Shown in pieces: positions 1 to 64,000 of a stretch of 64,000 bases of DNA. A program made the translations under genes and the position numbers. Position 1 is the stretch's first letter. Every line of letters starts with the position of its first letter. The notes beneath the pieces are model-generated. The model was not told the origin of the DNA. It ran no database searches and was given only the letters and a program-made list of their open reading frames with translations. The DNA is from a virus (taxonomy: Duplodnaviria > Caudoviricetes): IMG/VR virus record IMGVR_UViG_3300030117_007612, positions 1 through 64,000 of that record; one strand, 5' to 3'.

Positions 1-64
1 GAGATTGAGGGCGAAATCGAGAGGATGAGTGCCCTAATCGTTAAACTTGAGGATGAGGTAAGCC

Positions 65-475
65 ATGAACATTGATTTAACTGAACGCGAGATTGAACTT
101 TTGATGATGTGCATTGAAACCAACATTGAAACTATCAAGCGCCGCCATGACGAGAACGATCCAGAAATTGCTGATTTGATTTTTGAATTGCAGGATTTGG
201 ACACTGACCTTTGGGAGTTGACGGCCCGACCTTGCCAGACTCGGCCCGATCCAGACCTCGATACCACCGATCTGGATTTGGTTGGCCGCACTTTTGAAGT
301 CGCAGAAGAACACTTTATTGACGCAGGCATCCAAGCCCGCGAGAAGATGAAGGCGACCAGCAAGGCAGCGACCAGACGTGCGTTAAACTTTTCCGGTCGC
401 GTCCGGGCTGATGGCGACCTCTCCGAGACTCAGCGCATTGATGTTTGGAACCCTAACGATCCAAGCAACTGGTAG
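65..475 (+). CDS. hypothetical early protein
   Basis: 136-aa ORF, GAGG SD upstream, no recognisable motif. Confidence 0.6.
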   Translation: MNIDLTEREIELLMMCIETNIETIKRRHDENDPEIADLIFELQDLDTDLWELTARPCQTRPDPDLDTTDLDLVGRTFEVAEEHFIDAGIQAREKMKATSKAATRRALNFSGRVRADGDLSETQRIDVWNPNDPSNW

Positions 476-970
476 GTGATTAAAATGAAGGTACGCAACG
501 CAATCAAGAAAGTAAAGACCCATTTTGCCAAGCAAGGCATTGACATTGATGTGCAGCTTGTTGGTCACCGCTGGACATTCGAGCATAATGGATATGTCGG
601 TTCGTTCTTGGCCAATGGTCGGTGCTCTGATGAGGATCAGATGGATGCCGACGCTCACAACTTCCACGTCCGAAGGTGCAACGATCACTCTGATCTGATG
701 TCCGACTATCACGCTGGTTCGTTCCGCGATAACATCACGCAGCTTTGTCACAGCATGTTACCACCACCGCCTAAGTTCCCTGTTGGCTCACTCGTGCGAG
801 GGCGAGATAACAAACGCTCCAGACGGCAGGGTTACGCTGGCCTCGTTGGACTCGTGACTAAAGCGAACCCCGGCGGCTATATCTTTATTGATTGGATTGG
901 CAACGGCCCACCACGAATCGGCACGTACCCAGTTTCTTACCCAGAGCGCGACCTTGAACTCGCCTCTTGA
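476..970 (+). CDS. hypothetical protein with C-terminal SH3/KOW-like barrel
   Basis: Likely start ATG 485 after AGGTG; C-terminal FPVGSLVRG...GLVGLVT pattern shared with other small ORFs. Confidence 0.55.
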   Translation: MIKMKVRNAIKKVKTHFAKQGIDIDVQLVGHRWTFEHNGYVGSFLANGRCSDEDQMDADAHNFHVRRCNDHSDLMSDYHAGSFRDNITQLCHSMLPPPPKFPVGSLVRGRDNKRSRRQGYAGLVGLVTKANPGGYIFIDWIGNGPPRIGTYPVSYPERDLELAS

Positions 971-1021
971 CATTTCCTTGACAATTTAACCCTTGCGATC
1001 CATAGTCACCTGTGTTATATT
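967..1021 (+). promoter_or_regulatory. early promoter cassette 1
   Basis: TTGACA 967 and 978, -35 TTGCGA 993, 17 nt, TG-extended TATATT 1016, then AAAGGA SD. Confidence 0.75.
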
Positions 1022-1046
1022 ATAAGTATAGAAAGGAAAGAACACT

Positions 1047-1178
1047 ATGAAACTTCGCGGACAGTCAGGGCTTCATCCTCTCGCACTTCACGCGGTATCG
1101 CCTGAGTTCGTTCGCCTGCTAATCAAGTTTGATGTGATCATGCTAGTAGGCTTGCTCTTCCTGTGTCAAACTGTCTGA
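1047..1178 (+). CDS. small hypothetical protein (43 aa), hydrophobic C-terminus; not in ORF track
   Basis: ATG 1047 after promoter and AAAGGA SD; MKLRGQSG...VIMLVGLLFLCQTV*. Confidence 0.6.
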   Translation: MKLRGQSGLHPLALHAVSPEFVRLLIKFDVIMLVGLLFLCQTV

Positions 1179-1317
1179 CATTTTAGCGTGTGTTGACGCT
1201 AACCCGGTGCATCGGGTAAACTGAACGGTTGCAAACGGCAGAAAACACTACGGAGAGCGCGGCGCTCTGGAATACACGGGTCTAATGCACTAATAAGATC
1301 AAAGCCGCTACATTTAC

Positions 1318-1372
1318 CTGACATTCTCTTGACAACTTAGTTGTTGACTTTTCCCCATTTTTCAAGTATAAT
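1318..1372 (+). promoter_or_regulatory. early promoter cassette 2
   Basis: CTGACA 1318, TTGACA 1329, -35 TTGACT 1344, 17 nt, TATAAT 1367, AAGGAG SD. Confidence 0.8.
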
Positions 1373-1400
1373 ATAGTATATCAAGTAAGGAGATATATCA

Positions 1401-1781
1401 ATGCCTCAGACACAACTCGACGACACTCTGACCTTCAAGCCCAACCCGATGATCAATAACATTGAGATCGGATCTTCACGCAAGAAAGAATATAAGCCAC
1501 AACCTGCACCGCCAACGCGGAAGCAACTGACAGGCTGGACCGTCGAGCAGGTTGGCCCGAAAATGTGGCGGGTGTTTCGCAACTCGACCACGCAAGGCAA
1601 GCAAGCCATCATCGACTACAACACTCGCGAAGGCGCACAGTCTTTTGCTGATGGCTGCAACGCAGAATACAAGAGCCCCACCAAGATGAGTGCGGCTAGC
1701 CTGCGTCGTAAGAACGCGGAGCACTTGACTGACGAAGAGAAGGCTGATCTGGCTGCAATCATGGAAGGGGAGGGCCTCTAA
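1401..1781 (+). CDS. hypothetical early protein
   Basis: 126 aa directly downstream of promoter and AAGGAG. Confidence 0.75.
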   Translation: MPQTQLDDTLTFKPNPMINNIEIGSSRKKEYKPQPAPPTRKQLTGWTVEQVGPKMWRVFRNSTTQGKQAIIDYNTREGAQSFADGCNAEYKSPTKMSAASLRRKNAEHLTDEEKADLAAIMEGEGL

Positions 1782-1865
1782 ATGTATTCAATCGAAGATA
1801 GGTTCGTTGATGCTGTTGGATCGCTAATTGTGGTCGCATTTTTTATCGGATTGATGGCACTATGA
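1782..1865 (+). CDS. membrane micro-peptide (27 aa); not in ORF track
   Basis: MYSIEDRFVDAVGSLIVVAFFIGLMAL*; TAA-ATG abutment upstream, ATGA overlap downstream. Confidence 0.55.
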   Translation: MYSIEDRFVDAVGSLIVVAFFIGLMAL

Positions 1866-1954
1866 CATTCATTGAGCAAAAGATTTTAGTGGCTGTCCTG
1901 TCTGTCGTCGTCTTCTGCATTCTTACGCAGGTAGTCAAAGCGAGACAAGCATGA
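1862..1954 (+). CDS. membrane micro-peptide (30 aa); not in ORF track
   Basis: MTFIEQKILVAVLSVVVFCILTQVVKARQA*; ATGA overlaps at both ends. Confidence 0.55.
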   Translation: MTFIEQKILVAVLSVVVFCILTQVVKARQA

Positions 1955-2160
1955 GCGCATTTGTGCCCGGTGATCTGGTGACATACCACTTTCAACGCGC
2001 CCGATGGCGTAAAGGTTTATCTGTTCATGTTGGCTTGATTGTCGAGACTGGTAAGTATACCGGTAACCGTGACGTTAAAGTTTTGTGGAAGGGCAAAACA
2101 GAGCCAGCAACCGAAGCAAGCCAGCACCTTTCACCAGTTGACATTTCCTTGACAACTTAA
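1951..2160 (+). CDS. small SH3/KOW-like protein
   Basis: FVPGDLVTY...VGLIVE...VKVLW. Confidence 0.65.
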   Translation: MSAFVPGDLVTYHFQRARWRKGLSVHVGLIVETGKYTGNRDVKVLWKGKTEPATEASQHLSPVDISLTT

Positions 2161-2192
2161 TCCTTGCGTTTCAGTGTCCCCTATGTTATATT
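2138..2192 (+). promoter_or_regulatory. early promoter cassette 3
   Basis: TTGACA 2138 and 2149, -35 TTGCGT 2164, 17 nt, TATATT 2187. Confidence 0.8.
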
Positions 2193-2214
2193 ATATGTAT
2201 AGAAAGGAGAAAGC
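2184..2214 (+). repeat. 31-nt direct repeat, copy 1 (identical copy at 2472-2502)
   Basis: TGTTATATTATATGTATAGAAAGGAGAAAGC at both positions; near-copy at ~1013-1038. Confidence 0.9.
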
Positions 2215-2215
2215 T

Positions 2216-2440
2216 ATGAACCACGATCTTCAACCCGGTGACCTCGTTCGCAGCAACGCCACTGTATACAATCGCGCAGGCAAGATCCGCAAGCCCACCG
2301 TTGGGCTTGTTCTCAAGAAGCTGATGACGCGAGATCACGGATCTGGATCGGGACTCGTTAAAGTATTGTGGCCGCACACTGGCAACACTGGCGTTTGTTC
2401 AGTGCAGGATCTTGACAAAGTGGACTTGACAACTCCTTGA
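2216..2440 (+). CDS. small SH3/KOW-like protein
   Basis: Start moved to ATG 2216 after AAAGGAG; LQPGDLVRS...VGLVLK...VKVLW. Confidence 0.7.
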   Translation: MNHDLQPGDLVRSNATVYNRAGKIRKPTVGLVLKKLMTRDHGSGSGLVKVLWPHTGNTGVCSVQDLDKVDLTTP

Positions 2441-2480
2441 CAACTCAACCCTTGACTTTTGCCCCTGTGGGTGTTATATT
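2426..2480 (+). promoter_or_regulatory. early promoter cassette 4
   Basis: TTGACA 2426 and 2437 (extra copy 2412), -35 TTGACT 2452, 17 nt, TATATT 2475. Confidence 0.8.
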
Positions 2481-2502
2481 ATATGTATAGAAAGGAGAAA
2501 GC
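2472..2502 (+). repeat. 31-nt direct repeat, copy 2
   Basis: Identical to 2184-2214. Confidence 0.9.
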
Positions 2503-2504
2503 AA

Positions 2505-2681
2505 ATGCTTCGCACTCAAGACCTGCCCACCAAGACCTTCCGCGTCACCTTCACCCTTCGCGAGCCAATGCGCCCGCGTCAAACTCGCATTGTCAAGGCG
2601 CGCGATGAGTACGAAGCTGCTCGCCTCGTTGTACTTCCGGCTAACGCCATGCGAACCCTGAACATCAAAGAGATCAAGTAG
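2505..2681 (+). CDS. small hypothetical protein (58 aa); not in ORF track
   Basis: ATG after cassette 4 SD; MLRTQDLPTKTFRVTF...NIKEIK*. Confidence 0.7.
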   Translation: MLRTQDLPTKTFRVTFTLREPMRPRQTRIVKARDEYEAARLVVLPANAMRTLNIKEIK

Positions 2682-2692
2682 GAGATATATTT

Positions 2693-2863
2693 ATGTTCGC
2701 AATCGGTAACATAGTTAAAGTACACACCAAGCTCAACGGCTGGAAAACTGGCACCATCATCGGCAAAGCCGACTGGGACAGCAGCATGTGGCTTGTGAAG
2801 ATCCCCGGCCATTGGTCTAAGCAGACCGCCGCCCTTGAGATTGACATGAAGAATGTGGCTTAA
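2693..2863 (+). CDS. small SH3/KOW-like protein (56 aa); not in ORF track
   Basis: AGGAG SD; MFAIGNIVKVHTKLNGWKTGTIIG...MWLVKI. Confidence 0.65.
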   Translation: MFAIGNIVKVHTKLNGWKTGTIIGKADWDSSMWLVKIPGHWSKQTAALEIDMKNVA

Positions 2864-3101
2864 TCCACCCAACCCGAACAGCGCCCATCGCCGCGAGAGG
2901 TCAAGATAATGAAAACCCCCAACTACATAGCGCCGGACTGTGGCGGGCTTGGATAAGTCACAGAGGGATCCTGTTCAACCCTAATCAAGAGAACAATATA
3001 ATGCGATAGCGTTACCTCCACTGCTCAGTGAGGTTAAGAGAGCAAATAACAATAGAGCCGAGAGGGAGCGCGGGCATAAATAAAGACTCTCCCATTTTCC
3101 T

Positions 3102-3377
3102 ATGAAATACTACGTTACCAAAATCGAATTGCAATTAGCTGACAGCAAATTGATCAGCACCGAGACAATTCTAACTAAGCCCAGCGACAAAGCCGCCGCC
3201 GTGGAGGGTAAGCGCAGATATTCAGCCCTTGGTATTGATAACCTGTGTGTTGTCAAGTACAAGAAGAAGCACTATAACAAAGTTCTCCGCGCTCAAAACA
3301 AGCGCCGCAAGGAGAAGGCTTTGACGGTTGCTGATATTGCTAAAATGACAGAAGAAGCCCGCGAGGAAGGAATATAA
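3102..3377 (+). CDS. hypothetical basic protein
   Basis: 91-aa ORF in operon order. Confidence 0.55.
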   Translation: MKYYVTKIELQLADSKLISTETILTKPSDKAAAVEGKRRYSALGIDNLCVVKYKKKHYNKVLRAQNKRRKEKALTVADIAKMTEEAREEGI

Positions 3378-3378
3378 T

Positions 3379-3705
3379 ATGATTACAGGACCAAGAGTGA
3401 CAAACGATAAAGTTATTGTTGCATGGACGCACGGACTGAGCGCCCAAAATCATAACGGCACGTTGGGGAGCATATCATATCCGAACGGTCGGGCCGAATT
3501 GTTCAGCTATGAATTGAAGATCGGAGAGCGAACACCTGCCGGTGTGTTGGTGCTTGCCGACTACACCGCGCCCGCTAACGGCTTCAAGACAATGACCACT
3601 TCTCAACATGTTTGTTTAGTAAAGCATACCATCCGTGAGAAGCTGGTGGTTATGAACCCGCGAGTTTGGCAGTGCTCACCACTAAGCGAGGATAAGCCTT
3701 TTTAA
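3379..3705 (+). CDS. hypothetical phage protein
   Basis: GAGG SD, 108 aa, stop overlaps next ATG. Confidence 0.65.
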   Translation: MITGPRVTNDKVIVAWTHGLSAQNHNGTLGSISYPNGRAELFSYELKIGERTPAGVLVLADYTAPANGFKTMTTSQHVCLVKHTIREKLVVMNPRVWQCSPLSEDKPF

Positions 3706-3911
3706 TGCCAGTGTTTCGCCCCGGTGATCTTGTACGAGTTAAGGATGGTACGCACGATCCTTTGATGCCCGATCATCGCGTCGGCGTAATCATTGAGGAC
3801 TCAGCAAGTCCGAGAGCACTAACAAAAACATTTAAGATTCTTTTCCTTGGCACTTATGAAGTGCTGCACTTCCATGAAATGTTTTTAGAACACTTCAGCA
3901 CAGGACCATAA
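3705..3911 (+). CDS. small SH3/KOW-like protein
   Basis: FRPGDLVRVK...VGVIIE. Confidence 0.65.
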   Translation: MPVFRPGDLVRVKDGTHDPLMPDHRVGVIIEDSASPRALTKTFKILFLGTYEVLHFHEMFLEHFSTGP

Positions 3912-3915
3912 CACT

Positions 3916-4248
3916 TTGCCTATTCATGTAACCATGCCGCCGCTGCTCTATAACCGTTATGACGGTAAGCGGTTCGCTGTATCTGGTCAGCATTGGGTTG
4001 AGGTTCCCAAGAACACAACGCTGGAGGATATAGATAAATATATGGTAGTTGAGAGTCGACCCGAGCCTAAGAATTCGGAGGGTGATCACAATTGGATTGT
4101 AGAGGGTAGTAAAGGAAATAAATATACAGTAACCCTTAGTGATAACCAATGGTCATGTACTTGTGTAGGGTTTAACTATCGTCGTAAGTGTAAGCACATC
4201 CAGTTAAAGAAAGATAATATATACAATGTGGGGGAGAATGGTAGTTAG
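3916..4248 (+). CDS. SWIM zinc-finger protein
   Basis: WSCTCVGFNYRRKCKHI (CxC...CxH) preceded by KYTVT strand. Confidence 0.75.
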   Translation: MPIHVTMPPLLYNRYDGKRFAVSGQHWVEVPKNTTLEDIDKYMVVESRPEPKNSEGDHNWIVEGSKGNKYTVTLSDNQWSCTCVGFNYRRKCKHIQLKKDNIYNVGENGS

Positions 4249-4521
4249 TGGGACATAGTGGATCGCTATGTAATGTTTAAGGAGCGTTATTATATGCTTG
4301 CATTACATTAGGTAATTGATTTAATTGTTTATGCGTGATTGTCTTAGTATATACACGATGCACAACTTGTCAAGTGTCAAGTCAATTATTGTCCGCTTCG
4401 GTGTTAATTTGCATGCGACAAGAAAGCTCAATGTATCCGACCACTTACAATGCCGTGTATCATCAACAATTTCAACTACTTAGCGCATGCAATTGTCGCA
4501 CACATGCGACAGCGAGAACAC

Positions 4522-4575
4522 TTAACATATACTTTACACAATGCCCTTGCCTTTTAGCGCGAGAGTGGTTATAAT
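4522..4575 (+). promoter_or_regulatory. degenerate early promoter cassette 5
   Basis: TTAACA 4522, TTTACA 4533, -35 TTGCCT 4547, 17 nt, TATAAT 4570. Confidence 0.6.
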
Positions 4576-4608
4576 ATATGTATAAACTAGTTACTACAGG
4601 AGTGACAT

Positions 4609-4857
4609 ATGGAACTGACTCAGCTATCCGGCTCATCACTAACACCCTTCGAGCGCTCTGCCTTCAATGCGCTCTGCTTGTCCGATGGACTTACGCAGCT
4701 AGCGCACATGGAGAAGCTCGTCGACATCATGCAAGGCATTGACGTGCAACTTGCGGAGGCCCGCGAAGCAGGTGATGATGAACTGGCCGAGCAGATTGAC
4801 AAAACCTTTACGCTGTTGTTCGCGAGCTACGTCGACGGCTATGCATCGGACTCGTAA
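4609..4857 (+). CDS. hypothetical acidic helical protein
   Basis: AGGAG SD, downstream of cassette 5. Confidence 0.7.
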   Translation: MELTQLSGSSLTPFERSAFNALCLSDGLTQLAHMEKLVDIMQGIDVQLAEAREAGDDELAEQIDKTFTLLFASYVDGYASDS

Positions 4858-4911
4858 TCTATGCGAGAGTAGTAATAATAATTAACATATCTTTAACAGT
4901 TGACTATAGAG

Positions 4912-4952
4912 TTGACAAACAATTGACAGTTGTAAAAGATATGTGATATAGT
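4912..4952 (+). promoter_or_regulatory. putative promoter with tandem TTGACA
   Basis: TTGACA 4912 and 4923, 18 nt, TATAGT 4947; further TTAACA pair at 4882/4893. Confidence 0.45.
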
Positions 4953-5074
4953 AGAGGGGGGACCACTACCCCCCTACCCCCCCACCGGAATCTATGTCTC
5001 TATAAACGGATGTGCTGTGTGAGGGGTGCTAGATACATTCGCGCTGCGCGCCTAATTTTTTGAGATATGGAAAT

Positions 5075-5281
5075 ATGTGGAAATTATACAAATACGATGG
5101 CCATTACATTCAGGGAAAACTAGTTAGCAAACACTCAACAGAAAAGGCCGCATTAAACAAAGCGGAAAAAGAATTGAAGTACACATACACAGAGAAGATT
5201 AAGAGAAATAAAGAAATCATTATATGGCTAGATGACGAAAACCATAGCCCAATTGGCATGATCGTCAAAAAGACCAAATAA
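5075..5281 (+). CDS. hypothetical protein
   Basis: MWKLYKYDG...; start chosen at second Met of track ORF 5060. Confidence 0.55.
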   Translation: MWKLYKYDGHYIQGKLVSKHSTEKAALNKAEKELKYTYTEKIKRNKEIIIWLDDENHSPIGMIVKKTK

Positions 5282-5331
5282 TAGCAAGGTTAAAAAAATC
5301 CACAGAACAAATTTTAGGAATTGGAGTATTA

Positions 5332-5775
5332 ATGAAGAATAAAAGATATACATGTTGGCATTGTAGGACGGGAATTGTGCATAGACTGCCGGCTACATGT
5401 CCAGAATGTGATAGAAGATTGGAGAAGGAAGTGAAAAAGGGCGAGAGAAAAAAGCGCCGGCGCATGGCAGCTAGCGCAATTACCGCGCTTCTAGTAGGCT
5501 GTGGGCAGCCCTACGCTGAAGATACGGCTGTGGGTACCTATAGGGTCAACGAGGTCTGTATACAGCAATTAGACGGGGCCCTGTATACACTACAGGCATA
5601 TGCTTCTAATAAATATACGGGGGTTACAGCGGCCATCTCCGCGCGCGGGGAACTCGGCGCGGTATATATCGACTTGGCGCCAACGAATATATCGACATAT
5701 TACACAGCAGATATAAAATTTGTCAACATGAGCTGTGAATCTGATATGCTCTTTAGGTATAGACCAATGATATAG
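5332..5775 (+). CDS. Zn-ribbon plus lipobox-containing protein
   Basis: CWHC...CPEC, then KKRRRMAASAITALLVGC. Confidence 0.55.
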   Translation: MKNKRYTCWHCRTGIVHRLPATCPECDRRLEKEVKKGERKKRRRMAASAITALLVGCGQPYAEDTAVGTYRVNEVCIQQLDGALYTLQAYASNKYTGVTAAISARGELGAVYIDLAPTNISTYYTADIKFVNMSCESDMLFRYRPMI

Positions 5776-5798
5776 TCATCTAAGCACCTAATTACTAT

Positions 5799-6077
5799 GT
5801 GGTGCTAGACTATAACGTTAATATTGTTTTAGAGCGCGGTGATATGATCGTCGACATGGTTAGCAATGAAGTTGGCTTGCTAATCGAAAGATATAAGGTA
5901 TTATCCGAAAACACATTCACCAATGGATTCGTTACTGAACCTGTTTGGGGCTGGCGTATATCGTGGTCAGGCGCTAATATGCATGATGTTAATCGATTTG
6001 CCGCGTTTACTGAAAACGGATTAAAAAATCAAATTATCGAAGGCCGCGTTAAATTGATAAAAGTAGATGATACTTAG
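5799..6077 (+). CDS. small SH3/KOW-like protein
   Basis: LERGDMIVD...VGLLIE. Confidence 0.55.
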   Translation: MVLDYNVNIVLERGDMIVDMVSNEVGLLIERYKVLSENTFTNGFVTEPVWGWRISWSGANMHDVNRFAAFTENGLKNQIIEGRVKLIKVDDT

Positions 6078-6080
6078 GGT

Positions 6081-6395
6081 ATGCACTCTTTTAACGGCCG
6101 GTTCAAAAACATTAATTTGAACATTGGGGATCTGGTTGTAGATCCTTCGACAAATCACCGAGCTTTTCTTATTTCATATGAACGTCATATCGATATGTTT
6201 GATGACGATATATGGCTATGGGAGCTTTACTGGTTTACGCATGGCTCTAAGAGTGCGCTTAAAAATCCCATCAATTCTGTTACAATATTAGAAGAAGATA
6301 GTCTTAAGTTCTCAATATTAGTAGGTAGACTTGAGTGGTATTCAATCAAAGGAGATACATGGAATGCCGAAACAGCACAACTGGAATGCATATAA
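6081..6395 (+). CDS. small SH3/KOW-like protein
   Basis: LNIGDLVVD; paralogue of previous ORF. Confidence 0.55.
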   Translation: MHSFNGRFKNINLNIGDLVVDPSTNHRAFLISYERHIDMFDDDIWLWELYWFTHGSKSALKNPINSVTILEEDSLKFSILVGRLEWYSIKGDTWNAETAQLECI

Positions 6396-6801
6396 AATAT
6401 TCAAAAATGGTCGTCGCGCTAAGCAACCTATATGCAAAATAAGAGCTATTAATGCGATAGAAGCAGAAAAAAATTTTTTAAACGAAATTTTGCCGAAATT
6501 ATCGGAGAGTTTTGCCAACTACAAGTGGGTCTTTATTCATGAAAACGTAAAACCACGACGTATAACAAAAAAGGATATTGCATCGTTTGCGCGCAATAGA
6601 GAAAAGAGAAAAAAAATTTTCGTTGACATTTTTTCGGGAGTGGAAGATGGTCAAGTTTTACTCCGCAACAATTCTGGATCAAGCTGGGAGTGGGCCGTGT
6701 GCCAACCTACGACTCTAGAGAAACTTAAAAGCTTGTCGCCACAATTTAAAGAAAAACACGATGCGTTTAAATGGTTAGATAATTATTTATATAATGAATG
6801 A
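6364..6801 (+). CDS. hypothetical protein
   Basis: Start moved to ATG 6364 after GGAG. Confidence 0.55.
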   Translation: MPKQHNWNAYKIFKNGRRAKQPICKIRAINAIEAEKNFLNEILPKLSESFANYKWVFIHENVKPRRITKKDIASFARNREKRKKIFVDIFSGVEDGQVLLRNNSGSSWEWAVCQPTTLEKLKSLSPQFKEKHDAFKWLDNYLYNE

Positions 6802-6823
6802 CTAATTAATTTGAGGATATTTT

Positions 6824-7978
6824 ATGGGTATTGTAAAGGTTGACGGAATTGAATGGGATAGTGTTGTAAAAGTAAGCGGAGTGGCCAAGGCGTCTATTGT
6901 GAAATTTGGAGGCGTTGAAGGTGGGCCGGCCGCAGCGACTCGCTGGGTGACCGTTCATGCTGATACAATTGTTGCTCACGCAGGGGCTAGCGCCAGAAAT
7001 CCATGGACATCATACGATTCCATTACCGGAAGTAAACCCGGCAGTTCCGTCGATCAAATATTTGTTGCATACGGAAAAGATGGAGACGGCAACGGTAGAT
7101 GGGTTCAAAGCCACGCCGCAGACAACGCTGAGCTTTCTTGGACAGACGATCCAACTGCCGGCGCTGACCCCGGATGGAACCCTTTAACTCAGATATCCGG
7201 CGCGAACGAATCTGCCGGCCCCGAGGTTACGATACCAAATCGTCAATTTGCCATTCAGTGGGGCGCAGACTATTGGGTTGCCGTCGGTACAATGAGGTCT
7301 GGAAAGCAGTCTGTTATGAGATCTCAAGATGGCAACAACTGGTTTACATCCAGTCTAGCCGGCCTCGTTACTGACGGCTCAATAAACACTCAATCTTGCT
7401 ATGGATTGGCAAGTGATGGCGCCGGAACTTGGTGGTTCGCTCAACAGAATAGAATTTTCAAAAGTACAAATCATGGTGAAACATGGTCATTAAATCACAC
7501 ATTAGTAGATGATGCCAACAACGACCCGGGCGATATTCGCGCTTTAACTTTTACAAACAATACTCTTGTGTGTTATATCAAAGGCGGGAACGGCGCGATA
7601 TATGCCGCGGCCGCAGCTGATACAACTGATTGGGCATCCGCTTCATGGAATGGCGCCGGCAACGTCAACAATCAAATGAGAGTGTGCAGCGCCAACGGCA
7701 GAGTGTTTATGGCATATAGCGGAAAATATTGGGCTGCTGATGTTGATGGCAAGAGCATCACTATTGTGCATGACAATCAAACCATAACGACCGGCAGCCA
7801 TGGTACTGCTAATGCTTGCGCGACAGATGGTACTACGTTTGTTATTGCCTGTGATACAGGCGACATCATCGTAAACGAAAATAACCTTGCCACCGACGGG
7901 TGGTACATCGAAGCCGAGAACGTTGGTTCGAAAAATATTGAACATATTGCACATGATGTGTACCTGCCAATTGGATAG
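6824..7978 (+). CDS. BNR/Asp-box beta-propeller protein, probable virion fibre or adhesin
   Basis: Asp-box-like SQDGNNW and STNHGETW; G/W/T-rich; N-terminal repeated VKVxGV. Confidence 0.55.
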   Translation: MGIVKVDGIEWDSVVKVSGVAKASIVKFGGVEGGPAAATRWVTVHADTIVAHAGASARNPWTSYDSITGSKPGSSVDQIFVAYGKDGDGNGRWVQSHAADNAELSWTDDPTAGADPGWNPLTQISGANESAGPEVTIPNRQFAIQWGADYWVAVGTMRSGKQSVMRSQDGNNWFTSSLAGLVTDGSINTQSCYGLASDGAGTWWFAQQNRIFKSTNHGETWSLNHTLVDDANNDPGDIRALTFTNNTLVCYIKGGNGAIYAAAAADTTDWASASWNGAGNVNNQMRVCSANGRVFMAYSGKYWAADVDGKSITIVHDNQTITTGSHGTANACATDGTTFVIACDTGDIIVNENNLATDGWYIEAENVGSKNIEHIAHDVYLPIG

Positions 7979-7980
7979 AT

Positions 7981-8211
7981 GTGGTAACCAATAGCAATGT
8001 ATGTCGTGGCGATATTGTTTTCCAAGCATGGAGCGGAAGACTTGGAATTATTTTGGAATCAAGCGCTAAAATAGACGGAGACGACACCCCGCAGCAGCAA
8101 TTTGACTGGCATGCCAAAGTTGTGTGGTTTTCCAATAAGATAAATAATGGACACCCACTTGGTCAAGAATATGCACTATTGAATTCGCTTAATTTGATTT
8201 CTAGGGCATAA
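7981..8211 (+). CDS. small SH3/KOW-like protein
   Basis: VCRGDIVFQ...LGIILE...AKVVW. Confidence 0.5.
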   Translation: MVTNSNVCRGDIVFQAWSGRLGIILESSAKIDGDDTPQQQFDWHAKVVWFSNKINNGHPLGQEYALLNSLNLISRA

Positions 8212-8252
8212 AACATGTTGAGCGACCTATAATACTATAGGTGCGTTTTTAA

Positions 8253-8429
8253 ATGTCAAAATTGCGAAAATTTTTAAAATACACATTTGCTGTTGCCTTT
8301 ATGACCAATGTGTGTGTCTTTTGTATCGGTTTAGCATTAGGTCAGCTTGAGATTCTTGTCATGCCGGCATTGTGCATGCCCCTGTGTTTGTGGGGTGTGG
8401 AATTACACAGCGAAAAAGAACAACTATAA
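8253..8429 (+). CDS. small two-TM membrane protein, holin-like (58 aa); not in ORF track
   Basis: MSKLRKFLK, then two hydrophobic stretches and charged tail SEKEQL*; AGGTG SD 9 nt upstream. Confidence 0.55.
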   Translation: MSKLRKFLKYTFAVAFMTNVCVFCIGLALGQLEILVMPALCMPLCLWGVELHSEKEQL

Positions 8430-8451
8430 GATATGACAACTATTTACATCT

Positions 8452-8655
8452 ATGGAACAATTTTCGGTAACAGATGTTGAATTGTCTATTTTAGAAAAAC
8501 TATATGATTCATGGGCCGTGTCTCATAAATCAGACAACAAGCACGACTCCTTAAAAGCTAGGGAGATATCGTATATTATATGTTCTATGTTGCCAAGATT
8601 AATAAATGAAATTAGATCTCATAAAAAACAAAATGTTAACAAAAATAATCAATAA
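8452..8655 (+). CDS. hypothetical protein
   Basis: 67 aa after CTATTTA motif. Confidence 0.55.
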   Translation: MEQFSVTDVELSILEKLYDSWAVSHKSDNKHDSLKAREISYIICSMLPRLINEIRSHKKQNVNKNNQ

Positions 8656-9220
8656 ACTTTATATACTTCTTTTTATAGTGTCTTGTACAACACTGGCTGC
8701 TGCTGCGGAATATAAAATCAATAAAGTGTTACAATCAGCCGTAAAGATTGATGTGCATAAAAAGGGTCCCGCTAAAAATGGCCACTGGACAGTTGCGCCA
8801 AATATTTATGTATGCGTACATGCCCCTGTTTCTCAACATCGCCTTGAACGAGCGTTAGATTTCTGGAAAAAGCTTGGGTATTCATTTGGTGACGTTTATT
8901 ATAATGATGAATCGTTTGGGTGTGTTAATGAAAGATTGGGTTATGGTGGAATTACAATTGATTTGATAGGTCAAAAATTCAAAGAACCCAATATTGGAAT
9001 GACGTGGAATTGGAAAGACAACAAAACCAACGAAATCGTTAAATCAAGAATTGAAATGAAAAATAGCTGGGGTAGATCTCCTCGGGTGCTTGAACATGAA
9101 ATTGGTCACGCACTGGGGTGGCTTGATTTTAAAAAACGCAACCATATAATGAATCATAGCTGGATTGATGGCGGCATTGACACCCATGGACTGAGGCATA
9201 CCGATGAATGCGCTGAATGA
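8633..9220 (+). CDS. secreted metzincin-like (matrixin/snapalysin-type) metallopeptidase
   Basis: Signal peptide ending TLAAAA; HEIGHALGWLD and Met-turn HIMN. Confidence 0.7.
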   Translation: MLTKIINKLYILLFIVSCTTLAAAAEYKINKVLQSAVKIDVHKKGPAKNGHWTVAPNIYVCVHAPVSQHRLERALDFWKKLGYSFGDVYYNDESFGCVNERLGYGGITIDLIGQKFKEPNIGMTWNWKDNKTNEIVKSRIEMKNSWGRSPRVLEHEIGHALGWLDFKKRNHIMNHSWIDGGIDTHGLRHTDECAE

Positions 9221-10424
9221 AAACATATCACCCAACGAGGCCAAATGTTTAAGCTTGCTAAGTTTTGAATTTTTAAATTATATGAGATTAATGACTACTG
9301 AAAAGGGAAAATATTTTCATAGCGTTGAAAATGAGTTATTAGCATTAGTGCGAGATGAGGCGCCCAATGTCGACGCAGAGTATTCCAAATTTGAAAAATT
9401 ATCTCAAAAAAAAGAATTTTTAAAAGAATTGCTGTTGGAATATCTTGTGGGAGCTTTTGTTGATAATTATAAGAAGAGAAATAGAACAATTGACGACTTT
9501 ATAGCGGATCATGAAAAATCAGCAAAAAAATACTCTGAGGGCACTCCCGACGTGGCTAAGAAAATTAAAAAATGTTTAGAAAATCCAAAACAATTTGAAC
9601 CATCATTTCATTACGATGTTGAATCAGCTAGCACAAGTGTACGATCGCCCCCTCCCCCTGTTGACACGACAGCAGCACTTCAGGAAAAAAGAAAATTAAC
9701 AAAAAAACCAAGTTCAGAGACATCGCTTAGAGACTGGTTTGGAAGAAAGGGCGCCCCGGGCAAAAAAGGTGGCTGGGTAGACTGTAATACATGTCGCAAG
9801 GGAAAATGTAAACCTTGCGGCAGATCGAAGGGAGAAAAAAGATCTAAATATCCCAAATGTCGACCAACGCCGGCTGCATGCAAGGGATTTAAAAAACCAA
9901 AAAAAGCAAAAAAAGAGGAATTATCAATGGACCTTGATCAGATAATAATGCAGGAGCTTTCTTCTGTTATTGACGAGAAGAAGAAAAAGAAAAAGAAAGG
10001 CAAAAAGGATGCTTGCTATCATAAAGTAAAGGCGCGCTATAAAGTGTGGCCGAGTGCATATGCCTCCGGTGCTTTAAGCAAATGCCGCAAAGTTGGTGCT
10101 AAAAATTGGGGTAACTCTAAAAAAGAGTCTCTGCAGATCATGATCGAAGATGAGTTATCTCAGGTCTTAAGCGAAAAGAAAAAGAAGCCATGCAAGCCAT
10201 CCAAGGGTAAGCGTTTTGCCAAGCGCGTTAATGGCAAATGTCGCTCATTTGGGCAGGCAGGAAAGGCAAAAAGTGGTGGTGATCGAATTCGGCCGGGCAC
10301 AAAGAAGGGTGACGCGTACTGTGCGCGTTCAGCAAAGATTAAAAAATGTAAAAATCCGCCATGTGCTAATGATTTATCGCGCAAAAAATGGAAATGCCGC
10401 GGATCTAAATCGATGAAGGAGTAA
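9204..10424 (+). CDS. modular Lys/Cys-rich phage protein
   Basis: Three Cys-rich basic modules separated by acidic ELSxV(I/L)xE-polyK linkers. Confidence 0.6.
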   Translation: MNALNENISPNEAKCLSLLSFEFLNYMRLMTTEKGKYFHSVENELLALVRDEAPNVDAEYSKFEKLSQKKEFLKELLLEYLVGAFVDNYKKRNRTIDDFIADHEKSAKKYSEGTPDVAKKIKKCLENPKQFEPSFHYDVESASTSVRSPPPPVDTTAALQEKRKLTKKPSSETSLRDWFGRKGAPGKKGGWVDCNTCRKGKCKPCGRSKGEKRSKYPKCRPTPAACKGFKKPKKAKKEELSMDLDQIIMQELSSVIDEKKKKKKKGKKDACYHKVKARYKVWPSAYASGALSKCRKVGAKNWGNSKKESLQIMIEDELSQVLSEKKKKPCKPSKGKRFAKRVNGKCRSFGQAGKAKSGGDRIRPGTKKGDAYCARSAKIKKCKNPPCANDLSRKKWKCRGSKSMKE

Positions 10425-10426
10425 AA

Positions 10427-12811
10427 ATGCGCTCAGATGAACAAATTCTATATGAAACGAGGGATTTTCTTCAAAAAATTGAAGAAAATTTGACAAAAAA
10501 TCATAAAAAGCCTGAAAAAGTGCTCCGAGAAGTCACCGAAGACGAAATGCGAGTGCTTGAAGACGTGTTGGATGACTTAAATCCAGCAAATTTGCCTCTA
10601 AATGACCTTTTTAGCGGCAAAATGCGTGTTGTTATACCATTTCCGACCATAGATACTGGTTCAGAGCTTGGAAAGTTCTCAGAATTCTTCAGATCTCAAG
10701 AATATGACGTAGACTGGGAGAAAGGTATGGTGTATGCCGAGCGTGATCTGCGCACATCCGACGAATTTCTTGATACTTTGATGGGCGGACCTCAACCAAA
10801 GAAGAAAATTAAGAAGATTCAGATGAAAATCGGCAAACTTTTCTCTAAATTAGCTGATTTAAGCAGAAGAAAAGACGCATTGTACCAAAAAGTCTATGAT
10901 TACTTATCTGATAAATATATCGGGCCAGATGGCAAAAAAGTTAACACACCACGAAGAGTTACCGGAAAAATGCTGAAAGCAGCACTCGATGAGAAAGAAT
11001 ATGAGAATTTTCAGAGAATTAACACTCAAATTTACTTATATGTCGTAAATCCGGGTGTTGCAGGCCCAGCAGGCTATGATTTAACCGATTTAGCGACTGA
11101 ATACGGTGAATATTGGAAAAAGAACGCTGGATTCATCAAAAAAGAGATTAATAGAATTGATAATGACAAATATTCTATTATTATTACTCGACATCCGATA
11201 GATGTGCTCAGAATGAGTGATTTTGAGACTATTTTCTCTTGTCACTCTCCAGCTAGTCGCCAAAGTGCTTATCAATCGTTCTATAAGTGCGCTGTAGCCG
11301 AAGCTCAGGGACACGGAGCGGTAGCATACGTGGTAAAGACAGAAGACCTTCTGAGCACCACCAACACGGGGAATATTGATAGTGCAGAGCAAGAAATTCA
11401 AGAGGGCGAGATATTTTATGACGATAAGCGCCCATTTGCTGGGGATATTGACCCAATTTCTCGCACACGTATACGTCATGTTAGATATTACCGAGGAATA
11501 AGCCCTCCGAAGCGTTGGGATGACGGACAAGACGTTGGAATGCCTGAAATACGTGTTTACGGCATGGATATTCCCGGTTTAGCTAATAAAGTTGGAGATT
11601 GGGCCAGATCAAATCAAGAAGAAGTCATTGCCAACATGCCAAAAGAGGACGGTAAGCTTGATTTAAGTAGATTTATACAATTTGGTGGTTCTTACGAAGA
11701 TCATGGTGGAGGACCGAGTGTTCGAGCAATGCTTATGTCCAAATTTTTAAAAATTCCAACTTCAGATATGGTCGGCGCAATGAAACAAAATACAGAAACT
11801 GAAGATAACTTGGATGCTAATTTGGTTGGTGATATTATCGCACAATACGAAGGAGAGTGTGAACAAATAATGAATGAGTTCAACAACAAGATGGCTCAAA
11901 CATACTCTGATTATGAAGTTCAAGATGATGGCGGTGAGGGTGCTTATATTGCTCCTTTCGCAGCATTTATTGCAAAGTGGCCGGTTGATGAATGGAAAAG
12001 GCTTCCCGGCAACCAAGAAGAAGTTGTGTGGAACTCTGTTGACGAAATAATTGCCATATATGGTGATATATTTGTTGATTCTAACAACTATACTCCCATT
12101 ATTCGTCGAATTCGTGAAGAAATACACTTAACTATGAAGATTAACTTTGAACACCCTGACATTCATGGCAGTAGCTATCTTGTTATGCCAGAAGAATACC
12201 GAGAGGCACTTGAAAACATTAATGCCATAATTGATGATAGAAGAGATCAGTTTGAAGCTGTCCTCACAGAGTACTTCAAGCGTGAAGGTCAGATGGAAGG
12301 TGGTAAATATATGAATCTTGCCATGGCAATCGAAGATGGAGATTTCACTTCATATGAATGGGATCTCGAAACTGATGGGGATTACTCCGAATCATATGAA
12401 TCCACGGCGCGCTACTCATTCTATTATGATCCAGAGGAATTTGGTCTAGACATTCGTGTATTGGCTCAGATTCTTGATTCTCGCGACTTTAAGATTGAAT
12501 TGAGGAAACAGCTGCTTGAAGAGCCCAGAAAAGAGCAAAACACCGAATATTACCTGCAAATGAACGCTACAACGGTAGAGGTTGGTGGTGAGATTAAATA
12601 TACTTCTATATTCTCGATTAATGCTGACGAGCCTGATATTATGGCTGGATTGTTCCAAGAGCTTGTAGAGGGCGAGATGGACGATGAAGACAACCTTAAC
12701 GTGGTATTCAATAGAGTATTAGCTCAATTTGTAAAATCACGTCAGCCTGCATTTATGCAAACAAACGAAAACCTCGTAAAAACGTGGAAAGGATTTTTAG
12801 AAAAAAAATGA
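10427..12811 (+). CDS. large hypothetical protein, probably virion-associated
   Basis: 794 aa; TRHPIDVLRMSD...SCHS block; C-terminal ENLVKTWKGFLE. Confidence 0.65.
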   Translation: MRSDEQILYETRDFLQKIEENLTKNHKKPEKVLREVTEDEMRVLEDVLDDLNPANLPLNDLFSGKMRVVIPFPTIDTGSELGKFSEFFRSQEYDVDWEKGMVYAERDLRTSDEFLDTLMGGPQPKKKIKKIQMKIGKLFSKLADLSRRKDALYQKVYDYLSDKYIGPDGKKVNTPRRVTGKMLKAALDEKEYENFQRINTQIYLYVVNPGVAGPAGYDLTDLATEYGEYWKKNAGFIKKEINRIDNDKYSIIITRHPIDVLRMSDFETIFSCHSPASRQSAYQSFYKCAVAEAQGHGAVAYVVKTEDLLSTTNTGNIDSAEQEIQEGEIFYDDKRPFAGDIDPISRTRIRHVRYYRGISPPKRWDDGQDVGMPEIRVYGMDIPGLANKVGDWARSNQEEVIANMPKEDGKLDLSRFIQFGGSYEDHGGGPSVRAMLMSKFLKIPTSDMVGAMKQNTETEDNLDANLVGDIIAQYEGECEQIMNEFNNKMAQTYSDYEVQDDGGEGAYIAPFAAFIAKWPVDEWKRLPGNQEEVVWNSVDEIIAIYGDIFVDSNNYTPIIRRIREEIHLTMKINFEHPDIHGSSYLVMPEEYREALENINAIIDDRRDQFEAVLTEYFKREGQMEGGKYMNLAMAIEDGDFTSYEWDLETDGDYSESYESTARYSFYYDPEEFGLDIRVLAQILDSRDFKIELRKQLLEEPRKEQNTEYYLQMNATTVEVGGEIKYTSIFSINADEPDIMAGLFQELVEGEMDDEDNLNVVFNRVLAQFVKSRQPAFMQTNENLVKTWKGFLEKK

Positions 12812-13056
12812 GTAAATTTTTGAGCGATCCCGAGTATCTTTTTAGTATTATAACAATGCTAGTAAAGAAAAATGGTGGTAAAATAGTCATAACTGAAGAA
12901 GAAATAAAAGATGTATCAAAGGGCGATCTAATTGGCATGTATTACGAGCCAAAAACTGGAAGTATTGTACTTAAAGAAGTCGAACCTCAAGACATGTTAC
13001 AGGCGACAACAATTGTACGAGACAAAAAGAAAGATGATGAGGCATACGAAAATTAA
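12808..13056 (+). CDS. hypothetical protein
   Basis: Start moved to ATG 12808 (ATGA-type overlap). Confidence 0.55.
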   Translation: MSKFLSDPEYLFSIITMLVKKNGGKIVITEEEIKDVSKGDLIGMYYEPKTGSIVLKEVEPQDMLQATTIVRDKKKDDEAYEN

Positions 13057-13488
13057 ATGGAACATATTTCTACACACATCTGCAAAGGTCAGAACATTGG
13101 TGTGCACGGGAATCTTTTCGGGGGAATAATGCTGTCGTGGCTTGATGAAGCCGGCGGCGCATTTGCCGGCCAATGTTGTGATACCCCTCGCATGGTAACC
13201 CTTAAGCTGTCGGAAACAGTTTTTAAAAAGCCTGTTAGGCCCGGGCATCTTATAAAAATATATGGCAAAGTTGTGAAGATGGGGAATACCACGGTTACGA
13301 TTAAGCTCGAAGCTAGGAGACACAGCGTATACAACGGCACTCAAAAATCTGTATGTGAGACTGAAATTACATATGTGCGTGTTGATGGGGACGGAGATGC
13401 TATACCACTAAGCAACAAAGTAAAAGAAAAGTTCAAAAACGATGGTAAAAAAGAAGACGACCTTTATGAGGTGTATGGTGGCGATTGA
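13057..13488 (+). CDS. acyl-CoA thioesterase, HotDog fold (YciA-like)
   Basis: NxHGNLFGGIMLSWLDEAG, VTLK...FKKPV..G, VGxT-like strand. Confidence 0.85.
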   Translation: MEHISTHICKGQNIGVHGNLFGGIMLSWLDEAGGAFAGQCCDTPRMVTLKLSETVFKKPVRPGHLIKIYGKVVKMGNTTVTIKLEARRHSVYNGTQKSVCETEITYVRVDGDGDAIPLSNKVKEKFKNDGKKEDDLYEVYGGD

Positions 13489-13612
13489 TCTATTTATAAT
13501 ATGGTTTGCTTGTGCTAGTGTGATTGCATTTACAACCAGCAATAAGCAAAATAAAGCTAAAAAAGCTTGTGAAGTTGAAAATTGTGAAGAAACAGAGGAG
13601 AATGCGGAATGA
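13475..13612 (+). CDS. small membrane peptide (45 aa); not in ORF track
   Basis: MVAIDLFIIWFACASVIAF plus charged tail; ATGA overlap with next gene. Confidence 0.45.
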   Translation: MVAIDLFIIWFACASVIAFTTSNKQNKAKKACEVENCEETEENAE

Positions 13613-13854
13613 AATATTTATTATTATTTTTACTTTCTGGGGTCGTGCATGCCAATGAACCAAAAGAAGAACCCCGTGTGGTTTACAAACAAAAAACTGA
13701 GATTGACTTTGAGGGCGTTGAGGTTTCTGGCGAATTAGTCAGGCCGCAAGGTTCGCTTGTTTTAGAGCGAAAGCGCGCACAATTTAATTCAATGATTAAG
13801 TTGCGTACTGATTTCGATGATTTGATGGAAGATTCTGTCGAGGAAATAAAATGA
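13609..13854 (+). CDS. cglF: CglF/GltF-like adventurous gliding motility protein
   Basis: Signal peptide (VHA/NE), then YKQKTEIDFEG...GELVRPQG...RK...SMIKLRTDF.D...SVEEI, matching the myxobacterial CglF pattern as recalled. Confidence 0.7.
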   Translation: MKYLLLFLLSGVVHANEPKEEPRVVYKQKTEIDFEGVEVSGELVRPQGSLVLERKRAQFNSMIKLRTDFDDLMEDSVEEIK

Positions 13855-14003
13855 GCACACCAAGAGATTTAATAAAAAGCACATGGGCAAGGTATAAAGA
13901 ATATATGTTACTAAATGGTCGCTTAGAAGACTATGTGTTATTTACAATTGCAAAACTTCTATCTTTTAGTGCAGGAATAGGAATAGGATATTATTATTTA
14001 TGA
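13851..14003 (+). CDS. small membrane protein (50 aa); not in ORF track
   Basis: ATGA overlaps both neighbours; C-terminal hydrophobic helix. Confidence 0.5.
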   Translation: MSTPRDLIKSTWARYKEYMLLNGRLEDYVLFTIAKLLSFSAGIGIGYYYL

Positions 14004-14506
14004 AACTTATAATGGAAAATTGGAACAATTATTTGCAAGAAGAAGAAAGTTTGAATGAAGGAATTGGACAAAAATTTGCCATGGCTGCGGCATTGATTGC
14101 ATCGATGGTCGGTGGTTCACCCGACGCTAATGCCGCAATACAAGTTAGCCAAGATACAATTGAAGATGCCGGCAAAGTGCCGATCGCCAACGCGGCTGGT
14201 CTTCTAACAGACACTACAGCTAGAGTTATCTACGGTGGATTATTGGCCTTAGACCCGGTAGAATTTCCGGGAGCTAAACAGGCAGCAGATATATTTGCGA
14301 AAGCTCACAAATCTAAAGATATTCAACAATTTGAAAATATGCCGCCATTGGCACAAAAAGCTTTACAAATAATAGTAACTCAAATGCATACCGCTGCAGC
14401 GTCGGGTGATCCTGAAAAAGTTAAACAAACAATAGACACATATAGAGGCTTTGAGGCATCGGCGCCGAAAGGAATGAAATTAAAGAAAAAGTTTAGAGAC
14501 AAATGA
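14000..14506 (+). CDS. MKLxxENW-leader protein with internal Sec-like signal
   Basis: MKLIMENWNNYLQE...SLNE, then KFAMAAALIASMVGGSPDANA. Confidence 0.7.
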   Translation: MKLIMENWNNYLQEEESLNEGIGQKFAMAAALIASMVGGSPDANAAIQVSQDTIEDAGKVPIANAAGLLTDTTARVIYGGLLALDPVEFPGAKQAADIFAKAHKSKDIQQFENMPPLAQKALQIIVTQMHTAAASGDPEKVKQTIDTYRGFEASAPKGMKLKKKFRDK

Positions 14507-15522
14507 AATTATTATTTGAAAATTGGCGAAAATTTATAGATGAAGAGATTGAGATCCCTGCGCACCTTAAAAGAACTGTATATCGATTAGATGATGATCT
14601 TGACAAGGCTGAATATCAAGAAATAAAGGATGCTGTAAGTTATTTTATTGATTTAGCAAATGAATCCGCGCCATTAAAAAAGTACGAAGAGCTTACCGGT
14701 GCTCAACAAAAAATTGTGCAAGCTATGGGACTATGGACCGGAGGATATTACAGTGTATTAAGAAATCTGGATAGCCCTGAAGAAAGGATGTTTATGACTC
14801 AATCTCCCACGATTAGCAAAAGAAAAATGCAAAGAATGCAAGACGAAACACAACAGGTGCCTGTTCAATTTGGTAATTTCTCGGTTCAACAATCAGCGAA
14901 ATTTAAAATTACGCCGAGGTCACTAGATCAATCTTTTAAATTATTATACATTATTGCTCAATTAGAAATTCCAGAATCATTTCGAAAGCCATTATATAGA
15001 GGGCTAAGCCTTAATAAAAAACAATTTCGTAATTTCATTAACAGCAAAAAACCAATATTTCACGGTAACCTTCAATCGTGGACAACCGAGGGCAAAAGAG
15101 CCATTGATTATTCGAACCCTAAAGTAGCCGCCGAACACAATCGTGTTGCTGTGGTGCTTGAAATTGAAAGTCCAATCACCGGTACGCCAATAATGGGAGT
15201 TTCACATTTTAAAAGAGAAGCTGAAATTTTAAAAGCCGGTTCATTAAGTGTTTTAAGCTATAGTGAAGAAAAAAATAAAGATGGGCTTCCCTATTATCGT
15301 GTTAAAGTAAAGGAGGTTAATATACCTCCTGAAAAAACTATCTTAGATAAAATAAAAACAACAGCGAAGAATCTCTTTACCTCTAAAAGAAAATTTGGTG
15401 GGGGCGCAGGCGCTGAAGAGTATATTGCACCAAAATACGGAATGCAGATAAGTAACATTCTTAGTCCTAAATATTTAAAAGAGCTAAATACTGGAGATTG
15501 TACAAATGAAACTTATAATTGA
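14503..15522 (+). CDS. MKLxxENW-leader ADP-ribosyltransferase (R-S-E class)
   Basis: LYRG, LQSWT, REAEIL motifs in the C-terminal half. Confidence 0.75.
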   Translation: MKLLFENWRKFIDEEIEIPAHLKRTVYRLDDDLDKAEYQEIKDAVSYFIDLANESAPLKKYEELTGAQQKIVQAMGLWTGGYYSVLRNLDSPEERMFMTQSPTISKRKMQRMQDETQQVPVQFGNFSVQQSAKFKITPRSLDQSFKLLYIIAQLEIPESFRKPLYRGLSLNKKQFRNFINSKKPIFHGNLQSWTTEGKRAIDYSNPKVAAEHNRVAVVLEIESPITGTPIMGVSHFKREAEILKAGSLSVLSYSEEKNKDGLPYYRVKVKEVNIPPEKTILDKIKTTAKNLFTSKRKFGGGAGAEEYIAPKYGMQISNILSPKYLKELNTGDCTNETYN

Positions 15523-16639
15523 AAACTGGCGAACGTTCGCAAATAACCGATCGGGCGACGATCAAATTATTAACGAAGCCATGGAATTATGTAGAACGTA
15601 TAAAAAAGGTCTACTGATCCCTAAAAACAAAAATCAAAGAATGTTTTTAGAACAATTGCAGGAAATGTTAACTCTTCTTGAGCAAGGCGAAATTACGCGT
15701 CGTCAATTTGCTAAAGGTATGGCCGGCGGTGCTGCTATTGGTTTAGGAGGTTCCGCCATGGCAGGACTTGCCCGGGCAGGCGGAAAGGAAAAAACAAAAG
15801 CAGCCCCGGCCGCTAGCGGCGATATAGGGAGCACCGGAGCGAAAGTCGCCAAAGGCGCAGTTGGACTAGCCATTCAAGGAATCGTTGGAGCATTTGATCT
15901 TATTACAATGGGCGTTGAAAATTTTGTAACTCAATGTTACATTGATTTTTTGAGACGAAGAAAGGCCCCGCTTACTAAGTCAGACTTAGATCAAGATTTA
16001 ATCGACTGTCTTAAAATTATTGCGGAAGACTTTAAAAGATCTAGGAAATCCCGAAGAGACCAGTGGGGATCTGACAGGGATTACGCGAGGGTTGCTAAAT
16101 CTAAAATGTATATTGAAAGATTTGGTGAGGAAAGCCCGGGCACCTATAACATGCAAAAAAATATGGAAGGAGCTTGGTCGATTGCGGATAGCTTGACGTC
16201 TACCGATCCTTTAAATAACATTTTTAATACCCTCACTCACGTTAATATTACTCTAAAAGGAGAAACGGTCCAGTTTAGAGATATATACGATTTTAATCCA
16301 GCTGTTAACATACTGGGTGCCGACCAAGCAAAAAAAACCCGGGGCGCCCGTGAAAATAAAGCTTTTTTTCAAAATCCTGATAATTTCGTCGAATTTGCAA
16401 AAAGCGCTGTTAAGGGGAATTTGAGAGTTTATCGTGGTAGAAGACAAGGATGGATTGAGGTGGGTTTTTTCTCGCGCGCCGCAATTGAGAATTTGTCAAG
16501 ATTTTATATTGGCTTGTTTAATTATCCCGGATATAAAGTAAATATTGAAATACCAACTCTACAAGCTGAGCCATTCAGGGGTCGCGGCATGGTAGCGAAA
16601 GCGATGGACTGGTGGCAGGATGAAGGCGGAAAAATTTAA
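15506..16639 (+). CDS. MKLxxENW-leader protein with internal twin-arginine motif
   Basis: MKLIIENWRTF; TRRQFAK at aa 64-70, G/A-rich h-region, LARA. Confidence 0.7.
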   Translation: MKLIIENWRTFANNRSGDDQIINEAMELCRTYKKGLLIPKNKNQRMFLEQLQEMLTLLEQGEITRRQFAKGMAGGAAIGLGGSAMAGLARAGGKEKTKAAPAASGDIGSTGAKVAKGAVGLAIQGIVGAFDLITMGVENFVTQCYIDFLRRRKAPLTKSDLDQDLIDCLKIIAEDFKRSRKSRRDQWGSDRDYARVAKSKMYIERFGEESPGTYNMQKNMEGAWSIADSLTSTDPLNNIFNTLTHVNITLKGETVQFRDIYDFNPAVNILGADQAKKTRGARENKAFFQNPDNFVEFAKSAVKGNLRVYRGRRQGWIEVGFFSRAAIENLSRFYIGLFNYPGYKVNIEIPTLQAEPFRGRGMVAKAMDWWQDEGGKI

Positions 16640-16646
16640 ATATTTG

Positions 16647-16675
16647 TTGCACTTTATCTAATACAGTGTTATAAT
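16647..16675 (+). promoter_or_regulatory. sigma70-type promoter
   Basis: TTGCAC-N17-TATAAT. Confidence 0.7.
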
Positions 16676-16703
16676 GATTGTATAGCTATACAGGGAGGCT
16701 ATT

Positions 16704-17513
16704 ATGATCAAAAAATGCATGTTTTTTCTAGCTCTAGGTTTTGCAGCGCTAGCGGCTAGTTCACCATTTATTGTGCACGATTTGGCACAGTTGGGACATA
16801 AAAGCAGATGGTCGACTTTTGACAAAGTCAGAGTTAAATCTTATTTTGAACCTCTTGGACTTGCAGGGTCACTTGTTCCTCCGATTGGGCCGGCCAAGGG
16901 TATTCACCATGTTTCAAGCTTGGGTGACGCATACTTTGATGGTGACTTACCAAAAAAATCAACCATGAATTTTCTTCGAGAAGTGGTCATGACATCGCCG
17001 GGAAACGGAAAAGCCGGCAACGACTTCAAAAGTCGATTTATGCGCCACGAACAAATTGCCGTTTCATCTGGGAAAAAAGTACACATCAGCAATATTACAC
17101 AAGCGGTACCTTTTCATAGATATGGTCTTCCGTTTGTCGATCATTTTGCTATTACAATGAGAACTGACATCATCGATGGCAAACCAAAGAGTTCATTTAT
17201 AGTGTGGGGTCTGGGTGTGATTGCCGATCATCGCAACCCTAGCAATCTGGGGCCGCAATATGATCATGTTGCTAAAATTTTAAACCTTGAAGGCGGAGAT
17301 CTTATTAGGTGGACATGTAATCTTGAGCGCGAGGGTCTCGCTAAGCCTTATTGGGTTTTAATTACAGAAAACGATGAGACCTCCAAATTCAGTCACGAAG
17401 CAGTTCGAAAAAGGCCTAGTCAACGAAAAGGTGAATGGCACACCACGACTCGTTTGTTACACAAATCAGGCAAAGGCATGTCCGTAAGTCAGCTTTATAA
17501 TACGCTCTTTTAG
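16704..17513 (+). CDS. exported hypothetical protein (moron-like insertion)
   Basis: Own promoter, GGGAGG SD, N-terminal signal peptide. Confidence 0.7.
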   Translation: MIKKCMFFLALGFAALAASSPFIVHDLAQLGHKSRWSTFDKVRVKSYFEPLGLAGSLVPPIGPAKGIHHVSSLGDAYFDGDLPKKSTMNFLREVVMTSPGNGKAGNDFKSRFMRHEQIAVSSGKKVHISNITQAVPFHRYGLPFVDHFAITMRTDIIDGKPKSSFIVWGLGVIADHRNPSNLGPQYDHVAKILNLEGGDLIRWTCNLEREGLAKPYWVLITENDETSKFSHEAVRKRPSQRKGEWHTTTRLLHKSGKGMSVSQLYNTLF

Positions 17514-17535
17514 TATTTAAAAACTATATATTATC

Positions 17536-18306
17536 ATGAAACTCTTATTTGAAAATTGGCGAGAGTTCTTGGTAGAACGAGCCACATATATATCAAGTCT
17601 TCAACAAGCTTATCAAGTTTTAGGTCTTGAACCCGGATCTTCAGAATCTGAAGTTAAGAAAGCGTATCGTAAGTTAGCCATGGCCAATCATCCGGATCTC
17701 AATCCTTCACCAGAAGCAAGGGAGACCTTCGAAAAAGCATCAGAGGCTTATGAGGCAATTACATTTAAGGGCCCCGGTAGCTTTCCGTACAAGAGGGGTG
17801 GCGCTGGTGGCCCTGCCGGCGGAACAGATATAGCTAGCATGTGGAAAAACACAGGGCCCGAAGGAATATCAGTGCTAGCTAGTATCAGACAAATAATGAA
17901 CATTGTTTCTCAAGCAATTGAAACTAATCAATCTGTTAAAGTTGCAGGTATTAGTGTACCAGCTAAATTAATAATTGATCGTAATGACTATAGCAATCTT
18001 CTAAACTTTATGCGAAATTATCAATATGAATATTTAAGGGGTATGATGGGCGCTCAAGATTTTGTCAATAATAAAATACTAAATACCCTTAAAACTGTTT
18101 CAATAAGCCCAAAATTTGGATCAGGAAAGCAAGATTTACAAAATTTTGTGGACGTGATGAAAAGAATTGTCCCAGCAGAAGAAACAAAGAAAGAGCCAAC
18201 AGCTGCAGATACTCCCAAACCAAAAACGACAACTTCTCAAAAAACTAAAAGTGCTGATATACCGCCCGAAGACATTGAAATGATGAGAAATATGGGAATT
18301 CTTTAA
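17536..18306 (+). CDS. MKLxxENW-leader J-domain protein
   Basis: YQVLGL...[18 protein letters not shown]...FEKASEAYE. Confidence 0.85.
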
Positions 18307-18312
18307 TGTCTT

Positions 18313-18795
18313 ATGAAGCTATTACTTGAAAATTGGCGAAAGTATTTAGACGAAGTTGAGAGATTTCCAGATATCGCTACAGCGCAAGACGAGATCCAGC
18401 AAAGTCTAGACTATTTTTATCAAGATCACGCACCAAGTAAAGGTCAGCGAAGAGAGTTAGGCGAGTGGAAAGGGCACCAAATGGTAGCCTTTGATTTGCC
18501 GGGAGATACTATACTTTTCTTTGCAGTTGACAAACAAGACAGGGCAAGAGCCTATGTCGGCGTAGATCCCTTTCAGGATAGTTATTCTGTGGGCAATGTT
18601 CGTAAAACCAAGGGTGGTGGATTTTACACAACCGATCTGTACAAATGGTTAGTCGAACAGTTTGGAACATTATACAGTGATAATAAACAAACCACCGCCG
18701 GTGAAGGTATTTGGCGAAGACTGCAACAAGATCCAGAGGTAAATGTTGAAGAACCAAGCGAAGAAACTGGCGGGCGGTGGAGATTAACCAAATGA
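18313..18795 (+). CDS. MKLxxENW-leader GNAT-like protein
   Basis: VGNVRKTKGGGFYTTDLYKWL...LYSD..QT..G..IW. Confidence 0.5.
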   Translation: MKLLLENWRKYLDEVERFPDIATAQDEIQQSLDYFYQDHAPSKGQRRELGEWKGHQMVAFDLPGDTILFFAVDKQDRARAYVGVDPFQDSYSVGNVRKTKGGGFYTTDLYKWLVEQFGTLYSDNKQTTAGEGIWRRLQQDPEVNVEEPSEETGGRWRLTK

Positions 18796-19481
18796 AACTC
18801 CTATTTGAAAATTGGAGAAAGTTTATTACGGAGGTGGAAGAACCCATCACAACCCTTCGTATATTCGACTTCGATGAAACAATAGCCCATACGAGGTCAG
18901 AAACGCGCGTTACAGCGCCTAATGGCTCAAGTGCCACCCTACGTGACCAAAAAGAATTTGAAAGCTACATGCAGGCTGCAGCAAAGAAAGAGGGGATATC
19001 TACTTTTGACCCCGTTTCTGAACTACAAAGAGTTGGCTATCAAATAGATTTAAGTGATTTTGCAATTGTTAAAGATCCGGATGAAATCACTGTTGTTACA
19101 AGCATTATTAAAGATTTTCCGGCTGATTCTAAAACATATATTATGACAGCAAGACGAGGACAATCGCTTGGTCCAATTATGGAGTATCTTGATGAAATTG
19201 GTATTGATTCGTCAAACGTTAGACCAATTGCAACACAAGGGGAGTCTAAGGGCGATGTAATGGTAACGATGCTTAGACAAAAAATTATGCCCGATGGCAA
19301 ATCAAACATTAATCGAATTGAATACTATGAAGATTCTCAAAAAAATATTGATGATGTTTTACAAAAAGTTTGTTCAAATAAAGATATCGACCATCTTAAG
19401 CCTGACAATTTTGAATTAATAATTTATAAAGTCAAAAATGTTGCTGGTCAATATGTGCTGCAAAAGATTGAATGCGAATAA
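18792..19481 (+). CDS. MKLxxENW-leader HAD-family hydrolase
   Basis: Start ATG 18792; IFDFDETI motif I, IMTAR motif II, YYEDS motif IV. Confidence 0.75.
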   Translation: MKLLFENWRKFITEVEEPITTLRIFDFDETIAHTRSETRVTAPNGSSATLRDQKEFESYMQAAAKKEGISTFDPVSELQRVGYQIDLSDFAIVKDPDEITVVTSIIKDFPADSKTYIMTARRGQSLGPIMEYLDEIGIDSSNVRPIATQGESKGDVMVTMLRQKIMPDGKSNINRIEYYEDSQKNIDDVLQKVCSNKDIDHLKPDNFELIIYKVKNVAGQYVLQKIECE

Positions 19482-19498
19482 AGAAACTAATTATTGTT

Positions 19499-19945
19499 AT
19501 GCACTACATCTCCAAGTGGAAACAATTTTTAATGGTTGAAGACGACATGGATAGCCACGAGGTCGCAAAAGCTGTTATCATTACTTCGGATAACAAAGTA
19601 TTGATACTTAAAAGATCCGAATATATGGCTGAGTATGCAGAGGAGTGGGATTTGCCCGGAGGGCATCTAAAAGAATCAGAAAAGATGGAAATTGGTCTAG
19701 ACCGCGAAGTTGAAGAAGAGACTGGGTTAAAGATTGGACCCTTCGATCATGAAAAAATAATTACAATAGATAATTTACATTTTTATTTAATACGTTATAA
19801 TAAATCCAGCGATCAAATTAATATTGAAATTAGCGATGAGCACACTGATTTTGCCTTTATAAGTCAAGAAGAATTACAAAATTTCAACATTTCAGACAAA
19901 TTTATGGGAGTGATAAATAAATCAATGGGCTTTGATGATGAATGA
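19499..19945 (+). CDS. Nudix hydrolase with degenerate leader
   Basis: Start moved to ATG 19499 (MHYISKWKQFLMVE); LPGGHLKESE..EIGLDREVEEETGL Nudix box. Confidence 0.85.
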   Translation: MHYISKWKQFLMVEDDMDSHEVAKAVIITSDNKVLILKRSEYMAEYAEEWDLPGGHLKESEKMEIGLDREVEEETGLKIGPFDHEKIITIDNLHFYLIRYNKSSDQINIEISDEHTDFAFISQEELQNFNISDKFMGVINKSMGFDDE

Positions 19946-19991
19946 TGTCTGATATCACTATTTAATATTAGTTTATTGGAGGACATATACC

Positions 19992-20321
19992 ATGCCGAAC
20001 AATTCAAATAATGGATGGAATGAATATTCCAGACTCGTTCTTGAACAACTCGAAGCTTTAAGTATGGGAATTGATTCAATTAGGCTTGAACTTCAGGCTG
20101 TAAATCAAGAGTTAATAATCATAAAAGCCAAAGAAGATAAGGTAACTGAATTGAGAATATGGAAAGATAAGATTGACGAAGTGACTTCGCCGTCACAATT
20201 AAAGTCTTATCTCGATGACATTCAAGAACTAAAGGATTTTAAAACAAGGGCCATAACTATTTTCGCAGCTGCGCAAGCAGGGATGTTAGCCATACTCTCC
20301 TTGATGAAATACATGGGATAG
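19992..20321 (+). CDS. coiled-coil protein with C-terminal TM helix
   Basis: GGAGG SD; heptad-rich body; hydrophobic C-terminus. Confidence 0.6.
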   Translation: MPNNSNNGWNEYSRLVLEQLEALSMGIDSIRLELQAVNQELIIIKAKEDKVTELRIWKDKIDEVTSPSQLKSYLDDIQELKDFKTRAITIFAAAQAGMLAILSLMKYMG

Positions 20322-20325
20322 CTCT

Positions 20326-20619
20326 ATGTCATCAAGAAAAAAAAAGTACGACTCTAAAAGGTTGCAACAAATTATTAATCAAATATCCGGAGATATTGAT
20401 CCTGATGCCGAAGAAATATTCCCAACTTATATCGTCAAAGGCACTGGCTATATGTGGTGCTATTCTCCTACTGCAAAAACAATGGTGAGAATACTTCGCG
20501 GCAGCAAAGCATACTTATTGCATGATTCATTGGATGATGAGGCACAAGCCATGGTCTTCGTCCCGTACGAAATTGTTAAAATTGATTTGGAAGATTTAGA
20601 AGAAATAGGATATAACTAA
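20326..20619 (+). CDS. hypothetical protein
   Basis: 97-aa ORF in operon order. Confidence 0.55.
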   Translation: MSSRKKKYDSKRLQQIINQISGDIDPDAEEIFPTYIVKGTGYMWCYSPTAKTMVRILRGSKAYLLHDSLDDEAQAMVFVPYEIVKIDLEDLEEIGYN

Positions 20620-20747
20620 TGTTTTTTTCATTAAATGATTATTGGAAAGGAATTGCTCTTTTCTTATCGGCTTGGGTTTTTTATAACTTTACCGGTTTTG
20701 AGTTTACGGTTATAACGTTGTTAACGTTAATCTGGCTTAAAAAATAA
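20619..20747 (+). CDS. small membrane protein (42 aa); not in ORF track
   Basis: MFFSLNDYWKGIALFLSAWVFY...LIWLKK*; TAATG overlap. Confidence 0.55.
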   Translation: MFFSLNDYWKGIALFLSAWVFYNFTGFEFTVITLLTLIWLKK

Positions 20748-20750
20748 AAA

Positions 20751-20900
20751 ATGGCTAAAAAAAGAAAAAAGAGTAAAGAGAGAAACAATAAAGTCATTGT
20801 TGTGAACGTCACTAAAAACAAAACAAGAAAAATAAGAATCCTTGATTTTGACGAAAAAAAAAGTGAACCAAAACATGACAAAACAAATATTAATCAATAA
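20751..20900 (+). CDS. small basic protein (49 aa); not in ORF track
   Basis: MAKKRKKSKE...; fills gap in operon. Confidence 0.4.
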   Translation: MAKKRKKSKERNNKVIVVNVTKNKTRKIRILDFDEKKSEPKHDKTNINQ

Positions 20901-20938
20901 TCACGCCTAGTTATATAGCTTAATTAAGGTTTCTGGTT

Positions 20939-21205
20939 TTGATAAAGAAAGAATCATTTGGTAACGTCGCGGCGAAAGATATCGATCCCGGCGACTTGGT
21001 GCAGTGGTCTAAGTGGGATGATGATAAAAAGACTTACGATGAAAAATTTGGAATTGTCGTTTCTATTAACGAGCAAGTCCGCGGCAGTAGAATGGTTTCT
21101 GTTGCACGTGTTGTTCCACTTAATAACCCGAACGTTGAGCAAGATTTTTTTACTATGAGCCTTAAACTTGTATCAAAAGGTTCAAAAGGCACCAAAAAGA
21201 ACTAA
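20939..21205 (+). CDS. small SH3/KOW-like protein
   Basis: IDPGDLVQW...FGIVVS. Confidence 0.55.
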   Translation: MIKKESFGNVAAKDIDPGDLVQWSKWDDDKKTYDEKFGIVVSINEQVRGSRMVSVARVVPLNNPNVEQDFFTMSLKLVSKGSKGTKKN

Positions 21206-21230
21206 TTATATTTGAATTTGAGGACAATTC

Positions 21231-21725
21231 ATGACCACTGATAAACATAATGACCTAAAGGAATTGATAAAGGATTTTTTACCATATGCACAAAAACGAA
21301 TGGGCTTTACAAAGAAGCCACGCGTACTCTTTAGAAGAGATAAAGAAAATGCGCAAAATGTACTTGGAAAAACCGCACACTATGATCCTCAATCTTTTAC
21401 TGTTGTTCTATACGTTCATGGTCGTCATCCAAAAGATATAATGAGGTCACTATCTCATGAATTAGTGCATCATGCACAAAATTGCCGCGGAGAGTTTGAT
21501 AAGCCCTCTATAGCCGGCGAACAAGGCTACGCACAGAAAGATCCACACTTGCGAGAAATGGAACGAGAAGCATACGAAGTAGGAAATATGTGTTTTAGAG
21601 ACTGGGAAGATAATTATAAGGTATCAGTGACTAATTATAGTGTTACTCAAGTGTCTTTATCTGAGTGGCGAAATCTGGAATTGAACAAACTAGTTACAGA
21701 AAGATTAGTAAAAGGAGTAAAATAA
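21231..21725 (+). CDS. zinc metallopeptidase-like protein (HExxH+E)
   Basis: RSLSHELVHHAQ ... MEREAY. Confidence 0.7.
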   Translation: MTTDKHNDLKELIKDFLPYAQKRMGFTKKPRVLFRRDKENAQNVLGKTAHYDPQSFTVVLYVHGRHPKDIMRSLSHELVHHAQNCRGEFDKPSIAGEQGYAQKDPHLREMEREAYEVGNMCFRDWEDNYKVSVTNYSVTQVSLSEWRNLELNKLVTERLVKGVK

Positions 21726-22324
21726 TGAGTAACTTTGAGGATTGGAAAAATAAAGAGAGGGGTCAAATTTTAGCCAAAAAATTTGGATTAAAATTTGATT
21801 TAGACGCTCTTAGTGAAAACAAAAAGGAGTATGATTTAGATGAAAATGCAACAGATCGCGTTTTTGCACCTAATCATTATTGCGCGCATCATGTTAGATA
21901 TGAAGGGCGCGCCGGTCAAACTGTTGACCATAATTGGAATGAAGAACTCCAAGAAGTTACTCAATATGATATTAAATTTGAAGATGGGACTGTTGTCAGA
22001 GACGTGCCGGTTTCGGAGCTTGAAATCGTAGAGGCTAATTTGCCAGAGGGCCACGGAGGTGGTGGTCACCCACCCGCCAAGAGAGATTCCAAAAAGAAAA
22101 AGCCAATGGTTCAGGACAAGGATGATGTCGATGGCGATGGAGATACAGATGAAAAGGTTCCAGCATACGTCAAAAAAGGCGATGACAAAAAGAAGAAAAA
22201 GAAAAGTGGCAAGGTACCACCACAGTTTCAAAAACATGTAAAAGAAGAAACCGAATTAAAAGATTTAATCAGACAGCAAATTAAAATTGCTTTAGAGGAG
22301 ATAAAAAATGAACCCCAGACGTAG
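21725..22324 (+). CDS. hypothetical protein, probably virion-associated
   Basis: Start moved to ATG 21725 after AAGGAG; DxDxDG motif, poly-K, C-terminal EETELKDLIRQQI. Confidence 0.6.
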   Translation: MSNFEDWKNKERGQILAKKFGLKFDLDALSENKKEYDLDENATDRVFAPNHYCAHHVRYEGRAGQTVDHNWNEELQEVTQYDIKFEDGTVVRDVPVSELEIVEANLPEGHGGGGHPPAKRDSKKKKPMVQDKDDVDGDGDTDEKVPAYVKKGDDKKKKKKSGKVPPQFQKHVKEETELKDLIRQQIKIALEEIKNEPQT

Positions 22325-22541
22325 ACTATGGCTGCGTAGAAGAGCAGCAGAAAACAGAAGGAAACAGGAAGAGGCCTCAGTCACAACGTTGGCTAAGGAC
22401 GTGGATGTCAAAGAACAGCCCGCAAAAGAAACCGCCGTGCCGGAGCTTAAGCAGACTACTCCCAAGACATCAAATTCAAAAGTTACCACAAAGAAGAAAT
22501 TAGCTAACAAAAAATCTAAAACAACAAAAAAAGGCAAGTAA
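22308..22541 (+). CDS. small basic low-complexity protein
   Basis: GAGGAG SD; Arg/Lys-rich. Confidence 0.55.
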   Translation: MNPRRRLWLRRRAAENRRKQEEASVTTLAKDVDVKEQPAKETAVPELKQTTPKTSNSKVTTKKKLANKKSKTTKKGK

Positions 22542-22544
22542 TCC

Positions 22545-22808
22545 GTGTCAGTTGATTTGGACAAAATAACCAGACAATTTTTGTTGGGTGAAGAAAAAAC
22601 ACCAGAGGATGTTTTTACGTTCATTCAAGGCCTTGGTGATGTTTTAGAAAATTTTGCTCCAAGAACAATGGCAGAAAAAAGACGCATTAACGTGGCAAGA
22701 AAACAATTGAAAGAAATTAAACGTCACGCTAGAAAGATGTATAATAAGATATCAATTCTAGAAGAAAAGATAAATGTTTTAGAAGAAAACTTACAAGAAG
22801 GTAACTAA
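22545..22808 (+). CDS. hypothetical coiled-coil protein
   Basis: 87-aa ORF. Confidence 0.55.
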   Translation: MSVDLDKITRQFLLGEEKTPEDVFTFIQGLGDVLENFAPRTMAEKRRINVARKQLKEIKRHARKMYNKISILEEKINVLEENLQEGN

Positions 22809-22812
22809 AATA

Positions 22813-25134
22813 ATGTTGTTGTTGGAAGGACCTGTTGGCCACATGGCCCACCCATATGAAAGTCACGATTTAACTTTCCGCGAGCTAATTGAAATATTTA
22901 AAGTGGCCTCTCAGGGCTTTCCCAAGCTAAAAGTAACAGAGAAGCTTGATGGTCAAAATATTCTTATTACTTATGATCCTGAGCGTCGACAAGCGCTAGC
23001 TGTTAGGGCAATGAGTGCGCACGCTGCTGTCGGCGGTATAAATAAGGAACAGCTTAAAAGCTATTTTACTATCGATCGTGAAAGAAAGAAATATGAGTCG
23101 ATGTTGAAAAAGGGCGCCTCTAAACAAGAGGCGGCGCGCGAAGCTAAATTGGCGCGCTTAGATTCATCGAAACAAGGCGCCGGCGTAGTTGCGGCGTTTT
23201 TTGATGCAATGCAAAATTTTGAAGAAGTCGCTCAGGGTCTACCTAGTGACATGTTTATATCTCCAGATGGAAATAAAATATTTTATAATGGAGAGGTTAT
23301 GGACCCAAGAAGCCCCAATGTCGTTGATTATGACACTAGAGTTTTAGCACTCCATCGTACTGGCCTCCAAGAACTGGTCGACGACAAACTAGTGCCCTAT
23401 AAAAGCGAACAGGCTGAAGAACTAGCAGGAAGACTCGAAACCGAACTCAGCAACATACAAAGGGACGACTTACCGCCAATCTCTGTTAATGCAATAACAG
23501 ATTTTACAGACTTTATTGAAAATCGTGAAGCCTACCAAACCGCCATTCGCAAATTAAGATTGCTTGGGCGACCCGGTGAAACAATTGGTGAGTTTTTAAG
23601 AAAAAGAATTACTGAATATCTTTCACAAAGACTGAACACTTATATGGGTGAGGATACAATAGCGGCAATTGTTGATGCTGCTTTATATGTTTCGAAAACA
23701 AATAGAAATCCTAGAAAAACGAAAGAAATTGCGAGAGTTCTAGCAACAATTCCAGAGCATGAAGTTGAAAATAAAAATTTGGCTATTGAGTTATTGACAA
23801 ACGTCAAAGAAGTTAAAAACATTCTTCGATTTGCAATTAACCCTTTAGAGCAAGTTATACATGATTTCGCAGTATCGATACTTGATAATATGAGTAGTGC
23901 TTATATTGTACAATCGGGAATTGCAGTAAGTCGACTTAAAGGAAAGGTTGCCCAACAAATTTCAAGAGTCCGCAAGGGTGCCACTAAGGCAGATTTGGAA
24001 GTGTTAAAGAGAAGTATCAAAAAGATCTTAGGAGGTGAAGAAGTTGGGGATGTTCTTTCTGATGAAAACCTGCAAGCTGCTGTCGAACGAATAACCACGG
24101 CTGTCGAAGGCCTTGTGTTTGACTTTAACGGGAAAACCTATAAGCTTACCGGTAACTTTGCACCCATTAATCAAATTATGGGCTTAGGGCGATATTCTAG
24201 GGGTGGCGACGACTCAAAACCAACTATGGGCGAAAGCGATATTGACGTTGAGGAACCAATATACGAAGAAGAAGACAGCAACATCAGGCAAATTGTTGTA
24301 ATTTATCCCGGACGGTTTCAACCCATGGGCCGACACCACTTGGCAACATTTGAAAGCCTACAAGCATTTTTTGGTGATGCTAATGTTTATATAGCCACTT
24401 CGAATCCAGCCGAAAAGGAGCGCCAAGATAAAAAAGTTAACCGTTCTCAAAATCCTTTAGACTTTGATGAAAAGAAAGCGATCATGATGAGACACGGCAT
24501 TGACCCTGAGCATATTGTGGAAACTGACAACCCCTACAAACCAATTGAAATTTTGCAGAATTACGATCCCGACACAACAGCAGCCATTTTTGTTTATGGC
24601 GCCAAAGATGCCGGCCGATTACCCTACACTAAGGTCGACGGAACTCCCGGCTATTTTCAGAAATATGATCAGAACGAAGATAATCTCAGAGGATTTGAGC
24701 AGCATGGATATGTCTATGTTGCGCCGCATGTCTCTCTTGGAATTCCGGGCTTTGATGAGATGTCAGGCACAACCATTAGAGCTGTTTTGGGTACTGGAAA
24801 CCGTGAACATTTTGAAAATATAATGGGATGGTATGATGAGGATATCTTTAACATGTTAGTTGCTAAATTACGCTCTCTTTCGGAGTCCAAAGACAATGAA
24901 CTTGTCGATTTTATCCTTAAGACCGTTGAAGACAATTTAGATGAAATTACTGTTGCCGGCAACGTTGCTGGATACGGCGGAGGATTTGGTGATTCAAAAA
25001 CTGTTAGGCGATTTAACAAGAAACAAGAAAAAGATTCTAGACTCAAAAAGAAGAAAAAAACAAAAAAGAAGGTGAACGAAGAAATCGTTGACTCCATTAT
25101 GGACTATTTAGTTAATAAAGGTATGGCCCAATGA
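22813..25134 (+). CDS. RNA-ligase-like nucleotidyltransferase fused to HxGH-type cytidyltransferase-like domain
   Basis: TEKLDGQN (I), YNGE (III), EGLVF (IV), YKL (V); C-terminal YPGRFQPMGRHH...SGTTIR. Confidence 0.6.
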   Translation: MLLLEGPVGHMAHPYESHDLTFRELIEIFKVASQGFPKLKVTEKLDGQNILITYDPERRQALAVRAMSAHAAVGGINKEQLKSYFTIDRERKKYESMLKKGASKQEAAREAKLARLDSSKQGAGVVAAFFDAMQNFEEVAQGLPSDMFISPDGNKIFYNGEVMDPRSPNVVDYDTRVLALHRTGLQELVDDKLVPYKSEQAEELAGRLETELSNIQRDDLPPISVNAITDFTDFIENREAYQTAIRKLRLLGRPGETIGEFLRKRITEYLSQRLNTYMGEDTIAAIVDAALYVSKTNRNPRKTKEIARVLATIPEHEVENKNLAIELLTNVKEVKNILRFAINPLEQVIHDFAVSILDNMSSAYIVQSGIAVSRLKGKVAQQISRVRKGATKADLEVLKRSIKKILGGEEVGDVLSDENLQAAVERITTAVEGLVFDFNGKTYKLTGNFAPINQIMGLGRYSRGGDDSKPTMGESDIDVEEPIYEEEDSNIRQIVVIYPGRFQPMGRHHLATFESLQAFFGDANVYIATSNPAEKERQDKKVNRSQNPLDFDEKKAIMMRHGIDPEHIVETDNPYKPIEILQNYDPDTTAAIFVYGAKDAGRLPYTKVDGTPGYFQKYDQNEDNLRGFEQHGYVYVAPHVSLGIPGFDEMSGTTIRAVLGTGNREHFENIMGWYDEDIFNMLVAKLRSLSESKDNELVDFILKTVEDNLDEITVAGNVAGYGGGFGDSKTVRRFNKKQEKDSRLKKKKKTKKKVNEEIVDSIMDYLVNKGMAQ

Positions 25135-25937
25135 ACCAAATTGATAGAATAAAATATTTTGAACAAATTGAAGAAGAAAAAACTCTTAGAGAGAATATAC
25201 GACAAATTATAAGATTTGTCAAGCAAAAAAGATTAGATGAAGCCAATAAAAATGAGGAAGAAATTGAGCAATTACGAAATATAATTCGTGATATTGTTAT
25301 CGATGAAAAAACCAATTTACAAGAAGTCTCAACTCCTGATAACGATCCGGCGCCAAATAAAACAACCGGGATTAATGTACTTGAAGATTTGCTCAAAAAG
25401 ATAATACCAATTTTAGAAGACGATTACAAGCTTTTAACGACAAGCCCAGAACAGAGAGAGTCGTTCCGGGCGCACATTATTAACGGTGTTGTTAGCTCTC
25501 TAGCTCCCGCTAAAGCAAACGATAGCGCGGAGATGTCAGAAGCCGTTGAAATTGATATCGAGGATGAGGGCGATCCACCTGAGTTTATTGATATCAACAA
25601 AGATGATCCTGCACCAGAAGACAACGTTAGTCCTGAAGAAGAATTTGGCGCTGGCCTTGAAGGGCAAGATGAAACTGGCAGAAACATGGCTTTTCAATCA
25701 TTTAAGAAAATTGAAAAAGGCGTTCTTGATGCTTATGAATTACTGCAAAATATGGATGATAAGAAGCTTTTTTACGATTATCTCTTGGCCAATTTAAAGC
25801 TATACTTTGATAGATTCGAATCAGAATTATCACCTGATGTAAGCGAACCTGAAAGCGAGGAGTATAATCAAGCAAAAGAAATGACACCGCCGCCCGGTGA
25901 TGAAGATCCTGCAGGTGATCTAGACTTGGGAATTTAA
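25131..25937 (+). CDS. acidic hypothetical protein, probably structural
   Basis: 268 aa, E/D-rich, repeated LRxxIRxI(I/V) helices. Confidence 0.6.
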   Translation: MNQIDRIKYFEQIEEEKTLRENIRQIIRFVKQKRLDEANKNEEEIEQLRNIIRDIVIDEKTNLQEVSTPDNDPAPNKTTGINVLEDLLKKIIPILEDDYKLLTTSPEQRESFRAHIINGVVSSLAPAKANDSAEMSEAVEIDIEDEGDPPEFIDINKDDPAPEDNVSPEEEFGAGLEGQDETGRNMAFQSFKKIEKGVLDAYELLQNMDDKKLFYDYLLANLKLYFDRFESELSPDVSEPESEEYNQAKEMTPPPGDEDPAGDLDLGI

Positions 25938-25947
25938 TAAATTTTAC

Positions 25948-25976
25948 TTGACAACAGTGTAATCTTGTATTATGCT
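25948..25976 (+). promoter_or_regulatory. sigma70-type promoter
   Basis: TTGACA-N17-TATGCT. Confidence 0.55.
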
Positions 25977-26011
25977 AAAGCTGTGACAGCGATTGCTAGC
26001 TAAATAATATT

Positions 26012-26362
26012 ATGAATAGTAAATATAAGTCATATTCTATATCTAATCACTTAAGAAGTAATAATAGATCATCAGATGAATTTGAGATCGCTTTAAATGC
26101 TTTATCGTTAGAAGAAGTAATAGCTTTAAAACTAGAACTATCTTCTAGGATACTTAACTCTAAAATGTATGGATTCAATTTATGGAAAAACGTTCCGACA
26201 ATCATCAGAGATGCAGTATTAAAATACGCTCTGAGTGCTACAAAATCTAAAAAAGACGCTAGCAGATATTTAGGAATTAACCTAAGAACTCTGAATAATT
26301 TGATAAAAAAACATAAAATCGATAATTATTTTGAGAATAAATTTGACAATCTTATAGATTAG
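26012..26362 (+). CDS. Fis-type helix-turn-helix DNA-binding protein
   Basis: VLKYALSATKSKKDASRYLGINLRTLNNLIKKHKI. Confidence 0.65.
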   Translation: MNSKYKSYSISNHLRSNNRSSDEFEIALNALSLEEVIALKLELSSRILNSKMYGFNLWKNVPTIIRDAVLKYALSATKSKKDASRYLGINLRTLNNLIKKHKIDNYFENKFDNLID

Positions 26363-26370
26363 TGTATAGT
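26343..26370 (+). promoter_or_regulatory. promoter upstream of tmRNA
   Basis: TTGACA-N16-TATAGT. Confidence 0.55.
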
Positions 26371-26532
26371 GATAATAGATCTTTAAAATATAAAACGTCA
26401 TGCGAAATATGTAATTTATTTATAACACGTGCTCCATTTCTCTCATTGAGCGCAAACACATCGCAACCAAAAATAAACTGGAGAATAGCAGGGTGTGAGC
26501 AAAAGATCACCAACGCATGACAACATTAAAAT

Positions 26533-26865
26533 GGGGATGATATGGATTCGACAGGGCAAAAAAGAGGAAAAGTGCAAGCAGGTTAGATACGACCATAACA
26601 GTTCAACAAACTTAGTTGCAAATAACAACTTACATTTCGAACAGCGCTTAGCCGCTTAGTAGGGAGGCCGCTCAAAGCCTTCTATCCAATTTGAGCAAAA
26701 CAACAGATAAGTTGTAAAAATCAAACCATTTATCGTTCGCGTGATGGGGGCGATATCTTATTTCCATCTATCTTTGTCAGTATGTGATAGTAAACTGACT
26801 AAGCTTGTGAATGACTACAATTGGATTTGTTTTGGACGCGGGTTCGACTCCCGCCATCTCCACCA
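26533..26865 (+). ncRNA. ssrA: tmRNA; tag ANNNLHFEQRLAA*
   Basis: 5' GGGGATG...GGATTCGACAG; 3' GGTTCGACTCCCGCCATCTCCACCA; G3-U70 pair; resume GCA 26618 after TAGTT; stop TAG 26657-26659. Confidence 0.95.
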
Positions 26866-26875
26866 TTCAAAAAAT

Positions 26876-26904
26876 TTTACATTTAATAAAAAAGAGAGTA
26901 TAAT
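26876..26904 (+). promoter_or_regulatory. sigma70-type promoter for Hsp20
   Basis: TTTACA-N17-TATAAT. Confidence 0.7.
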
Positions 26905-26968
26905 TATTATGTGAGCAGAGCACTGTGCCTGTTCACTGACTTAAACTTAACTGATAAGGAGAAATAAA

Positions 26969-27454
26969 ATGGCTAGTTTAATTCGCAGAGGTGCGCATCC
27001 CGCTCGCACAATTTCAAAGCGGGAATTCCTGACACCATTTGATGAGTTGTTTAATACTTTTATGGGAGATATGTTTCCCACATTTCATCAAGAGTTTGGA
27101 CAGGATTTTTTTGTACAGGGATCATATCCAAAGTGCAACGTTGTTAATTTCGACGATCGTATTGAAATTGAGGCGGCGATTCCGGGTCTCACGAAGGAAG
27201 ACGTCAACGTTGAAATAGCTGATGGAGTCTTGACAATCAAAGCAGAGAGCAATCAGCGTGATGACGTTGAGGATTCTCAATACGTCAAGCGTGAGGTGAA
27301 ACGTTCGGCATTCGCGCGCTCTTTCAGGCTTGGTGAAAATCTTGATGAATCAAGAATTGCTGGCGCGCACAAAAACGGTGTATTAACAATTAGTATTCCA
27401 AAGGTGTTGCCAACCACCGCGGAGCCCGTTGTACGCAAAATAGAAATCAAATAA
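26969..27454 (+). CDS. hsp20: small heat-shock protein Hsp20
   Basis: Alpha-crystallin motifs: IPGLTKEDVNV, GVLTIK, F.RSF.L, NGVLTISIPK. Confidence 0.95.
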   Translation: MASLIRRGAHPARTISKREFLTPFDELFNTFMGDMFPTFHQEFGQDFFVQGSYPKCNVVNFDDRIEIEAAIPGLTKEDVNVEIADGVLTIKAESNQRDDVEDSQYVKREVKRSAFARSFRLGENLDESRIAGAHKNGVLTISIPKVLPTTAEPVVRKIEIK

Positions 27455-27463
27455 AGGATAATT

Positions 27464-27661
27464 ATGGGACACTTAACAGACATTATCGATTGGATTCGCA
27501 ACAAGACTACATCCGACGCATGTTCCACCGATTCCGCAGAGAGTATCACTGATTTTAGTGCTTATACTGTCAGCGAATTGAAGGATATTGCAAAGGACCG
27601 TGGCCTTAAGGGATATTCATCGTTAAGAAAAGCTGATTTAGTTAAATTACTAAGCAGTTAA
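27464..27661 (+). CDS. Rho N-terminal-like (HeH) domain protein
   Basis: TVSELKDIAKDRGLKGYSSLRKADLV. Confidence 0.75.
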   Translation: MGHLTDIIDWIRNKTTSDACSTDSAESITDFSAYTVSELKDIAKDRGLKGYSSLRKADLVKLLSS

Positions 27662-27675
27662 AATAAATACAACAC

Positions 27676-27701
27676 CATATGGCCCGAAAGCGGGCCATAT
27701 G
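27676..27701 (+). terminator. 11-bp perfect hairpin, terminator-like
   Basis: CATATGGCCCG-AAAG-CGGGCCATATG; AT-rich tail but no U-run. Confidence 0.55.
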
Positions 27702-27719
27702 CATATATATTAATGTAGT

Positions 27720-28268
27720 ATGATGGTAAAGATAGCATTTTATAAGGGCGAAGGTACTTTAATTAATCGGATTGTACGCCGATGGACCAGCAGTCCATAT
27801 AGTCATGCTGAATTAGTGATGCCTGACAATAAAACATGGATTGGAATTAGTCCATTTTTAAACTCAGAAGTATCGGCCAGAAATGTTTTGAAAGATCCCA
27901 ATCTTAATTTAGAAGATTGGGATTTTCTTAATTTTGATGTAACTGACGAACAAGCTTCCATTATAATGGAGTTTTACGAGCAAACAAAAGGCAATAGATA
28001 TGATTGGATAGGCATGCTTTTATCACAGGTGGGCCCCTTCGTTATCAAACAAGAAAAGAAATGGTATTGTAGCGAATGGATAGCATATGCCTTAAGGATT
28101 GCGGGCGTGTTTGATTGGAGAACAATTAAAATTTACGATCAACACGATCTTTCGCCGGCGACTCTTTACCGCATTGCAAGAGAAGCTCAAGCTTATAATG
28201 AAAATAAGAAATTAATCGATGATAATACCAACCAACAAACTCTTCGTGGCCAATATACAAAGACTTGA
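27720..28268 (+). CDS. permuted papain-like NlpC/P60 hydrolase (YaeF/YiiX-like)
   Basis: YSHAELV ... YDWIG ... WYCSEWIA (His before Cys). Confidence 0.75.
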   Translation: MMVKIAFYKGEGTLINRIVRRWTSSPYSHAELVMPDNKTWIGISPFLNSEVSARNVLKDPNLNLEDWDFLNFDVTDEQASIIMEFYEQTKGNRYDWIGMLLSQVGPFVIKQEKKWYCSEWIAYALRIAGVFDWRTIKIYDQHDLSPATLYRIAREAQAYNENKKLIDDNTNQQTLRGQYTKT

Positions 28269-28764
28269 TATAGTTGTTGGTATGCTGTTTATCGAGCATT
28301 ATTATAAAAAAAATGATTATGGGTATAGATTATATGAATTATCAAAACAACATGGGCCATCAAAATTCATTAGATTAATTAAGAGCTTTGAACACGAAAT
28401 TCGCTCCAATGAGCGTGGATTTAAAAAAAACTACCTTCCAATAACTAAAGATTATTATTTGAATGGAGACGGTGCACACAGGTTGGCATGTTGTTTACAT
28501 TTCAATATCAAAACTGTTCCTGTCAAAATTATAGAAAAACAATATAAGTATATGGCTCACCGTGGTTTGAAATGGTTACAGGACACATATTGTGAAAAGG
28601 ATATTGAAAGAATAGTTGATTTCTATTGCAAGTTATATTTTGCTGAATCAGAAAAAGTAAAAAATAGAATAAATTATCTATTATATAATCACTACGATGA
28701 CACAAAAATCAACAGTGTAGATAAATATGTTAATCTAATTTTTACAACCAATAATGACGATTAA
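28219..28764 (+). CDS. ParB/sulfiredoxin-like domain protein
   Basis: PIT...NGDGAHRL. Confidence 0.5.
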   Translation: MIIPTNKLFVANIQRLDIVVGMLFIEHYYKKNDYGYRLYELSKQHGPSKFIRLIKSFEHEIRSNERGFKKNYLPITKDYYLNGDGAHRLACCLHFNIKTVPVKIIEKQYKYMAHRGLKWLQDTYCEKDIERIVDFYCKLYFAESEKVKNRINYLLYNHYDDTKINSVDKYVNLIFTTNNDD

Positions 28765-28799
28765 TCAAGAAAGAATCTAATTAATAAGAGGTTCAAGTT

Positions 28800-29309
28800 A
28801 TGAAAATTGTTATTCGTAAAAAAATGAGCACATGTGAAGATCTTGATGAGCAAAGCAGAAGCAAGCTTTTTTCACGTCCAAGCGGCGAAGTGCCAGAGGT
28901 TCCACCACAAAGAAAAAGAAGAGCCCCCGGAACAGCAACATCAGATAGAGTAACCTCAAGCGTTAAATTATCAGATTTGGAGCAATCGGTCGATGGGCTA
29001 GCAACAGATATCGTCGATAAGATTGGTCCTGCAATACGGTCACTTCGTTCTGCACAATTAAAAAGTAATAAGAGACAACAACAATTTAATCAGCTTATAG
29101 CACAAGAATTAGCAGATATTGTTGGCCAGATTGAGGCAATTAAAGATTCGCCAAGACTACCAGAGCTTGACAGTTTACCACCTTTAGAACTCGATCTTCT
29201 GGAGCCGCTGTCTCCGATGACCGACCCGCGCGCGCCCCGATCGGCTTCACCGGCGACACAAGCTAGAATAAATGAAATTAGGATTAGAATAGAAAAAAAT
29301 AAAAATTAA
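28800..29309 (+). CDS. hypothetical protein
   Basis: AAGAGG SD after CTAATTA motif. Confidence 0.6.
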   Translation: MKIVIRKKMSTCEDLDEQSRSKLFSRPSGEVPEVPPQRKRRAPGTATSDRVTSSVKLSDLEQSVDGLATDIVDKIGPAIRSLRSAQLKSNKRQQQFNQLIAQELADIVGQIEAIKDSPRLPELDSLPPLELDLLEPLSPMTDPRAPRSASPATQARINEIRIRIEKNKN

Positions 29310-29350
29310 TAATTTATTGCATAGTTACTTATAGAAGGAATCAATATGTA

Positions 29351-30106
29351 ATGTTTAAAAAAATGACATTTTTGATGACAGCCCTGTTCTTTTTAACAGG
29401 TGCTCAGACTCTTCAAAACCCTGTCGTTGATTTAAGCACAAACATCAAATCAGAATCAGCAGAAACTTTAAAAGTATCCGAGACCACACTTAAAACGAAT
29501 AAATCAAGAAACAAGGTCAGGAACGCTGCTGTTTCGGTAGTTACACAATATGGCTCTGGATCTGGAACATATTTTAAAATTGGTGAATATCACATTGTTA
29601 TTACCGCTTACCATGTTGTTGAGGGCGAGCAGGTTGTAATTGTGGTAGGTAGAAACAGCGAGCAGGTGATGGCCCAGCCAATAATTAAATCAATAAAAGG
29701 AGACATTGCAGTGCTATTGGTACCTAAATTAGCAAGCTGCCAACCCTTGAAATTGAAAAGCTTGCCAAATAGATTAAAAAACAATATCGACAAACTTGTA
29801 GGAACAGTTGTAACGTACACAGGTTTTCCGGCACATCACGAACTTCTGACAGTTGATGGCAAAATAGCGAATATTGAACATAATTTCATTATAATGCACT
29901 CATATGCATGGCCCGGATCATCAGGCTCAGGTGTGTTTGACTCAAAGGGCAGGTTTATAGGGGTTGTTAGTGCTGTTGACGTTGGTAGATGGCACCCATC
30001 AGTCCCGCCGGCGCTTGTCGAAGATATAGTTTGGGTTTCTCCGGGCTGGGATATATCACCAAAAGAAATAGAATTATATCTGCACAATCGAGGATTTAGA
30101 GAATGA
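29351..30106 (+). CDS. secreted trypsin-like serine protease
   Basis: Signal peptide; TAYHVV, GDIAVL, PGSSGSG triad. Confidence 0.85.
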   Translation: MFKKMTFLMTALFFLTGAQTLQNPVVDLSTNIKSESAETLKVSETTLKTNKSRNKVRNAAVSVVTQYGSGSGTYFKIGEYHIVITAYHVVEGEQVVIVVGRNSEQVMAQPIIKSIKGDIAVLLVPKLASCQPLKLKSLPNRLKNNIDKLVGTVVTYTGFPAHHELLTVDGKIANIEHNFIIMHSYAWPGSSGSGVFDSKGRFIGVVSAVDVGRWHPSVPPALVEDIVWVSPGWDISPKEIELYLHNRGFRE

Positions 30107-31158
30107 AAAAAGCACTTATAGCTTTATTGTCTATTATGATGAGCTATTCGTGCACCTATGATTATGCGATTGTAACCGGTAAAACTGAAACAATTGTTGA
30201 AACTGAAACAATCACCGAGACAATAACAGTAACAGAAGAGGTTGAAGTAGAGGTACCAATATATATTGAAGTCGAAGTACCAGTATATATTGACACCGGA
30301 TTTGATGATCCGGGTCTAGTGTGGGTTGATTCTTTTACTCAACCAAACACAGTTGACGGAATAGATATTTTATGGGTAATTGACACCTCTGGTTCAATGG
30401 GTAGATTTGATGCACAATTATTATTAGGTATCGAAGCTATGTTGGCTGCTCTACCGCCTACAAGTTGGAGGTTGGCAATGATGTCAAACGATCCTTCGCG
30501 CGCTGTATTAGAAAATCAGTTCCCTCTTGTACCGGGAGACGACATACTCGATGCTGAGGCAATGTATTCTTCTATGGGCCGCGGCCCCTTTGAGGAGGGT
30601 TTTGATGCTGTATATGAGTATATTATTAACAACTCATATTCTTCCACGTGGATGCGCCCAGACGCCGGATTGTTAGTCGTTTTTGTATCAGATGAGCAAG
30701 AACAAAGCGACGATCATTTCTCAGATTTAGCAGACTTTATATCATGGTACCGCAGCCTCCGCGGAGGTTCGGTATTTTTAGCTAGCATAGTTAATCACGA
30801 TTCTACTGAGACATTGTGCGATTATCCCCCAACTCCAATAGATGTGGGCACTCGTTATATGGACGCAACAAACTCTTTTGGAGGCAACATAATTGATATC
30901 TGTGCTGAAGATTGGTCGCCGGGAGTGGCCGATGCCGCAGCATCAGTTGAACCTCACGAAGCGTGGCTACTTACCCACAGTGCAATTCCCGATTCTGTCC
31001 GCGTGTTCATAAATGGAGAAGTACAGGACTCCAGCATGACAACATGGACCTACTCGGAATCCGACAATACAGTATATTTTCACACCATACCTGCTGGTAG
31101 TACTTTGGTGGAGATAGGATACCGATATTATGAAGCCGAACCTGACACCGGAGCGTAA
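30103..31158 (+). CDS. vWA-domain lipoprotein
   Basis: Lipobox-like SYSC; DILWVIDTSGSMG MIDAS; VVFVSDE. Confidence 0.75.
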   Translation: MKKALIALLSIMMSYSCTYDYAIVTGKTETIVETETITETITVTEEVEVEVPIYIEVEVPVYIDTGFDDPGLVWVDSFTQPNTVDGIDILWVIDTSGSMGRFDAQLLLGIEAMLAALPPTSWRLAMMSNDPSRAVLENQFPLVPGDDILDAEAMYSSMGRGPFEEGFDAVYEYIINNSYSSTWMRPDAGLLVVFVSDEQEQSDDHFSDLADFISWYRSLRGGSVFLASIVNHDSTETLCDYPPTPIDVGTRYMDATNSFGGNIIDICAEDWSPGVADAAASVEPHEAWLLTHSAIPDSVRVFINGEVQDSSMTTWTYSESDNTVYFHTIPAGSTLVEIGYRYYEAEPDTGA

Positions 31159-31327
31159 GCGCACAAAAGTTTATCCCGGCGCCGACCTGCCTTTGCAAAG
31201 CAATTTCTATATTATTAGAAAAATTGACGAAAAGAATATTTCGGTGGGCGCTGTTGTTGTTTCGTCCACTTGTCTTGGGTGGCTTTTACTGCTAGCATAT
31301 GCGGGAATTGCTGCTAGCTTTTCTTGA
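31130..31327 (+). CDS. small protein with C-terminal TM segment
   Basis: GGAG upstream; hydrophobic C-terminus. Confidence 0.35.
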   Translation: MKPNLTPERKRTKVYPGADLPLQSNFYIIRKIDEKNISVGAVVVSSTCLGWLLLLAYAGIAASFS

Positions 31328-31352
31328 CATTATCTATATGTTAAGTTATAAT
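31324..31352 (+). promoter_or_regulatory. consensus sigma70 promoter for tRNA cluster
   Basis: TTGACA-N17-TATAAT, 8 nt before tRNA-Arg. Confidence 0.85.
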
Positions 31353-31360
31353 AGGACGAT

Positions 31361-31437
31361 GCACCCGTAGCTCAGCTGGATAGAGCATCGGCCTTCTAAG
31401 CCGAGGGTCATAGGTTCGAATCCTATCGGGTGTGCCA
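31361..31437 (+). tRNA. trnR: tRNA-Arg(UCU)
   Basis: GCACCCG/CGGGTGT acceptor, TCGGC-CTTCTAA-GCCGA, TTCGAAT, encoded CCA. Confidence 0.95.
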
Positions 31438-31459
31438 TAACAATCAATAGGAAAAAATT

Positions 31460-31894
31460 ATGAAAACCAAAACACCTTATGATACCGTTGTTGTTAGCGG
31501 CGGGTTTGATCCTGTTCATGTTGGACATGTTAGGATGATTACTGAAGCTGCTGAGCATGGAGATGTAATTGTAGTAGCCAATTCTGATGAGTGGCTTTTA
31601 AACAAGAAAGGATACGTATTTATGAAATGGGAGGAAAGGGCTGAGATCTTGTCCTCGTTTAAGGGGGTCATCCGCGTTGAGAGAGTGGATGATAGTGATG
31701 GCACAGTATGCGAAGCTTTAGAAAGAATCGAGCCGACATACTTTGCCAACGGCGGCGACAGAAAAGAGACAAACACACCAGAAATGAAGGTATGCAACGA
31801 TAAGGGTATTGAATTGTTGTGGAATATTGGCGGCGGCAAAATACAAAGCAGTTCCGACTTAGTTAAAAATTATGAAGAAAAAAGATTACAATAA
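31460..31894 (+). CDS. cytidylyltransferase-like protein (HxGH; TagD/RfaE-II-like)
   Basis: SGGFDPVHVGHV, NSDEWL..KKG, NGGDR, SSSDL. Confidence 0.8.
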   Translation: MKTKTPYDTVVVSGGFDPVHVGHVRMITEAAEHGDVIVVANSDEWLLNKKGYVFMKWEERAEILSSFKGVIRVERVDDSDGTVCEALERIEPTYFANGGDRKETNTPEMKVCNDKGIELLWNIGGGKIQSSSDLVKNYEEKRLQ

Positions 31895-31900
31895 AATTAA

Positions 31901-31977
31901 TGGGGCGAAGCGCCACAGGCAGGTGCACCGGGTTGTTACCCCGGCCGTTGCTGGTTCGAGTCCAGCCGCCCCAGCCA
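31901..31977 (+). tRNA. trnN: tRNA-Asn(GUU) with atypical core
   Basis: TGGGGCG/CGCCCCA acceptor, CCGGG-TTGTTAC-CCCGG, GCTGG-TTCGAGT-CCAGC, G73, CCA; A8 and C14. Confidence 0.8.
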
Positions 31978-31981
31978 TTAC

Positions 31982-32056
31982 GCGGGAGTAGCTCAGTGGT
32001 AGAGCCCCACGTTGCCAACGTGGATGTCGCGGGTTCGAATCCCGTCTCCCGCTCCA
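31982..32056 (+). tRNA. trnG: tRNA-Gly(GCC)
   Basis: GCGGGAG/CTCCCGC, CCACG-TTGCCAA-CGTGG, U73, CCA. Confidence 0.95.
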
Positions 32057-32096
32057 TTTTTTTTGTTGAACTTCTATATACTATAGAGAGGTTTTA

Positions 32097-32699
32097 ATGA
32101 AAAATATATTTTTTCTACTTTTTCTTATAGGTTGCAGCAATCCAGCAGAATTAAAAGTAAGTGAGCTTGATACCTCCCAACAGGAGCAAGTAGATCCACC
32201 AGAACCGCCAGTTTTTGGTGTAATTGCAAATGAGGATTGCTCCCATGTAAATGTGGGAGATAAAGCATGCAATTTAAGATTACTTGATCAAAACGGTGAA
32301 ATTTGGGAATTATATGATTTGATTGGAAATGTGGTAGTCTTGGATTTTTCAACTTCGTGGTGCGGGCCATGCCAAACGGTAGGTCATTATTTACAGCCTT
32401 TGCAAGACGATTATCAGTCAATGGATGTTAGTATTGTTACGATTTTAATCGATGGATATGTGCCGGGTACCCCACCTAGCGAATACGACATGAATGATTG
32501 GGTTAGTTCCCACAATGTTACATCGGTCTCTGTTCTACAAGGCGCCCGCGACTTAGTCATGGATCCAACAGGTGTAGAAGGATATATAATATCTTCTTTT
32601 CCTACATTCTTTTATATCGACAGGAATATGAAATTCTATTCTGGGCATTCGGGATACAACGATCAATATGTGAGAGAAAAAATTGATGAAGCTTTATAA
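32097..32699 (+). CDS. TlpA-like thioredoxin-fold lipoprotein
   Basis: Lipobox LIGC; LDFSTSWCGPC; cis-Pro FPTF. Confidence 0.8.
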   Translation: MKNIFFLLFLIGCSNPAELKVSELDTSQQEQVDPPEPPVFGVIANEDCSHVNVGDKACNLRLLDQNGEIWELYDLIGNVVVLDFSTSWCGPCQTVGHYLQPLQDDYQSMDVSIVTILIDGYVPGTPPSEYDMNDWVSSHNVTSVSVLQGARDLVMDPTGVEGYIISSFPTFFYIDRNMKFYSGHSGYNDQYVREKIDEAL

Positions 32700-32791
32700 T
32701 TGATTTTATTGTGATATAGTGTTAATATTATCTATAATTGAGGCTTAAACAAATAATTATATAACTAATTATAACAACCAACTAATGTTTT

Positions 32792-34129
32792 ATGAGAAAG
32801 AAAAATTACGTAATTGACACCAGTGTTTATTTAACAGATTCTGAGTCAATAAAAAGTTTTGGAAACAATGACATCATCATCCCCCTGAAGGTCTTGGAAG
32901 AGATTGATTGTCACAAGAAAAGGCAAGATAATGTTGGCGCGAATGCGCGTCGAATTATAAGGTTTTTGGATAATTTGTGTCAAAAGGGAGACCTTAGCAA
33001 GGGTGTAAGAATTGAAAAAGGAAAGGGAATCGTATCTGTAAAATCCCTAAACGATGTAGAGTTAAAGTTAAATTCTCTGACACCCAACCTTAACCAAGAT
33101 GTACCAGACCATATTATTGTCGCGACGGCACTTACTGTAAAAAGTGAACAGCCAAATCGAAAAACTGTTATGGTGACAAATGATATTAATATGAGAGTTA
33201 TATGCAACTCTTTAGGATTAGAGTGTGAAGAATATAACCCCGCACAAGTTGTTGAAAACATAGAAAGATTATACACAGGATTTTCGTCCATCTTAGTTGA
33301 CGAACAGACAGTTGATCAACTTTATTCGGGTGAAGAATTAATTTTAGATCAGGAATTAAAGAATGTGTGCCCAAATGAATATTTAATGCTGATTTCAAAC
33401 ACAAATGAAAAAAAGACAGCTCTTGCTCGATATTTGGGGCCTGAAACAGCCTTGAGAAGAATTTCAAAGTTCAAAAAAGGAATATGGGGAGTTACGTCTA
33501 GAAACAAAGAGCAATTATTTGCCCTAGATTTGCTTATGGACCCCACTGTGCCAATAGTCACTCTGGTGGGTAAGGCTGGCTCCGGCAAGACGCTCTGCGC
33601 CATAGCAGCCGGCCTTGAGCAGGTAATGAGTAGTGCCGGCGATTCTAAAGCATATAAAAGAATGATTGTGTCCCGACCGGTCCAACCTTTAGGAAAGGAC
33701 ATAGGATTTCTTCCGGGCACTCTCGAAGACAAGATGACCCCATGGTTGACTCCAATTCAAGACAATTTGAAATTTTTAATGGGCGACGATCGTGCAACAT
33801 TAGATATGTATATGCAAAAAGGCATGATAGAAATTGAAGCACTAACATATATTCGAGGAAGATCTATATCAAACGCATTTATTATTATAGATGAGGCTCA
33901 GAATCTATCTAGTCACGAATTAAAAACAATTATTACGCGCGTCGGAGAAGGAACAAAAATTGTCTTAACCGGCGACATCGAACAGATTGATAGTCCATTC
34001 GTTGATGAAACTACGAATGGCTTGACATATGCAATTGAAAAATTTAAAAATCATACGTTAGCTGGTCACGTAACCTTACATAAGGGAGAGCGCTCCAAGG
34101 TTGCATCACTGGCGGCGAGAATACTATAA
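32792..34129 (+). CDS. phoH: PhoH family protein with N-terminal PIN domain
   Basis: VIDTSV PIN start; GKAGSGKT, YIRGRS, IIDEAQN, TGDIEQID. Confidence 0.92.
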   Translation: MRKKNYVIDTSVYLTDSESIKSFGNNDIIIPLKVLEEIDCHKKRQDNVGANARRIIRFLDNLCQKGDLSKGVRIEKGKGIVSVKSLNDVELKLNSLTPNLNQDVPDHIIVATALTVKSEQPNRKTVMVTNDINMRVICNSLGLECEEYNPAQVVENIERLYTGFSSILVDEQTVDQLYSGEELILDQELKNVCPNEYLMLISNTNEKKTALARYLGPETALRRISKFKKGIWGVTSRNKEQLFALDLLMDPTVPIVTLVGKAGSGKTLCAIAAGLEQVMSSAGDSKAYKRMIVSRPVQPLGKDIGFLPGTLEDKMTPWLTPIQDNLKFLMGDDRATLDMYMQKGMIEIEALTYIRGRSISNAFIIIDEAQNLSSHELKTIITRVGEGTKIVLTGDIEQIDSPFVDETTNGLTYAIEKFKNHTLAGHVTLHKGERSKVASLAARIL

Positions 34130-34141
34130 AAAGAGGTTAAT

Positions 34142-34435
34142 ATGGAAAATGATATCACCGAGGAAGAAACTCCTCAAGTTAAAAAAGTGGTCTTTAAAGA
34201 CACAGAATTGAAAAAGCTCATTGTTGATTTTGTCGGAAATTCTCACGATAATGAAAACGTAACAGTTGAGATGATAGTTGAGACAATGGCAAAAGAATTC
34301 CCAGAATTTCTCCTAGCCATTGCTGAGGAAAACTGGATTAGAGGATACCAACAAGCCCTGATTGACGCTGAACAAGACGAACACTTTTTTACAAACGCAG
34401 AAAGCTCACTTGAAAATGAAGAACTACATAGTTGA
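34142..34435 (+). CDS. hypothetical protein
   Basis: GAGG SD, 97 aa. Confidence 0.6.
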   Translation: MENDITEEETPQVKKVVFKDTELKKLIVDFVGNSHDNENVTVEMIVETMAKEFPEFLLAIAEENWIRGYQQALIDAEQDEHFFTNAESSLENEELHS

Positions 34436-35120
34436 AAATCAGAAAAAACTAAACTCCGAACAAAAAGAATTCTATAGCATCAACAACACTCACGTTTATA
34501 TAAAAAACAAAATTGTATCACCAAATGGTACAAAAATAAATATTAAAAATGTTGTAGCAAAAATCGAAGAAATTATACCAGCACACTTATTGATGTATGT
34601 TGAATTTATACTTGTTGGCTGGTTTGAAGAATTTGAAAAAAGGGACATAAATTCTTTCTATCAGGATGGAACACTGTATATAAGCAATTTTCAAGATAAT
34701 GAAGACGACATGATCGATGATATTGTACATGAAATAGCACACTCCTTAGAAACTCCTCTTGGTAGGGAAATTTATGGAGATGGTAAAATTGAACAAGAAT
34801 TTATTGGAAAAAGAACAACTTTATATAGAATAATAGAAGAAGAAGGTTATGACGTAAATATTGTTGATTTTTTAAATACTGAGTACAATGAGGAGCTGGA
34901 TAATTTCTTACACAAAACTGTTGGCTACGAAAGATTATCCAACTACATTGCTGGGCTGATGATAAGCCCTTATTCTGCCACATCCATAAGAGAGTACTTC
35001 GCTGAAGTATTCCAAGAATTTTACCTAAGACCAGAACTAGACTTCACTCAGAGGATATCCCCGGCCGCACATGAAAAAATAACTGAACTTCATGTTGGCT
35101 TTTTTCTTGACGAACAATGA
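34416..35120 (+). CDS. HExxH zinc-peptidase-like protein
   Basis: Start moved to ATG 34416; VHEIAH ... REYFAE. Confidence 0.55.
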   Translation: MKNYIVENQKKLNSEQKEFYSINNTHVYIKNKIVSPNGTKINIKNVVAKIEEIIPAHLLMYVEFILVGWFEEFEKRDINSFYQDGTLYISNFQDNEDDMIDDIVHEIAHSLETPLGREIYGDGKIEQEFIGKRTTLYRIIEEEGYDVNIVDFLNTEYNEELDNFLHKTVGYERLSNYIAGLMISPYSATSIREYFAEVFQEFYLRPELDFTQRISPAAHEKITELHVGFFLDEQ

Positions 35121-35135
35121 TTTTGTTGTTATAAT
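35107..35135 (+). promoter_or_regulatory. sigma70-type promoter, leaderless geometry
   Basis: TTGACG-N17-TATAAT-N6-ATG. Confidence 0.7.
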
Positions 35136-35141
35136 ATAGCT

Positions 35142-35915
35142 ATGACACAAAAATCACATATTTCCTTTTCCGAATTAAAAGAATGGACACAATGCCCGTT
35201 CTACCACAAATTAGTAAGAGTTGACCGTCTCAGCGGATTCAAGGGCAATGAATACACAGCGTTTGGCTCGGCAATTCATTCGGTGTGTGAGAAGAAATTG
35301 CTCTCTGAAGAGGTTGATAATAATTTTTTTATTAAAGAGTTTCAAAAGAATATAGCCGAACTTGATGATGATGTAGAAATCAACAAAAAGATGGTTGTTG
35401 ACATGATGGGGCAAGGAAAGCGCATAATTCCTGAAATTGATGATGCGTTGAAAGATTATTTTGAGTCCTATGAGGTCGTATCCGTAGAAGAATCATTAAT
35501 GGAGCCATTCGATGAAGATTATAATTTTAAAGGATTCATTGATGCTGTTTTGAAAACCCCTGATGGAAAGTATCACATTGTTGATTGGAAGACGTGCTCT
35601 TGGGGTTGGGATGCTCGCCGGCGCTCTGAGCCAATGGTCACTTATCAATTAACCTTTTATAAACATTTTTATGCGAAGAAGCACGGTATTGATCCAAAAA
35701 ATATCGAAACGCACTTCGCACTACTTAAAAGAACTGCAAAATCGGATCGTGTAGAATTTTTTAGGGTCACCTCTGGTCCTCGAAAAACAGAAAATGCAAT
35801 CAAATTATTGCACAAAGCACTATACAATATTAAAAATAAACGATATATTAAGAACCGATTATCTTGCACATCCGGATATGGGTGCAAATTTTATAAGACA
35901 GAACACTGTCCTTGA
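35142..35915 (+). CDS. Cas4-like PD-(D/E)XK exonuclease
   Basis: GFIDAV...IVDWKT; one N-terminal Cys plus C-terminal C-x5-C-x7-C (Fe-S staple). Confidence 0.85.
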   Translation: MTQKSHISFSELKEWTQCPFYHKLVRVDRLSGFKGNEYTAFGSAIHSVCEKKLLSEEVDNNFFIKEFQKNIAELDDDVEINKKMVVDMMGQGKRIIPEIDDALKDYFESYEVVSVEESLMEPFDEDYNFKGFIDAVLKTPDGKYHIVDWKTCSWGWDARRRSEPMVTYQLTFYKHFYAKKHGIDPKNIETHFALLKRTAKSDRVEFFRVTSGPRKTENAIKLLHKALYNIKNKRYIKNRLSCTSGYGCKFYKTEHCP

Positions 35916-35924
35916 GGAACATAT

Positions 35925-37214
35925 ATGGAAAATAAAAAACTTAAGATTCTAACAATTTCTGATCATCCGCTATCTCCATCTGGCGTAGGGACACAGACAA
36001 AATATTTTATTGAATCTTTAATTAAAACTGGAAATTATAGATTTATCTGCCTAGGCGGCGCTATTAAACATCATGACTATACCCCTGTTAAAGTGGCGCC
36101 ATACAATGAAGATTGGCTTATTTACCCTGTTGATGGATATGGTGATCACGAAAAAATTCGTTCTATTATTAGAAATGAAAAACCAGACGTATTGTGGTTT
36201 ATGACTGACCCAAGATTTTTTACGTGGCTGTGGGAAATTGAAGATGAAATTAGAGCCTTGATGCCAATGGTATACTATCACGTGTGGGATAATTACCCTG
36301 CTCCACATTTTAACAGGCAGTTTTACGAATCAAACGATGTTATCGTGACAATCTCCAAAGTAACAGATGATATTGTTTCAAAAGTTGCTCCGGATGTTGA
36401 TCGCGTATACATACCTCACGCGGTTGATCCTTCAATCTTTAGACCAACCGATGGTACTGACGAGCTTTTTAAGAACAGCATAACCGTAAGAGAAAGAGTA
36501 TTTAATGCCAGCTATGAAGAAACCAAAGATAAATTGCTTTTCTTCTGGAACAATAGAAACGCTAGACGAAAACAAAGTGGATCACTAATTTGGTGGTTTA
36601 AGAAATATCTAGACGTTGTTGGTCATGACAAAGCATCACTCTTGATGCACACAGACCCCAAAGATCCAAATGGGCAAGACTTGACGCATATAATGGAGCA
36701 TCTTGGGTTAAATAAGGGTCAAGTGATGATTTCCAACAACAAAATCTCGCCCCATGACCTAGCAGCTATGTATAATGCTGCAGATTGTACGCTTAACATT
36801 TCCGACGCTGAAGGATTTGGGTTGGCAACGCTTGAGTCTCTGTCATGTGAAACACCGATTATCGTGTGCATGACGGGCGGATTGCAAGAGCAGGTTACTG
36901 ATGGTGAAAATTGGTTTGGTTTTGGTATTGAACCAACATCAAAAGCAGTTATCGGCTCGCAACAAGTACCTTATATTTGCGAAGACAGAATATCAGAGCA
37001 AGACTTTGTCGACACGCTTGTTAAACTTACAAATCTGACAAGCGAGCAGCGAAAAGAATTAGGCCAAGCCGGCCGTCAGCATGTAATGAAAAATTATAGC
37101 TTTGAGGAATTTGAAAAAAGTTGGGTAAACACCATGAGTTCAATTGTTGAAAAGTATGGCTCATGGGAAGATAGACAAAATTATGAACGTTGGAGGCTTC
37201 TGGAGGTAGCATGA
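35925..37214 (+). CDS. glycosyltransferase, GT4-like
   Basis: SGVGTQ; SDAEGFGLATLESLSCETPII. Confidence 0.85.
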   Translation: MENKKLKILTISDHPLSPSGVGTQTKYFIESLIKTGNYRFICLGGAIKHHDYTPVKVAPYNEDWLIYPVDGYGDHEKIRSIIRNEKPDVLWFMTDPRFFTWLWEIEDEIRALMPMVYYHVWDNYPAPHFNRQFYESNDVIVTISKVTDDIVSKVAPDVDRVYIPHAVDPSIFRPTDGTDELFKNSITVRERVFNASYEETKDKLLFFWNNRNARRKQSGSLIWWFKKYLDVVGHDKASLLMHTDPKDPNGQDLTHIMEHLGLNKGQVMISNNKISPHDLAAMYNAADCTLNISDAEGFGLATLESLSCETPIIVCMTGGLQEQVTDGENWFGFGIEPTSKAVIGSQQVPYICEDRISEQDFVDTLVKLTNLTSEQRKELGQAGRQHVMKNYSFEEFEKSWVNTMSSIVEKYGSWEDRQNYERWRLLEVA

Positions 37215-38476
37215 AAAAGAAGATATTAGTTAAGGCGCCCGTTTTAACACGAAGTGGATATGGCGAGCATTCTAGATTTATATTACAAGCACTTCGCTCG
37301 CGTGAAGATTTGTTTGATATATATGTTGTTCCCTTGAACTGGGGCCAAACAAGCTGGATTATTGAATCTGATGAAGATCGAGAATGGGTTGATAAAGCAA
37401 TTCTGGAGACCACCAAATACCTGCATGAATTCAACAACGATCATGGCAATCAAGGAAAAAAGCCATTCGATATATCCCTTCAGGTAACAATTCCAAACGA
37501 ATGGGAAGACTTAGCCACAAAAAATATTGGTGTTACTGCTGGAATTGAGACCACCAAAGTTGCGCCGGCTTGGATTGAAAAAGCAAAAATGATGGACAAG
37601 ATTATTGTTCCCTCGAAACACTCTAGAGATATTTACAACAACACAGCATACCAAGCGACCAATAATATCACTAAAGAAACTTTATTGTTTAAAAACGATA
37701 CCGAGATTTCAGTAGTGCCATACTCTTCTAGAAAATTTAAACCAGCTAAGATTAATCTAGACTTCGAAACAGATTTTAATTTTTTCACAGTATCACAGTG
37801 GTCTCCTAGAAAGAATATTGAAAACACTATTAAATGGTTTATTGAAGAATTTTATGACAACTCAAATGTTGGTCTTGTTGTTAAGACCAATCTGGCGAAA
37901 AATTGCTTGATGGACAGAGAGGTTTGTTTTGAGAGGATTAAATCCTTATTGTCAGAATATAAGGAACGTGAATGTAAGGTTTATTTATTACATGGTCACA
38001 TGTCTGACGAAGAATTGGCGGCTGTTTATAAACACCCGAAAGTTAAATCCTATTACACCTTAACTCATGGAGAGGGATTTGGTTTACCAATCTTTGAAGC
38101 TGCGTGTCAAGGCTTACCGGTAATAGCACCATCTTGGAGCGGGCACTGTGATTTCTTATTTGCACCATCATCGAGAGGCAAGAATAGCAGAGCAAAATCA
38201 CACTTCTTGAAAGTCGAGTATGATCTTGAGGTCATTCCCGAACATGTGGCGTGGGATGGTGTCATAGAGAAGGATTCAATGTGGTGCGTTCCGCGCCAAG
38301 GTAGTGCGAAGATGGCACTGAGAAACATGTACAAGAATCACGAAAAGCACAAAACTGCAGCAAAGAAACTGCAAAAGTGGGCATTGAAGGAATTTTCTCC
38401 TGAAAAGCTCTATAAAGAAGTTATAAACATTTTGGAGGTTGAGGACAATGACGACGACCTTGTTGTTGTCCAGTAA
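37211..38476 (+). CDS. glycosyltransferase, GT4-like
   Basis: Start ATG 37211; SGYGEHSR; HGEGFGLPIFEAACQGLPVI. Confidence 0.85.
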   Translation: MKKKILVKAPVLTRSGYGEHSRFILQALRSREDLFDIYVVPLNWGQTSWIIESDEDREWVDKAILETTKYLHEFNNDHGNQGKKPFDISLQVTIPNEWEDLATKNIGVTAGIETTKVAPAWIEKAKMMDKIIVPSKHSRDIYNNTAYQATNNITKETLLFKNDTEISVVPYSSRKFKPAKINLDFETDFNFFTVSQWSPRKNIENTIKWFIEEFYDNSNVGLVVKTNLAKNCLMDREVCFERIKSLLSEYKERECKVYLLHGHMSDEELAAVYKHPKVKSYYTLTHGEGFGLPIFEAACQGLPVIAPSWSGHCDFLFAPSSRGKNSRAKSHFLKVEYDLEVIPEHVAWDGVIEKDSMWCVPRQGSAKMALRNMYKNHEKHKTAAKKLQKWALKEFSPEKLYKEVINILEVEDNDDDLVVVQ

Positions 38477-38481
38477 TTATT

Positions 38482-39522
38482 ATGCAAGAATATTTTACAT
38501 GCAACATGTTCTCCGAGCAGAACATAGATTTTAACGGCAAATTCAAAGTAGTTCAAAAAGAACTAACGCCAGTTAATGAAAGCGAGTTAGGACCCCGCGA
38601 TATCACATATGATTGTGTGTGGGCCGGCTCAAAACAAATTGATAACACGAAGCCTTTTGTTGTTGTACCAATTAGGGATAATTCGAAATTGTTAAAATTT
38701 ACATTAAACAATTTTAAGAAAGCAAACTTTTTCAATTATGTTAATGTGATTATAGTCGATGATAGATCAGAAGAAGATCTGCATTCAATTTGTAAAGAAT
38801 ACAACACCAGCTATCTCAAGATGGATAACGATAAGGGATTTAGCTTTTCAATGCTCAACAATGTTGCTGCATACATCGCAAAGCGTTTGGGTGGCGAAAA
38901 GGTTATTTTTTGGAACAGCGATTTGTGGATTGACAAGATTTCTTATTTTAAGAAGCTTATCTCAAAACACGATTCATCCGGAGCTACAATATCAGGCTCC
39001 AAACTCCTATATCCACACAAGAGTTTACATGACGACGAACATAGTGTAAACATTAAGACACACTTTCCAAACAAGACAGACGGAAGCTATAAGGGCACTG
39101 TACAGTTTGGAAACTGTCGCTGGCTGCCAATGCAGATGCAAGCACAAGATGGAGCTTACAACGCATTTATTCCGATTCACTACAAACGATTTGCAGATAA
39201 AAGTGATCCATGTGTAAATTGTGACACCGGAACAGAATTTGTGACTGGAGCCTTGCAGGTGGTTGATTTGAATTGGTTTATTGAGAATGGCGGATACAAC
39301 CCCTCGTTGCCAAAGGTTTTTCAAGATGTTGACTTATGCTTGCGCGCAGTTACTCAAGGTAAAAAGGTAATGTATTTTGGCAAAGATATTCATTTCTTTC
39401 ACGATGAGTCATATAATCATTTCTCAAATAAAAATCAAGAAAAAATCGACACCCAGTTTCACGCCGACAGTACTTTGTTTGGTAGAATCTGGCGCGGCCG
39501 CATCGAAGCCTTAATTTTATAG
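38482..39522 (+). CDS. glycosyltransferase, GT2-like
   Basis: VVVP, VDDRS, GFSFSMLNN, WNSD, VTGA, QDVDLCLR. Confidence 0.75.
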   Translation: MQEYFTCNMFSEQNIDFNGKFKVVQKELTPVNESELGPRDITYDCVWAGSKQIDNTKPFVVVPIRDNSKLLKFTLNNFKKANFFNYVNVIIVDDRSEEDLHSICKEYNTSYLKMDNDKGFSFSMLNNVAAYIAKRLGGEKVIFWNSDLWIDKISYFKKLISKHDSSGATISGSKLLYPHKSLHDDEHSVNIKTHFPNKTDGSYKGTVQFGNCRWLPMQMQAQDGAYNAFIPIHYKRFADKSDPCVNCDTGTEFVTGALQVVDLNWFIENGGYNPSLPKVFQDVDLCLRAVTQGKKVMYFGKDIHFFHDESYNHFSNKNQEKIDTQFHADSTLFGRIWRGRIEALIL

Positions 39523-39530
39523 GTTACAGA

Positions 39531-40115
39531 ATGCAGAAATTTACTATTGAAGACACCAAGTTTGACGATGTCATTATAATTACTCCGCGAATTTTCACTG
39601 ATGAAAGAGGATATTTTTGTGAAACATACAATGTCGACAATCTAAAAGAGTTAGGGTTTGCTGTAGATATGGTCCAAGATAATCAATCCAAATCACAAAA
39701 AAATGTTATAAGAGGATTACATTATCAGTGGGACGAGCCCATGGGCAAATTAGTCAGAGTAATCAAAGGCTCAGTAAGAGATGTGATTGTTGATATTAGG
39801 AAATATTCCCCTACGTATGGTGAGTCTGCCTCGTTTCTACTAACAGAGGAAAACAACAAACAACTATGGGTGCCATCGGGCTTTGCCCACGGTATTTTAT
39901 CCCTTGAAGACAATACGATAGTTTCATATAAGTGTTCTAGTGTATATAATTCAAGCGGAGAATCAGGAATCAATCCTTTTGATGAATATTTGAATGTAGA
40001 TTGGGGTATTGATAAGGCAGAAGCAATTGTGTCCGAAAAGGATGCAGTTGCAAAATCATTTTTAGACTATGATCGAGATCCAAAATTCTTTAGCAAAAGA
40101 GAGGCCTCCAAATGA
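39531..40115 (+). CDS. rmlC: dTDP-4-dehydrorhamnose 3,5-epimerase
   Basis: DERGYF, QDNQS.S..NVIRGLHYQ, GFAHG, YKCS. Confidence 0.92.
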   Translation: MQKFTIEDTKFDDVIIITPRIFTDERGYFCETYNVDNLKELGFAVDMVQDNQSKSQKNVIRGLHYQWDEPMGKLVRVIKGSVRDVIVDIRKYSPTYGESASFLLTEENNKQLWVPSGFAHGILSLEDNTIVSYKCSSVYNSSGESGINPFDEYLNVDWGIDKAEAIVSEKDAVAKSFLDYDRDPKFFSKREASK

Positions 40116-41068
40116 AGAAGGTGTTACTGGCTGGAGGCGCCGGATTTATTGGATCGCTGCTGACCAAAGAGTTGATGAAAAGAAGATACGATGTCACTGT
40201 TGCTGATTTGTTTTGGTTTGGTGATTATCTTCCAAAAAATACAAAGGTTATAAAGAAAAACGTTATTGATCTCAATGAAGATGAATTAAAAAATTACGAC
40301 GTTGTGGTTTTTATGGGAGGCGTATCTAATGATCCCATGGCTGATTATAGCCCATCTGTTAACTTTATAGAAAACTGCGCAGTGCCATCATATCTTGCAT
40401 ATATGACAAAGCGCGCCGGCGTCAAAAGATTTATATACGCATCATCGTGTAGTGTTTATGGATACACAGCCAATAAATTAATGGATGAAACTGCGCCCGT
40501 ATCTCCAAAGTATCCTTATGGAATTTCTAAATTAGCTGTTGAGAATTCTATTATGAACATGGAGGATGAAAATTTTAGACCCATCTCCTTGCGCAAAGGA
40601 ACAGTTGGTGGCTTCTCTCCAAGGATGAGATATGATTTAGTTGTTAACGCAATGACAAAGACAGCATTGACAAAGGGCAAGATTGTAGTAAACAATCCTT
40701 CTTTGTGGCGGCCGATTATTGATATTAGAGATGTGGTGACTGCGTATATTCGTTCTATTGAGGCGAACCTAGACATCACAGGAATATATAACATCTCATA
40801 TGATAATTACACTATTGGCAGATTAGCCGATGAGATTAAAGATGAGTTATTTAATTTTGGATATGAAATCAACATTGAAACAAAAAATGTACAAGATGTC
40901 AGAAATTATAAAGTTTCAAATGAAAAAGCTAGAATAGAATTGGATTTTGTTGCGAAATATTCTCCAAAAGATTCTGTTCGTGAAATACTGACAAATATTG
41001 ATTTAGAAAATGTTGACTTTTCTGATCAGAAGTATTATAATATTCAAGTGTTCAAGGAGCTGTTTTAA
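40112..41068 (+). CDS. NAD-dependent epimerase/dehydratase
   Basis: GGAGFIG, SSCSVYG, YGISK. Confidence 0.88.
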   Translation: MKKVLLAGGAGFIGSLLTKELMKRRYDVTVADLFWFGDYLPKNTKVIKKNVIDLNEDELKNYDVVVFMGGVSNDPMADYSPSVNFIENCAVPSYLAYMTKRAGVKRFIYASSCSVYGYTANKLMDETAPVSPKYPYGISKLAVENSIMNMEDENFRPISLRKGTVGGFSPRMRYDLVVNAMTKTALTKGKIVVNNPSLWRPIIDIRDVVTAYIRSIEANLDITGIYNISYDNYTIGRLADEIKDELFNFGYEINIETKNVQDVRNYKVSNEKARIELDFVAKYSPKDSVREILTNIDLENVDFSDQKYYNIQVFKELF

Positions 41069-41070
41069 TA

Positions 41071-41766
41071 GTGAAAATACTGCTCACTGGTGGTAGCGGC
41101 CTTTTGGGTGGCGAATTGCAAAAACTAGACAGCGCTATCGTTGCGCCCGGTAGGGCTTTGATGGATATCAACGATAAAGAATCTTGCCGGCACTGGATTG
41201 AAAAAGAAAAGCCTGATGTCTTGGTTCATGCCGCGGCATTTACCTCTCCCCCGATTTGCGAACAGGAGCCATCAAAGGCGCGCCAAACAAATATAACTGG
41301 CACCACAAATTTAGTAGATCTGTGCGAAGAGAAAAATATTAAATTTGTGTATGTCTCAACTGACTATGTTTTTGATGGCGCCCGTGGCTTATATAACACA
41401 GATGATGCCATTAATCCAATTAACAAGTATGCGTTAACGAAAGCAGCAGGAGAATTAGCCGCCAGAACTTATGAGAACAGCCTTGTCGTTAGGACTAGTT
41501 TTTGTCAAAGAGAATTTCCGTATGAGAAAGCCTTTACCGATCAATATACTAGTCGCGACTATGTTGATATTATTGCTCCAAAGATTTTAAATTGTATTAA
41601 GTCTGATTCTGTTGGAATCGTTCACATTGGCACTGAAAGAAAAACCGTTTTTGAATTAGCCAAGCGCCGAAAGCCAGACGTTGGCGAATTGAGCATAAAA
41701 GACGTCTCATTTAATCCGCCGAGAGATACATCATTTTCTGATAAGGATATGTACTGTGAACAATAA
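41071..41766 (+). CDS. rmlD: dTDP-4-dehydrorhamnose reductase-like SDR
   Basis: TGGSGLLG, HAAAFT, STDYVFDG, YALTK. Confidence 0.8.
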   Translation: MKILLTGGSGLLGGELQKLDSAIVAPGRALMDINDKESCRHWIEKEKPDVLVHAAAFTSPPICEQEPSKARQTNITGTTNLVDLCEEKNIKFVYVSTDYVFDGARGLYNTDDAINPINKYALTKAAGELAARTYENSLVVRTSFCQREFPYEKAFTDQYTSRDYVDIIAPKILNCIKSDSVGIVHIGTERKTVFELAKRRKPDVGELSIKDVSFNPPRDTSFSDKDMYCEQ

Positions 41767-42445
41767 AGTAGTATATACAGCACTATATGGCAACAAGGAT
41801 GTATTGAAAGAACCTTTAGTGATAAGTGAAGGCTTCGATTATGTTTGTTTTACTGACGATAAAGAATTGAAATCTAATGTTTGGGAATGTAGGTATACTC
41901 CGCCGGAACATACAGATCCTGTTCGTAGTGCTAAGATATTTAAAGCCAAACCGCACGAATATTTTCCAGATCACGAAGTAAGTTTGTGGGTAGATGCTAA
42001 TTTTCTTATTAAATCGGATTTAAATTTGTTTCTAGAAATAACAAATAATCTTGAAGGTGCAAACATGTCGCTGTTTCAGCACGATCAGGGGCGCAATTGC
42101 ATCTATGACGAAGCAGAGATAATTATACACGACAAAAAAGACGATCCTGAGATAGTCAACAGCCAAATGGAAAAATATAAGTCAGAAAATTATCCCAAAA
42201 ATTATGGACTTACTGCAAATTCAATTTTACTTCGGCGCCATAATTCTGATGATATTACCGAATTATCTGATTTATGGTGGGAAGAGATTGACAACTACAG
42301 TAGACGAGATCAATTGAGTTTTTGCTATTGTTTGTGGAAAAAATCAGTGAAATATTACTTATTAAGATATCCAGATATAGATATCCGTAATAATGAATGG
42401 TTTCATTGGCTCCCTCACAATTACGAATTACAAAAATGGAGTTAA
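41756..42445 (+). CDS. DUF616/TOD1-like glycosyltransferase
   Basis: VYTALYG.KD.L, CFTD, SLWVDAN, RRDQLSF. Confidence 0.75.
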   Translation: MNNKVVYTALYGNKDVLKEPLVISEGFDYVCFTDDKELKSNVWECRYTPPEHTDPVRSAKIFKAKPHEYFPDHEVSLWVDANFLIKSDLNLFLEITNNLEGANMSLFQHDQGRNCIYDEAEIIIHDKKDDPEIVNSQMEKYKSENYPKNYGLTANSILLRRHNSDDITELSDLWWEEIDNYSRRDQLSFCYCLWKKSVKYYLLRYPDIDIRNNEWFHWLPHNYELQKWS

Positions 42446-42446
42446 A

Positions 42447-43157
42447 ATGCTATCAGTAGTAATAGCAACATATAACAGGGCTGAAGTCCTTAGACAAAAT
42501 TTAGAGAAATTTAATGAACAAACAGATAAAGATTTCGAAGTTGTTGTCGCGATGGATGGCTCTACTGATAATACAGTAGAAATGCTGGAAAATTTCAAAT
42601 CAGATTTCTCAATCAAGTGGGTTGACACCGAAGAGACTGAAAAGTATTGTTTAGCAAAAGCTAGAAACATGGGATTAGTAGAGTGCTCCGGTGAAGCCGT
42701 TGTTGTACTGGATGACGATAGTTTTCCGACGCCCGATTTTGTTAAGGCACACAAACAATCGGTACGCCAACGAGTACTAACCGGAGGATATAGAAACTCT
42801 CACGATCCCAACGATCCGATGCACTCTAAGATGCAAAATCTTTTAAACAAATACGGCAATTGCAATCCGCACCCTATCACTGAGCTGTTGGTAGAAAATA
42901 ACTGTTGCATGTTGAGAAAAGATTGGATAGGGTGCGGAATGTTCTCTGAGAGGTTTGAGGGGTACGGCGGTTGTGGACAAGAGTTTTTTCACAGATTAGC
43001 TTACCTTGGATATGGTTATCAGTTCAACCCTAGCGCAATGATTTACCATCACAAGGAATTTGAGGGCGATAACGGATTAACAAGAGAAATGAAAACAGAA
43101 CAGGCAAGGCAGATGTCTGAATTAATTTACAAACATGCATGGAGTTATAATAAATAA
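42447..43157 (+). CDS. glycosyltransferase, GT2
   Basis: Start ATG 42447; SVVIATYNR, DGSTD, ARN.G, LDDD. Confidence 0.85.
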   Translation: MLSVVIATYNRAEVLRQNLEKFNEQTDKDFEVVVAMDGSTDNTVEMLENFKSDFSIKWVDTEETEKYCLAKARNMGLVECSGEAVVVLDDDSFPTPDFVKAHKQSVRQRVLTGGYRNSHDPNDPMHSKMQNLLNKYGNCNPHPITELLVENNCCMLRKDWIGCGMFSERFEGYGGCGQEFFHRLAYLGYGYQFNPSAMIYHHKEFEGDNGLTREMKTEQARQMSELIYKHAWSYNK

Positions 43158-43874
43158 ATGAGCAATGTAGACATATTTGATATGATAGGTGAAAAACTGG
43201 AAAATGTTATTCTACCTGAAGAATACCAACAATTGTGGGACGATATTAATCTCCCAATTCAATTAGAGAAAGCCCAAAGAATGGCTCCCTTGTGGGGCCC
43301 AGATATTAAGCAATCTATGGGGAGTGTTGAATATCTTTCCGAACGCGACAAAATTTTAGAAAAACTTTCCAAGAGAGCTTATTATTTAACTCAAATTGCA
43401 CAAAAATTTAATGCCAAGAATATTGTCGAAATCGGCACCGCCCAAGGCTGGCAGTTTTACAGCTTCGCAGAGTACTGCCAACAGAATGATGGACATGTTT
43501 GGAGTTGCGATATTGAAGATAAACATAGCAAAACACACGCAGAAATATACTCCAATTCAGCCACCTTTGTACATGGGGATAGTGCCAAGTTGGCAGATCA
43601 CATTGAAAGCCTTGGGGTTAAAATTGATATGTTTTATATCGATGGCTCACATGAGGAGGGCGCCGTTTTGCAAGACGTAAAGAATCTAAAGAAAATACAA
43701 ACCGATGAAAAAACACCAGTCTGGATTTTTGATGATTACGATGAAAGATTTGGCTGTTATAATGACATTCATAAAATTGCTAAAATGGCAGAACAATACA
43801 TGGTATACTCTCCGGGTAGGACAGCCAGCAACAACCCAACGCATCAAATGCTACTTTTAGGAAGGTTTAAGTGA
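43158..43874 (+). CDS. class I SAM methyltransferase (Methyltransf_24-like)
   Basis: VEIGTAQG, HGDS, FYIDGSH, IFDDY. Confidence 0.8.
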   Translation: MSNVDIFDMIGEKLENVILPEEYQQLWDDINLPIQLEKAQRMAPLWGPDIKQSMGSVEYLSERDKILEKLSKRAYYLTQIAQKFNAKNIVEIGTAQGWQFYSFAEYCQQNDGHVWSCDIEDKHSKTHAEIYSNSATFVHGDSAKLADHIESLGVKIDMFYIDGSHEEGAVLQDVKNLKKIQTDEKTPVWIFDDYDERFGCYNDIHKIAKMAEQYMVYSPGRTASNNPTHQMLLLGRFK

Positions 43875-44821
43875 GAATTTTATATCTTGAACGAAATCAC
43901 GGCAACTCTTACTCTTATTATAATGAAATACTGGCATCGCTCCAGAGACACGATAAGGTTGAAGGAGTGGCAAAATATTCAGATTGGCACCCTCAAGACC
44001 CCAACCCGCTGGATATAAGACAGGTAATTGAGAATTGCCCCGAAACGCCAGATGCTATTGTGGTTGGCTTTGGGTGGACCGACTGCAGCGAAGCACACCC
44101 AAAGCCAATCATTGGCGTTAAGGAGTCGTCTATTCCGACGTCAATAATCCTAAACAAAGAATATTCTGCACTTGATAAAAAGCTTTCATGGATCCGGGAT
44201 ATTGACCCGGTCGCAGCATTTACAGTACACCATGATTATAAGCTCTATGAAAAGGAGACTGGCGTACCGTTTTATAAGATACCGTTTGCTGTAAATGAAA
44301 CAGTGTTTAAAAACTATGGACAAAACTATAGTCACGACTTTGGATTTTCGGGTGTTATAAGACCCGAACAAGCCAACAATTGGAGATCTAAAATCCTAGA
44401 AAGCAGCAAAGAATGGCAAGACATCAAGTTCTTTTTCACAGAACACCGACACGATAGTTTGGAATCTTATGCAAAAAGAATCAATTCAACAAAAATCTGG
44501 CTCAGCACAACAGGTCCAGCCGACCTTGTTGGCACTAGGTATTATGAAGTAATGGCGTGCAACACAACTCTTTTAGCATGCAATCGTTTTAAGAATGTTT
44601 ATGATGGTCTTTTCGAAGAGGATAAACACTGCTTTATGTTTGACACGATACAGGAGCTAGAAGACAAAATCCACTACTATATCAACAACGATGATGAAAG
44701 GAACGCAATGATTGAACGCGCGTATAACCACGTGTTAGAAAATCACACATGGAACAATCGCGGCCAAGAAATGATAAAAGTATTAACCACAAAAACGGAG
44801 GAATCAAATGGGAAAGCATAA
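43871..44821 (+). CDS. GT-B glycosyltransferase (CgeB/Glyco_trans_1_2-like)
   Basis: RYYEVMAC, I.YY...DDER..MIERAY..V...HTW..R. Confidence 0.75.
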   Translation: MRILYLERNHGNSYSYYNEILASLQRHDKVEGVAKYSDWHPQDPNPLDIRQVIENCPETPDAIVVGFGWTDCSEAHPKPIIGVKESSIPTSIILNKEYSALDKKLSWIRDIDPVAAFTVHHDYKLYEKETGVPFYKIPFAVNETVFKNYGQNYSHDFGFSGVIRPEQANNWRSKILESSKEWQDIKFFFTEHRHDSLESYAKRINSTKIWLSTTGPADLVGTRYYEVMACNTTLLACNRFKNVYDGLFEEDKHCFMFDTIQELEDKIHYYINNDDERNAMIERAYNHVLENHTWNNRGQEMIKVLTTKTEESNGKA

Positions 44822-45713
44822 CGCAGCAGTATATATTTTATCTTCTAGGACAGACTCGCTAAAGAAGGCCCTAGAATTATTTTATGAGAATTGGAATAAT
44901 GAGTATCAATATCCAGTTTACATCTACCACTTTGACGACATTTACTCTGATGAGTTTATTAATGATGTCAAAAATACTGTAAACGAGAATATTGAATTTA
45001 TTCAAATTGATTATGGTGTGCCCTCTCATATCGATGAGAGCGAATTATTTTACAACAGGCGCTACCTAAGATATGTCCAAACTTCCTTTCCTAAGTCCAG
45101 ATTAGGATATCTGCACATGGAGCATTTTTCATCTAATTTTCATAAATATGGTGAGAAAGGTTGCGTAGGTCGAGAATTAGAACAATACGATTATATCGCT
45201 AGAATCGATGATGATTCTTGGTTTAAAGAAAAGATCGATTTTGATTTCTTCGATTATGCTGAGGATTATCCGCTAGCCACCGGATTTACTTGGAATCACG
45301 TTGATTTGAACCATCTTGAAACAAGAGAGAATCTGTGGCAATTTTATAAAGATTATTTAGATAAGTATGATCTAGCGGCAGACAACATTAAAGATGAACA
45401 GTTAAGAACAGCAATTACAGACAACAACGAAATGCTAATGCACAGTCTTAAGTGGTCGTGCGGTAATTTTAATATCTATAATGTTAAAAAGTTTTTGGAG
45501 CACGGCTGGGAAGAATGGATGGAGGAGATTAATGAATATGGTGGCCTTTATAAACATCGATGGGGAGATCTTGAAGCCCTAGGTTTGTTTGCCTATACTC
45601 ATTTTGACAACCCACTATGTGATTTAGACTTAAGAAACAAAGAACTGTACGAACCCAAGCTGCCAGAGTGCCATTATGCGCCGTCAGTGCAAGATGAAAC
45701 AAAAAGAATTTGA
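44808..45713 (+). CDS. GT15/KRE2-like mannosyltransferase, paralogue A
   Basis: GYLHM, YDYIARIDDDS, NFNI, YKHRWGD. Confidence 0.7.
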   Translation: MGKHNAAVYILSSRTDSLKKALELFYENWNNEYQYPVYIYHFDDIYSDEFINDVKNTVNENIEFIQIDYGVPSHIDESELFYNRRYLRYVQTSFPKSRLGYLHMEHFSSNFHKYGEKGCVGRELEQYDYIARIDDDSWFKEKIDFDFFDYAEDYPLATGFTWNHVDLNHLETRENLWQFYKDYLDKYDLAADNIKDEQLRTAITDNNEMLMHSLKWSCGNFNIYNVKKFLEHGWEEWMEEINEYGGLYKHRWGDLEALGLFAYTHFDNPLCDLDLRNKELYEPKLPECHYAPSVQDETKRI

Positions 45714-45720
45714 GGTATAA

Positions 45721-46449
45721 ATGTCAAAAGCTTATATAACATATTTGTGTAACGACACCTTTATTCCGGGCGCCGTCGCTCTTGTGAAATCAGGTAAGTT
45801 TTTTGAAATTGAAGAGCCTTTTGTGTGCATGATAACTGAAGATGTAACGGAAGAGGGTCGTAAAATTTTATTAGAAAGCGGGTATTCTGATTTGCCGGTT
45901 GTTGACAAAATTGTACCTGAGCGGACTGACGGCATCAAAGATCGCTATAAAGATAACAGTTGGATGATGTACACTAAGCTAAATTTATGGAGCTTAACTC
46001 AATATGAAAAATTAGCGTTTCTTGACGCTGACTGTTTGATAGTTAGTCCCGAAATGGACATGCTTGATATGCCGGCAGTCTCGGCTGTTAAAGATATTGG
46101 ATATGGCGGAATCAGTGCCGGCGTTTTAGTGTTAGATCCGAACGAGGACATCTATAAAGACATGCTTGTCGAAATCAACAACACAGAATACGACAACACA
46201 TATAGCGATCAAAGTTTCTTAGACTGGTATCTTAAAAAGAACGAAATGTGGAATGAAATACCAATTCACTATAATGCACTACAAAAAAGAATTCAATTAA
46301 CTCATGAGTTGAAAGTGTATCACTATAACGGACAAAAGCCTTGGATCACTGATCAAAGCAACAGTTGCCACTGGCAACAGGGCGATAACAAAGAGTATAT
46401 CGCTTGGATGCATTTTTATAATTTAGAGGAAAACAATGAAAAAACATAA
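45721..46449 (+). CDS. glycosyltransferase, GT8
   Basis: YTKL.LW.LTQYEK..FLDAD, DQSFL, HYNG.KPW. Confidence 0.85.
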   Translation: MSKAYITYLCNDTFIPGAVALVKSGKFFEIEEPFVCMITEDVTEEGRKILLESGYSDLPVVDKIVPERTDGIKDRYKDNSWMMYTKLNLWSLTQYEKLAFLDADCLIVSPEMDMLDMPAVSAVKDIGYGGISAGVLVLDPNEDIYKDMLVEINNTEYDNTYSDQSFLDWYLKKNEMWNEIPIHYNALQKRIQLTHELKVYHYNGQKPWITDQSNSCHWQQGDNKEYIAWMHFYNLEENNEKT

Positions 46450-47521
46450 CGCAGCAATTTATATCCTATCATCAAGGGTTTGGGCTTTAAAATTCTCCCT
46501 GAAACACCTATATTGGGCATTTAACAAATATCACGATTACCCTATCTATATTTACCATTTTGATGATATTTACAGTGAAGAATACATTGCCGACATACAC
46601 AACACCGTAAGCAAAAATATCCACTTCATTCAAGTTGATTATGGTGTACCTATGCACATACCAGAGGAAGATCTTTTTTATAATAAAACTGATTTATTAT
46701 ATGTAAAATCACAAAGCTTTGGTAAAAACCGAATTGGTTTTTTACATATGTGTGATTTTGTTAGCAATATTCACAAACATGAAGAATTAAAACAATATGA
46801 TTATGTTATGAGATTAGATGACGATTCTCTTTTCATAAAGGAAATTAATGAATCAGATTTGTTTGACTCATTAGATCCTAGCCAAGCCGGCTCGGGTCCA
46901 TTTGCAACCGGCATCACGTGGTCCAGCACGGCACTGGAGACGCTTGAAACTAGAGTCGGCCTGTTTTCTTTAGTTAAGGAATATGTTAAAAAATACAATA
47001 TTCAAGTTAAAAACGACCAACTCCGCGAGGCTATTGAAGAAGACAACGAAAGAAAGATGCACAAACTGATATGGTCTTGCGGCAACTTAAATTTGTATAA
47101 TGTCCGACAGTTTCTTGATCACGGCTGGCTTAATTGGATTGACATGGTTAATGAATGTGGAGGCTGCTATAAACATAGATGGGGAGATATCGAGGTAATT
47201 GGATTGTTTGCTTATATGCACTTCGATGTTCCTCTTATTGATCTTGATTTAAAGAATTCCGGAAAATATCTTGATAAATGCAACAACACTTTTGGAGATA
47301 TGAGTCATATTTTGACATACTTTGTTCAAAACACTGATCCAGTAGTAGTGTATCAATATATGAAATTTATTGGCGCCCTTGATTGCCTGAAAGAAGATGA
47401 AGATGGTAAGTATTGGGATCTCGAAGAGGTCATTATGCCACGCGCAGCAATTTTTGCGTGGGCACCCCCTCCCGTTAAGTGGTCATCAGACAATGTATAC
47501 AAAGAGGAGAAAGAATTGTGA
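46436..47521 (+). CDS. GT15/KRE2-like mannosyltransferase, paralogue B
   Basis: GFLHM, YDYVMRLDDDS, YKHRWGD; N-terminus nearly identical to paralogue A. Confidence 0.7.
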   Translation: MKKHNAAIYILSSRVWALKFSLKHLYWAFNKYHDYPIYIYHFDDIYSEEYIADIHNTVSKNIHFIQVDYGVPMHIPEEDLFYNKTDLLYVKSQSFGKNRIGFLHMCDFVSNIHKHEELKQYDYVMRLDDDSLFIKEINESDLFDSLDPSQAGSGPFATGITWSSTALETLETRVGLFSLVKEYVKKYNIQVKNDQLREAIEEDNERKMHKLIWSCGNLNLYNVRQFLDHGWLNWIDMVNECGGCYKHRWGDIEVIGLFAYMHFDVPLIDLDLKNSGKYLDKCNNTFGDMSHILTYFVQNTDPVVVYQYMKFIGALDCLKEDEDGKYWDLEEVIMPRAAIFAWAPPPVKWSSDNVYKEEKEL

Positions 47522-48486
47522 AAAAAGCATTAGTATGTGGAGCCGGCGGATTTATCGGCGGCCATCTTGTAAAATTTTTAAAAGAGAAGGGATATTGGGT
47601 CCGCGGAGTAGATTTAAAATTAAATGAGTTTGCTCCGATTAGCGATATTGCCGATGATTTTGTCGTTGGTGATTTGCGCGACATAGAAGTCATCAGAGCA
47701 GTTATTGATGAAGATATGGATGAAGTATATCAACTGGCCGCTGACATGGGAGGAGCCGGTTTTGTATTTACTGGCGACAATGATGCTGATATTATGCATA
47801 ATTCTGCACTCATTAACTTGAATGTTGCTCATGAAGCAGTTAAAAAGAACGTCAAAAGAGTGTTCTATTCGTCATCGGCATGCATGTATCCAGAGCACAA
47901 TCAGTTGGACCCTGATAATCCCAATTGTACAGAAGACTCAGCATATCCAGCAGATCCGGACTCAGAATATGGTTGGGAGAAGTTGTTCAGTGAAAGAGTA
48001 TTCTTGGCGTTTATGAGAAACCATGATTTAGAAGTCCGTGTTGCTCGCTATCACAACATCTTTGGCCCAGAAGGCACATGGCAGGGAGGCCGCGAGAAAG
48101 CCCCTGCAGCGCTCTGTAGGAAGGTTGCCAACTGTGAAGACGGCGGAGAGATAGAAGTCTGGGGTGACGGAACACAGACGCGTTCTTTCTTATATGTCAG
48201 CGAGTGTGTTGAGGCCACATATCGCCTAATGCAATCAGAATTTACAGGCCCGGTAAATATTGGCTCTGAAGAAATGATTAGTATTAATGATTTTATTGAT
48301 ATGATTGCAGATATCGCCGGCAAAGAAGTAGTGAAAAAGCACATCCCCGGCCCAATTGGTGTTCGTGGTAGAAATTCCGACAACAAGCTATACGAAGAGA
48401 AAGTTGGCTGGGTTGTTTCTCAACCGTTGAGAGAAGGTATAGAAAAAACATACGCTTGGATACAAAAACAGATTGACAATTCATAG
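47518..48486 (+). CDS. GDP-mannose 3,5-epimerase-like SDR
   Basis: Start GTG 47518; GAGGFIG, QLAADMGG.GF, SSACMYP, YGWEKL, EKAPAA.CRK, GVRGRNSDN. Confidence 0.85.
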   Translation: MKKALVCGAGGFIGGHLVKFLKEKGYWVRGVDLKLNEFAPISDIADDFVVGDLRDIEVIRAVIDEDMDEVYQLAADMGGAGFVFTGDNDADIMHNSALINLNVAHEAVKKNVKRVFYSSSACMYPEHNQLDPDNPNCTEDSAYPADPDSEYGWEKLFSERVFLAFMRNHDLEVRVARYHNIFGPEGTWQGGREKAPAALCRKVANCEDGGEIEVWGDGTQTRSFLYVSECVEATYRLMQSEFTGPVNIGSEEMISINDFIDMIADIAGKEVVKKHIPGPIGVRGRNSDNKLYEEKVGWVVSQPLREGIEKTYAWIQKQIDNS

Positions 48487-48501
48487 AATTGTTATTATAA
48501 T
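48473..48501 (+). promoter_or_regulatory. consensus sigma70 promoter inside glycan island
   Basis: TTGACA-N17-TATAAT, then AAGGAG SD. Confidence 0.8.
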
Positions 48502-48519
48502 ATATAAAAAGGAGATGTT

Positions 48520-49143
48520 ATGTCTAATGTATTAGTGTGTGGTCGTGGAGAATCTTTAAACACAATCGGAGAACTAAAGGGCGATTATGATTGTGTCATA
48601 TTGCTTAATGAATTTAATCGTTTCGCCCGAGAGAGCCCCCAGATAGCCGAATTTCTACAAGGTAAAAAAATTATCCAGTTCCTGAACATAACCGAGGGAG
48701 GTCTTGATCAAGAATTTATTAATTATTTTAATATTCGTGACGTGTATGTAACGCGCTTAGGTCCAGATGGTAAAGATTTTGCGTCGTGGTGGCGTCAGCC
48801 TAGGCACCACCGGGTACCCGAATCATTCGGAATACAGTGCAGGTACCAACCACCGGAACTGGAACCTTATATGAATATTGTTGAAAATTCCTCTGATGTT
48901 GCTTTGTTGTTTTCTTTGTTGTCTTTAAATGCTAAAAACATTGATATTATCGGTGTTGATTTCTATGAAGCAGAGTATTTCCTAGGACATAGCGAGCCAG
49001 ACATACAGGACGAAGACGATACAAAGCGCATCATGGGTGCTCACAAGAAGATAGTTTCTTTATTCCCAGAGACAAATTTTAGGTATTATACAAGATCTTC
49101 TTTTGATGCTGAAAAGGAAAATTGCGTTTCTGTGAGAGTGTGA
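48520..49143 (+). CDS. GT42/MAF-like (sialyltransferase-fold) protein
   Basis: VLVCGRGESL, N after first strands, SSD.A, IDIIGVDFY; resembles Cst-type GNGPSL...SGIDFY. Confidence 0.45.
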   Translation: MSNVLVCGRGESLNTIGELKGDYDCVILLNEFNRFARESPQIAEFLQGKKIIQFLNITEGGLDQEFINYFNIRDVYVTRLGPDGKDFASWWRQPRHHRVPESFGIQCRYQPPELEPYMNIVENSSDVALLFSLLSLNAKNIDIIGVDFYEAEYFLGHSEPDIQDEDDTKRIMGAHKKIVSLFPETNFRYYTRSSFDAEKENCVSVRV

Positions 49144-49754
49144 TGTCATTTGTCGATGAAGATCATAAATTGTGCTTCATACACGTCCCAAAGGCTGCTG
49201 GCACCAGTGTGTCTTCGGCGTTAAAAAAAAATTTACTGGCTGTGCATCGATGCAGCGCTGATCGGTGGTCGGGCAGCGGATGTAGTACATTATTAGACTA
49301 TCAGAAAGATTTCAACAGACTCCCTGACTGGTCGTTTGCGATAATTAGGAATCCTTACGAGAGGTGCTTGTCTGACTGGACTTTCACACGATGCGCCGTT
49401 CTTCCCGAACTTCGGTACCGAGATGACTGGAGAGAATATTTGGATAATTGTCAAAGTTTGAATTGGAGCGCTTTACATCTCGCCGGCGATGATTCCGCAT
49501 ATGTCGGTGCGTGCCCGTCTCATTGTTTTGTTTCTATTAATGGTGAAATAAAGGTTGACACATTAATCAAAATGGAAAATATAAACAAAGTGCCACAAAC
49601 TATATGGGAAAAAACTGGTATCAGATTAGGCAAGATTCCTAGTCTAAATATAACCAACTCAATTAGGTTTATGGAACTATTAATGGACGAGGAATCAAAA
49701 AGAATTATACGAGAGATATATGCAAAAGACTTTGAATTATATGAGGGCGTGTGA
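49143..49754 (+). CDS. sulfotransferase family 2, paralogue A
   Basis: FIHVPKAAGTS (5'-PSB); RNPYERCLS (3'-PB). Confidence 0.8.
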   Translation: MSFVDEDHKLCFIHVPKAAGTSVSSALKKNLLAVHRCSADRWSGSGCSTLLDYQKDFNRLPDWSFAIIRNPYERCLSDWTFTRCAVLPELRYRDDWREYLDNCQSLNWSALHLAGDDSAYVGACPSHCFVSINGEIKVDTLIKMENINKVPQTIWEKTGIRLGKIPSLNITNSIRFMELLMDEESKRIIREIYAKDFELYEGV

Positions 49755-50485
49755 TGTCATTTGTTTCCGAAGACCATAAATTGTGTTTTATTCACATTCC
49801 AAAGTCTGCCGGCACAAGTATATCTAATAGTTTAGTTTCATTGCTGCGGTGCCTTCCCGGACAATCCCCCCCATGGGGAAGCCGCGGAATTGATGCCATC
49901 TTTGCCGGTCGCGGCCATGCTACAATCGCCGATTATTATACCATGTTTGATTCGTTGCCCGGCTGGTCCTTTTCAATGATTAGAGATCCGCACAAAAGAT
50001 GTATCTCAGCCTTCATGGTGCATCCGGATTATGGCAGGAAAATGATGACGAAAAGTTTTGCAAATAATGAATCTATGCTGTATTTTGCATGGGAAAAGTA
50101 TCTAGACTATTGCGACGTGATCTGCAAAGGGGATCCCCTTCTCGGGGGTGTCAGTACTCAGCCGGAATTGCTTATGAAAAATAGCCTACTTAATCGCAAT
50201 GGTAACAGGGTGTCTAATTTGGGCCCCGCAATACATGCTTTGCCTTGCTCATATTTTCTTTCAATTGATAATAAGGTGGTTGTAAATAATCTTATTAAAA
50301 TGAAGAATATTGAAAAAGTACCAAAAATTATTTCGAAAAATACCGGCATTAAAATAGGCGATATTTCTCATGAAAATAAATCCAATTCAAGTGATTTTGT
50401 GAAACTTCTTTTGGATAAAAAATCTAAACAACGCATACAAGAAATATATGCAAAAGACTTTGAATTATACGAGGGGGCCGAATGA
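49754..50485 (+). CDS. sulfotransferase family 2, paralogue B
   Basis: FIHIPKSAGTS; RDPHKRCIS. Confidence 0.8.
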   Translation: MSFVSEDHKLCFIHIPKSAGTSISNSLVSLLRCLPGQSPPWGSRGIDAIFAGRGHATIADYYTMFDSLPGWSFSMIRDPHKRCISAFMVHPDYGRKMMTKSFANNESMLYFAWEKYLDYCDVICKGDPLLGGVSTQPELLMKNSLLNRNGNRVSNLGPAIHALPCSYFLSIDNKVVVNNLIKMKNIEKVPKIISKNTGIKIGDISHENKSNSSDFVKLLLDKKSKQRIQEIYAKDFELYEGAE

Positions 50486-52179
50486 GTAATAGAATTTTAC
50501 ATCCAAATGAATACATAAAGGATTTTCCATATGATTCCTTTGATGGAATGAAGATCACGTTTATTAACATGCCGCTGCGAGAAACAGCGCTTCCAAATGT
50601 TCCGCCTGAAGGGCCGGGAATCTTGGCTGCAATTGCAAGACGCTACGGCGCCGAACCCCACATCCTCGATTTAAATGGATACAGAATCAAAGATGAGTTA
50701 GCCAAAAAGCGCGGCTTACCAAATGGTCGACATATGACCTATGCTGAAGCAGAGGCGCTGATTGTTAAGCATTTAAACAATGTGGGAGATCAAGATGTCA
50801 TTGCCTTCTCGGGCAAAATTACAACACTGAGATGGCAAGAAGAAGTTGCAAAGATTGTTAAGAGGCATCAGCCAGATTGCTTCTTGGTTTCCGGCAACGG
50901 CTTGGCAACAGAAATTAAAACAGGTCTTTTCAAATGGATTCCTGAACTCGATGCCATTGGCAGATCAGAGGGCGATGACATTATTTTGCTCATTCTAAAT
51001 GATGCCATGGCAATTAAGAAGTATGGATTCGCGAAGGCGCTGAATTCAGATAAGCTCAGTCCATATTATCTCGGCGAGATTGACGGCAAGCATCGATTTA
51101 GGTATGAAGGAAATAGGCCTATAAACCTAGATAGTTTGCCGTCTGCTGCATTAGATTTGCTGGAATCGGATCCTTATGGCCATAACGTTTTAGAAGATTA
51201 TATTAATGTTCCGGTATGGGGCTTGGGAGCAAATAATAGCTCGGCAACACCATTTACTATGAAGAGAAGCCTAACCACCGTAAGCAGTCGTGGCTGTCCA
51301 TACGCGTGTGCATTCTGCTATCGAGGCTCGCAGGGTGAAAGAAACTATGGCGTAAGAGCAGTGGAAGATATTGCAACACAAGTACTGGGATACGTTGATA
51401 AGTACAACCTTGATTTCATAGGATTTCCAGATGACAACTTCGCAGTTAGCAAAAGGCGAGTTGCACAATTTCCAAAAGTGTTTAAAGAGTACGGATTAGA
51501 AAACATGCGCTGGGGTACTCATACTCGAATGGATGAAGCCGATGCGCGCATATTTGATATGTCTGAGTCTGGCTGCATTTACATTGGCTTCGGCGCCGAG
51601 TCTGCATCTGAACATACCCTGACGCTGATGAAGAAGGGTGGGTTTATTCTTAAGAACGGCCTTGTAACAAAAAACGTTAATGGCCGAAATTACGAGTTTC
51701 CGAAGACAATGGTTGATGCAATTGTAAATTGTAAAGAAGCAAATATTCACCCGAACTGCACTTGGATCATGGCATACCCCGGAGAGGATCTACAACATTT
51801 CCAAACCAGTGCTGCTTTCATACTTTGGCAAAGAGAATTCTGGACCAAGGGTCTGGCGCCGGGAACTGCTGAATACGACAATGCCTTCGCGGCAGTCAAC
51901 AGTAAAATGTTCACAGCAACAGCATACCCCGGCACTGAAATGTGGAATGTAGTCAAGCCCCAACTACAGAAACACTTTGAGATATCCTTTGACTTTTTAG
52001 GTAATCCTGTTTGTGATGATAACTTTCATCGTTACGTTTTGGAACTAGATGATGCCACAAAAGTCTTGAACGATAAAGACGGCAATCCAGTGAATTTTGG
52101 AGAAATGCCGATGGACACTTTCTTGCAGGCCCGGGAATATGTTGATAATGATCAAATTGAAAAGGTATTAGACTTATGA
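50482..52179 (+). CDS. cobalamin-dependent radical SAM enzyme (class B methyltransferase-like)
   Basis: N-terminal B12-binding-like domain; SSRGCPYACAFC; DDNF; GAESAS; YPGT. Confidence 0.85.
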   Translation: MSNRILHPNEYIKDFPYDSFDGMKITFINMPLRETALPNVPPEGPGILAAIARRYGAEPHILDLNGYRIKDELAKKRGLPNGRHMTYAEAEALIVKHLNNVGDQDVIAFSGKITTLRWQEEVAKIVKRHQPDCFLVSGNGLATEIKTGLFKWIPELDAIGRSEGDDIILLILNDAMAIKKYGFAKALNSDKLSPYYLGEIDGKHRFRYEGNRPINLDSLPSAALDLLESDPYGHNVLEDYINVPVWGLGANNSSATPFTMKRSLTTVSSRGCPYACAFCYRGSQGERNYGVRAVEDIATQVLGYVDKYNLDFIGFPDDNFAVSKRRVAQFPKVFKEYGLENMRWGTHTRMDEADARIFDMSESGCIYIGFGAESASEHTLTLMKKGGFILKNGLVTKNVNGRNYEFPKTMVDAIVNCKEANIHPNCTWIMAYPGEDLQHFQTSAAFILWQREFWTKGLAPGTAEYDNAFAAVNSKMFTATAYPGTEMWNVVKPQLQKHFEISFDFLGNPVCDDNFHRYVLELDDATKVLNDKDGNPVNFGEMPMDTFLQAREYVDNDQIEKVLDL

Positions 52180-52961
52180 AAAAAGGTATTTTTATAACTG
52201 TGCGCACAAATTCTTCTCGACTGCCCAACAAAGCTTTGATGAAGATATGTGGCAAGCCTACAATTCAATATGCAATTGATCGAGCAAAACAATCCTCATG
52301 TGCGGATGTAATCGTGTTGTGCACCAGTACATCAAACAATGATGACGCATTGTGCGAAATAGCCCACAAGAATGGAATTGAATGTTTTCGCGGAAGCCTG
52401 ATTGATAAGATTGATCGTTGGCTTCAGGCGGCACTTGAATACAAAGTGGATTACTTTGTTAACATCGATGGCGACGATCTTTTTTGCGAACCAGAATTGA
52501 TTGATATGGCATTCGAGCAGCACGATAAAGAAGATCACGACTTTGTAAAGTGCGACGAAGAGAATCTTGTAGTGGGGGCATTCACCCTTGGCGCCAAGAC
52601 AACTGCAATACAGAAAGTGTGTGATATAAAAGACACTGAGGACACCGAGGCCGCGTGGCTTTATTTTTCTGACATGGATATTTTTAAAACTTCCTTGCTA
52701 GAGAACGTTCCAGAATCCTACAACAGACCAGACATCAGAGCAACGTTGGATTATTATGATGACTTTCTTTTCTTTAGTAATATAATTGAATACTTTGGCG
52801 CGCAAAAAAAATCTAGATTTTCTTTATTAGATGTGGTAAAATATGTTGACGAAAACCCAAGAGTGTTGGATATCAACCGAAATTGCCAGCAAGAATATTT
52901 AAACAATCAACAAAAATTAACAAAGCTAATTGTAAAAAAGGAGTATAATGAACGAGCATAA
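52176..52961 (+). CDS. sugar cytidylyltransferase (SpsF/NeuA/KdsB-like)
   Basis: VRTNSSRLPNKAL, IDGDD. Confidence 0.8.
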   Translation: MKKGIFITVRTNSSRLPNKALMKICGKPTIQYAIDRAKQSSCADVIVLCTSTSNNDDALCEIAHKNGIECFRGSLIDKIDRWLQAALEYKVDYFVNIDGDDLFCEPELIDMAFEQHDKEDHDFVKCDEENLVVGAFTLGAKTTAIQKVCDIKDTEDTEAAWLYFSDMDIFKTSLLENVPESYNRPDIRATLDYYDDFLFFSNIIEYFGAQKKSRFSLLDVVKYVDENPRVLDINRNCQQEYLNNQQKLTKLIVKKEYNERA

Positions 52962-53934
52962 ATTGAAAGAAAGGGTGACGTACCAGTCCGGAGAATGGGT
53001 TCCGGAATCGCAAGCTTCCCTCCATATTTATGATTCACAGTTCATGTTTGGTGACGGTGTCTTTGAGATGGCAAGAACTTTTAACCACAAGTTTTTCATT
53101 CTTGATGAACATATCGACAGACTATTTCGCAGCATGCGATATCTGCAGATCCCGATTACCAAGACCAAACAGGAAGTTCGAGATTTGTGTGAAGAGGCCC
53201 TTGAAAGAAACATAGAACATTTCAAGCAATCTGGCGGTGGATTTACCGAAGAGTGTCGTATATTAATAAATGTATCTAGAGGACCTTTATCGATTTATCG
53301 CGAAGTGTTTGAATTAACTAAGGGTGAGAAATGGAATGAACCAAATTGGATTATCAATGTTTGGCCACTTAGCCGAACTTCCAAGACTCTATCACATTAT
53401 TTCGAAACAGGGGCAAATGCAATTATACCCTCACAAAGACAGATCCCTTCGCGACTGCTTGAGAACAAAGTAAAAAATAGAAGTAGAATGCACTATCAAA
53501 TGGCAAACTTACAAGTTAAACCCTTCGGAAAAGATGCAATACCTCTGCTTTTAGATGAAGACGGCTTTGTAACTGAGAGCACCGGAGCAAACTTTTTGAT
53601 GATCAAGGACGGTAAGCTAATCGCACCTGAGTTAAGAAACATGTTGCGAGGCTCTAGTATGATGTATATTTTGGAAACGATCGCACCTCAAATTAATTTG
53701 GAGGTTGTGCACAAGAATTTTGAGCCTTACGATGTCATGCAGTGTGACGAGGCAATGTTTACAGGTACGTTCGTCAATTTGCTCCCTTGTAACCGTTTAA
53801 ACGGCGAATATTTCAATAATAACGTAAAAAACAGCCCAATTGGGCCAATAACACGCCAAATTTGCGACACTTGGTCAGAAAATGTGGGTCTAAATTTCAT
53901 CGAACAAATGCAATATTGGGCTAATAATTGGTAA
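52948..53934 (+). CDS. PLP-dependent aminotransferase class IV
   Basis: GDGVFEM.R, HIDRL, catalytic K in VKN, ESTGAN, LRG, EAMFTGT. Confidence 0.85.
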   Translation: MNEHKLKERVTYQSGEWVPESQASLHIYDSQFMFGDGVFEMARTFNHKFFILDEHIDRLFRSMRYLQIPITKTKQEVRDLCEEALERNIEHFKQSGGGFTEECRILINVSRGPLSIYREVFELTKGEKWNEPNWIINVWPLSRTSKTLSHYFETGANAIIPSQRQIPSRLLENKVKNRSRMHYQMANLQVKPFGKDAIPLLLDEDGFVTESTGANFLMIKDGKLIAPELRNMLRGSSMMYILETIAPQINLEVVHKNFEPYDVMQCDEAMFTGTFVNLLPCNRLNGEYFNNNVKNSPIGPITRQICDTWSENVGLNFIEQMQYWANNW

Positions 53935-53938
53935 ATTT

Positions 53939-54622
53939 ATGAATAAAAGAATCATCATTACAGGCTCAGAGGGCCTTTTAGGAACAGAAATAAGCAGATA
54001 TTTGGAAGAATCGGGCAACACTGTGATTCGGTGCGACCTACAATTGGGTCATGATCTAACTGATGAGCAATTTGTTAAAGATTTTTTTGAAAAAAACAAG
54101 GCAGACTGCCTAGTAAACACTTATGCTATTAATCCACATGTTGGTACTGAGGACGAATCGACAAATATGTTCAATATCGACCTAGAATCTTTGAATCAAT
54201 ACCTTCAAGTTAACCTACTTAGCTTGTTTTCTGTATGCAGGGAGTTTGCCAAGAGCAATGAGAATGGTTCGATAGTTAATTTTTCATCCACTTATGGTGT
54301 TGTTTCCCCCAATCCTGCGTTATATGATGAAGGAAAGGAAAAACACATCGGCTATTGCATATCAAAATCAGGTGTAATCCAAATGACACGATACCTAGCG
54401 GTGCATCTGGCGCCCAAGTTCCGTGTAAATTGTGTTGCGCCCGGAGGATGTGGCATGAACACTGGCGAAGAATTTGTAAAGTTGTATGCTGATAAGACGC
54501 CAATGAAAAGAATGATGAACGTCGATGAACTAAACGGAATAATTGAATATCTTTGCTCTGATAAATCAACCTATACCACGGGTGCAAACATTAACGTCGA
54601 CGGAGGCTGGACGATATGGTAA
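53939..54622 (+). CDS. short-chain dehydrogenase/reductase
   Basis: TGSEGLLG, SSTYG, YCISK, RVNCVAPGG, VDGGW. Confidence 0.88.
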   Translation: MNKRIIITGSEGLLGTEISRYLEESGNTVIRCDLQLGHDLTDEQFVKDFFEKNKADCLVNTYAINPHVGTEDESTNMFNIDLESLNQYLQVNLLSLFSVCREFAKSNENGSIVNFSSTYGVVSPNPALYDEGKEKHIGYCISKSGVIQMTRYLAVHLAPKFRVNCVAPGGCGMNTGEEFVKLYADKTPMKRMMNVDELNGIIEYLCSDKSTYTTGANINVDGGWTIW

Positions 54623-55464
54623 ACTTTAAGGACATTCAAAAACCCTATTTTATTGGTGAGATTGGAATCAACCACAATGGAGATTTACAAATTGCAAAGA
54701 AGCTGATTGACGCTGTTTGCGCGTGTAGTTGGGATTGTGCAAAATTTCAAAAAAGAAATCCTGATGTTTGCGTACCAGAACATCAAAAGAGCGTACCGAG
54801 GGAAACACCTTGGGGCACAATGACATATCTGGATTATAAACATCGTATTGAATTTGAGAAAAAGGAATATGATTATATTGATAATTACTCAAAGCAAAAA
54901 CCAATTGACTGGACCGCGTCAGTGTGGGATTTAGATAGTCTAGATTTTATGACTCAATATGACGTACCCTTCTTAAAAATTCCATCTGCTAAGATCACAA
55001 GCTTGGATTTGTTGGCCGAGTCGGCAAAGTCTGGTATACCAATTATTATGTCTACTGGAATGTCAGAGCTTCGCGAGGTAGACACTGCCGTCAATGAAGT
55101 TTTAAAACACACCGACAACCTTGTCCTGATGCACACTAATTCAAGCTATCCTTCTCCAGAAAGTGAATTAAACTTGAGCTTGATCCCATTTTATAAAGAA
55201 AGATATGATTGTGTTATTGGTTATTCGGGCCACGAAATGGACCTAGAGCCAACAGTAGTGGCAGTAGTTTTGGGAGCAAAGGTGATTGAGCGACACATTA
55301 CACTGTCACATGACATGTGGGGAACAGATCAAAAATCAAGTTTGGAGGTTATTGCAATGGATATGCTATACAAAAGAATCAAAAACATTGATATAATGAT
55401 AGGTGAACCAATTAAGCATGTCACAAAAAGTGAAGTTCCAATCAAGAAAAAATTAAGAGGATAG
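54616..55464 (+). CDS. neuB: nonulosonate (N-acetylneuraminate-family) synthase, short form
   Basis: EIGINHNG, AKFQKR, KIPSA, MSTGM, GYSGHE, IERHITL. Confidence 0.88.
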   Translation: MVNFKDIQKPYFIGEIGINHNGDLQIAKKLIDAVCACSWDCAKFQKRNPDVCVPEHQKSVPRETPWGTMTYLDYKHRIEFEKKEYDYIDNYSKQKPIDWTASVWDLDSLDFMTQYDVPFLKIPSAKITSLDLLAESAKSGIPIIMSTGMSELREVDTAVNEVLKHTDNLVLMHTNSSYPSPESELNLSLIPFYKERYDCVIGYSGHEMDLEPTVVAVVLGAKVIERHITLSHDMWGTDQKSSLEVIAMDMLYKRIKNIDIMIGEPIKHVTKSEVPIKKKLRG

Positions 55465-55465
55465 C

Positions 55466-55801
55466 ATGGTAATTTACGTAGATATTGATGAAACAATTTG
55501 CAATACCCCTGAGAGTAGGGACTATTCTGAAGCAAAACCAATTAAAGAAAACATCAACAAAATTAATGATTTATATGATGAAGGGCATGAAATTGTCTAT
55601 TGGACTGCTCGTGGCACGTTAACCGGGAAAGATTGGACAGAAGTAACCAAAAAGCAATTTAAAGAGTGGGGAGTTAAGTATCACGATTTAAAGCTCAAGA
55701 AGCCTTTCTACGATCTTTTTATTGATGACCGGGCAATTAATTCTGATATGTATTTTCAAAATAATAACAGAAAGGGAGACGTAAATTGGCAATGGACTTG
55801 A
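55466..55801 (+). CDS. small HAD phosphatase-like protein
   Basis: VDIDETIC, WTARG, KP..D.FIDDRA. Confidence 0.8.
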   Translation: MVIYVDIDETICNTPESRDYSEAKPIKENINKINDLYDEGHEIVYWTARGTLTGKDWTEVTKKQFKEWGVKYHDLKLKKPFYDLFIDDRAINSDMYFQNNNRKGDVNWQWT

Positions 55802-56082
55802 GACAATACTACAAATATTATCTTACCCTCCACCAAAACATAAATTGCCGGCGACTTCACTTTGCGGGTCAATGGGTTACACTGTTCTTTTTATTTTGGG
55901 TATTGTATACAAATACTCTATACTTGTTGCCCTTGGCGTTGTTTGTGATATATCCATTTGCATGGACCGGTCATTTCTTTTTTGAAAAAAATGAGCCCGC
56001 TGCTTTTAAGGCGCCAGTCAAGGCCAAGATATGCGATTGGATTATGTTTAAAGATATCATCTTGGGGAGAATTAAAATATGA
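55786..56082 (+). CDS. DUF962/Mpo1-like membrane protein
   Basis: Y...HQ....RRLHF.G, W.GHFFFEKN.PA.F. Confidence 0.7.
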   Translation: MAMDLRQYYKYYLTLHQNINCRRLHFAGQWVTLFFLFWVLYTNTLYLLPLALFVIYPFAWTGHFFFEKNEPAAFKAPVKAKICDWIMFKDIILGRIKI

Positions 56083-56999
56083 TTAACCTGATGCACGTTA
56101 ACGATTACATCATCGACACCAGCAAATTCCGCCCGCTACTACATGATAAGATCGTTGATGAGTTTGAACAAAATATAGCGGACTTTGTTGGGGCTAAGTA
56201 TGCATGCTCATTTCACAGCGCCACAATGGCAATATTCTTAGCGTTGGTTGAAAAGTCTCGGGAGACAATTATAATCCCCAGTGTTATACCACCCGTTGTA
56301 GCAAACGCCATCCTGTGTTCTGGTCATGGTCTAGGCTATCGTGACGATGTAAATTGGGTCGGAAACTCCTACATCCTTCACCAATTTGAGGATCATAAAA
56401 TTATTGATTCTGCCCAGCAGCTTACAGAGAACCAGTTTAAAGAACAGGCTAATGATGAGGACTTAATGATTTTTAGTTTTTATCCTACAAAGCCTGTAGG
56501 TAGTAGCGATGGTGGCCTAATTGTGTCTAATGACAAGGAAAAGATTGACCGGTTGAGAATTTTATCTAGAAATGGAATGTCTCTTGAAAAGAATAGCTGG
56601 GAAAGAAACATACTTTTGCCCGGCTGGAAGATGTATATGAATTCAATTCAGGCTTATATTGCTTATGAAAACTTTAAGAAACTTGAATCAAAAACAAAAA
56701 GGTATAATGAAATTAGAGAAGAGTATAATAGCGCCTTTGACAAAAACAATACAAGTCTCCATCTTTATAGATTAAATGTTGAAGATAACGATTCCTTTGT
56801 TTTAGATATGAAAGAGAAAGGAATCCAGTGTGGAATTCATTATAAAGCAATTCACTTAATGGGCGCATACTCTCGGGCCGGCCTAGATTTGCCAAAATCC
56901 GAGCAAGAAAGTAGAACAACGATCAGTATTCCATACCATGAGATGCTCACGGATGAACAGGTGGAGACTGTTATTAAGGAGATTAAAAATGTTATCTGA
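56079..56999 (+). CDS. DegT/DnrJ/EryC1/StrS sugar aminotransferase
   Basis: SAT.A, IDSAQ, FSFYPTK...DGG. Confidence 0.85.
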   Translation: MINLMHVNDYIIDTSKFRPLLHDKIVDEFEQNIADFVGAKYACSFHSATMAIFLALVEKSRETIIIPSVIPPVVANAILCSGHGLGYRDDVNWVGNSYILHQFEDHKIIDSAQQLTENQFKEQANDEDLMIFSFYPTKPVGSSDGGLIVSNDKEKIDRLRILSRNGMSLEKNSWERNILLPGWKMYMNSIQAYIAYENFKKLESKTKRYNEIREEYNSAFDKNNTSLHLYRLNVEDNDSFVLDMKEKGIQCGIHYKAIHLMGAYSRAGLDLPKSEQESRTTISIPYHEMLTDEQVETVIKEIKNVI

Positions 57000-57360
57000 G
57001 AACGGAACAAAAGAAACAGGCATCCTACGCTATATGGAACTGACCGATTTGAAATTTATCCCTAGAAGAATGTATTATATTACTGATACACCAAAGGGAG
57101 AAATTAGAGGAAAACATGGCCACTACGACGATCAGCAATATCTATTCTGCCTTCAAGGCGAGATAAAAGTAGAACTACACTCTATTAAAGAAGTGCGCAC
57201 GGTCTGGATGCGCGCCGGCGATGTTGTGTTTCTTGATAGAATGGTGTGGTCACAACAGCAGTATTTAACCGGCAACGACATTTTGTTGGTACTGTGTTCT
57301 ACGGCATTCGACAAAAAAGACTATATCACAGATATCAATGAGATAACGGGTGATAAATAA
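56989..57360 (+). CDS. FdtA/WxcM-like sugar 3,4-ketoisomerase
   Basis: Start ATG 56989; F..RR.YY, RG.HGH, LLVL.S..FD..DY. Confidence 0.75.
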   Translation: MLSENGTKETGILRYMELTDLKFIPRRMYYITDTPKGEIRGKHGHYDDQQYLFCLQGEIKVELHSIKEVRTVWMRAGDVVFLDRMVWSQQQYLTGNDILLVLCSTAFDKKDYITDINEITGDK

Positions 57361-58244
57361 TGGCGAGATGCATGGTCACAGGCCATAAAGGCTATATAGG
57401 TTCGAAATTATATCAAGCATTGCTGGATGATGGTCATGATGTAATAGGCATTGATTTAAAAAGTGAAATTCCTCATGACATCTTGGTGGACTTAAAAGAA
57501 GGATCCGACGGAAAATTTCATCCTTATTGGTATAATTTTAAACCAGAGTATATTTTTCATTTAGCTTGTTGGCCAAGAGTTGCATTTAGTATAGAGAAGC
57601 CAGTTGCAACAGCAATAAATAACATTCTTTCCAACTCTATAATGTTAAATTTTGCTAGAAAAGTTGGTTCGGTTAAAAGGTTTATTTATTCTAGCTCTTC
57701 TTCCGTTGTTGGGAATGGTTCTGGCCCCGAGAGTCCGTATGCATTACAAAAATATACAGCCGAGGTGGAGTGCACATTGTATTCTAAGCTTTACGATTTG
57801 GACACTGTCGCTCTTAGGTATTTCAACGTATACTCCCCTGATCAGAAGGTCGACGGGGCATATGCTACGGCTGTTGCGAATTGGATGAAGTTTATTAGAG
57901 AAGGCGAAGATCCCTATATTACCGGAGATGGGGAACAACGAAGAGATATGGTAAATGTTGCGGACGTTGTTTCCGCAAATATATTTGCCATGAATTACCC
58001 AGAGAGCCTTAATGGTCAAGTTTTTGACGTTGGTACAGGCGAGAATATATCGTTAAATGAGCTAAAAGATATCGTAGAAGAACTGCAGCCACATGTTAAT
58101 TTTGAATATAAACCTGAACGCCCGGGCGATGTGCAATTAACTAGGGCAAATACGGAGCCCTTAAAAAAAATAGGATGGCGTGCTAATATTAGTATACGTG
58201 ATGGCATGGTTGAATGCTTCAAGGATTTAGTGAAAGATGTCTGA
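57360..58244 (+). CDS. NAD-dependent epimerase/dehydratase
   Basis: TGHKGYIG, SSSS, SPYALQK, LRYFNVY, RPGD. Confidence 0.85.
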   Translation: MARCMVTGHKGYIGSKLYQALLDDGHDVIGIDLKSEIPHDILVDLKEGSDGKFHPYWYNFKPEYIFHLACWPRVAFSIEKPVATAINNILSNSIMLNFARKVGSVKRFIYSSSSSVVGNGSGPESPYALQKYTAEVECTLYSKLYDLDTVALRYFNVYSPDQKVDGAYATAVANWMKFIREGEDPYITGDGEQRRDMVNVADVVSANIFAMNYPESLNGQVFDVGTGENISLNELKDIVEELQPHVNFEYKPERPGDVQLTRANTEPLKKIGWRANISIRDGMVECFKDLVKDV

Positions 58245-59079
58245 TGTTGTTGGTATTGTTGGTCAAGGTTTTGTTGGCACAGCTATAAGAGAAGGCTTGT
58301 GTCACTTGTTCCAAATTGAAACTTATGATAAGTTCAAGAAAGAAGCGTCTACCTCTTATAGTGTAGAGGAGCTGTGCACGAAAACGAAAATCATATTTGT
58401 ATGCTTACCAACGCCAATGAAAAAAGACGGAACGTGTGATTTATCCCTTATACAAAACACAATTGAAAAAATAGACAAAGTATCAAACAAGCACGTAGCT
58501 GTTATAAAATCAACAGTGCCGCCGGGGACAACCAAGAAATTAAACAAGATGTGCAATGATTTGCAGGTAGTCTTTAATCCTGAATTTTTGACGGAAGCAA
58601 ATTACATTGATGATTTTAAGAATCAGAATAGAATTATTATAGGTGGACCCCGGCCGGCCTCAACAATTGTCAAGAATCTATACAGAAAAGCCTTCCAACA
58701 AACGCCAATAGTAAAAACAGGCTCAGATACTGCTGAGATGGTAAAGTACTTTACAAACTGTTTTCTTGCAATGAAGGTTAGTTTTGCTAATGAAATCAAA
58801 CAAGTATGTGATGCACACAGAATTGATTTTGACAAAGTGGTAGAATACGCTCTTTATGATCAAAGAATAGGAAATACACACTTATCAGTTCCCGGTCCTG
58901 ATGGCAAAAATGGATTTGGCGGCTCTTGTTTCCCCAAAGATTTAAACGCGTTGATACAGTTTGCGCTCGCTAGCGAGATTGATCCGAAAGTTTTGTCTGC
59001 AATTTGGAATAAAAATTTGGAAGTTAGACCCGAAAAAGATTGGGAATTGTTAAAGGGGAGGGCGGTATCTGATGCCTGA
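58237..59079 (+). CDS. UDP-glucose/GDP-mannose dehydrogenase family (lacks C-terminal domain)
   Basis: GQGFVG, VCLPTP, KSTVPPG, NPEFL, AE..KY..N, GGSCFPKD. Confidence 0.88.
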   Translation: MSDVVGIVGQGFVGTAIREGLCHLFQIETYDKFKKEASTSYSVEELCTKTKIIFVCLPTPMKKDGTCDLSLIQNTIEKIDKVSNKHVAVIKSTVPPGTTKKLNKMCNDLQVVFNPEFLTEANYIDDFKNQNRIIIGGPRPASTIVKNLYRKAFQQTPIVKTGSDTAEMVKYFTNCFLAMKVSFANEIKQVCDAHRIDFDKVVEYALYDQRIGNTHLSVPGPDGKNGFGGSCFPKDLNALIQFALASEIDPKVLSAIWNKNLEVRPEKDWELLKGRAVSDA

Positions 59080-59428
59080 ATTGCCAATGAAGCACGTAGA
59101 TAAAGGTTGGGGCTGGGAACGCTGGATTGTCAATAATGAGGAATATTGTGGAAAGCTCCTGTTTTTTAATTCTGGCAAAAGATGCTCATGGCATTATCAT
59201 GTTTTAAAAGATGAGGTCTTTTACTTGCAATCCGGAAAAATGATGATTTATTATTCAGAACAGGATGATATTACAAAAGCAAAACAATTGATTTTGAAAG
59301 CCGGCGATAATTTTCATATATATCGCGGCTTGAGACACCAAATGGTAGCATTAGAAGACTCAGAATTATTTGAATTTTCAACACAACACTTTGATAGTGA
59401 TAGCCACAGAATATTAAAAGGAGATTAA
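59072..59428 (+). CDS. cupin-fold protein (sugar isomerase-like)
   Basis: KGWG.E, SWHYH..KDE.F, RHQM. Confidence 0.7.
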   Translation: MPELPMKHVDKGWGWERWIVNNEEYCGKLLFFNSGKRCSWHYHVLKDEVFYLQSGKMMIYYSEQDDITKAKQLILKAGDNFHIYRGLRHQMVALEDSELFEFSTQHFDSDSHRILKGD

Positions 59429-59432
59429 TAAA

Positions 59433-59636
59433 ATGGCAGAAACAATAGTATACAACCTTTCAGATCAGGCCCTTGGCGCCGTCATGATGGCGCTGCAAAA
59501 ATCTTTGTTAGATCAATCTGACATCGTGCCGGTTTTAAAGAACTTTAAGTTTAGATTGTCGGATACGGGCCTCATGGTCATGAATCCTCCGATTGTCAAG
59601 TTTGAAGACGAAGAGCCAGACAGCGAGAGCGAGTGA
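59433..59636 (+). CDS. hypothetical protein
   Basis: 67 aa, AAGGAG SD. Confidence 0.55.
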   Translation: MAETIVYNLSDQALGAVMMALQKSLLDQSDIVPVLKNFKFRLSDTGLMVMNPPIVKFEDEEPDSESE

Positions 59637-59641
59637 AGTAT

Positions 59642-59896
59642 ATGCCAAATTACACTTACAGATGTGATCACTGCGAAGTGCAATTTAGTATATTCCACAG
59701 CATTAATGATATTTTGGTAAAATGTCAGGAGTGCAATGAAGAATCTTTGGTGCGTGTGCCACAATCGATTATTAACACCACCAGTACAAAAAAACAAAAA
59801 ACAGGAACGATTGTTAAAGATTACATTAAAGATGCCAAGCTTGATCTTGAGCATCAAAAAAACGAAATGAAAAACGAAATTTATAAAGATGACTAG
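59642..59896 (+). CDS. FmdB-type zinc-ribbon protein
   Basis: MP.Y.YRC..C ... C.EC. Confidence 0.75.
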   Translation: MPNYTYRCDHCEVQFSIFHSINDILVKCQECNEESLVRVPQSIINTTSTKKQKTGTIVKDYIKDAKLDLEHQKNEMKNEIYKDD

Positions 59897-60236
59897 ACTA
59901 GAAATAACATTGACATTAATAATGTCAGCTTCTTTGTTGGCAAACATAGGGCTGGTTTTATATTTACGCAGCGCTTTGGTAAGACTATTAAGCTTTTCTG
60001 ATGAATTGTATGATTTACAGGGAATGATAGATAATTTTTCCGATCATGTTAACAGTATTTACGAAATGGAGATGTTTTATGGAGATGAAACACTACAGTT
60101 TTTAATGGAACACGCAAAAGATTTTAAAGCGCAGTTATCTAATTTCGATTACATATACACCCTAGTAGAGAAAGAAGATGACGGAGAATCAGAGCAAGCC
60201 GAAACCGAAGAGAAGGAAGAGGCGGTCCAAGAATAA
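59889..60236 (+). CDS. membrane-anchored coiled-coil protein
   Basis: N-terminal TM helix. Confidence 0.5.
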   Translation: MTRLEITLTLIMSASLLANIGLVLYLRSALVRLLSFSDELYDLQGMIDNFSDHVNSIYEMEMFYGDETLQFLMEHAKDFKAQLSNFDYIYTLVEKEDDGESEQAETEEKEEAVQE

Positions 60237-60900
60237 AAAGCATTATTTTACCCAAGATCATGAAGATGCGATAGTTCAATATACAAAAACAAATTGCGTA
60301 AGAGAAAGAACGGAATTGTATGTAAAATGGATTGAACCAGCGTTTAATGAGATGGTGGATAAGATTGTTTTTACTTACAAATTTACAACCTTGCCAAATA
60401 TTCACGACTTGAGGTGTGAATGCAAGGTGTGGCTTACCACCATTCTTGATAAATATGATCCCAACAAGGGATCAAAGGCGTTTTCTTACTTTAGCGTTAT
60501 AACTAAAAATTGGTTTATTCATAAAGTTAAAAAACAGCAAAAACAAAACAAAAGAGAAGTTGACTTAGACAACATTTCTAAAGATTACGAAGAGCGGTAT
60601 CTCTCGACCACCATGCCTTATCTTGAGGATCGAGAGAAAGAGGAGTTTTGGAGACATTTATACAAAGAGATGGCATCATGGGATCCCGATATGATGAAGG
60701 AGAATGAAAGAAAAGTATACGAAGCCATAAAAATTCTTTTTGATAATAGCGAAAGCATAGAAATTTTTAACAAAAAAGCTATTTATTTATACCTGAGAGA
60801 GATCACGGGACTTAACACCAAGCAGGTTGTTAATAATTTAAACAAACTTAGAAAAAAATATAAAACTTTTAAAAGAAATTGGGACAAAGGCGACACATGA
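60178..60900 (+). CDS. phage sigma-factor-like protein
   Basis: KYDPNKGSKAFSYF resembles sigma region 2.3; C-terminal HTH-like LREITGLNTKQV. Confidence 0.55.
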   Translation: MTENQSKPKPKRRKRRSKNKKHYFTQDHEDAIVQYTKTNCVRERTELYVKWIEPAFNEMVDKIVFTYKFTTLPNIHDLRCECKVWLTTILDKYDPNKGSKAFSYFSVITKNWFIHKVKKQQKQNKREVDLDNISKDYEERYLSTTMPYLEDREKEEFWRHLYKEMASWDPDMMKENERKVYEAIKILFDNSESIEIFNKKAIYLYLREITGLNTKQVVNNLNKLRKKYKTFKRNWDKGDT

Positions 60901-61199
60901 AAAAAACAGATATGGAAACATTGATGGACGAAGCTCTTGTTAATATTCGAGATGATCGAAAATTAGCACGTGAGCTTTTAAATGATGTTGCCAATCTGCT
61001 AGCTGACACGCCCAGCGAGAGTAAGTATTTGAGCCCCGTGGCTGCCAAACATATAGAAACCCTGCAACGTTCAAATGAACAACTGGTGAAGTTAATATCA
61101 ATTCGTCAAAAAGAAGTAAACGTGGATCAAAACCTTAGCGACAATGATAAAAATGAATTGTTTGAGCTAATAAAAGGCGATAAAACGGAGGAACTATAG
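60879..61199 (+). CDS. hypothetical helical protein
   Basis: 106-aa ORF; likely start at internal Met. Confidence 0.5.
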   Translation: MGQRRHMKKTDMETLMDEALVNIRDDRKLARELLNDVANLLADTPSESKYLSPVAAKHIETLQRSNEQLVKLISIRQKEVNVDQNLSDNDKNELFELIKGDKTEEL

Positions 61200-62336
61200 A
61201 TGTCGTGGCAAAAAAGACTTATCAATCACACAGAACTCGGCGGTCCCGAAGGCATACTGGACATATTAGCAGAGACCATAAAGGGCGTATTCAACCCAAA
61301 TACGAATGCAGGTAGAACTCAATTTAGGGCTTTAGTACTCGACGATTCGGTAAGCCTAAATATTTCTGATGTTGCGCAACTCGGCGGATTAAATATCGAC
61401 GGCGCCGAAGTTGAAAGTGTGTATGCAAATACTTTTCGTCAAGGCGTCCGCGTTAGAATTGTTGAAGAGGATTCGCCCCATGGATGCTTACCTTCACCAA
61501 AATCTATATTGCGACCAGATCAGGCCGACTTAAATTCAATTGCAATGCATCCATTGGCCATATCGCAAGTTGTTTATGAAGATTCACTTCAAAGCACTCT
61601 GCGACCCGGCGACATTGTTTGGTGCACCTACGAGCGCGGCCCTGACGGCTCGAAAACACGAAATTTACAGATTATGCCAAAGGAATATATTCAAAAAGCT
61701 GACAGCAGAGTAACAGGTTTATCTCACAGGCCGATGGCTATTACTGCGATGAGGGGTCCGTCTAAATCATTAGATGAAATGTATGGTGATCGCAGCGCCT
61801 TTACGACCCCCACTGCTCAAGAAACTTTAGACCACTTAAGATCAATTTATCCCGGCGCCTCAGAAGAATTTTTATTTGGACTTATGGGCAACATCAACTC
61901 TGAAAGTGCATTTGATAATATGATCGCCGGCGATCCGCCCAGAACCGAGTACGGCAGAGAAAGAGCCCTCCTCGGCCGCGGCCTACACGGTGTCGAAGGA
62001 GATTACTGTTCACATGGTCACTATCAAATGAATATCTGCGGCAAGACCTACGCCGGCAGCGAGTACATCAGGTGGGCTAGCAATGGCACAGTTGATCCTG
62101 CAAAGGATAAGGTTGAAACAGCTAAGCTAATGTGGAATTGGAAAGGTCAGAGTGAATATGTTAAATACTGGATGGAATCGCAAGGCGCAGATCCGACGAG
62201 CAGCCGACCCCCTCGCTATGGCAGCTGGACAGAATTTATTATGAGAGACTTTGAAAATTGCCTGACATGCGACCACGACGGCCATATTGCTAAACGGGAA
62301 GCCGCATCCAGACAATTACGAAATCAATTAAATTAG
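61200..62336 (+). CDS. probable baseplate hub protein with tail-lysozyme-like domain
   Basis: N-terminal beta-rich domain; GLMGNINSES...G..Q lysozyme-like motif. Confidence 0.5.
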   Translation: MSWQKRLINHTELGGPEGILDILAETIKGVFNPNTNAGRTQFRALVLDDSVSLNISDVAQLGGLNIDGAEVESVYANTFRQGVRVRIVEEDSPHGCLPSPKSILRPDQADLNSIAMHPLAISQVVYEDSLQSTLRPGDIVWCTYERGPDGSKTRNLQIMPKEYIQKADSRVTGLSHRPMAITAMRGPSKSLDEMYGDRSAFTTPTAQETLDHLRSIYPGASEEFLFGLMGNINSESAFDNMIAGDPPRTEYGRERALLGRGLHGVEGDYCSHGHYQMNICGKTYAGSEYIRWASNGTVDPAKDKVETAKLMWNWKGQSEYVKYWMESQGADPTSSRPPRYGSWTEFIMRDFENCLTCDHDGHIAKREAASRQLRNQLN

Positions 62337-62354
62337 AATAATAAGGAGTAAATT

Positions 62355-63365
62355 ATGAGCATTATTGGAGGAGACAAGCGCCCGATGCACGACGTCGGAG
62401 ACGCTAGCAAACTTCAACAAGAAAACCTTGCCATGGCCAAAACGGCAATGCAGAAAATGAATGCTGTGCCGGCAGGCTCTGGCCTCTTTCACACGAAGGG
62501 GGTAGAACCAACTTGCAACCCTGTGAGAGCACCGGCAGAGAAATGGCTGACGTCTCCCGGTGCACCAAATGCTGCAGTTAGAATAGGTAAAGACCGCCCA
62601 CACCATATTACATCGGGCTACGGCGCCAAGGGCGCCACTGGCTGTAGTACTATTGATATTGTTGCCGGCATGGGCGCTAAACATAACACAGCATCAGGCA
62701 CCGGCCCTAGAGACGGGGAGTATCTTAATCCTAGCCCGCATGGCGATGCAGCACGAATATTGTGTACTGCGATGACTGATGTTGATACAAACTTTAGATT
62801 AGATCCCGGCACAATTGGTAGTTCTGTAGCAAGATCAGCATGCGCCATGAAGGCGGACGCAATTAGGCTTATGGGCGCCGACGGCGGTATTAAACTTGTT
62901 ACTGGTAAAGATGATGGAGTTGAGGGTGCTGGATATAACGCCCGCGGCGGCAAGATTAAACAACCCGCCCCCGGTATTGAATTGATTGCTGGGAACAACT
63001 CAGAGCCTAAAAAAGCATACATTAGGATACCAGAGTTTAAAGTTGAAACAATCAGGTCTTTGCAGCCAGTAGCCATGGCTGACAACGTAAGGGATTGCCT
63101 TCAAGAATTATGCACCAATTTACAACAGTTTCAGAGTCATGTTTATTTGTTTATGACAAATCAAATAATTTACAATGCTAACAACAATATCGACCTTTTA
63201 AGACCATGGGTAGCTGCAGTTGGAACACCAGCGACTGTAGGACAAATTGTTAATGCTTGGGTGCCTGATGTCCCTACAAGATATAATTGGTTTGCTTGGG
63301 AGGCTAACTATTTAGTCGCCGGTTCATACAAATATGTTGGGAGCCATAATGTACGCGTTACGTAA
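62355..63365 (+). CDS. probable baseplate/spike protein
   Basis: G/A-rich beta pattern; follows lysozyme-like gene. Confidence 0.35.
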   Translation: MSIIGGDKRPMHDVGDASKLQQENLAMAKTAMQKMNAVPAGSGLFHTKGVEPTCNPVRAPAEKWLTSPGAPNAAVRIGKDRPHHITSGYGAKGATGCSTIDIVAGMGAKHNTASGTGPRDGEYLNPSPHGDAARILCTAMTDVDTNFRLDPGTIGSSVARSACAMKADAIRLMGADGGIKLVTGKDDGVEGAGYNARGGKIKQPAPGIELIAGNNSEPKKAYIRIPEFKVETIRSLQPVAMADNVRDCLQELCTNLQQFQSHVYLFMTNQIIYNANNNIDLLRPWVAAVGTPATVGQIVNAWVPDVPTRYNWFAWEANYLVAGSYKYVGSHNVRVT

Positions 63366-63379
63366 GCCCAGAGGAAGAA

Positions 63380-64000
63380 ATGGCAAAATTTTCTGATTTT
63401 CAAGATTTAAACAACGATGGATTAGTAGATAAATGCGTGGTGGAGCTTCCAATAAAGCAGGATCCATGCCCTACGTGTATTCCAAACCCGCATGCCATAA
63501 GGCCAGATTGGACTAAAAAATCACATCTTGAATCGTATTTAAACCAAAGAACATGTGAATATACGATTATTTTTAGGAGTAACTACAAAGATACCGGCGG
63601 TACCGGCAACTCAGTAAAAGACGAGCAAACTATAGTCGATCGCTGGGAGGAATACAAAGAAGATGCAGTAAAGGAGATACTGGAAGCATATGCAAAAGAC
63701 ACATCTCCCACATATGTGTCGACAACATCGTCGAGTGTAAAATACGATAAAAAAGATTGGTACCTATCCGTAATACCAAACTCTAGAATAAAGTTTAAAT
63801 ATAGAATACCCGCAGAAGTCCTCAATTCAATTCCGGAGGCCCCCCAGCATGCTGAGGCCCCGACAGCACCAATAGAGGTGGAATACGATGTCAATGAATT
63901 AAGATTGGCCTTAATAAGAATAAGCAAAGGTCTGCATCTGTATTCGAGATACATAAGAGTATTTCAGGCCGTTGAGGGAGGTAGGGTTACGTGGGCCCGC
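63380..64000 (+). CDS. large protein, partial (open at window end); not in ORF track
   Basis: GAGGA SD; MAKFSDFQDLNNDGLVDKC...; no stop in 207 codons. Confidence 0.7.
   Translation, partial: MAKFSDFQDLNNDGLVDKCVVELPIKQDPCPTCIPNPHAIRPDWTKKSHLESYLNQRTCEYTIIFRSNYKDTGGTGNSVKDEQTIVDRWEEYKEDAVKEILEAYAKDTSPTYVSTTSSSVKYDKKDWYLSVIPNSRIKFKYRIPAEVLNSIPEAPQHAEAPTAPIEVEYDVNELRLALIRISKGLHLYSRYIRVFQAVEGGRVTWAR

What the first reader, a model, noticed from the sequence alone, without database searches (positions are those of the whole stretch)
48473..55801. Separately promoted nonulosonate module with B12 radical SAM and class IV aminotransferase
Seen: a consensus promoter starts a run of GT42-like, two sulfotransferases, B12 radical SAM, cytidylyltransferase, class IV PLP enzyme, SDR, NeuB and HAD, mostly with overlapping stops and starts. 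Knowledge: NeuB + HAD + CMP-transferase + GT42 is a complete synthesis, activation and transfer route (KDN-like via the 9-phosphate). Known sugar aminotransferases are DegT-type, not class IV, and class B radical SAM enzymes methylate unactivated carbons. Inference: a new C-methylated and/or aminated, sulfated nonulosonic acid made with host cobalamin.
Basis: partly seen in the sequence, partly recalled or inferred. Interest (0 to 1): 0.65.

Follow-up and report, generated by a model that had tools for sequence, protein, structure and literature searches.

The report
Phage pathway for modified sialic-like sugar
An uncultured 203-kb marine relative of phage T4 carries a compact gene set for making, activating and transferring a sialic-acid-like sugar; two of its enzymes (a radical SAM enzyme and a class IV aminotransferase) are not known to act on such sugars, and the same genes sit together in many uncultured bacteria, so the product is probably a new sugar.

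Summary
A perfect sigma-70 promoter at 48473-48501 precedes ten tightly packed genes. They encode a GT42-like transferase, two paralogous sulfotransferases, a class-B-type radical SAM enzyme (rSAM), a cytidylyltransferase (CT), a class IV aminotransferase, an SDR, a short NeuB without the SAF domain, and a small HAD phosphatase.

- **rSAM synteny:** the rSAM family lies beside NeuB in all 8 related viral contigs. In 50 cellular loci with adequate flanks it lies beside CT in 41, NeuB in 33 and a KdsC-type phosphatase in 27. These loci come from Patescibacteria, cultured Roseibium, DPANN archaea and others.
- **Aminotransferase synteny:** in 42 metagenome contigs of at least 7 kb its clade lies beside CT in 38, NeuB in 36 and SDRs in 31.
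- **Displacement:** two phages carry a DegT-type aminotransferase in its slot.

Most likely reading: a KDN-type route through a phosphorylated intermediate, CMP activation, an SDR/aminotransferase amination, a radical step (probably C-methylation) and GT42-like transfer.

Cobalamin use, methylation, the aminated position and the sulfation target are all unproven. The best fold match of the rSAM is AprD4, which lacks cobalamin. I found no paper on this partnership. The scan has noted the same cassette on other DNA (e1-792419, e1-798781, e1-5657492, e1-1002049, e1-5808080).

The parts
48473..48501 (+). Consensus sigma-70-type promoter (TTGACA, 17 nt, TATAAT), followed by an AAGGAG ribosome-binding site
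   Evidence: 12/12 match. 3 such sites in 64 kb against 0.07 expected. Sequence read. Not conserved in relatives.
48520..49143 (+). ORF1, 207 aa: GT42-like (CstII/CstI-type) CMP-sugar transferase candidate, a short form
   Evidence: No Pfam, PHROG or NCBIfam hit. In a family-profile search of solved structures the top 9 hits are all GT42 sialyltransferases, E 5e-4 to 4e-3, sharing GxGxSL, G(I/V)DFY and a His aligned with the His in CstII's HYIGHSK stretch. AF2 pLDDT 85.6. Foldseek top hits are CstII, CstI and a P. multocida sialyltransferase, probability 0.97-1.0, TM up to 0.58.
49143..49754 (+). Sulfotransferase 1 (Sulfotransfer_2). The ATG at 49143 overlaps the ORF1 stop; the mechanical ORF begins at TTG 49122.
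   Evidence: PF03567 46.7 bits against cut-off 22. phrog_3347. PKxAGTS and RxPxxRxxS PAPS-binding-type motifs read.
49754..50485 (+). Sulfotransferase 2, a tandem paralogue of the first
   Evidence: PF03567 54.6 bits. N and C termini nearly identical to ST1. A third copy lies at about 169.2-169.9 kb of the genome.
50482..52179 (+). Radical SAM enzyme, 565 aa, with class-B architecture (N-terminal Rossmann/B12-binding-like domain plus rSAM core); reaction unknown
   Evidence: PF04055 53.9 bits; CxxxCxxC at residues 272-279. Weak matches to B12-rSAM methylase models. PF02310 E 0.023 here, but 29 of 30 family members match. AF2 pLDDT 92.6. VIA Z: AprD4 24.7, OxsB 23.5, TsrM 22.0. 69-75% identical across viral variants.
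52176..52961 (+). Cytidylyltransferase (CMP-ulosonic acid synthetase family)
   Evidence: PF02348 73.2 bits. Below all KdsB and PseF cut-offs. Best solved relative 6oew. A CT gene follows the rSAM gene on the same strand within 150 bp in 29 cellular loci.
52948..53934 (+). Class IV (fold-type IV) PLP aminotransferase, 328 aa
   Evidence: PF01063 136 bits. Below the BCAT, DAAT and ADCL cut-offs. PLP-binding Lys (VKN) and Glu (TESTG) aligned with BCAT 5cm0 and invariant in the clade. Clade syntenic with CT and NeuB.
53939..54622 (+). Short-chain dehydrogenase/reductase (classical SDR, PtmA/PRK09186-like)
   Evidence: PF13561 109 bits. NF006619 136 bits and PtmA model 77 bits, both below cut-off.
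54616..55464 (+). Short NeuB-family synthase, 282 aa, lacking the C-terminal SAF/antifreeze-like domain
   Evidence: PF03102 215 bits. Matches positions 2-274 of the 329-position NeuB_NnaB model, at 219 bits against a cut-off of 400. Best solved relative is 6ncs, 290 aa.
55466..55801 (+). Small capless HAD phosphatase, 111 aa
   Evidence: DxDxT at residues 6-10 and an FIDD motif. phrog_1238 E 1.7e-30. TIGR01689 capsule-biosynthesis phosphatase 29.8 bits, below cut-off. Adjacent to NeuB in the viral loci. Replaced by a KdsC-type HAD in Roseibium and CPR loci.

Best explanation
The module is a phage-borne, compacted version of a widespread but unstudied cassette for a CMP-activated, tailored nonulosonic acid.

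Proposed steps:
1. The short NeuB condenses PEP with a host hexose 6-phosphate, most simply mannose 6-phosphate, to give a 9-phosphate nonulosonate of the KDN type.
2. The small HAD phosphatase removes the phosphate.
3. The cytidylyltransferase makes the CMP-sugar.
4. The SDR oxidises one hydroxyl to a ketone and the class IV aminotransferase converts it to an amine.
5. The class-B-type radical SAM enzyme, whose gene is coupled to the cytidylyltransferase gene, carries out a separate radical modification. This is most likely C-methylation of an unactivated carbon such as the terminal hydroxymethyl, by analogy with Fom3 and GenK.
6. The GT42-like protein transfers the sugar to a phage-chosen acceptor.
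7. The two sulfotransferases sulfate the sugar or the glycan using host PAPS.

Shown here: gene identities, conserved catalytic motifs and the synteny. Inferred: every substrate, the order of steps 3-5, cobalamin use and the acceptor.
For: Family assignments and motifs.

Phosphorylated route: a HAD phosphatase sits next to NeuB in every viral variant. A non-homologous KdsC-family phosphatase takes that place in Roseibium, CPR and metagenome cassettes. The phage has no NeuC-type 2-epimerase.

Independent tailoring sub-modules on a NeuB/HAD/CT core:
- rSAM only: L002, L003, L007 and Roseibium.
- Aminotransferase plus SDR only: L090, L091.
- Both: the window, L004, L005, L008.
- A DegT aminotransferase in the class IV slot: L006 and Kyanoviridae record MH319754.

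Counts:
- rSAM family, 50 cellular loci with at least 5 kb on both sides: CT 41, NeuB 33, KdsC 27, SDR 21. The rSAM-to-CT gap is 150 bp or less in 29 loci.
- Aminotransferase clade, 42 contigs of at least 7 kb: CT 38, NeuB 36, SDR 31. CT lies directly upstream in 20.

The rSAM is 69-75% identical whether or not an aminotransferase is present, so it acts on a part or stage common to both products.

Methylase leaning: the best sequence models are B12-rSAM methyltransferases (PhpK 57 bits; Sden_1168 across residues 40-468). 29 of 30 family members hit PF02310. In R. aggregatum the rSAM-CT pair lies 2 kb from cbiX, cbiC and a corrin methylase gene.

GT42-like transferase.
Against: - No chemistry is known for any member of the cassette.
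- The rSAM's top structural neighbour is AprD4 (Z 24.7, rmsd 3.1 over 402 residues), a cobalamin-free diol dehydratase, tied within about 1 Z unit with OxsB.
- The window protein's own B12-domain match is below the Pfam cut-off.
- A 2026 review notes that AprD4 and ArsL fall in the B12-rSAM similarity network without binding cobalamin (PMC12931638).
- The family is common in Patescibacteria, which are usually reported to lack cobalamin synthesis (my own knowledge, not tested).
- The aminotransferase and SDR could act on the hexose phosphate before condensation.
- No N-acyltransferase is present for the new amine.
- Sulfotransferases are absent from all relatives except a distant homologue in L130.
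- The aldose substrate of a SAF-less NeuB is unknown.
Confidence: 0.6

Rival explanations
1. The radical SAM enzyme is not a cobalamin-dependent methylase. It is an AprD4-like 1,2-diol dehydratase, or another radical dehydrogenase or epimerase, that creates a carbonyl on the ulosonate side chain. The SDR then reduces this carbonyl (deoxygenation, as with AprD4/AprD3) or the aminotransferase aminates it. The product would be a deoxy or amino-deoxy nonulosonic acid, not a C-methyl one.
For: AprD4 is the top VIA-align match (Z 24.7, 402 of 454 residues) and has the highest target-normalised TM in Foldseek (0.70). The PF02310 match of the window protein is sub-threshold. SDRs accompany the rSAM in 21 of 50 cellular loci. 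The review states that AprD4-like proteins sit in this similarity network without binding cobalamin.
Against: The rSAM occurs with NeuB/HAD/CT but with no SDR or aminotransferase in Roseibium and in L002, L003 and L007, where a bare carbonyl product would be left unprocessed. The AprD4 sequence model scores only 27 bits, against 57 and 51 for the methylase models. The Z difference from OxsB and TsrM is within the tie range. The R. aggregatum pair lies near cob genes.
Confidence: 0.25
2. The SDR and the aminotransferase (and possibly the rSAM) act before condensation, on a hexose 6-phosphate, so that NeuB condenses an amino sugar phosphate with PEP. Amination happens without any nucleotide-sugar intermediate, and the cytidylyltransferase only activates the finished sugar.
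For: There are no UDP- or GDP-sugar enzymes inside the module and no NeuC. Cellular cassettes add a xylose-isomerase-like TIM-barrel 'sugar phosphate isomerase' next to the aminotransferase in 28 of 42 contigs. DegT enzymes normally need NDP-sugars, which could explain the recruitment of a different aminotransferase fold.
Against: CT lies directly upstream of the aminotransferase in 20 of 42 contigs and in the phage. A DegT enzyme can take the same slot. NeuB identity does not split cleanly between variants with and without an aminotransferase.
Confidence: 0.2
3. The class IV enzyme is an ordinary branched-chain or D-amino-acid aminotransferase carried as a metabolic gene, or it supplies an amino or keto acid side group. 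It does not touch the sugar.
For: The best sequence and structure relatives are archaeal BCATs (E about 1e-31). The PLP lysine, the glutamate and the Arg aligned with the carboxylate-binding Arg of BCATs are kept.
Against: It scores below every BCAT, DAAT and ADCL cut-off. Its clade sits inside NeuB/CT/SDR cassettes in about 90% of contigs of at least 7 kb. It is displaced by a DegT sugar aminotransferase at the same position. More distant homologues (30-37% identity) in Planctomycetota lack this context, so the context is specific to this clade. No ligase for attaching an amino acid is present in the module.
Confidence: 0.07
4. The module makes an already known sugar (KDN, Neu5Ac, legionaminic or pseudaminic acid), and the extra enzymes serve neighbouring glycan genes.
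For: NeuB + HAD + CT alone equals the known KDN route. The module lies within a roughly 25-kb glycan island with many other sugar genes.
Against: The rSAM, aminotransferase and SDR are interleaved with CT and NeuB with overlapping stop and start codons. They co-occur with these genes across phyla. NeuB and CT fall well below the equivalog cut-offs for NeuB, PseI, KdsB and PseF. The Leg/Pse route's dehydratase and acetyltransferase are absent from the module.
Confidence: 0.05

Closest known systems
KDN pathway of Bacteroides thetaiotaomicron (KDN-9-P synthase BT1714, KDN-9-P phosphatase BT1713, CMP-KDN synthetase), and the animal Neu5Ac-9-P route; recalled from the literature, not re-read here
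   Same: A NeuB-family synthase, a dedicated HAD phosphatase and a CTP-dependent activating enzyme encoded together. No NeuC-type epimerase. In cellular versions the phosphatase is of the KdsC/KDN-9-P phosphatase family.
   Different: The NeuB here lacks the SAF domain. The phosphatase is a different small HAD. The cassette adds a radical SAM enzyme, a class IV aminotransferase, an SDR, a GT42-like transferase and sulfotransferases. The substrate is untested.
Fom3 with the Fom1 cytidylyltransferase domain (fosfomycin) and GenK/GenD1 (gentamicin): class B radical SAM C-methyltransferases
   Same: A Rossmann (B12-type) domain plus rSAM core. Tight pairing with a cytidylyltransferase, as for Fom3, which methylates a CMP-linked substrate (my knowledge). 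GenK shows that this class can methylate a sugar carbon bearing OH or NH2; it is listed among the Csp3 methylases in PMC12931638.
   Different: There is no PEP mutase in the phage. Sequence similarity to any characterised methylase is low (57 bits or less). Cobalamin binding and methyl transfer are untested. No ulosonic acid substrate is known for this class.
AprD4/AprD3 (apramycin C3' deoxygenation): radical SAM 1,2-diol dehydratase plus reductase
   Same: Best structural match (Z 24.7). It acts on a sugar diol. Its partner is a reductase (AprD3, my knowledge), and an SDR accompanies the rSAM in many loci here.
   Different: Only 16% identity. The AprD4 model scores 27 bits. The rSAM here also occurs without any SDR.
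DegT/PseC/LegC-type sugar aminotransferases and the KdnB/KdnA oxidation-transamination pair that makes Kdo8N in Shewanella (my knowledge)
   Same: The logic of oxidising a hydroxyl and then transaminating it on an ulosonic acid or its precursor. A DegT enzyme occupies the same slot in L006 and MH319754.
   Different: The enzyme here is fold-type IV (PF01063), a fold for which I know of no sugar aminotransferase and found no paper. The oxidant is an SDR, not a metal-dependent alcohol oxidase.
GT42 sialyltransferases CstII/CstI of Campylobacter jejuni
   Same: N-terminal GxGxSL, G(I/V)DFY and a His at the position aligned with the His of CstII's HYIGHSK stretch. The top fold matches are GT42 enzymes.
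   Different: 207 aa against about 260-290 aa. No hit to the Pfam model. TM only 0.4-0.58. Found only in the phage versions, not in the cellular cassettes. One phage (L090) carries a Maf/MptE-like protein instead.

Membership tests
NeuB family (PF03102) nonulosonate synthases | Pfam NeuB TIM-barrel domain above the gathering score | tested here: met
   215.1 bits against cut-off 22.1, model positions 1-240 of 241.
N-acetylneuraminate synthase NeuB/NnaB (TIGR03569) and pseudaminic acid synthase PseI (TIGR03586) | Score above the equivalog cut-off, and a C-terminal SAF/antifreeze-like domain | tested here: not met
   219.4 bits against 399.65, and 161.5 bits against 340.25. The match ends at model position 274 of 329 and the protein is 282 aa, so there is no SAF domain.
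Class B (cobalamin-dependent) radical SAM enzymes | CxxxCxxC [4Fe-4S]/SAM motif in a radical SAM core | tested here: met
   PF04055 53.9 bits; C272, C276 and C279 are invariant in the family.
Class B (cobalamin-dependent) radical SAM enzymes | N-terminal cobalamin-binding Rossmann domain | tested here: inconclusive
   PF02310 E 0.023, 15 bits against cut-off 32.1 in the window protein; 29 of 30 aligned relatives match at E of 0.1 or less. The fold matches OxsB, TsrM, CysS and TokK, but equally AprD4, which has the domain without cobalamin.
Class B (cobalamin-dependent) radical SAM enzymes | Cobalamin bound, and methyl transfer (SAH plus 5'-dA formed) | not testable with these tools
   Needs anaerobic reconstitution.
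Class IV (fold-type IV) aminotransferases, PF01063 | Pfam domain above cut-off, with the PLP lysine and the pyridine-N glutamate present | tested here: met
   136.1 bits against 28.5. Lys in VKNRS and Glu in TESTG align with BCAT 5cm0 and are invariant in 7 viral and 10 mixed sequences.
Branched-chain (IlvE), D-amino-acid and ADC-lyase equivalogs | Score above the NCBIfam cut-off | tested here: not met
   Best scores are 135 against 363 (PRK08320), 119 against 246 (ilvE_I), 86 against 277 (DAAT) and 87 against 308 (ADCL).
CMP-ulosonic acid synthetases (CTP_transf_3, PF02348) | Pfam domain above cut-off | tested here: met
   73.2 bits against 22.6. It is below the KdsB and PseF equivalog cut-offs (62 against 193; 39 against 206), so it is not assignable to either.
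GT42 sialyltransferases | Sequence and fold similarity to CstII/CstI with the CMP-binding motifs | tested here: inconclusive
   No Pfam hit. A family profile places GT42 chains as the top 9 hits at E 5e-4 to 4e-3. Foldseek probability is about 1 but TM is 0.4-0.58.
HAD phosphatases | DxDxT nucleophile motif and a distal DD motif | tested here: met
   DIDET at residues 6-10 and FIDD near residue 85. Substrate not tested; TIGR01689 29.8 bits against 162.
Sulfotransfer_2 (PF03567) carbohydrate sulfotransferases | Pfam domain above cut-off and PAPS-binding motifs | tested here: met
   46.7 and 54.6 bits against 22. PKxAGTS and RxPxxRxxS motifs read.
Phosphonate (Fom3-type) pathway | PEP mutase present | tested here: not met
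   No PF13714 match in the 203-kb genome; the control genomes matched.

The most novel reading that the evidence does not exclude
The cassette makes a sugar class not yet described: a nonulosonic acid extended or branched by radical C-methylation (for example a ten-carbon 9-C-methyl derivative) and aminated by the first fold-type IV aminotransferase known to act on a sugar. A marine T4-like phage adds sulfation and its own GT42-like transferase, to decorate its virion or remodel the host surface early in infection.
Probability: 0.3. Interest if true: 0.8.

Novelty: new variant of a known kind. Interest (0 to 1): 0.68.

Why it matters
Nonulosonic acids shape the recognition of cell surfaces by phages, immune systems and lectins. 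Their known bacterial routes (Neu, Leg, Pse, KDN) use a fixed enzyme set. This cassette adds two enzyme types with no known role in this chemistry.
- It is not a curiosity of one phage. The rSAM version recurs in Patescibacteria, DPANN archaea, several other bacterial phyla and cultured Roseibium. The aminotransferase version recurs in sediment, groundwater, freshwater and marine contigs of up to 539 kb.
- It offers two directly testable new enzyme functions.
- It offers a cultivable model, Roseibium litorale, with a minimal NeuB-KdsC-rSAM-CT set.
- It is a case of a phage carrying its own acidic-sugar decoration system under a perfect consensus sigma-70 promoter.

Tried and rejected
- Neighbourhoods came from the search for related loci, the genome search and my own ORF and BLAST/jackhmmer scripts instead.
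- **Phosphonate idea (rSAM + CT as Fom3/Fom1):** rejected, no PEP mutase in the genome.
- **Cyanophage assumption:** no psbA and no cobS, so 'host cobalamin' cannot be tied to a cyanobacterial host.
- **NeuC-dependent ManNAc route:** no Epimerase_2 in the genome.
- **GenBank phage records:** no tblastn match to the rSAM, and only distant class IV enzymes. NeuB matches come only from two uncultured records.
- **Planctomycetota aminotransferase homologues (30-37% identity):** not in NulO context, so uninformative.
- **Phylum search around the Nitrospirae handle:** covered only 2 genomes.
- **Conserved promoter in relatives:** not found.
- **Fold comparison:** could not separate a methylase from a dehydratase.
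- **Literature:** searches for radical SAM or class IV aminotransferase together with nonulosonic or sialic acid synthase gave nothing relevant.
- **Not attempted:** a tree placing this NeuB among characterised NeuB, LegI, PseI and KDN-9-P synthases, because reference sequences could not be fetched by reference.

Full report
**What is there.** The window is the first 64 kb of a 203-kb IMG/VR virus record that CheckV rates complete; earlier notes of this scan call it a relative of phage T4. It lacks psbA, cobS, PEP mutase, NeuC and APS kinase.

Between 48.5 and 55.8 kb, ten + strand genes follow a perfect TTGACA-17-TATAAT promoter and an AAGGAG ribosome-binding site. Three such perfect sites occur in the window against 0.07 expected.

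Pfam, NCBIfam and PHROG scans give these assignments:
- an unassigned 207-aa ORF1;
- two Sulfotransfer_2 paralogues with PAPS-binding-type motifs;
- a 565-aa radical SAM protein with CxxxCxxC;
- a CTP_transf_3 cytidylyltransferase (CT);
- a class IV aminotransferase;
- a classical SDR;
- a 282-aa NeuB that stops before the SAF domain;
- a 111-aa HAD with DxDxT.

Most junctions overlap. The run continues past 55801 into further sugar genes: Mpo1-like, DegT, FdtA, an epimerase and a UDP-glucose dehydrogenase-like gene. The 3' boundary is therefore functional, not transcriptional.

**ORF1.** A 12-sequence family profile places GT42 sialyltransferases (CstII, CstI, a Pasteurella enzyme) as its nine best solved matches, at E 5e-4 to 4e-3. 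They share GxGxSL, G(I/V)DFY and a His aligned with the His of CstII's HYIGHSK stretch. The AlphaFold model (pLDDT 85.6) finds the same enzymes first in Foldseek. The 'GT42-like' label is reasonable, but the evidence is of moderate strength.

**The radical SAM enzyme.** The model is confident (pLDDT 92.6) and has the Rossmann-plus-rSAM architecture of class B enzymes.
- By Foldseek the best matches are OxsB, TsrM, AprD4, CysS and TokK.
- By VIA-align the order is AprD4 (Z 24.7), OxsB (23.5), TsrM (22.0), MgmA (20.8), CysS (20.2) and TokK (17.0).
- Sequence models favour methylases weakly: PhpK 57 bits, Sden_1168 51 bits across both domains, AprD4 27 bits.
- The Pfam B12-binding domain is sub-threshold in this protein but is found in 29 of 30 aligned relatives.
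- A 2026 review lists no ulosonic-acid enzyme among the B12-rSAMs. It warns that AprD4 and ArsL sit in the same similarity network without binding cobalamin (PMC12931638).

The architecture is therefore settled. Cobalamin use and the reaction are not.

**Synteny of the radical SAM enzyme.**

*Viral contigs.* Eight IMG/VR contigs carry a 69-75% identical rSAM, always with NeuB and the HAD and usually with an ORF1 homologue.
- Five also have CT, the class IV aminotransferase and the SDR.
- L006 has a 404-aa DegT aminotransferase exactly where the class IV gene sits.
- L002, L003 and L007 have only a short CT and neither aminotransferase nor SDR.

*Abundance.* The family is abundant. It has 831 relatives at E of 1e-10 or less in the 90% clusters, and the best 120 are at least 70% identical. 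It is nevertheless tight, with 54 clusters at 50% identity reaching E of 1e-30 or less.

*Cellular genomes.* A scan of one genome per species found 80 loci at 36-71% identity. They come from Patescibacteria, Roseibium, Polyangiaceae, Planctomycetota, Nitrospirae, Acidobacteriota and DPANN archaea. Among the 50 loci with at least 5 kb on both sides, a CT lies within 6 kb in 41, NeuB in 33, a KdsC-type HAD in 27, an SDR in 21, a xylose-isomerase-like TIM-barrel protein in 8, and DegT in 7. The class IV enzyme, ORF1 and the sulfotransferases are found in none. The CT gene follows the rSAM gene on the same strand within 150 bp in 29 loci, as it does in the window, where the two overlap by 4 nt.

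*Roseibium.* Cultured Roseibium litorale has the minimal set: ferredoxin-reductase-like protein, NeuB, KdsC, rSAM and CT. In R. aggregatum the rSAM-CT pair lies 2 kb from cbiX, cbiC and a corrin methylase gene. This is a weak hint of a link to cobalamin.

**Synteny of the class IV aminotransferase.** Three more viral contigs carry it with CT and NeuB but without this rSAM. L090 and L091 have CT, aminotransferase, SDR, NeuB and HAD. L092 has NeuB, CT, aminotransferase and then a SPASM-type radical SAM protein.

Homologues at 43-50% identity exist in bacterial MAGs. A metagenome scan with their alignment returned 80 contigs.
- Of the 42 that are at least 7 kb, CT is present in 38, NeuB in 36, SDRs in 31, the TIM-barrel isomerase in 28, KdsC in 14 and the phage-type small HAD in 4.
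- CT lies directly upstream of the aminotransferase in 20 of the 42.
- 30 of 33 associated NeuBs are 272-312 aa, meaning SAF-less.
- One contig (L124) combines the same rSAM family (48% identity) with this set. Several others carry unrelated B12-type rSAMs. L130 has a distant sulfotransferase homologue between CT and the aminotransferase.

The Kyanoviridae record MH319754 has SDR, CT, DegT, NeuB, HAD and a GT42-like gene. This is a second case of DegT standing where the class IV gene stands. More distant class IV homologues in Planctomycetota (30-37% identity) lack this context, so the association is specific to the clade. The PLP lysine, the glutamate and the Arg aligned with the carboxylate-binding Arg of BCATs are conserved. 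The protein scores below every BCAT, DAAT and ADCL cut-off.

**Reading.** The stable core is a short NeuB, a phosphatase and a CT. Two unrelated phosphatase families alternate at the same place, which argues that dephosphorylating an ulosonate phosphate is an obligatory step. This is the logic of the KDN-9-P and Neu5Ac-9-P routes. With no NeuC and no nucleotide-sugar enzymes in the module, a host hexose 6-phosphate is the simplest substrate.

On this core, two tailoring units assort independently: the rSAM, and the aminotransferase with its SDR. The rSAM's sequence is equally conserved whether or not an aminotransferase is present. It therefore acts on a common intermediate or on a part of the sugar that amination does not touch.

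The coupling of the rSAM to the CT recalls Fom3, which needs a cytidylylated substrate (my knowledge). I favour C-methylation, with the terminal carbon as the best guess, at roughly 45-50%. An AprD4-like dehydration or another radical reaction stands at roughly 25-30%.

The SDR-plus-aminotransferase pair most likely oxidises and then aminates a hydroxyl carbon. Whether this happens on the CMP-sugar, the free acid or the hexose phosphate is open. Transamination of the C2 keto group is unlikely, because CT, which needs the anomeric hydroxyl, is the enzyme's most constant neighbour.

The sulfotransferases and the GT42-like transferase are phage-specific additions. Their targets are unknown.

**Novelty.** I found no paper that links a radical SAM enzyme or a fold-type IV aminotransferase with nonulosonic acid synthesis. 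No GenBank phage record contains this rSAM.

The scan itself has met the same cassettes on other DNA. Examples are a CPR bacterium (e1-798781), a large rSAM clade beside NulO genes (e1-792419), Omnitrophota (e1-1002049), and other phages (e1-5657492, e1-5808080). I read these notes after reaching my own conclusions. They agree with them but are not independent evidence.

I class the finding as a new variant of a known kind of pathway, with two candidate new enzyme functions.

Noticed in passing
window 49143-50485; genome about 169198-169884: The two sulfotransferases are tandem paralogues with nearly identical N and C termini. A third Sulfotransfer_2 gene lies about 120 kb away in the same phage. 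The genome has no APS kinase, so PAPS must come from the host.
   Followed up: partly
L092:8866-9684: In a third viral arrangement (SIS-domain protein, NeuB, CT, class IV aminotransferase), the gene after the aminotransferase is a 272-aa SPASM-domain protein with a Cx5Cx2C motif. It may be a BtrN-like radical dehydrogenase standing in for the SDR.
   Followed up: partly
L090:5011-5937 and L090:7687-8430: This phage contig has a Maf/MptE-like (PF01973) protein where others have the GT42-like ORF1. It also has a second, 247-aa NeuB-like gene and a second SDR between the aminotransferase and the main SDR.
   Followed up: no
L051:2961-14588 (Nanoarchaeota MAG): A one-strand operon: FemAB-like, polysaccharide deacetylase, GT4, NeuB, a CT fused to a TylF O-methyltransferase, SDR, KdsC, this rSAM family, a second B12-domain rSAM of 669 aa, and an FkbM methyltransferase. 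It is a heavily methylating version of the cassette.
   Followed up: partly
L047:9947-17601 (Roseibium aggregatum): The rSAM-CT pair occurs without a nearby NeuB, about 2 kb upstream of cbiX, cbiC and a corrin methylase gene and downstream of an NMT1/THI5-type ABC transporter.
   Followed up: partly
window 31324-31352 (+) and 32954-32983 (-): The two other perfect TTGACA/TATAAT promoters in the window.
   Followed up: no
window 55786-56082: A 98-aa Mpo1-like (DUF962, PF06127) gene overlaps the HAD stop. A 61% identical copy follows the HAD in L002 and L003, so it may belong to the unit. Its role is unknown.
   Followed up: no
window 56079-56999 and 58237-59079: The downstream DegT (306 aa) matches only model positions 157-359. 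The UDP-glucose dehydrogenase-like gene (280 aa) lacks the C-terminal domain. Both look shortened compared with their families.
   Followed up: no
L010 (Opitutia MAG) and L078 (Saccharibacteria MAG): These MAG contigs carry phage-like identities (rSAM 71% in L010; NeuB 63% and an epimerase 65% in L078). They may be phage-derived or mis-binned sequence.
   Followed up: no
L012:6820-7656 and many of L115-L194: A xylose-isomerase-like TIM-barrel 'sugar phosphate isomerase/epimerase' plus two SDRs forms a third recurrent sub-module of the cellular cassettes. It is absent from the phage.
   Followed up: partly
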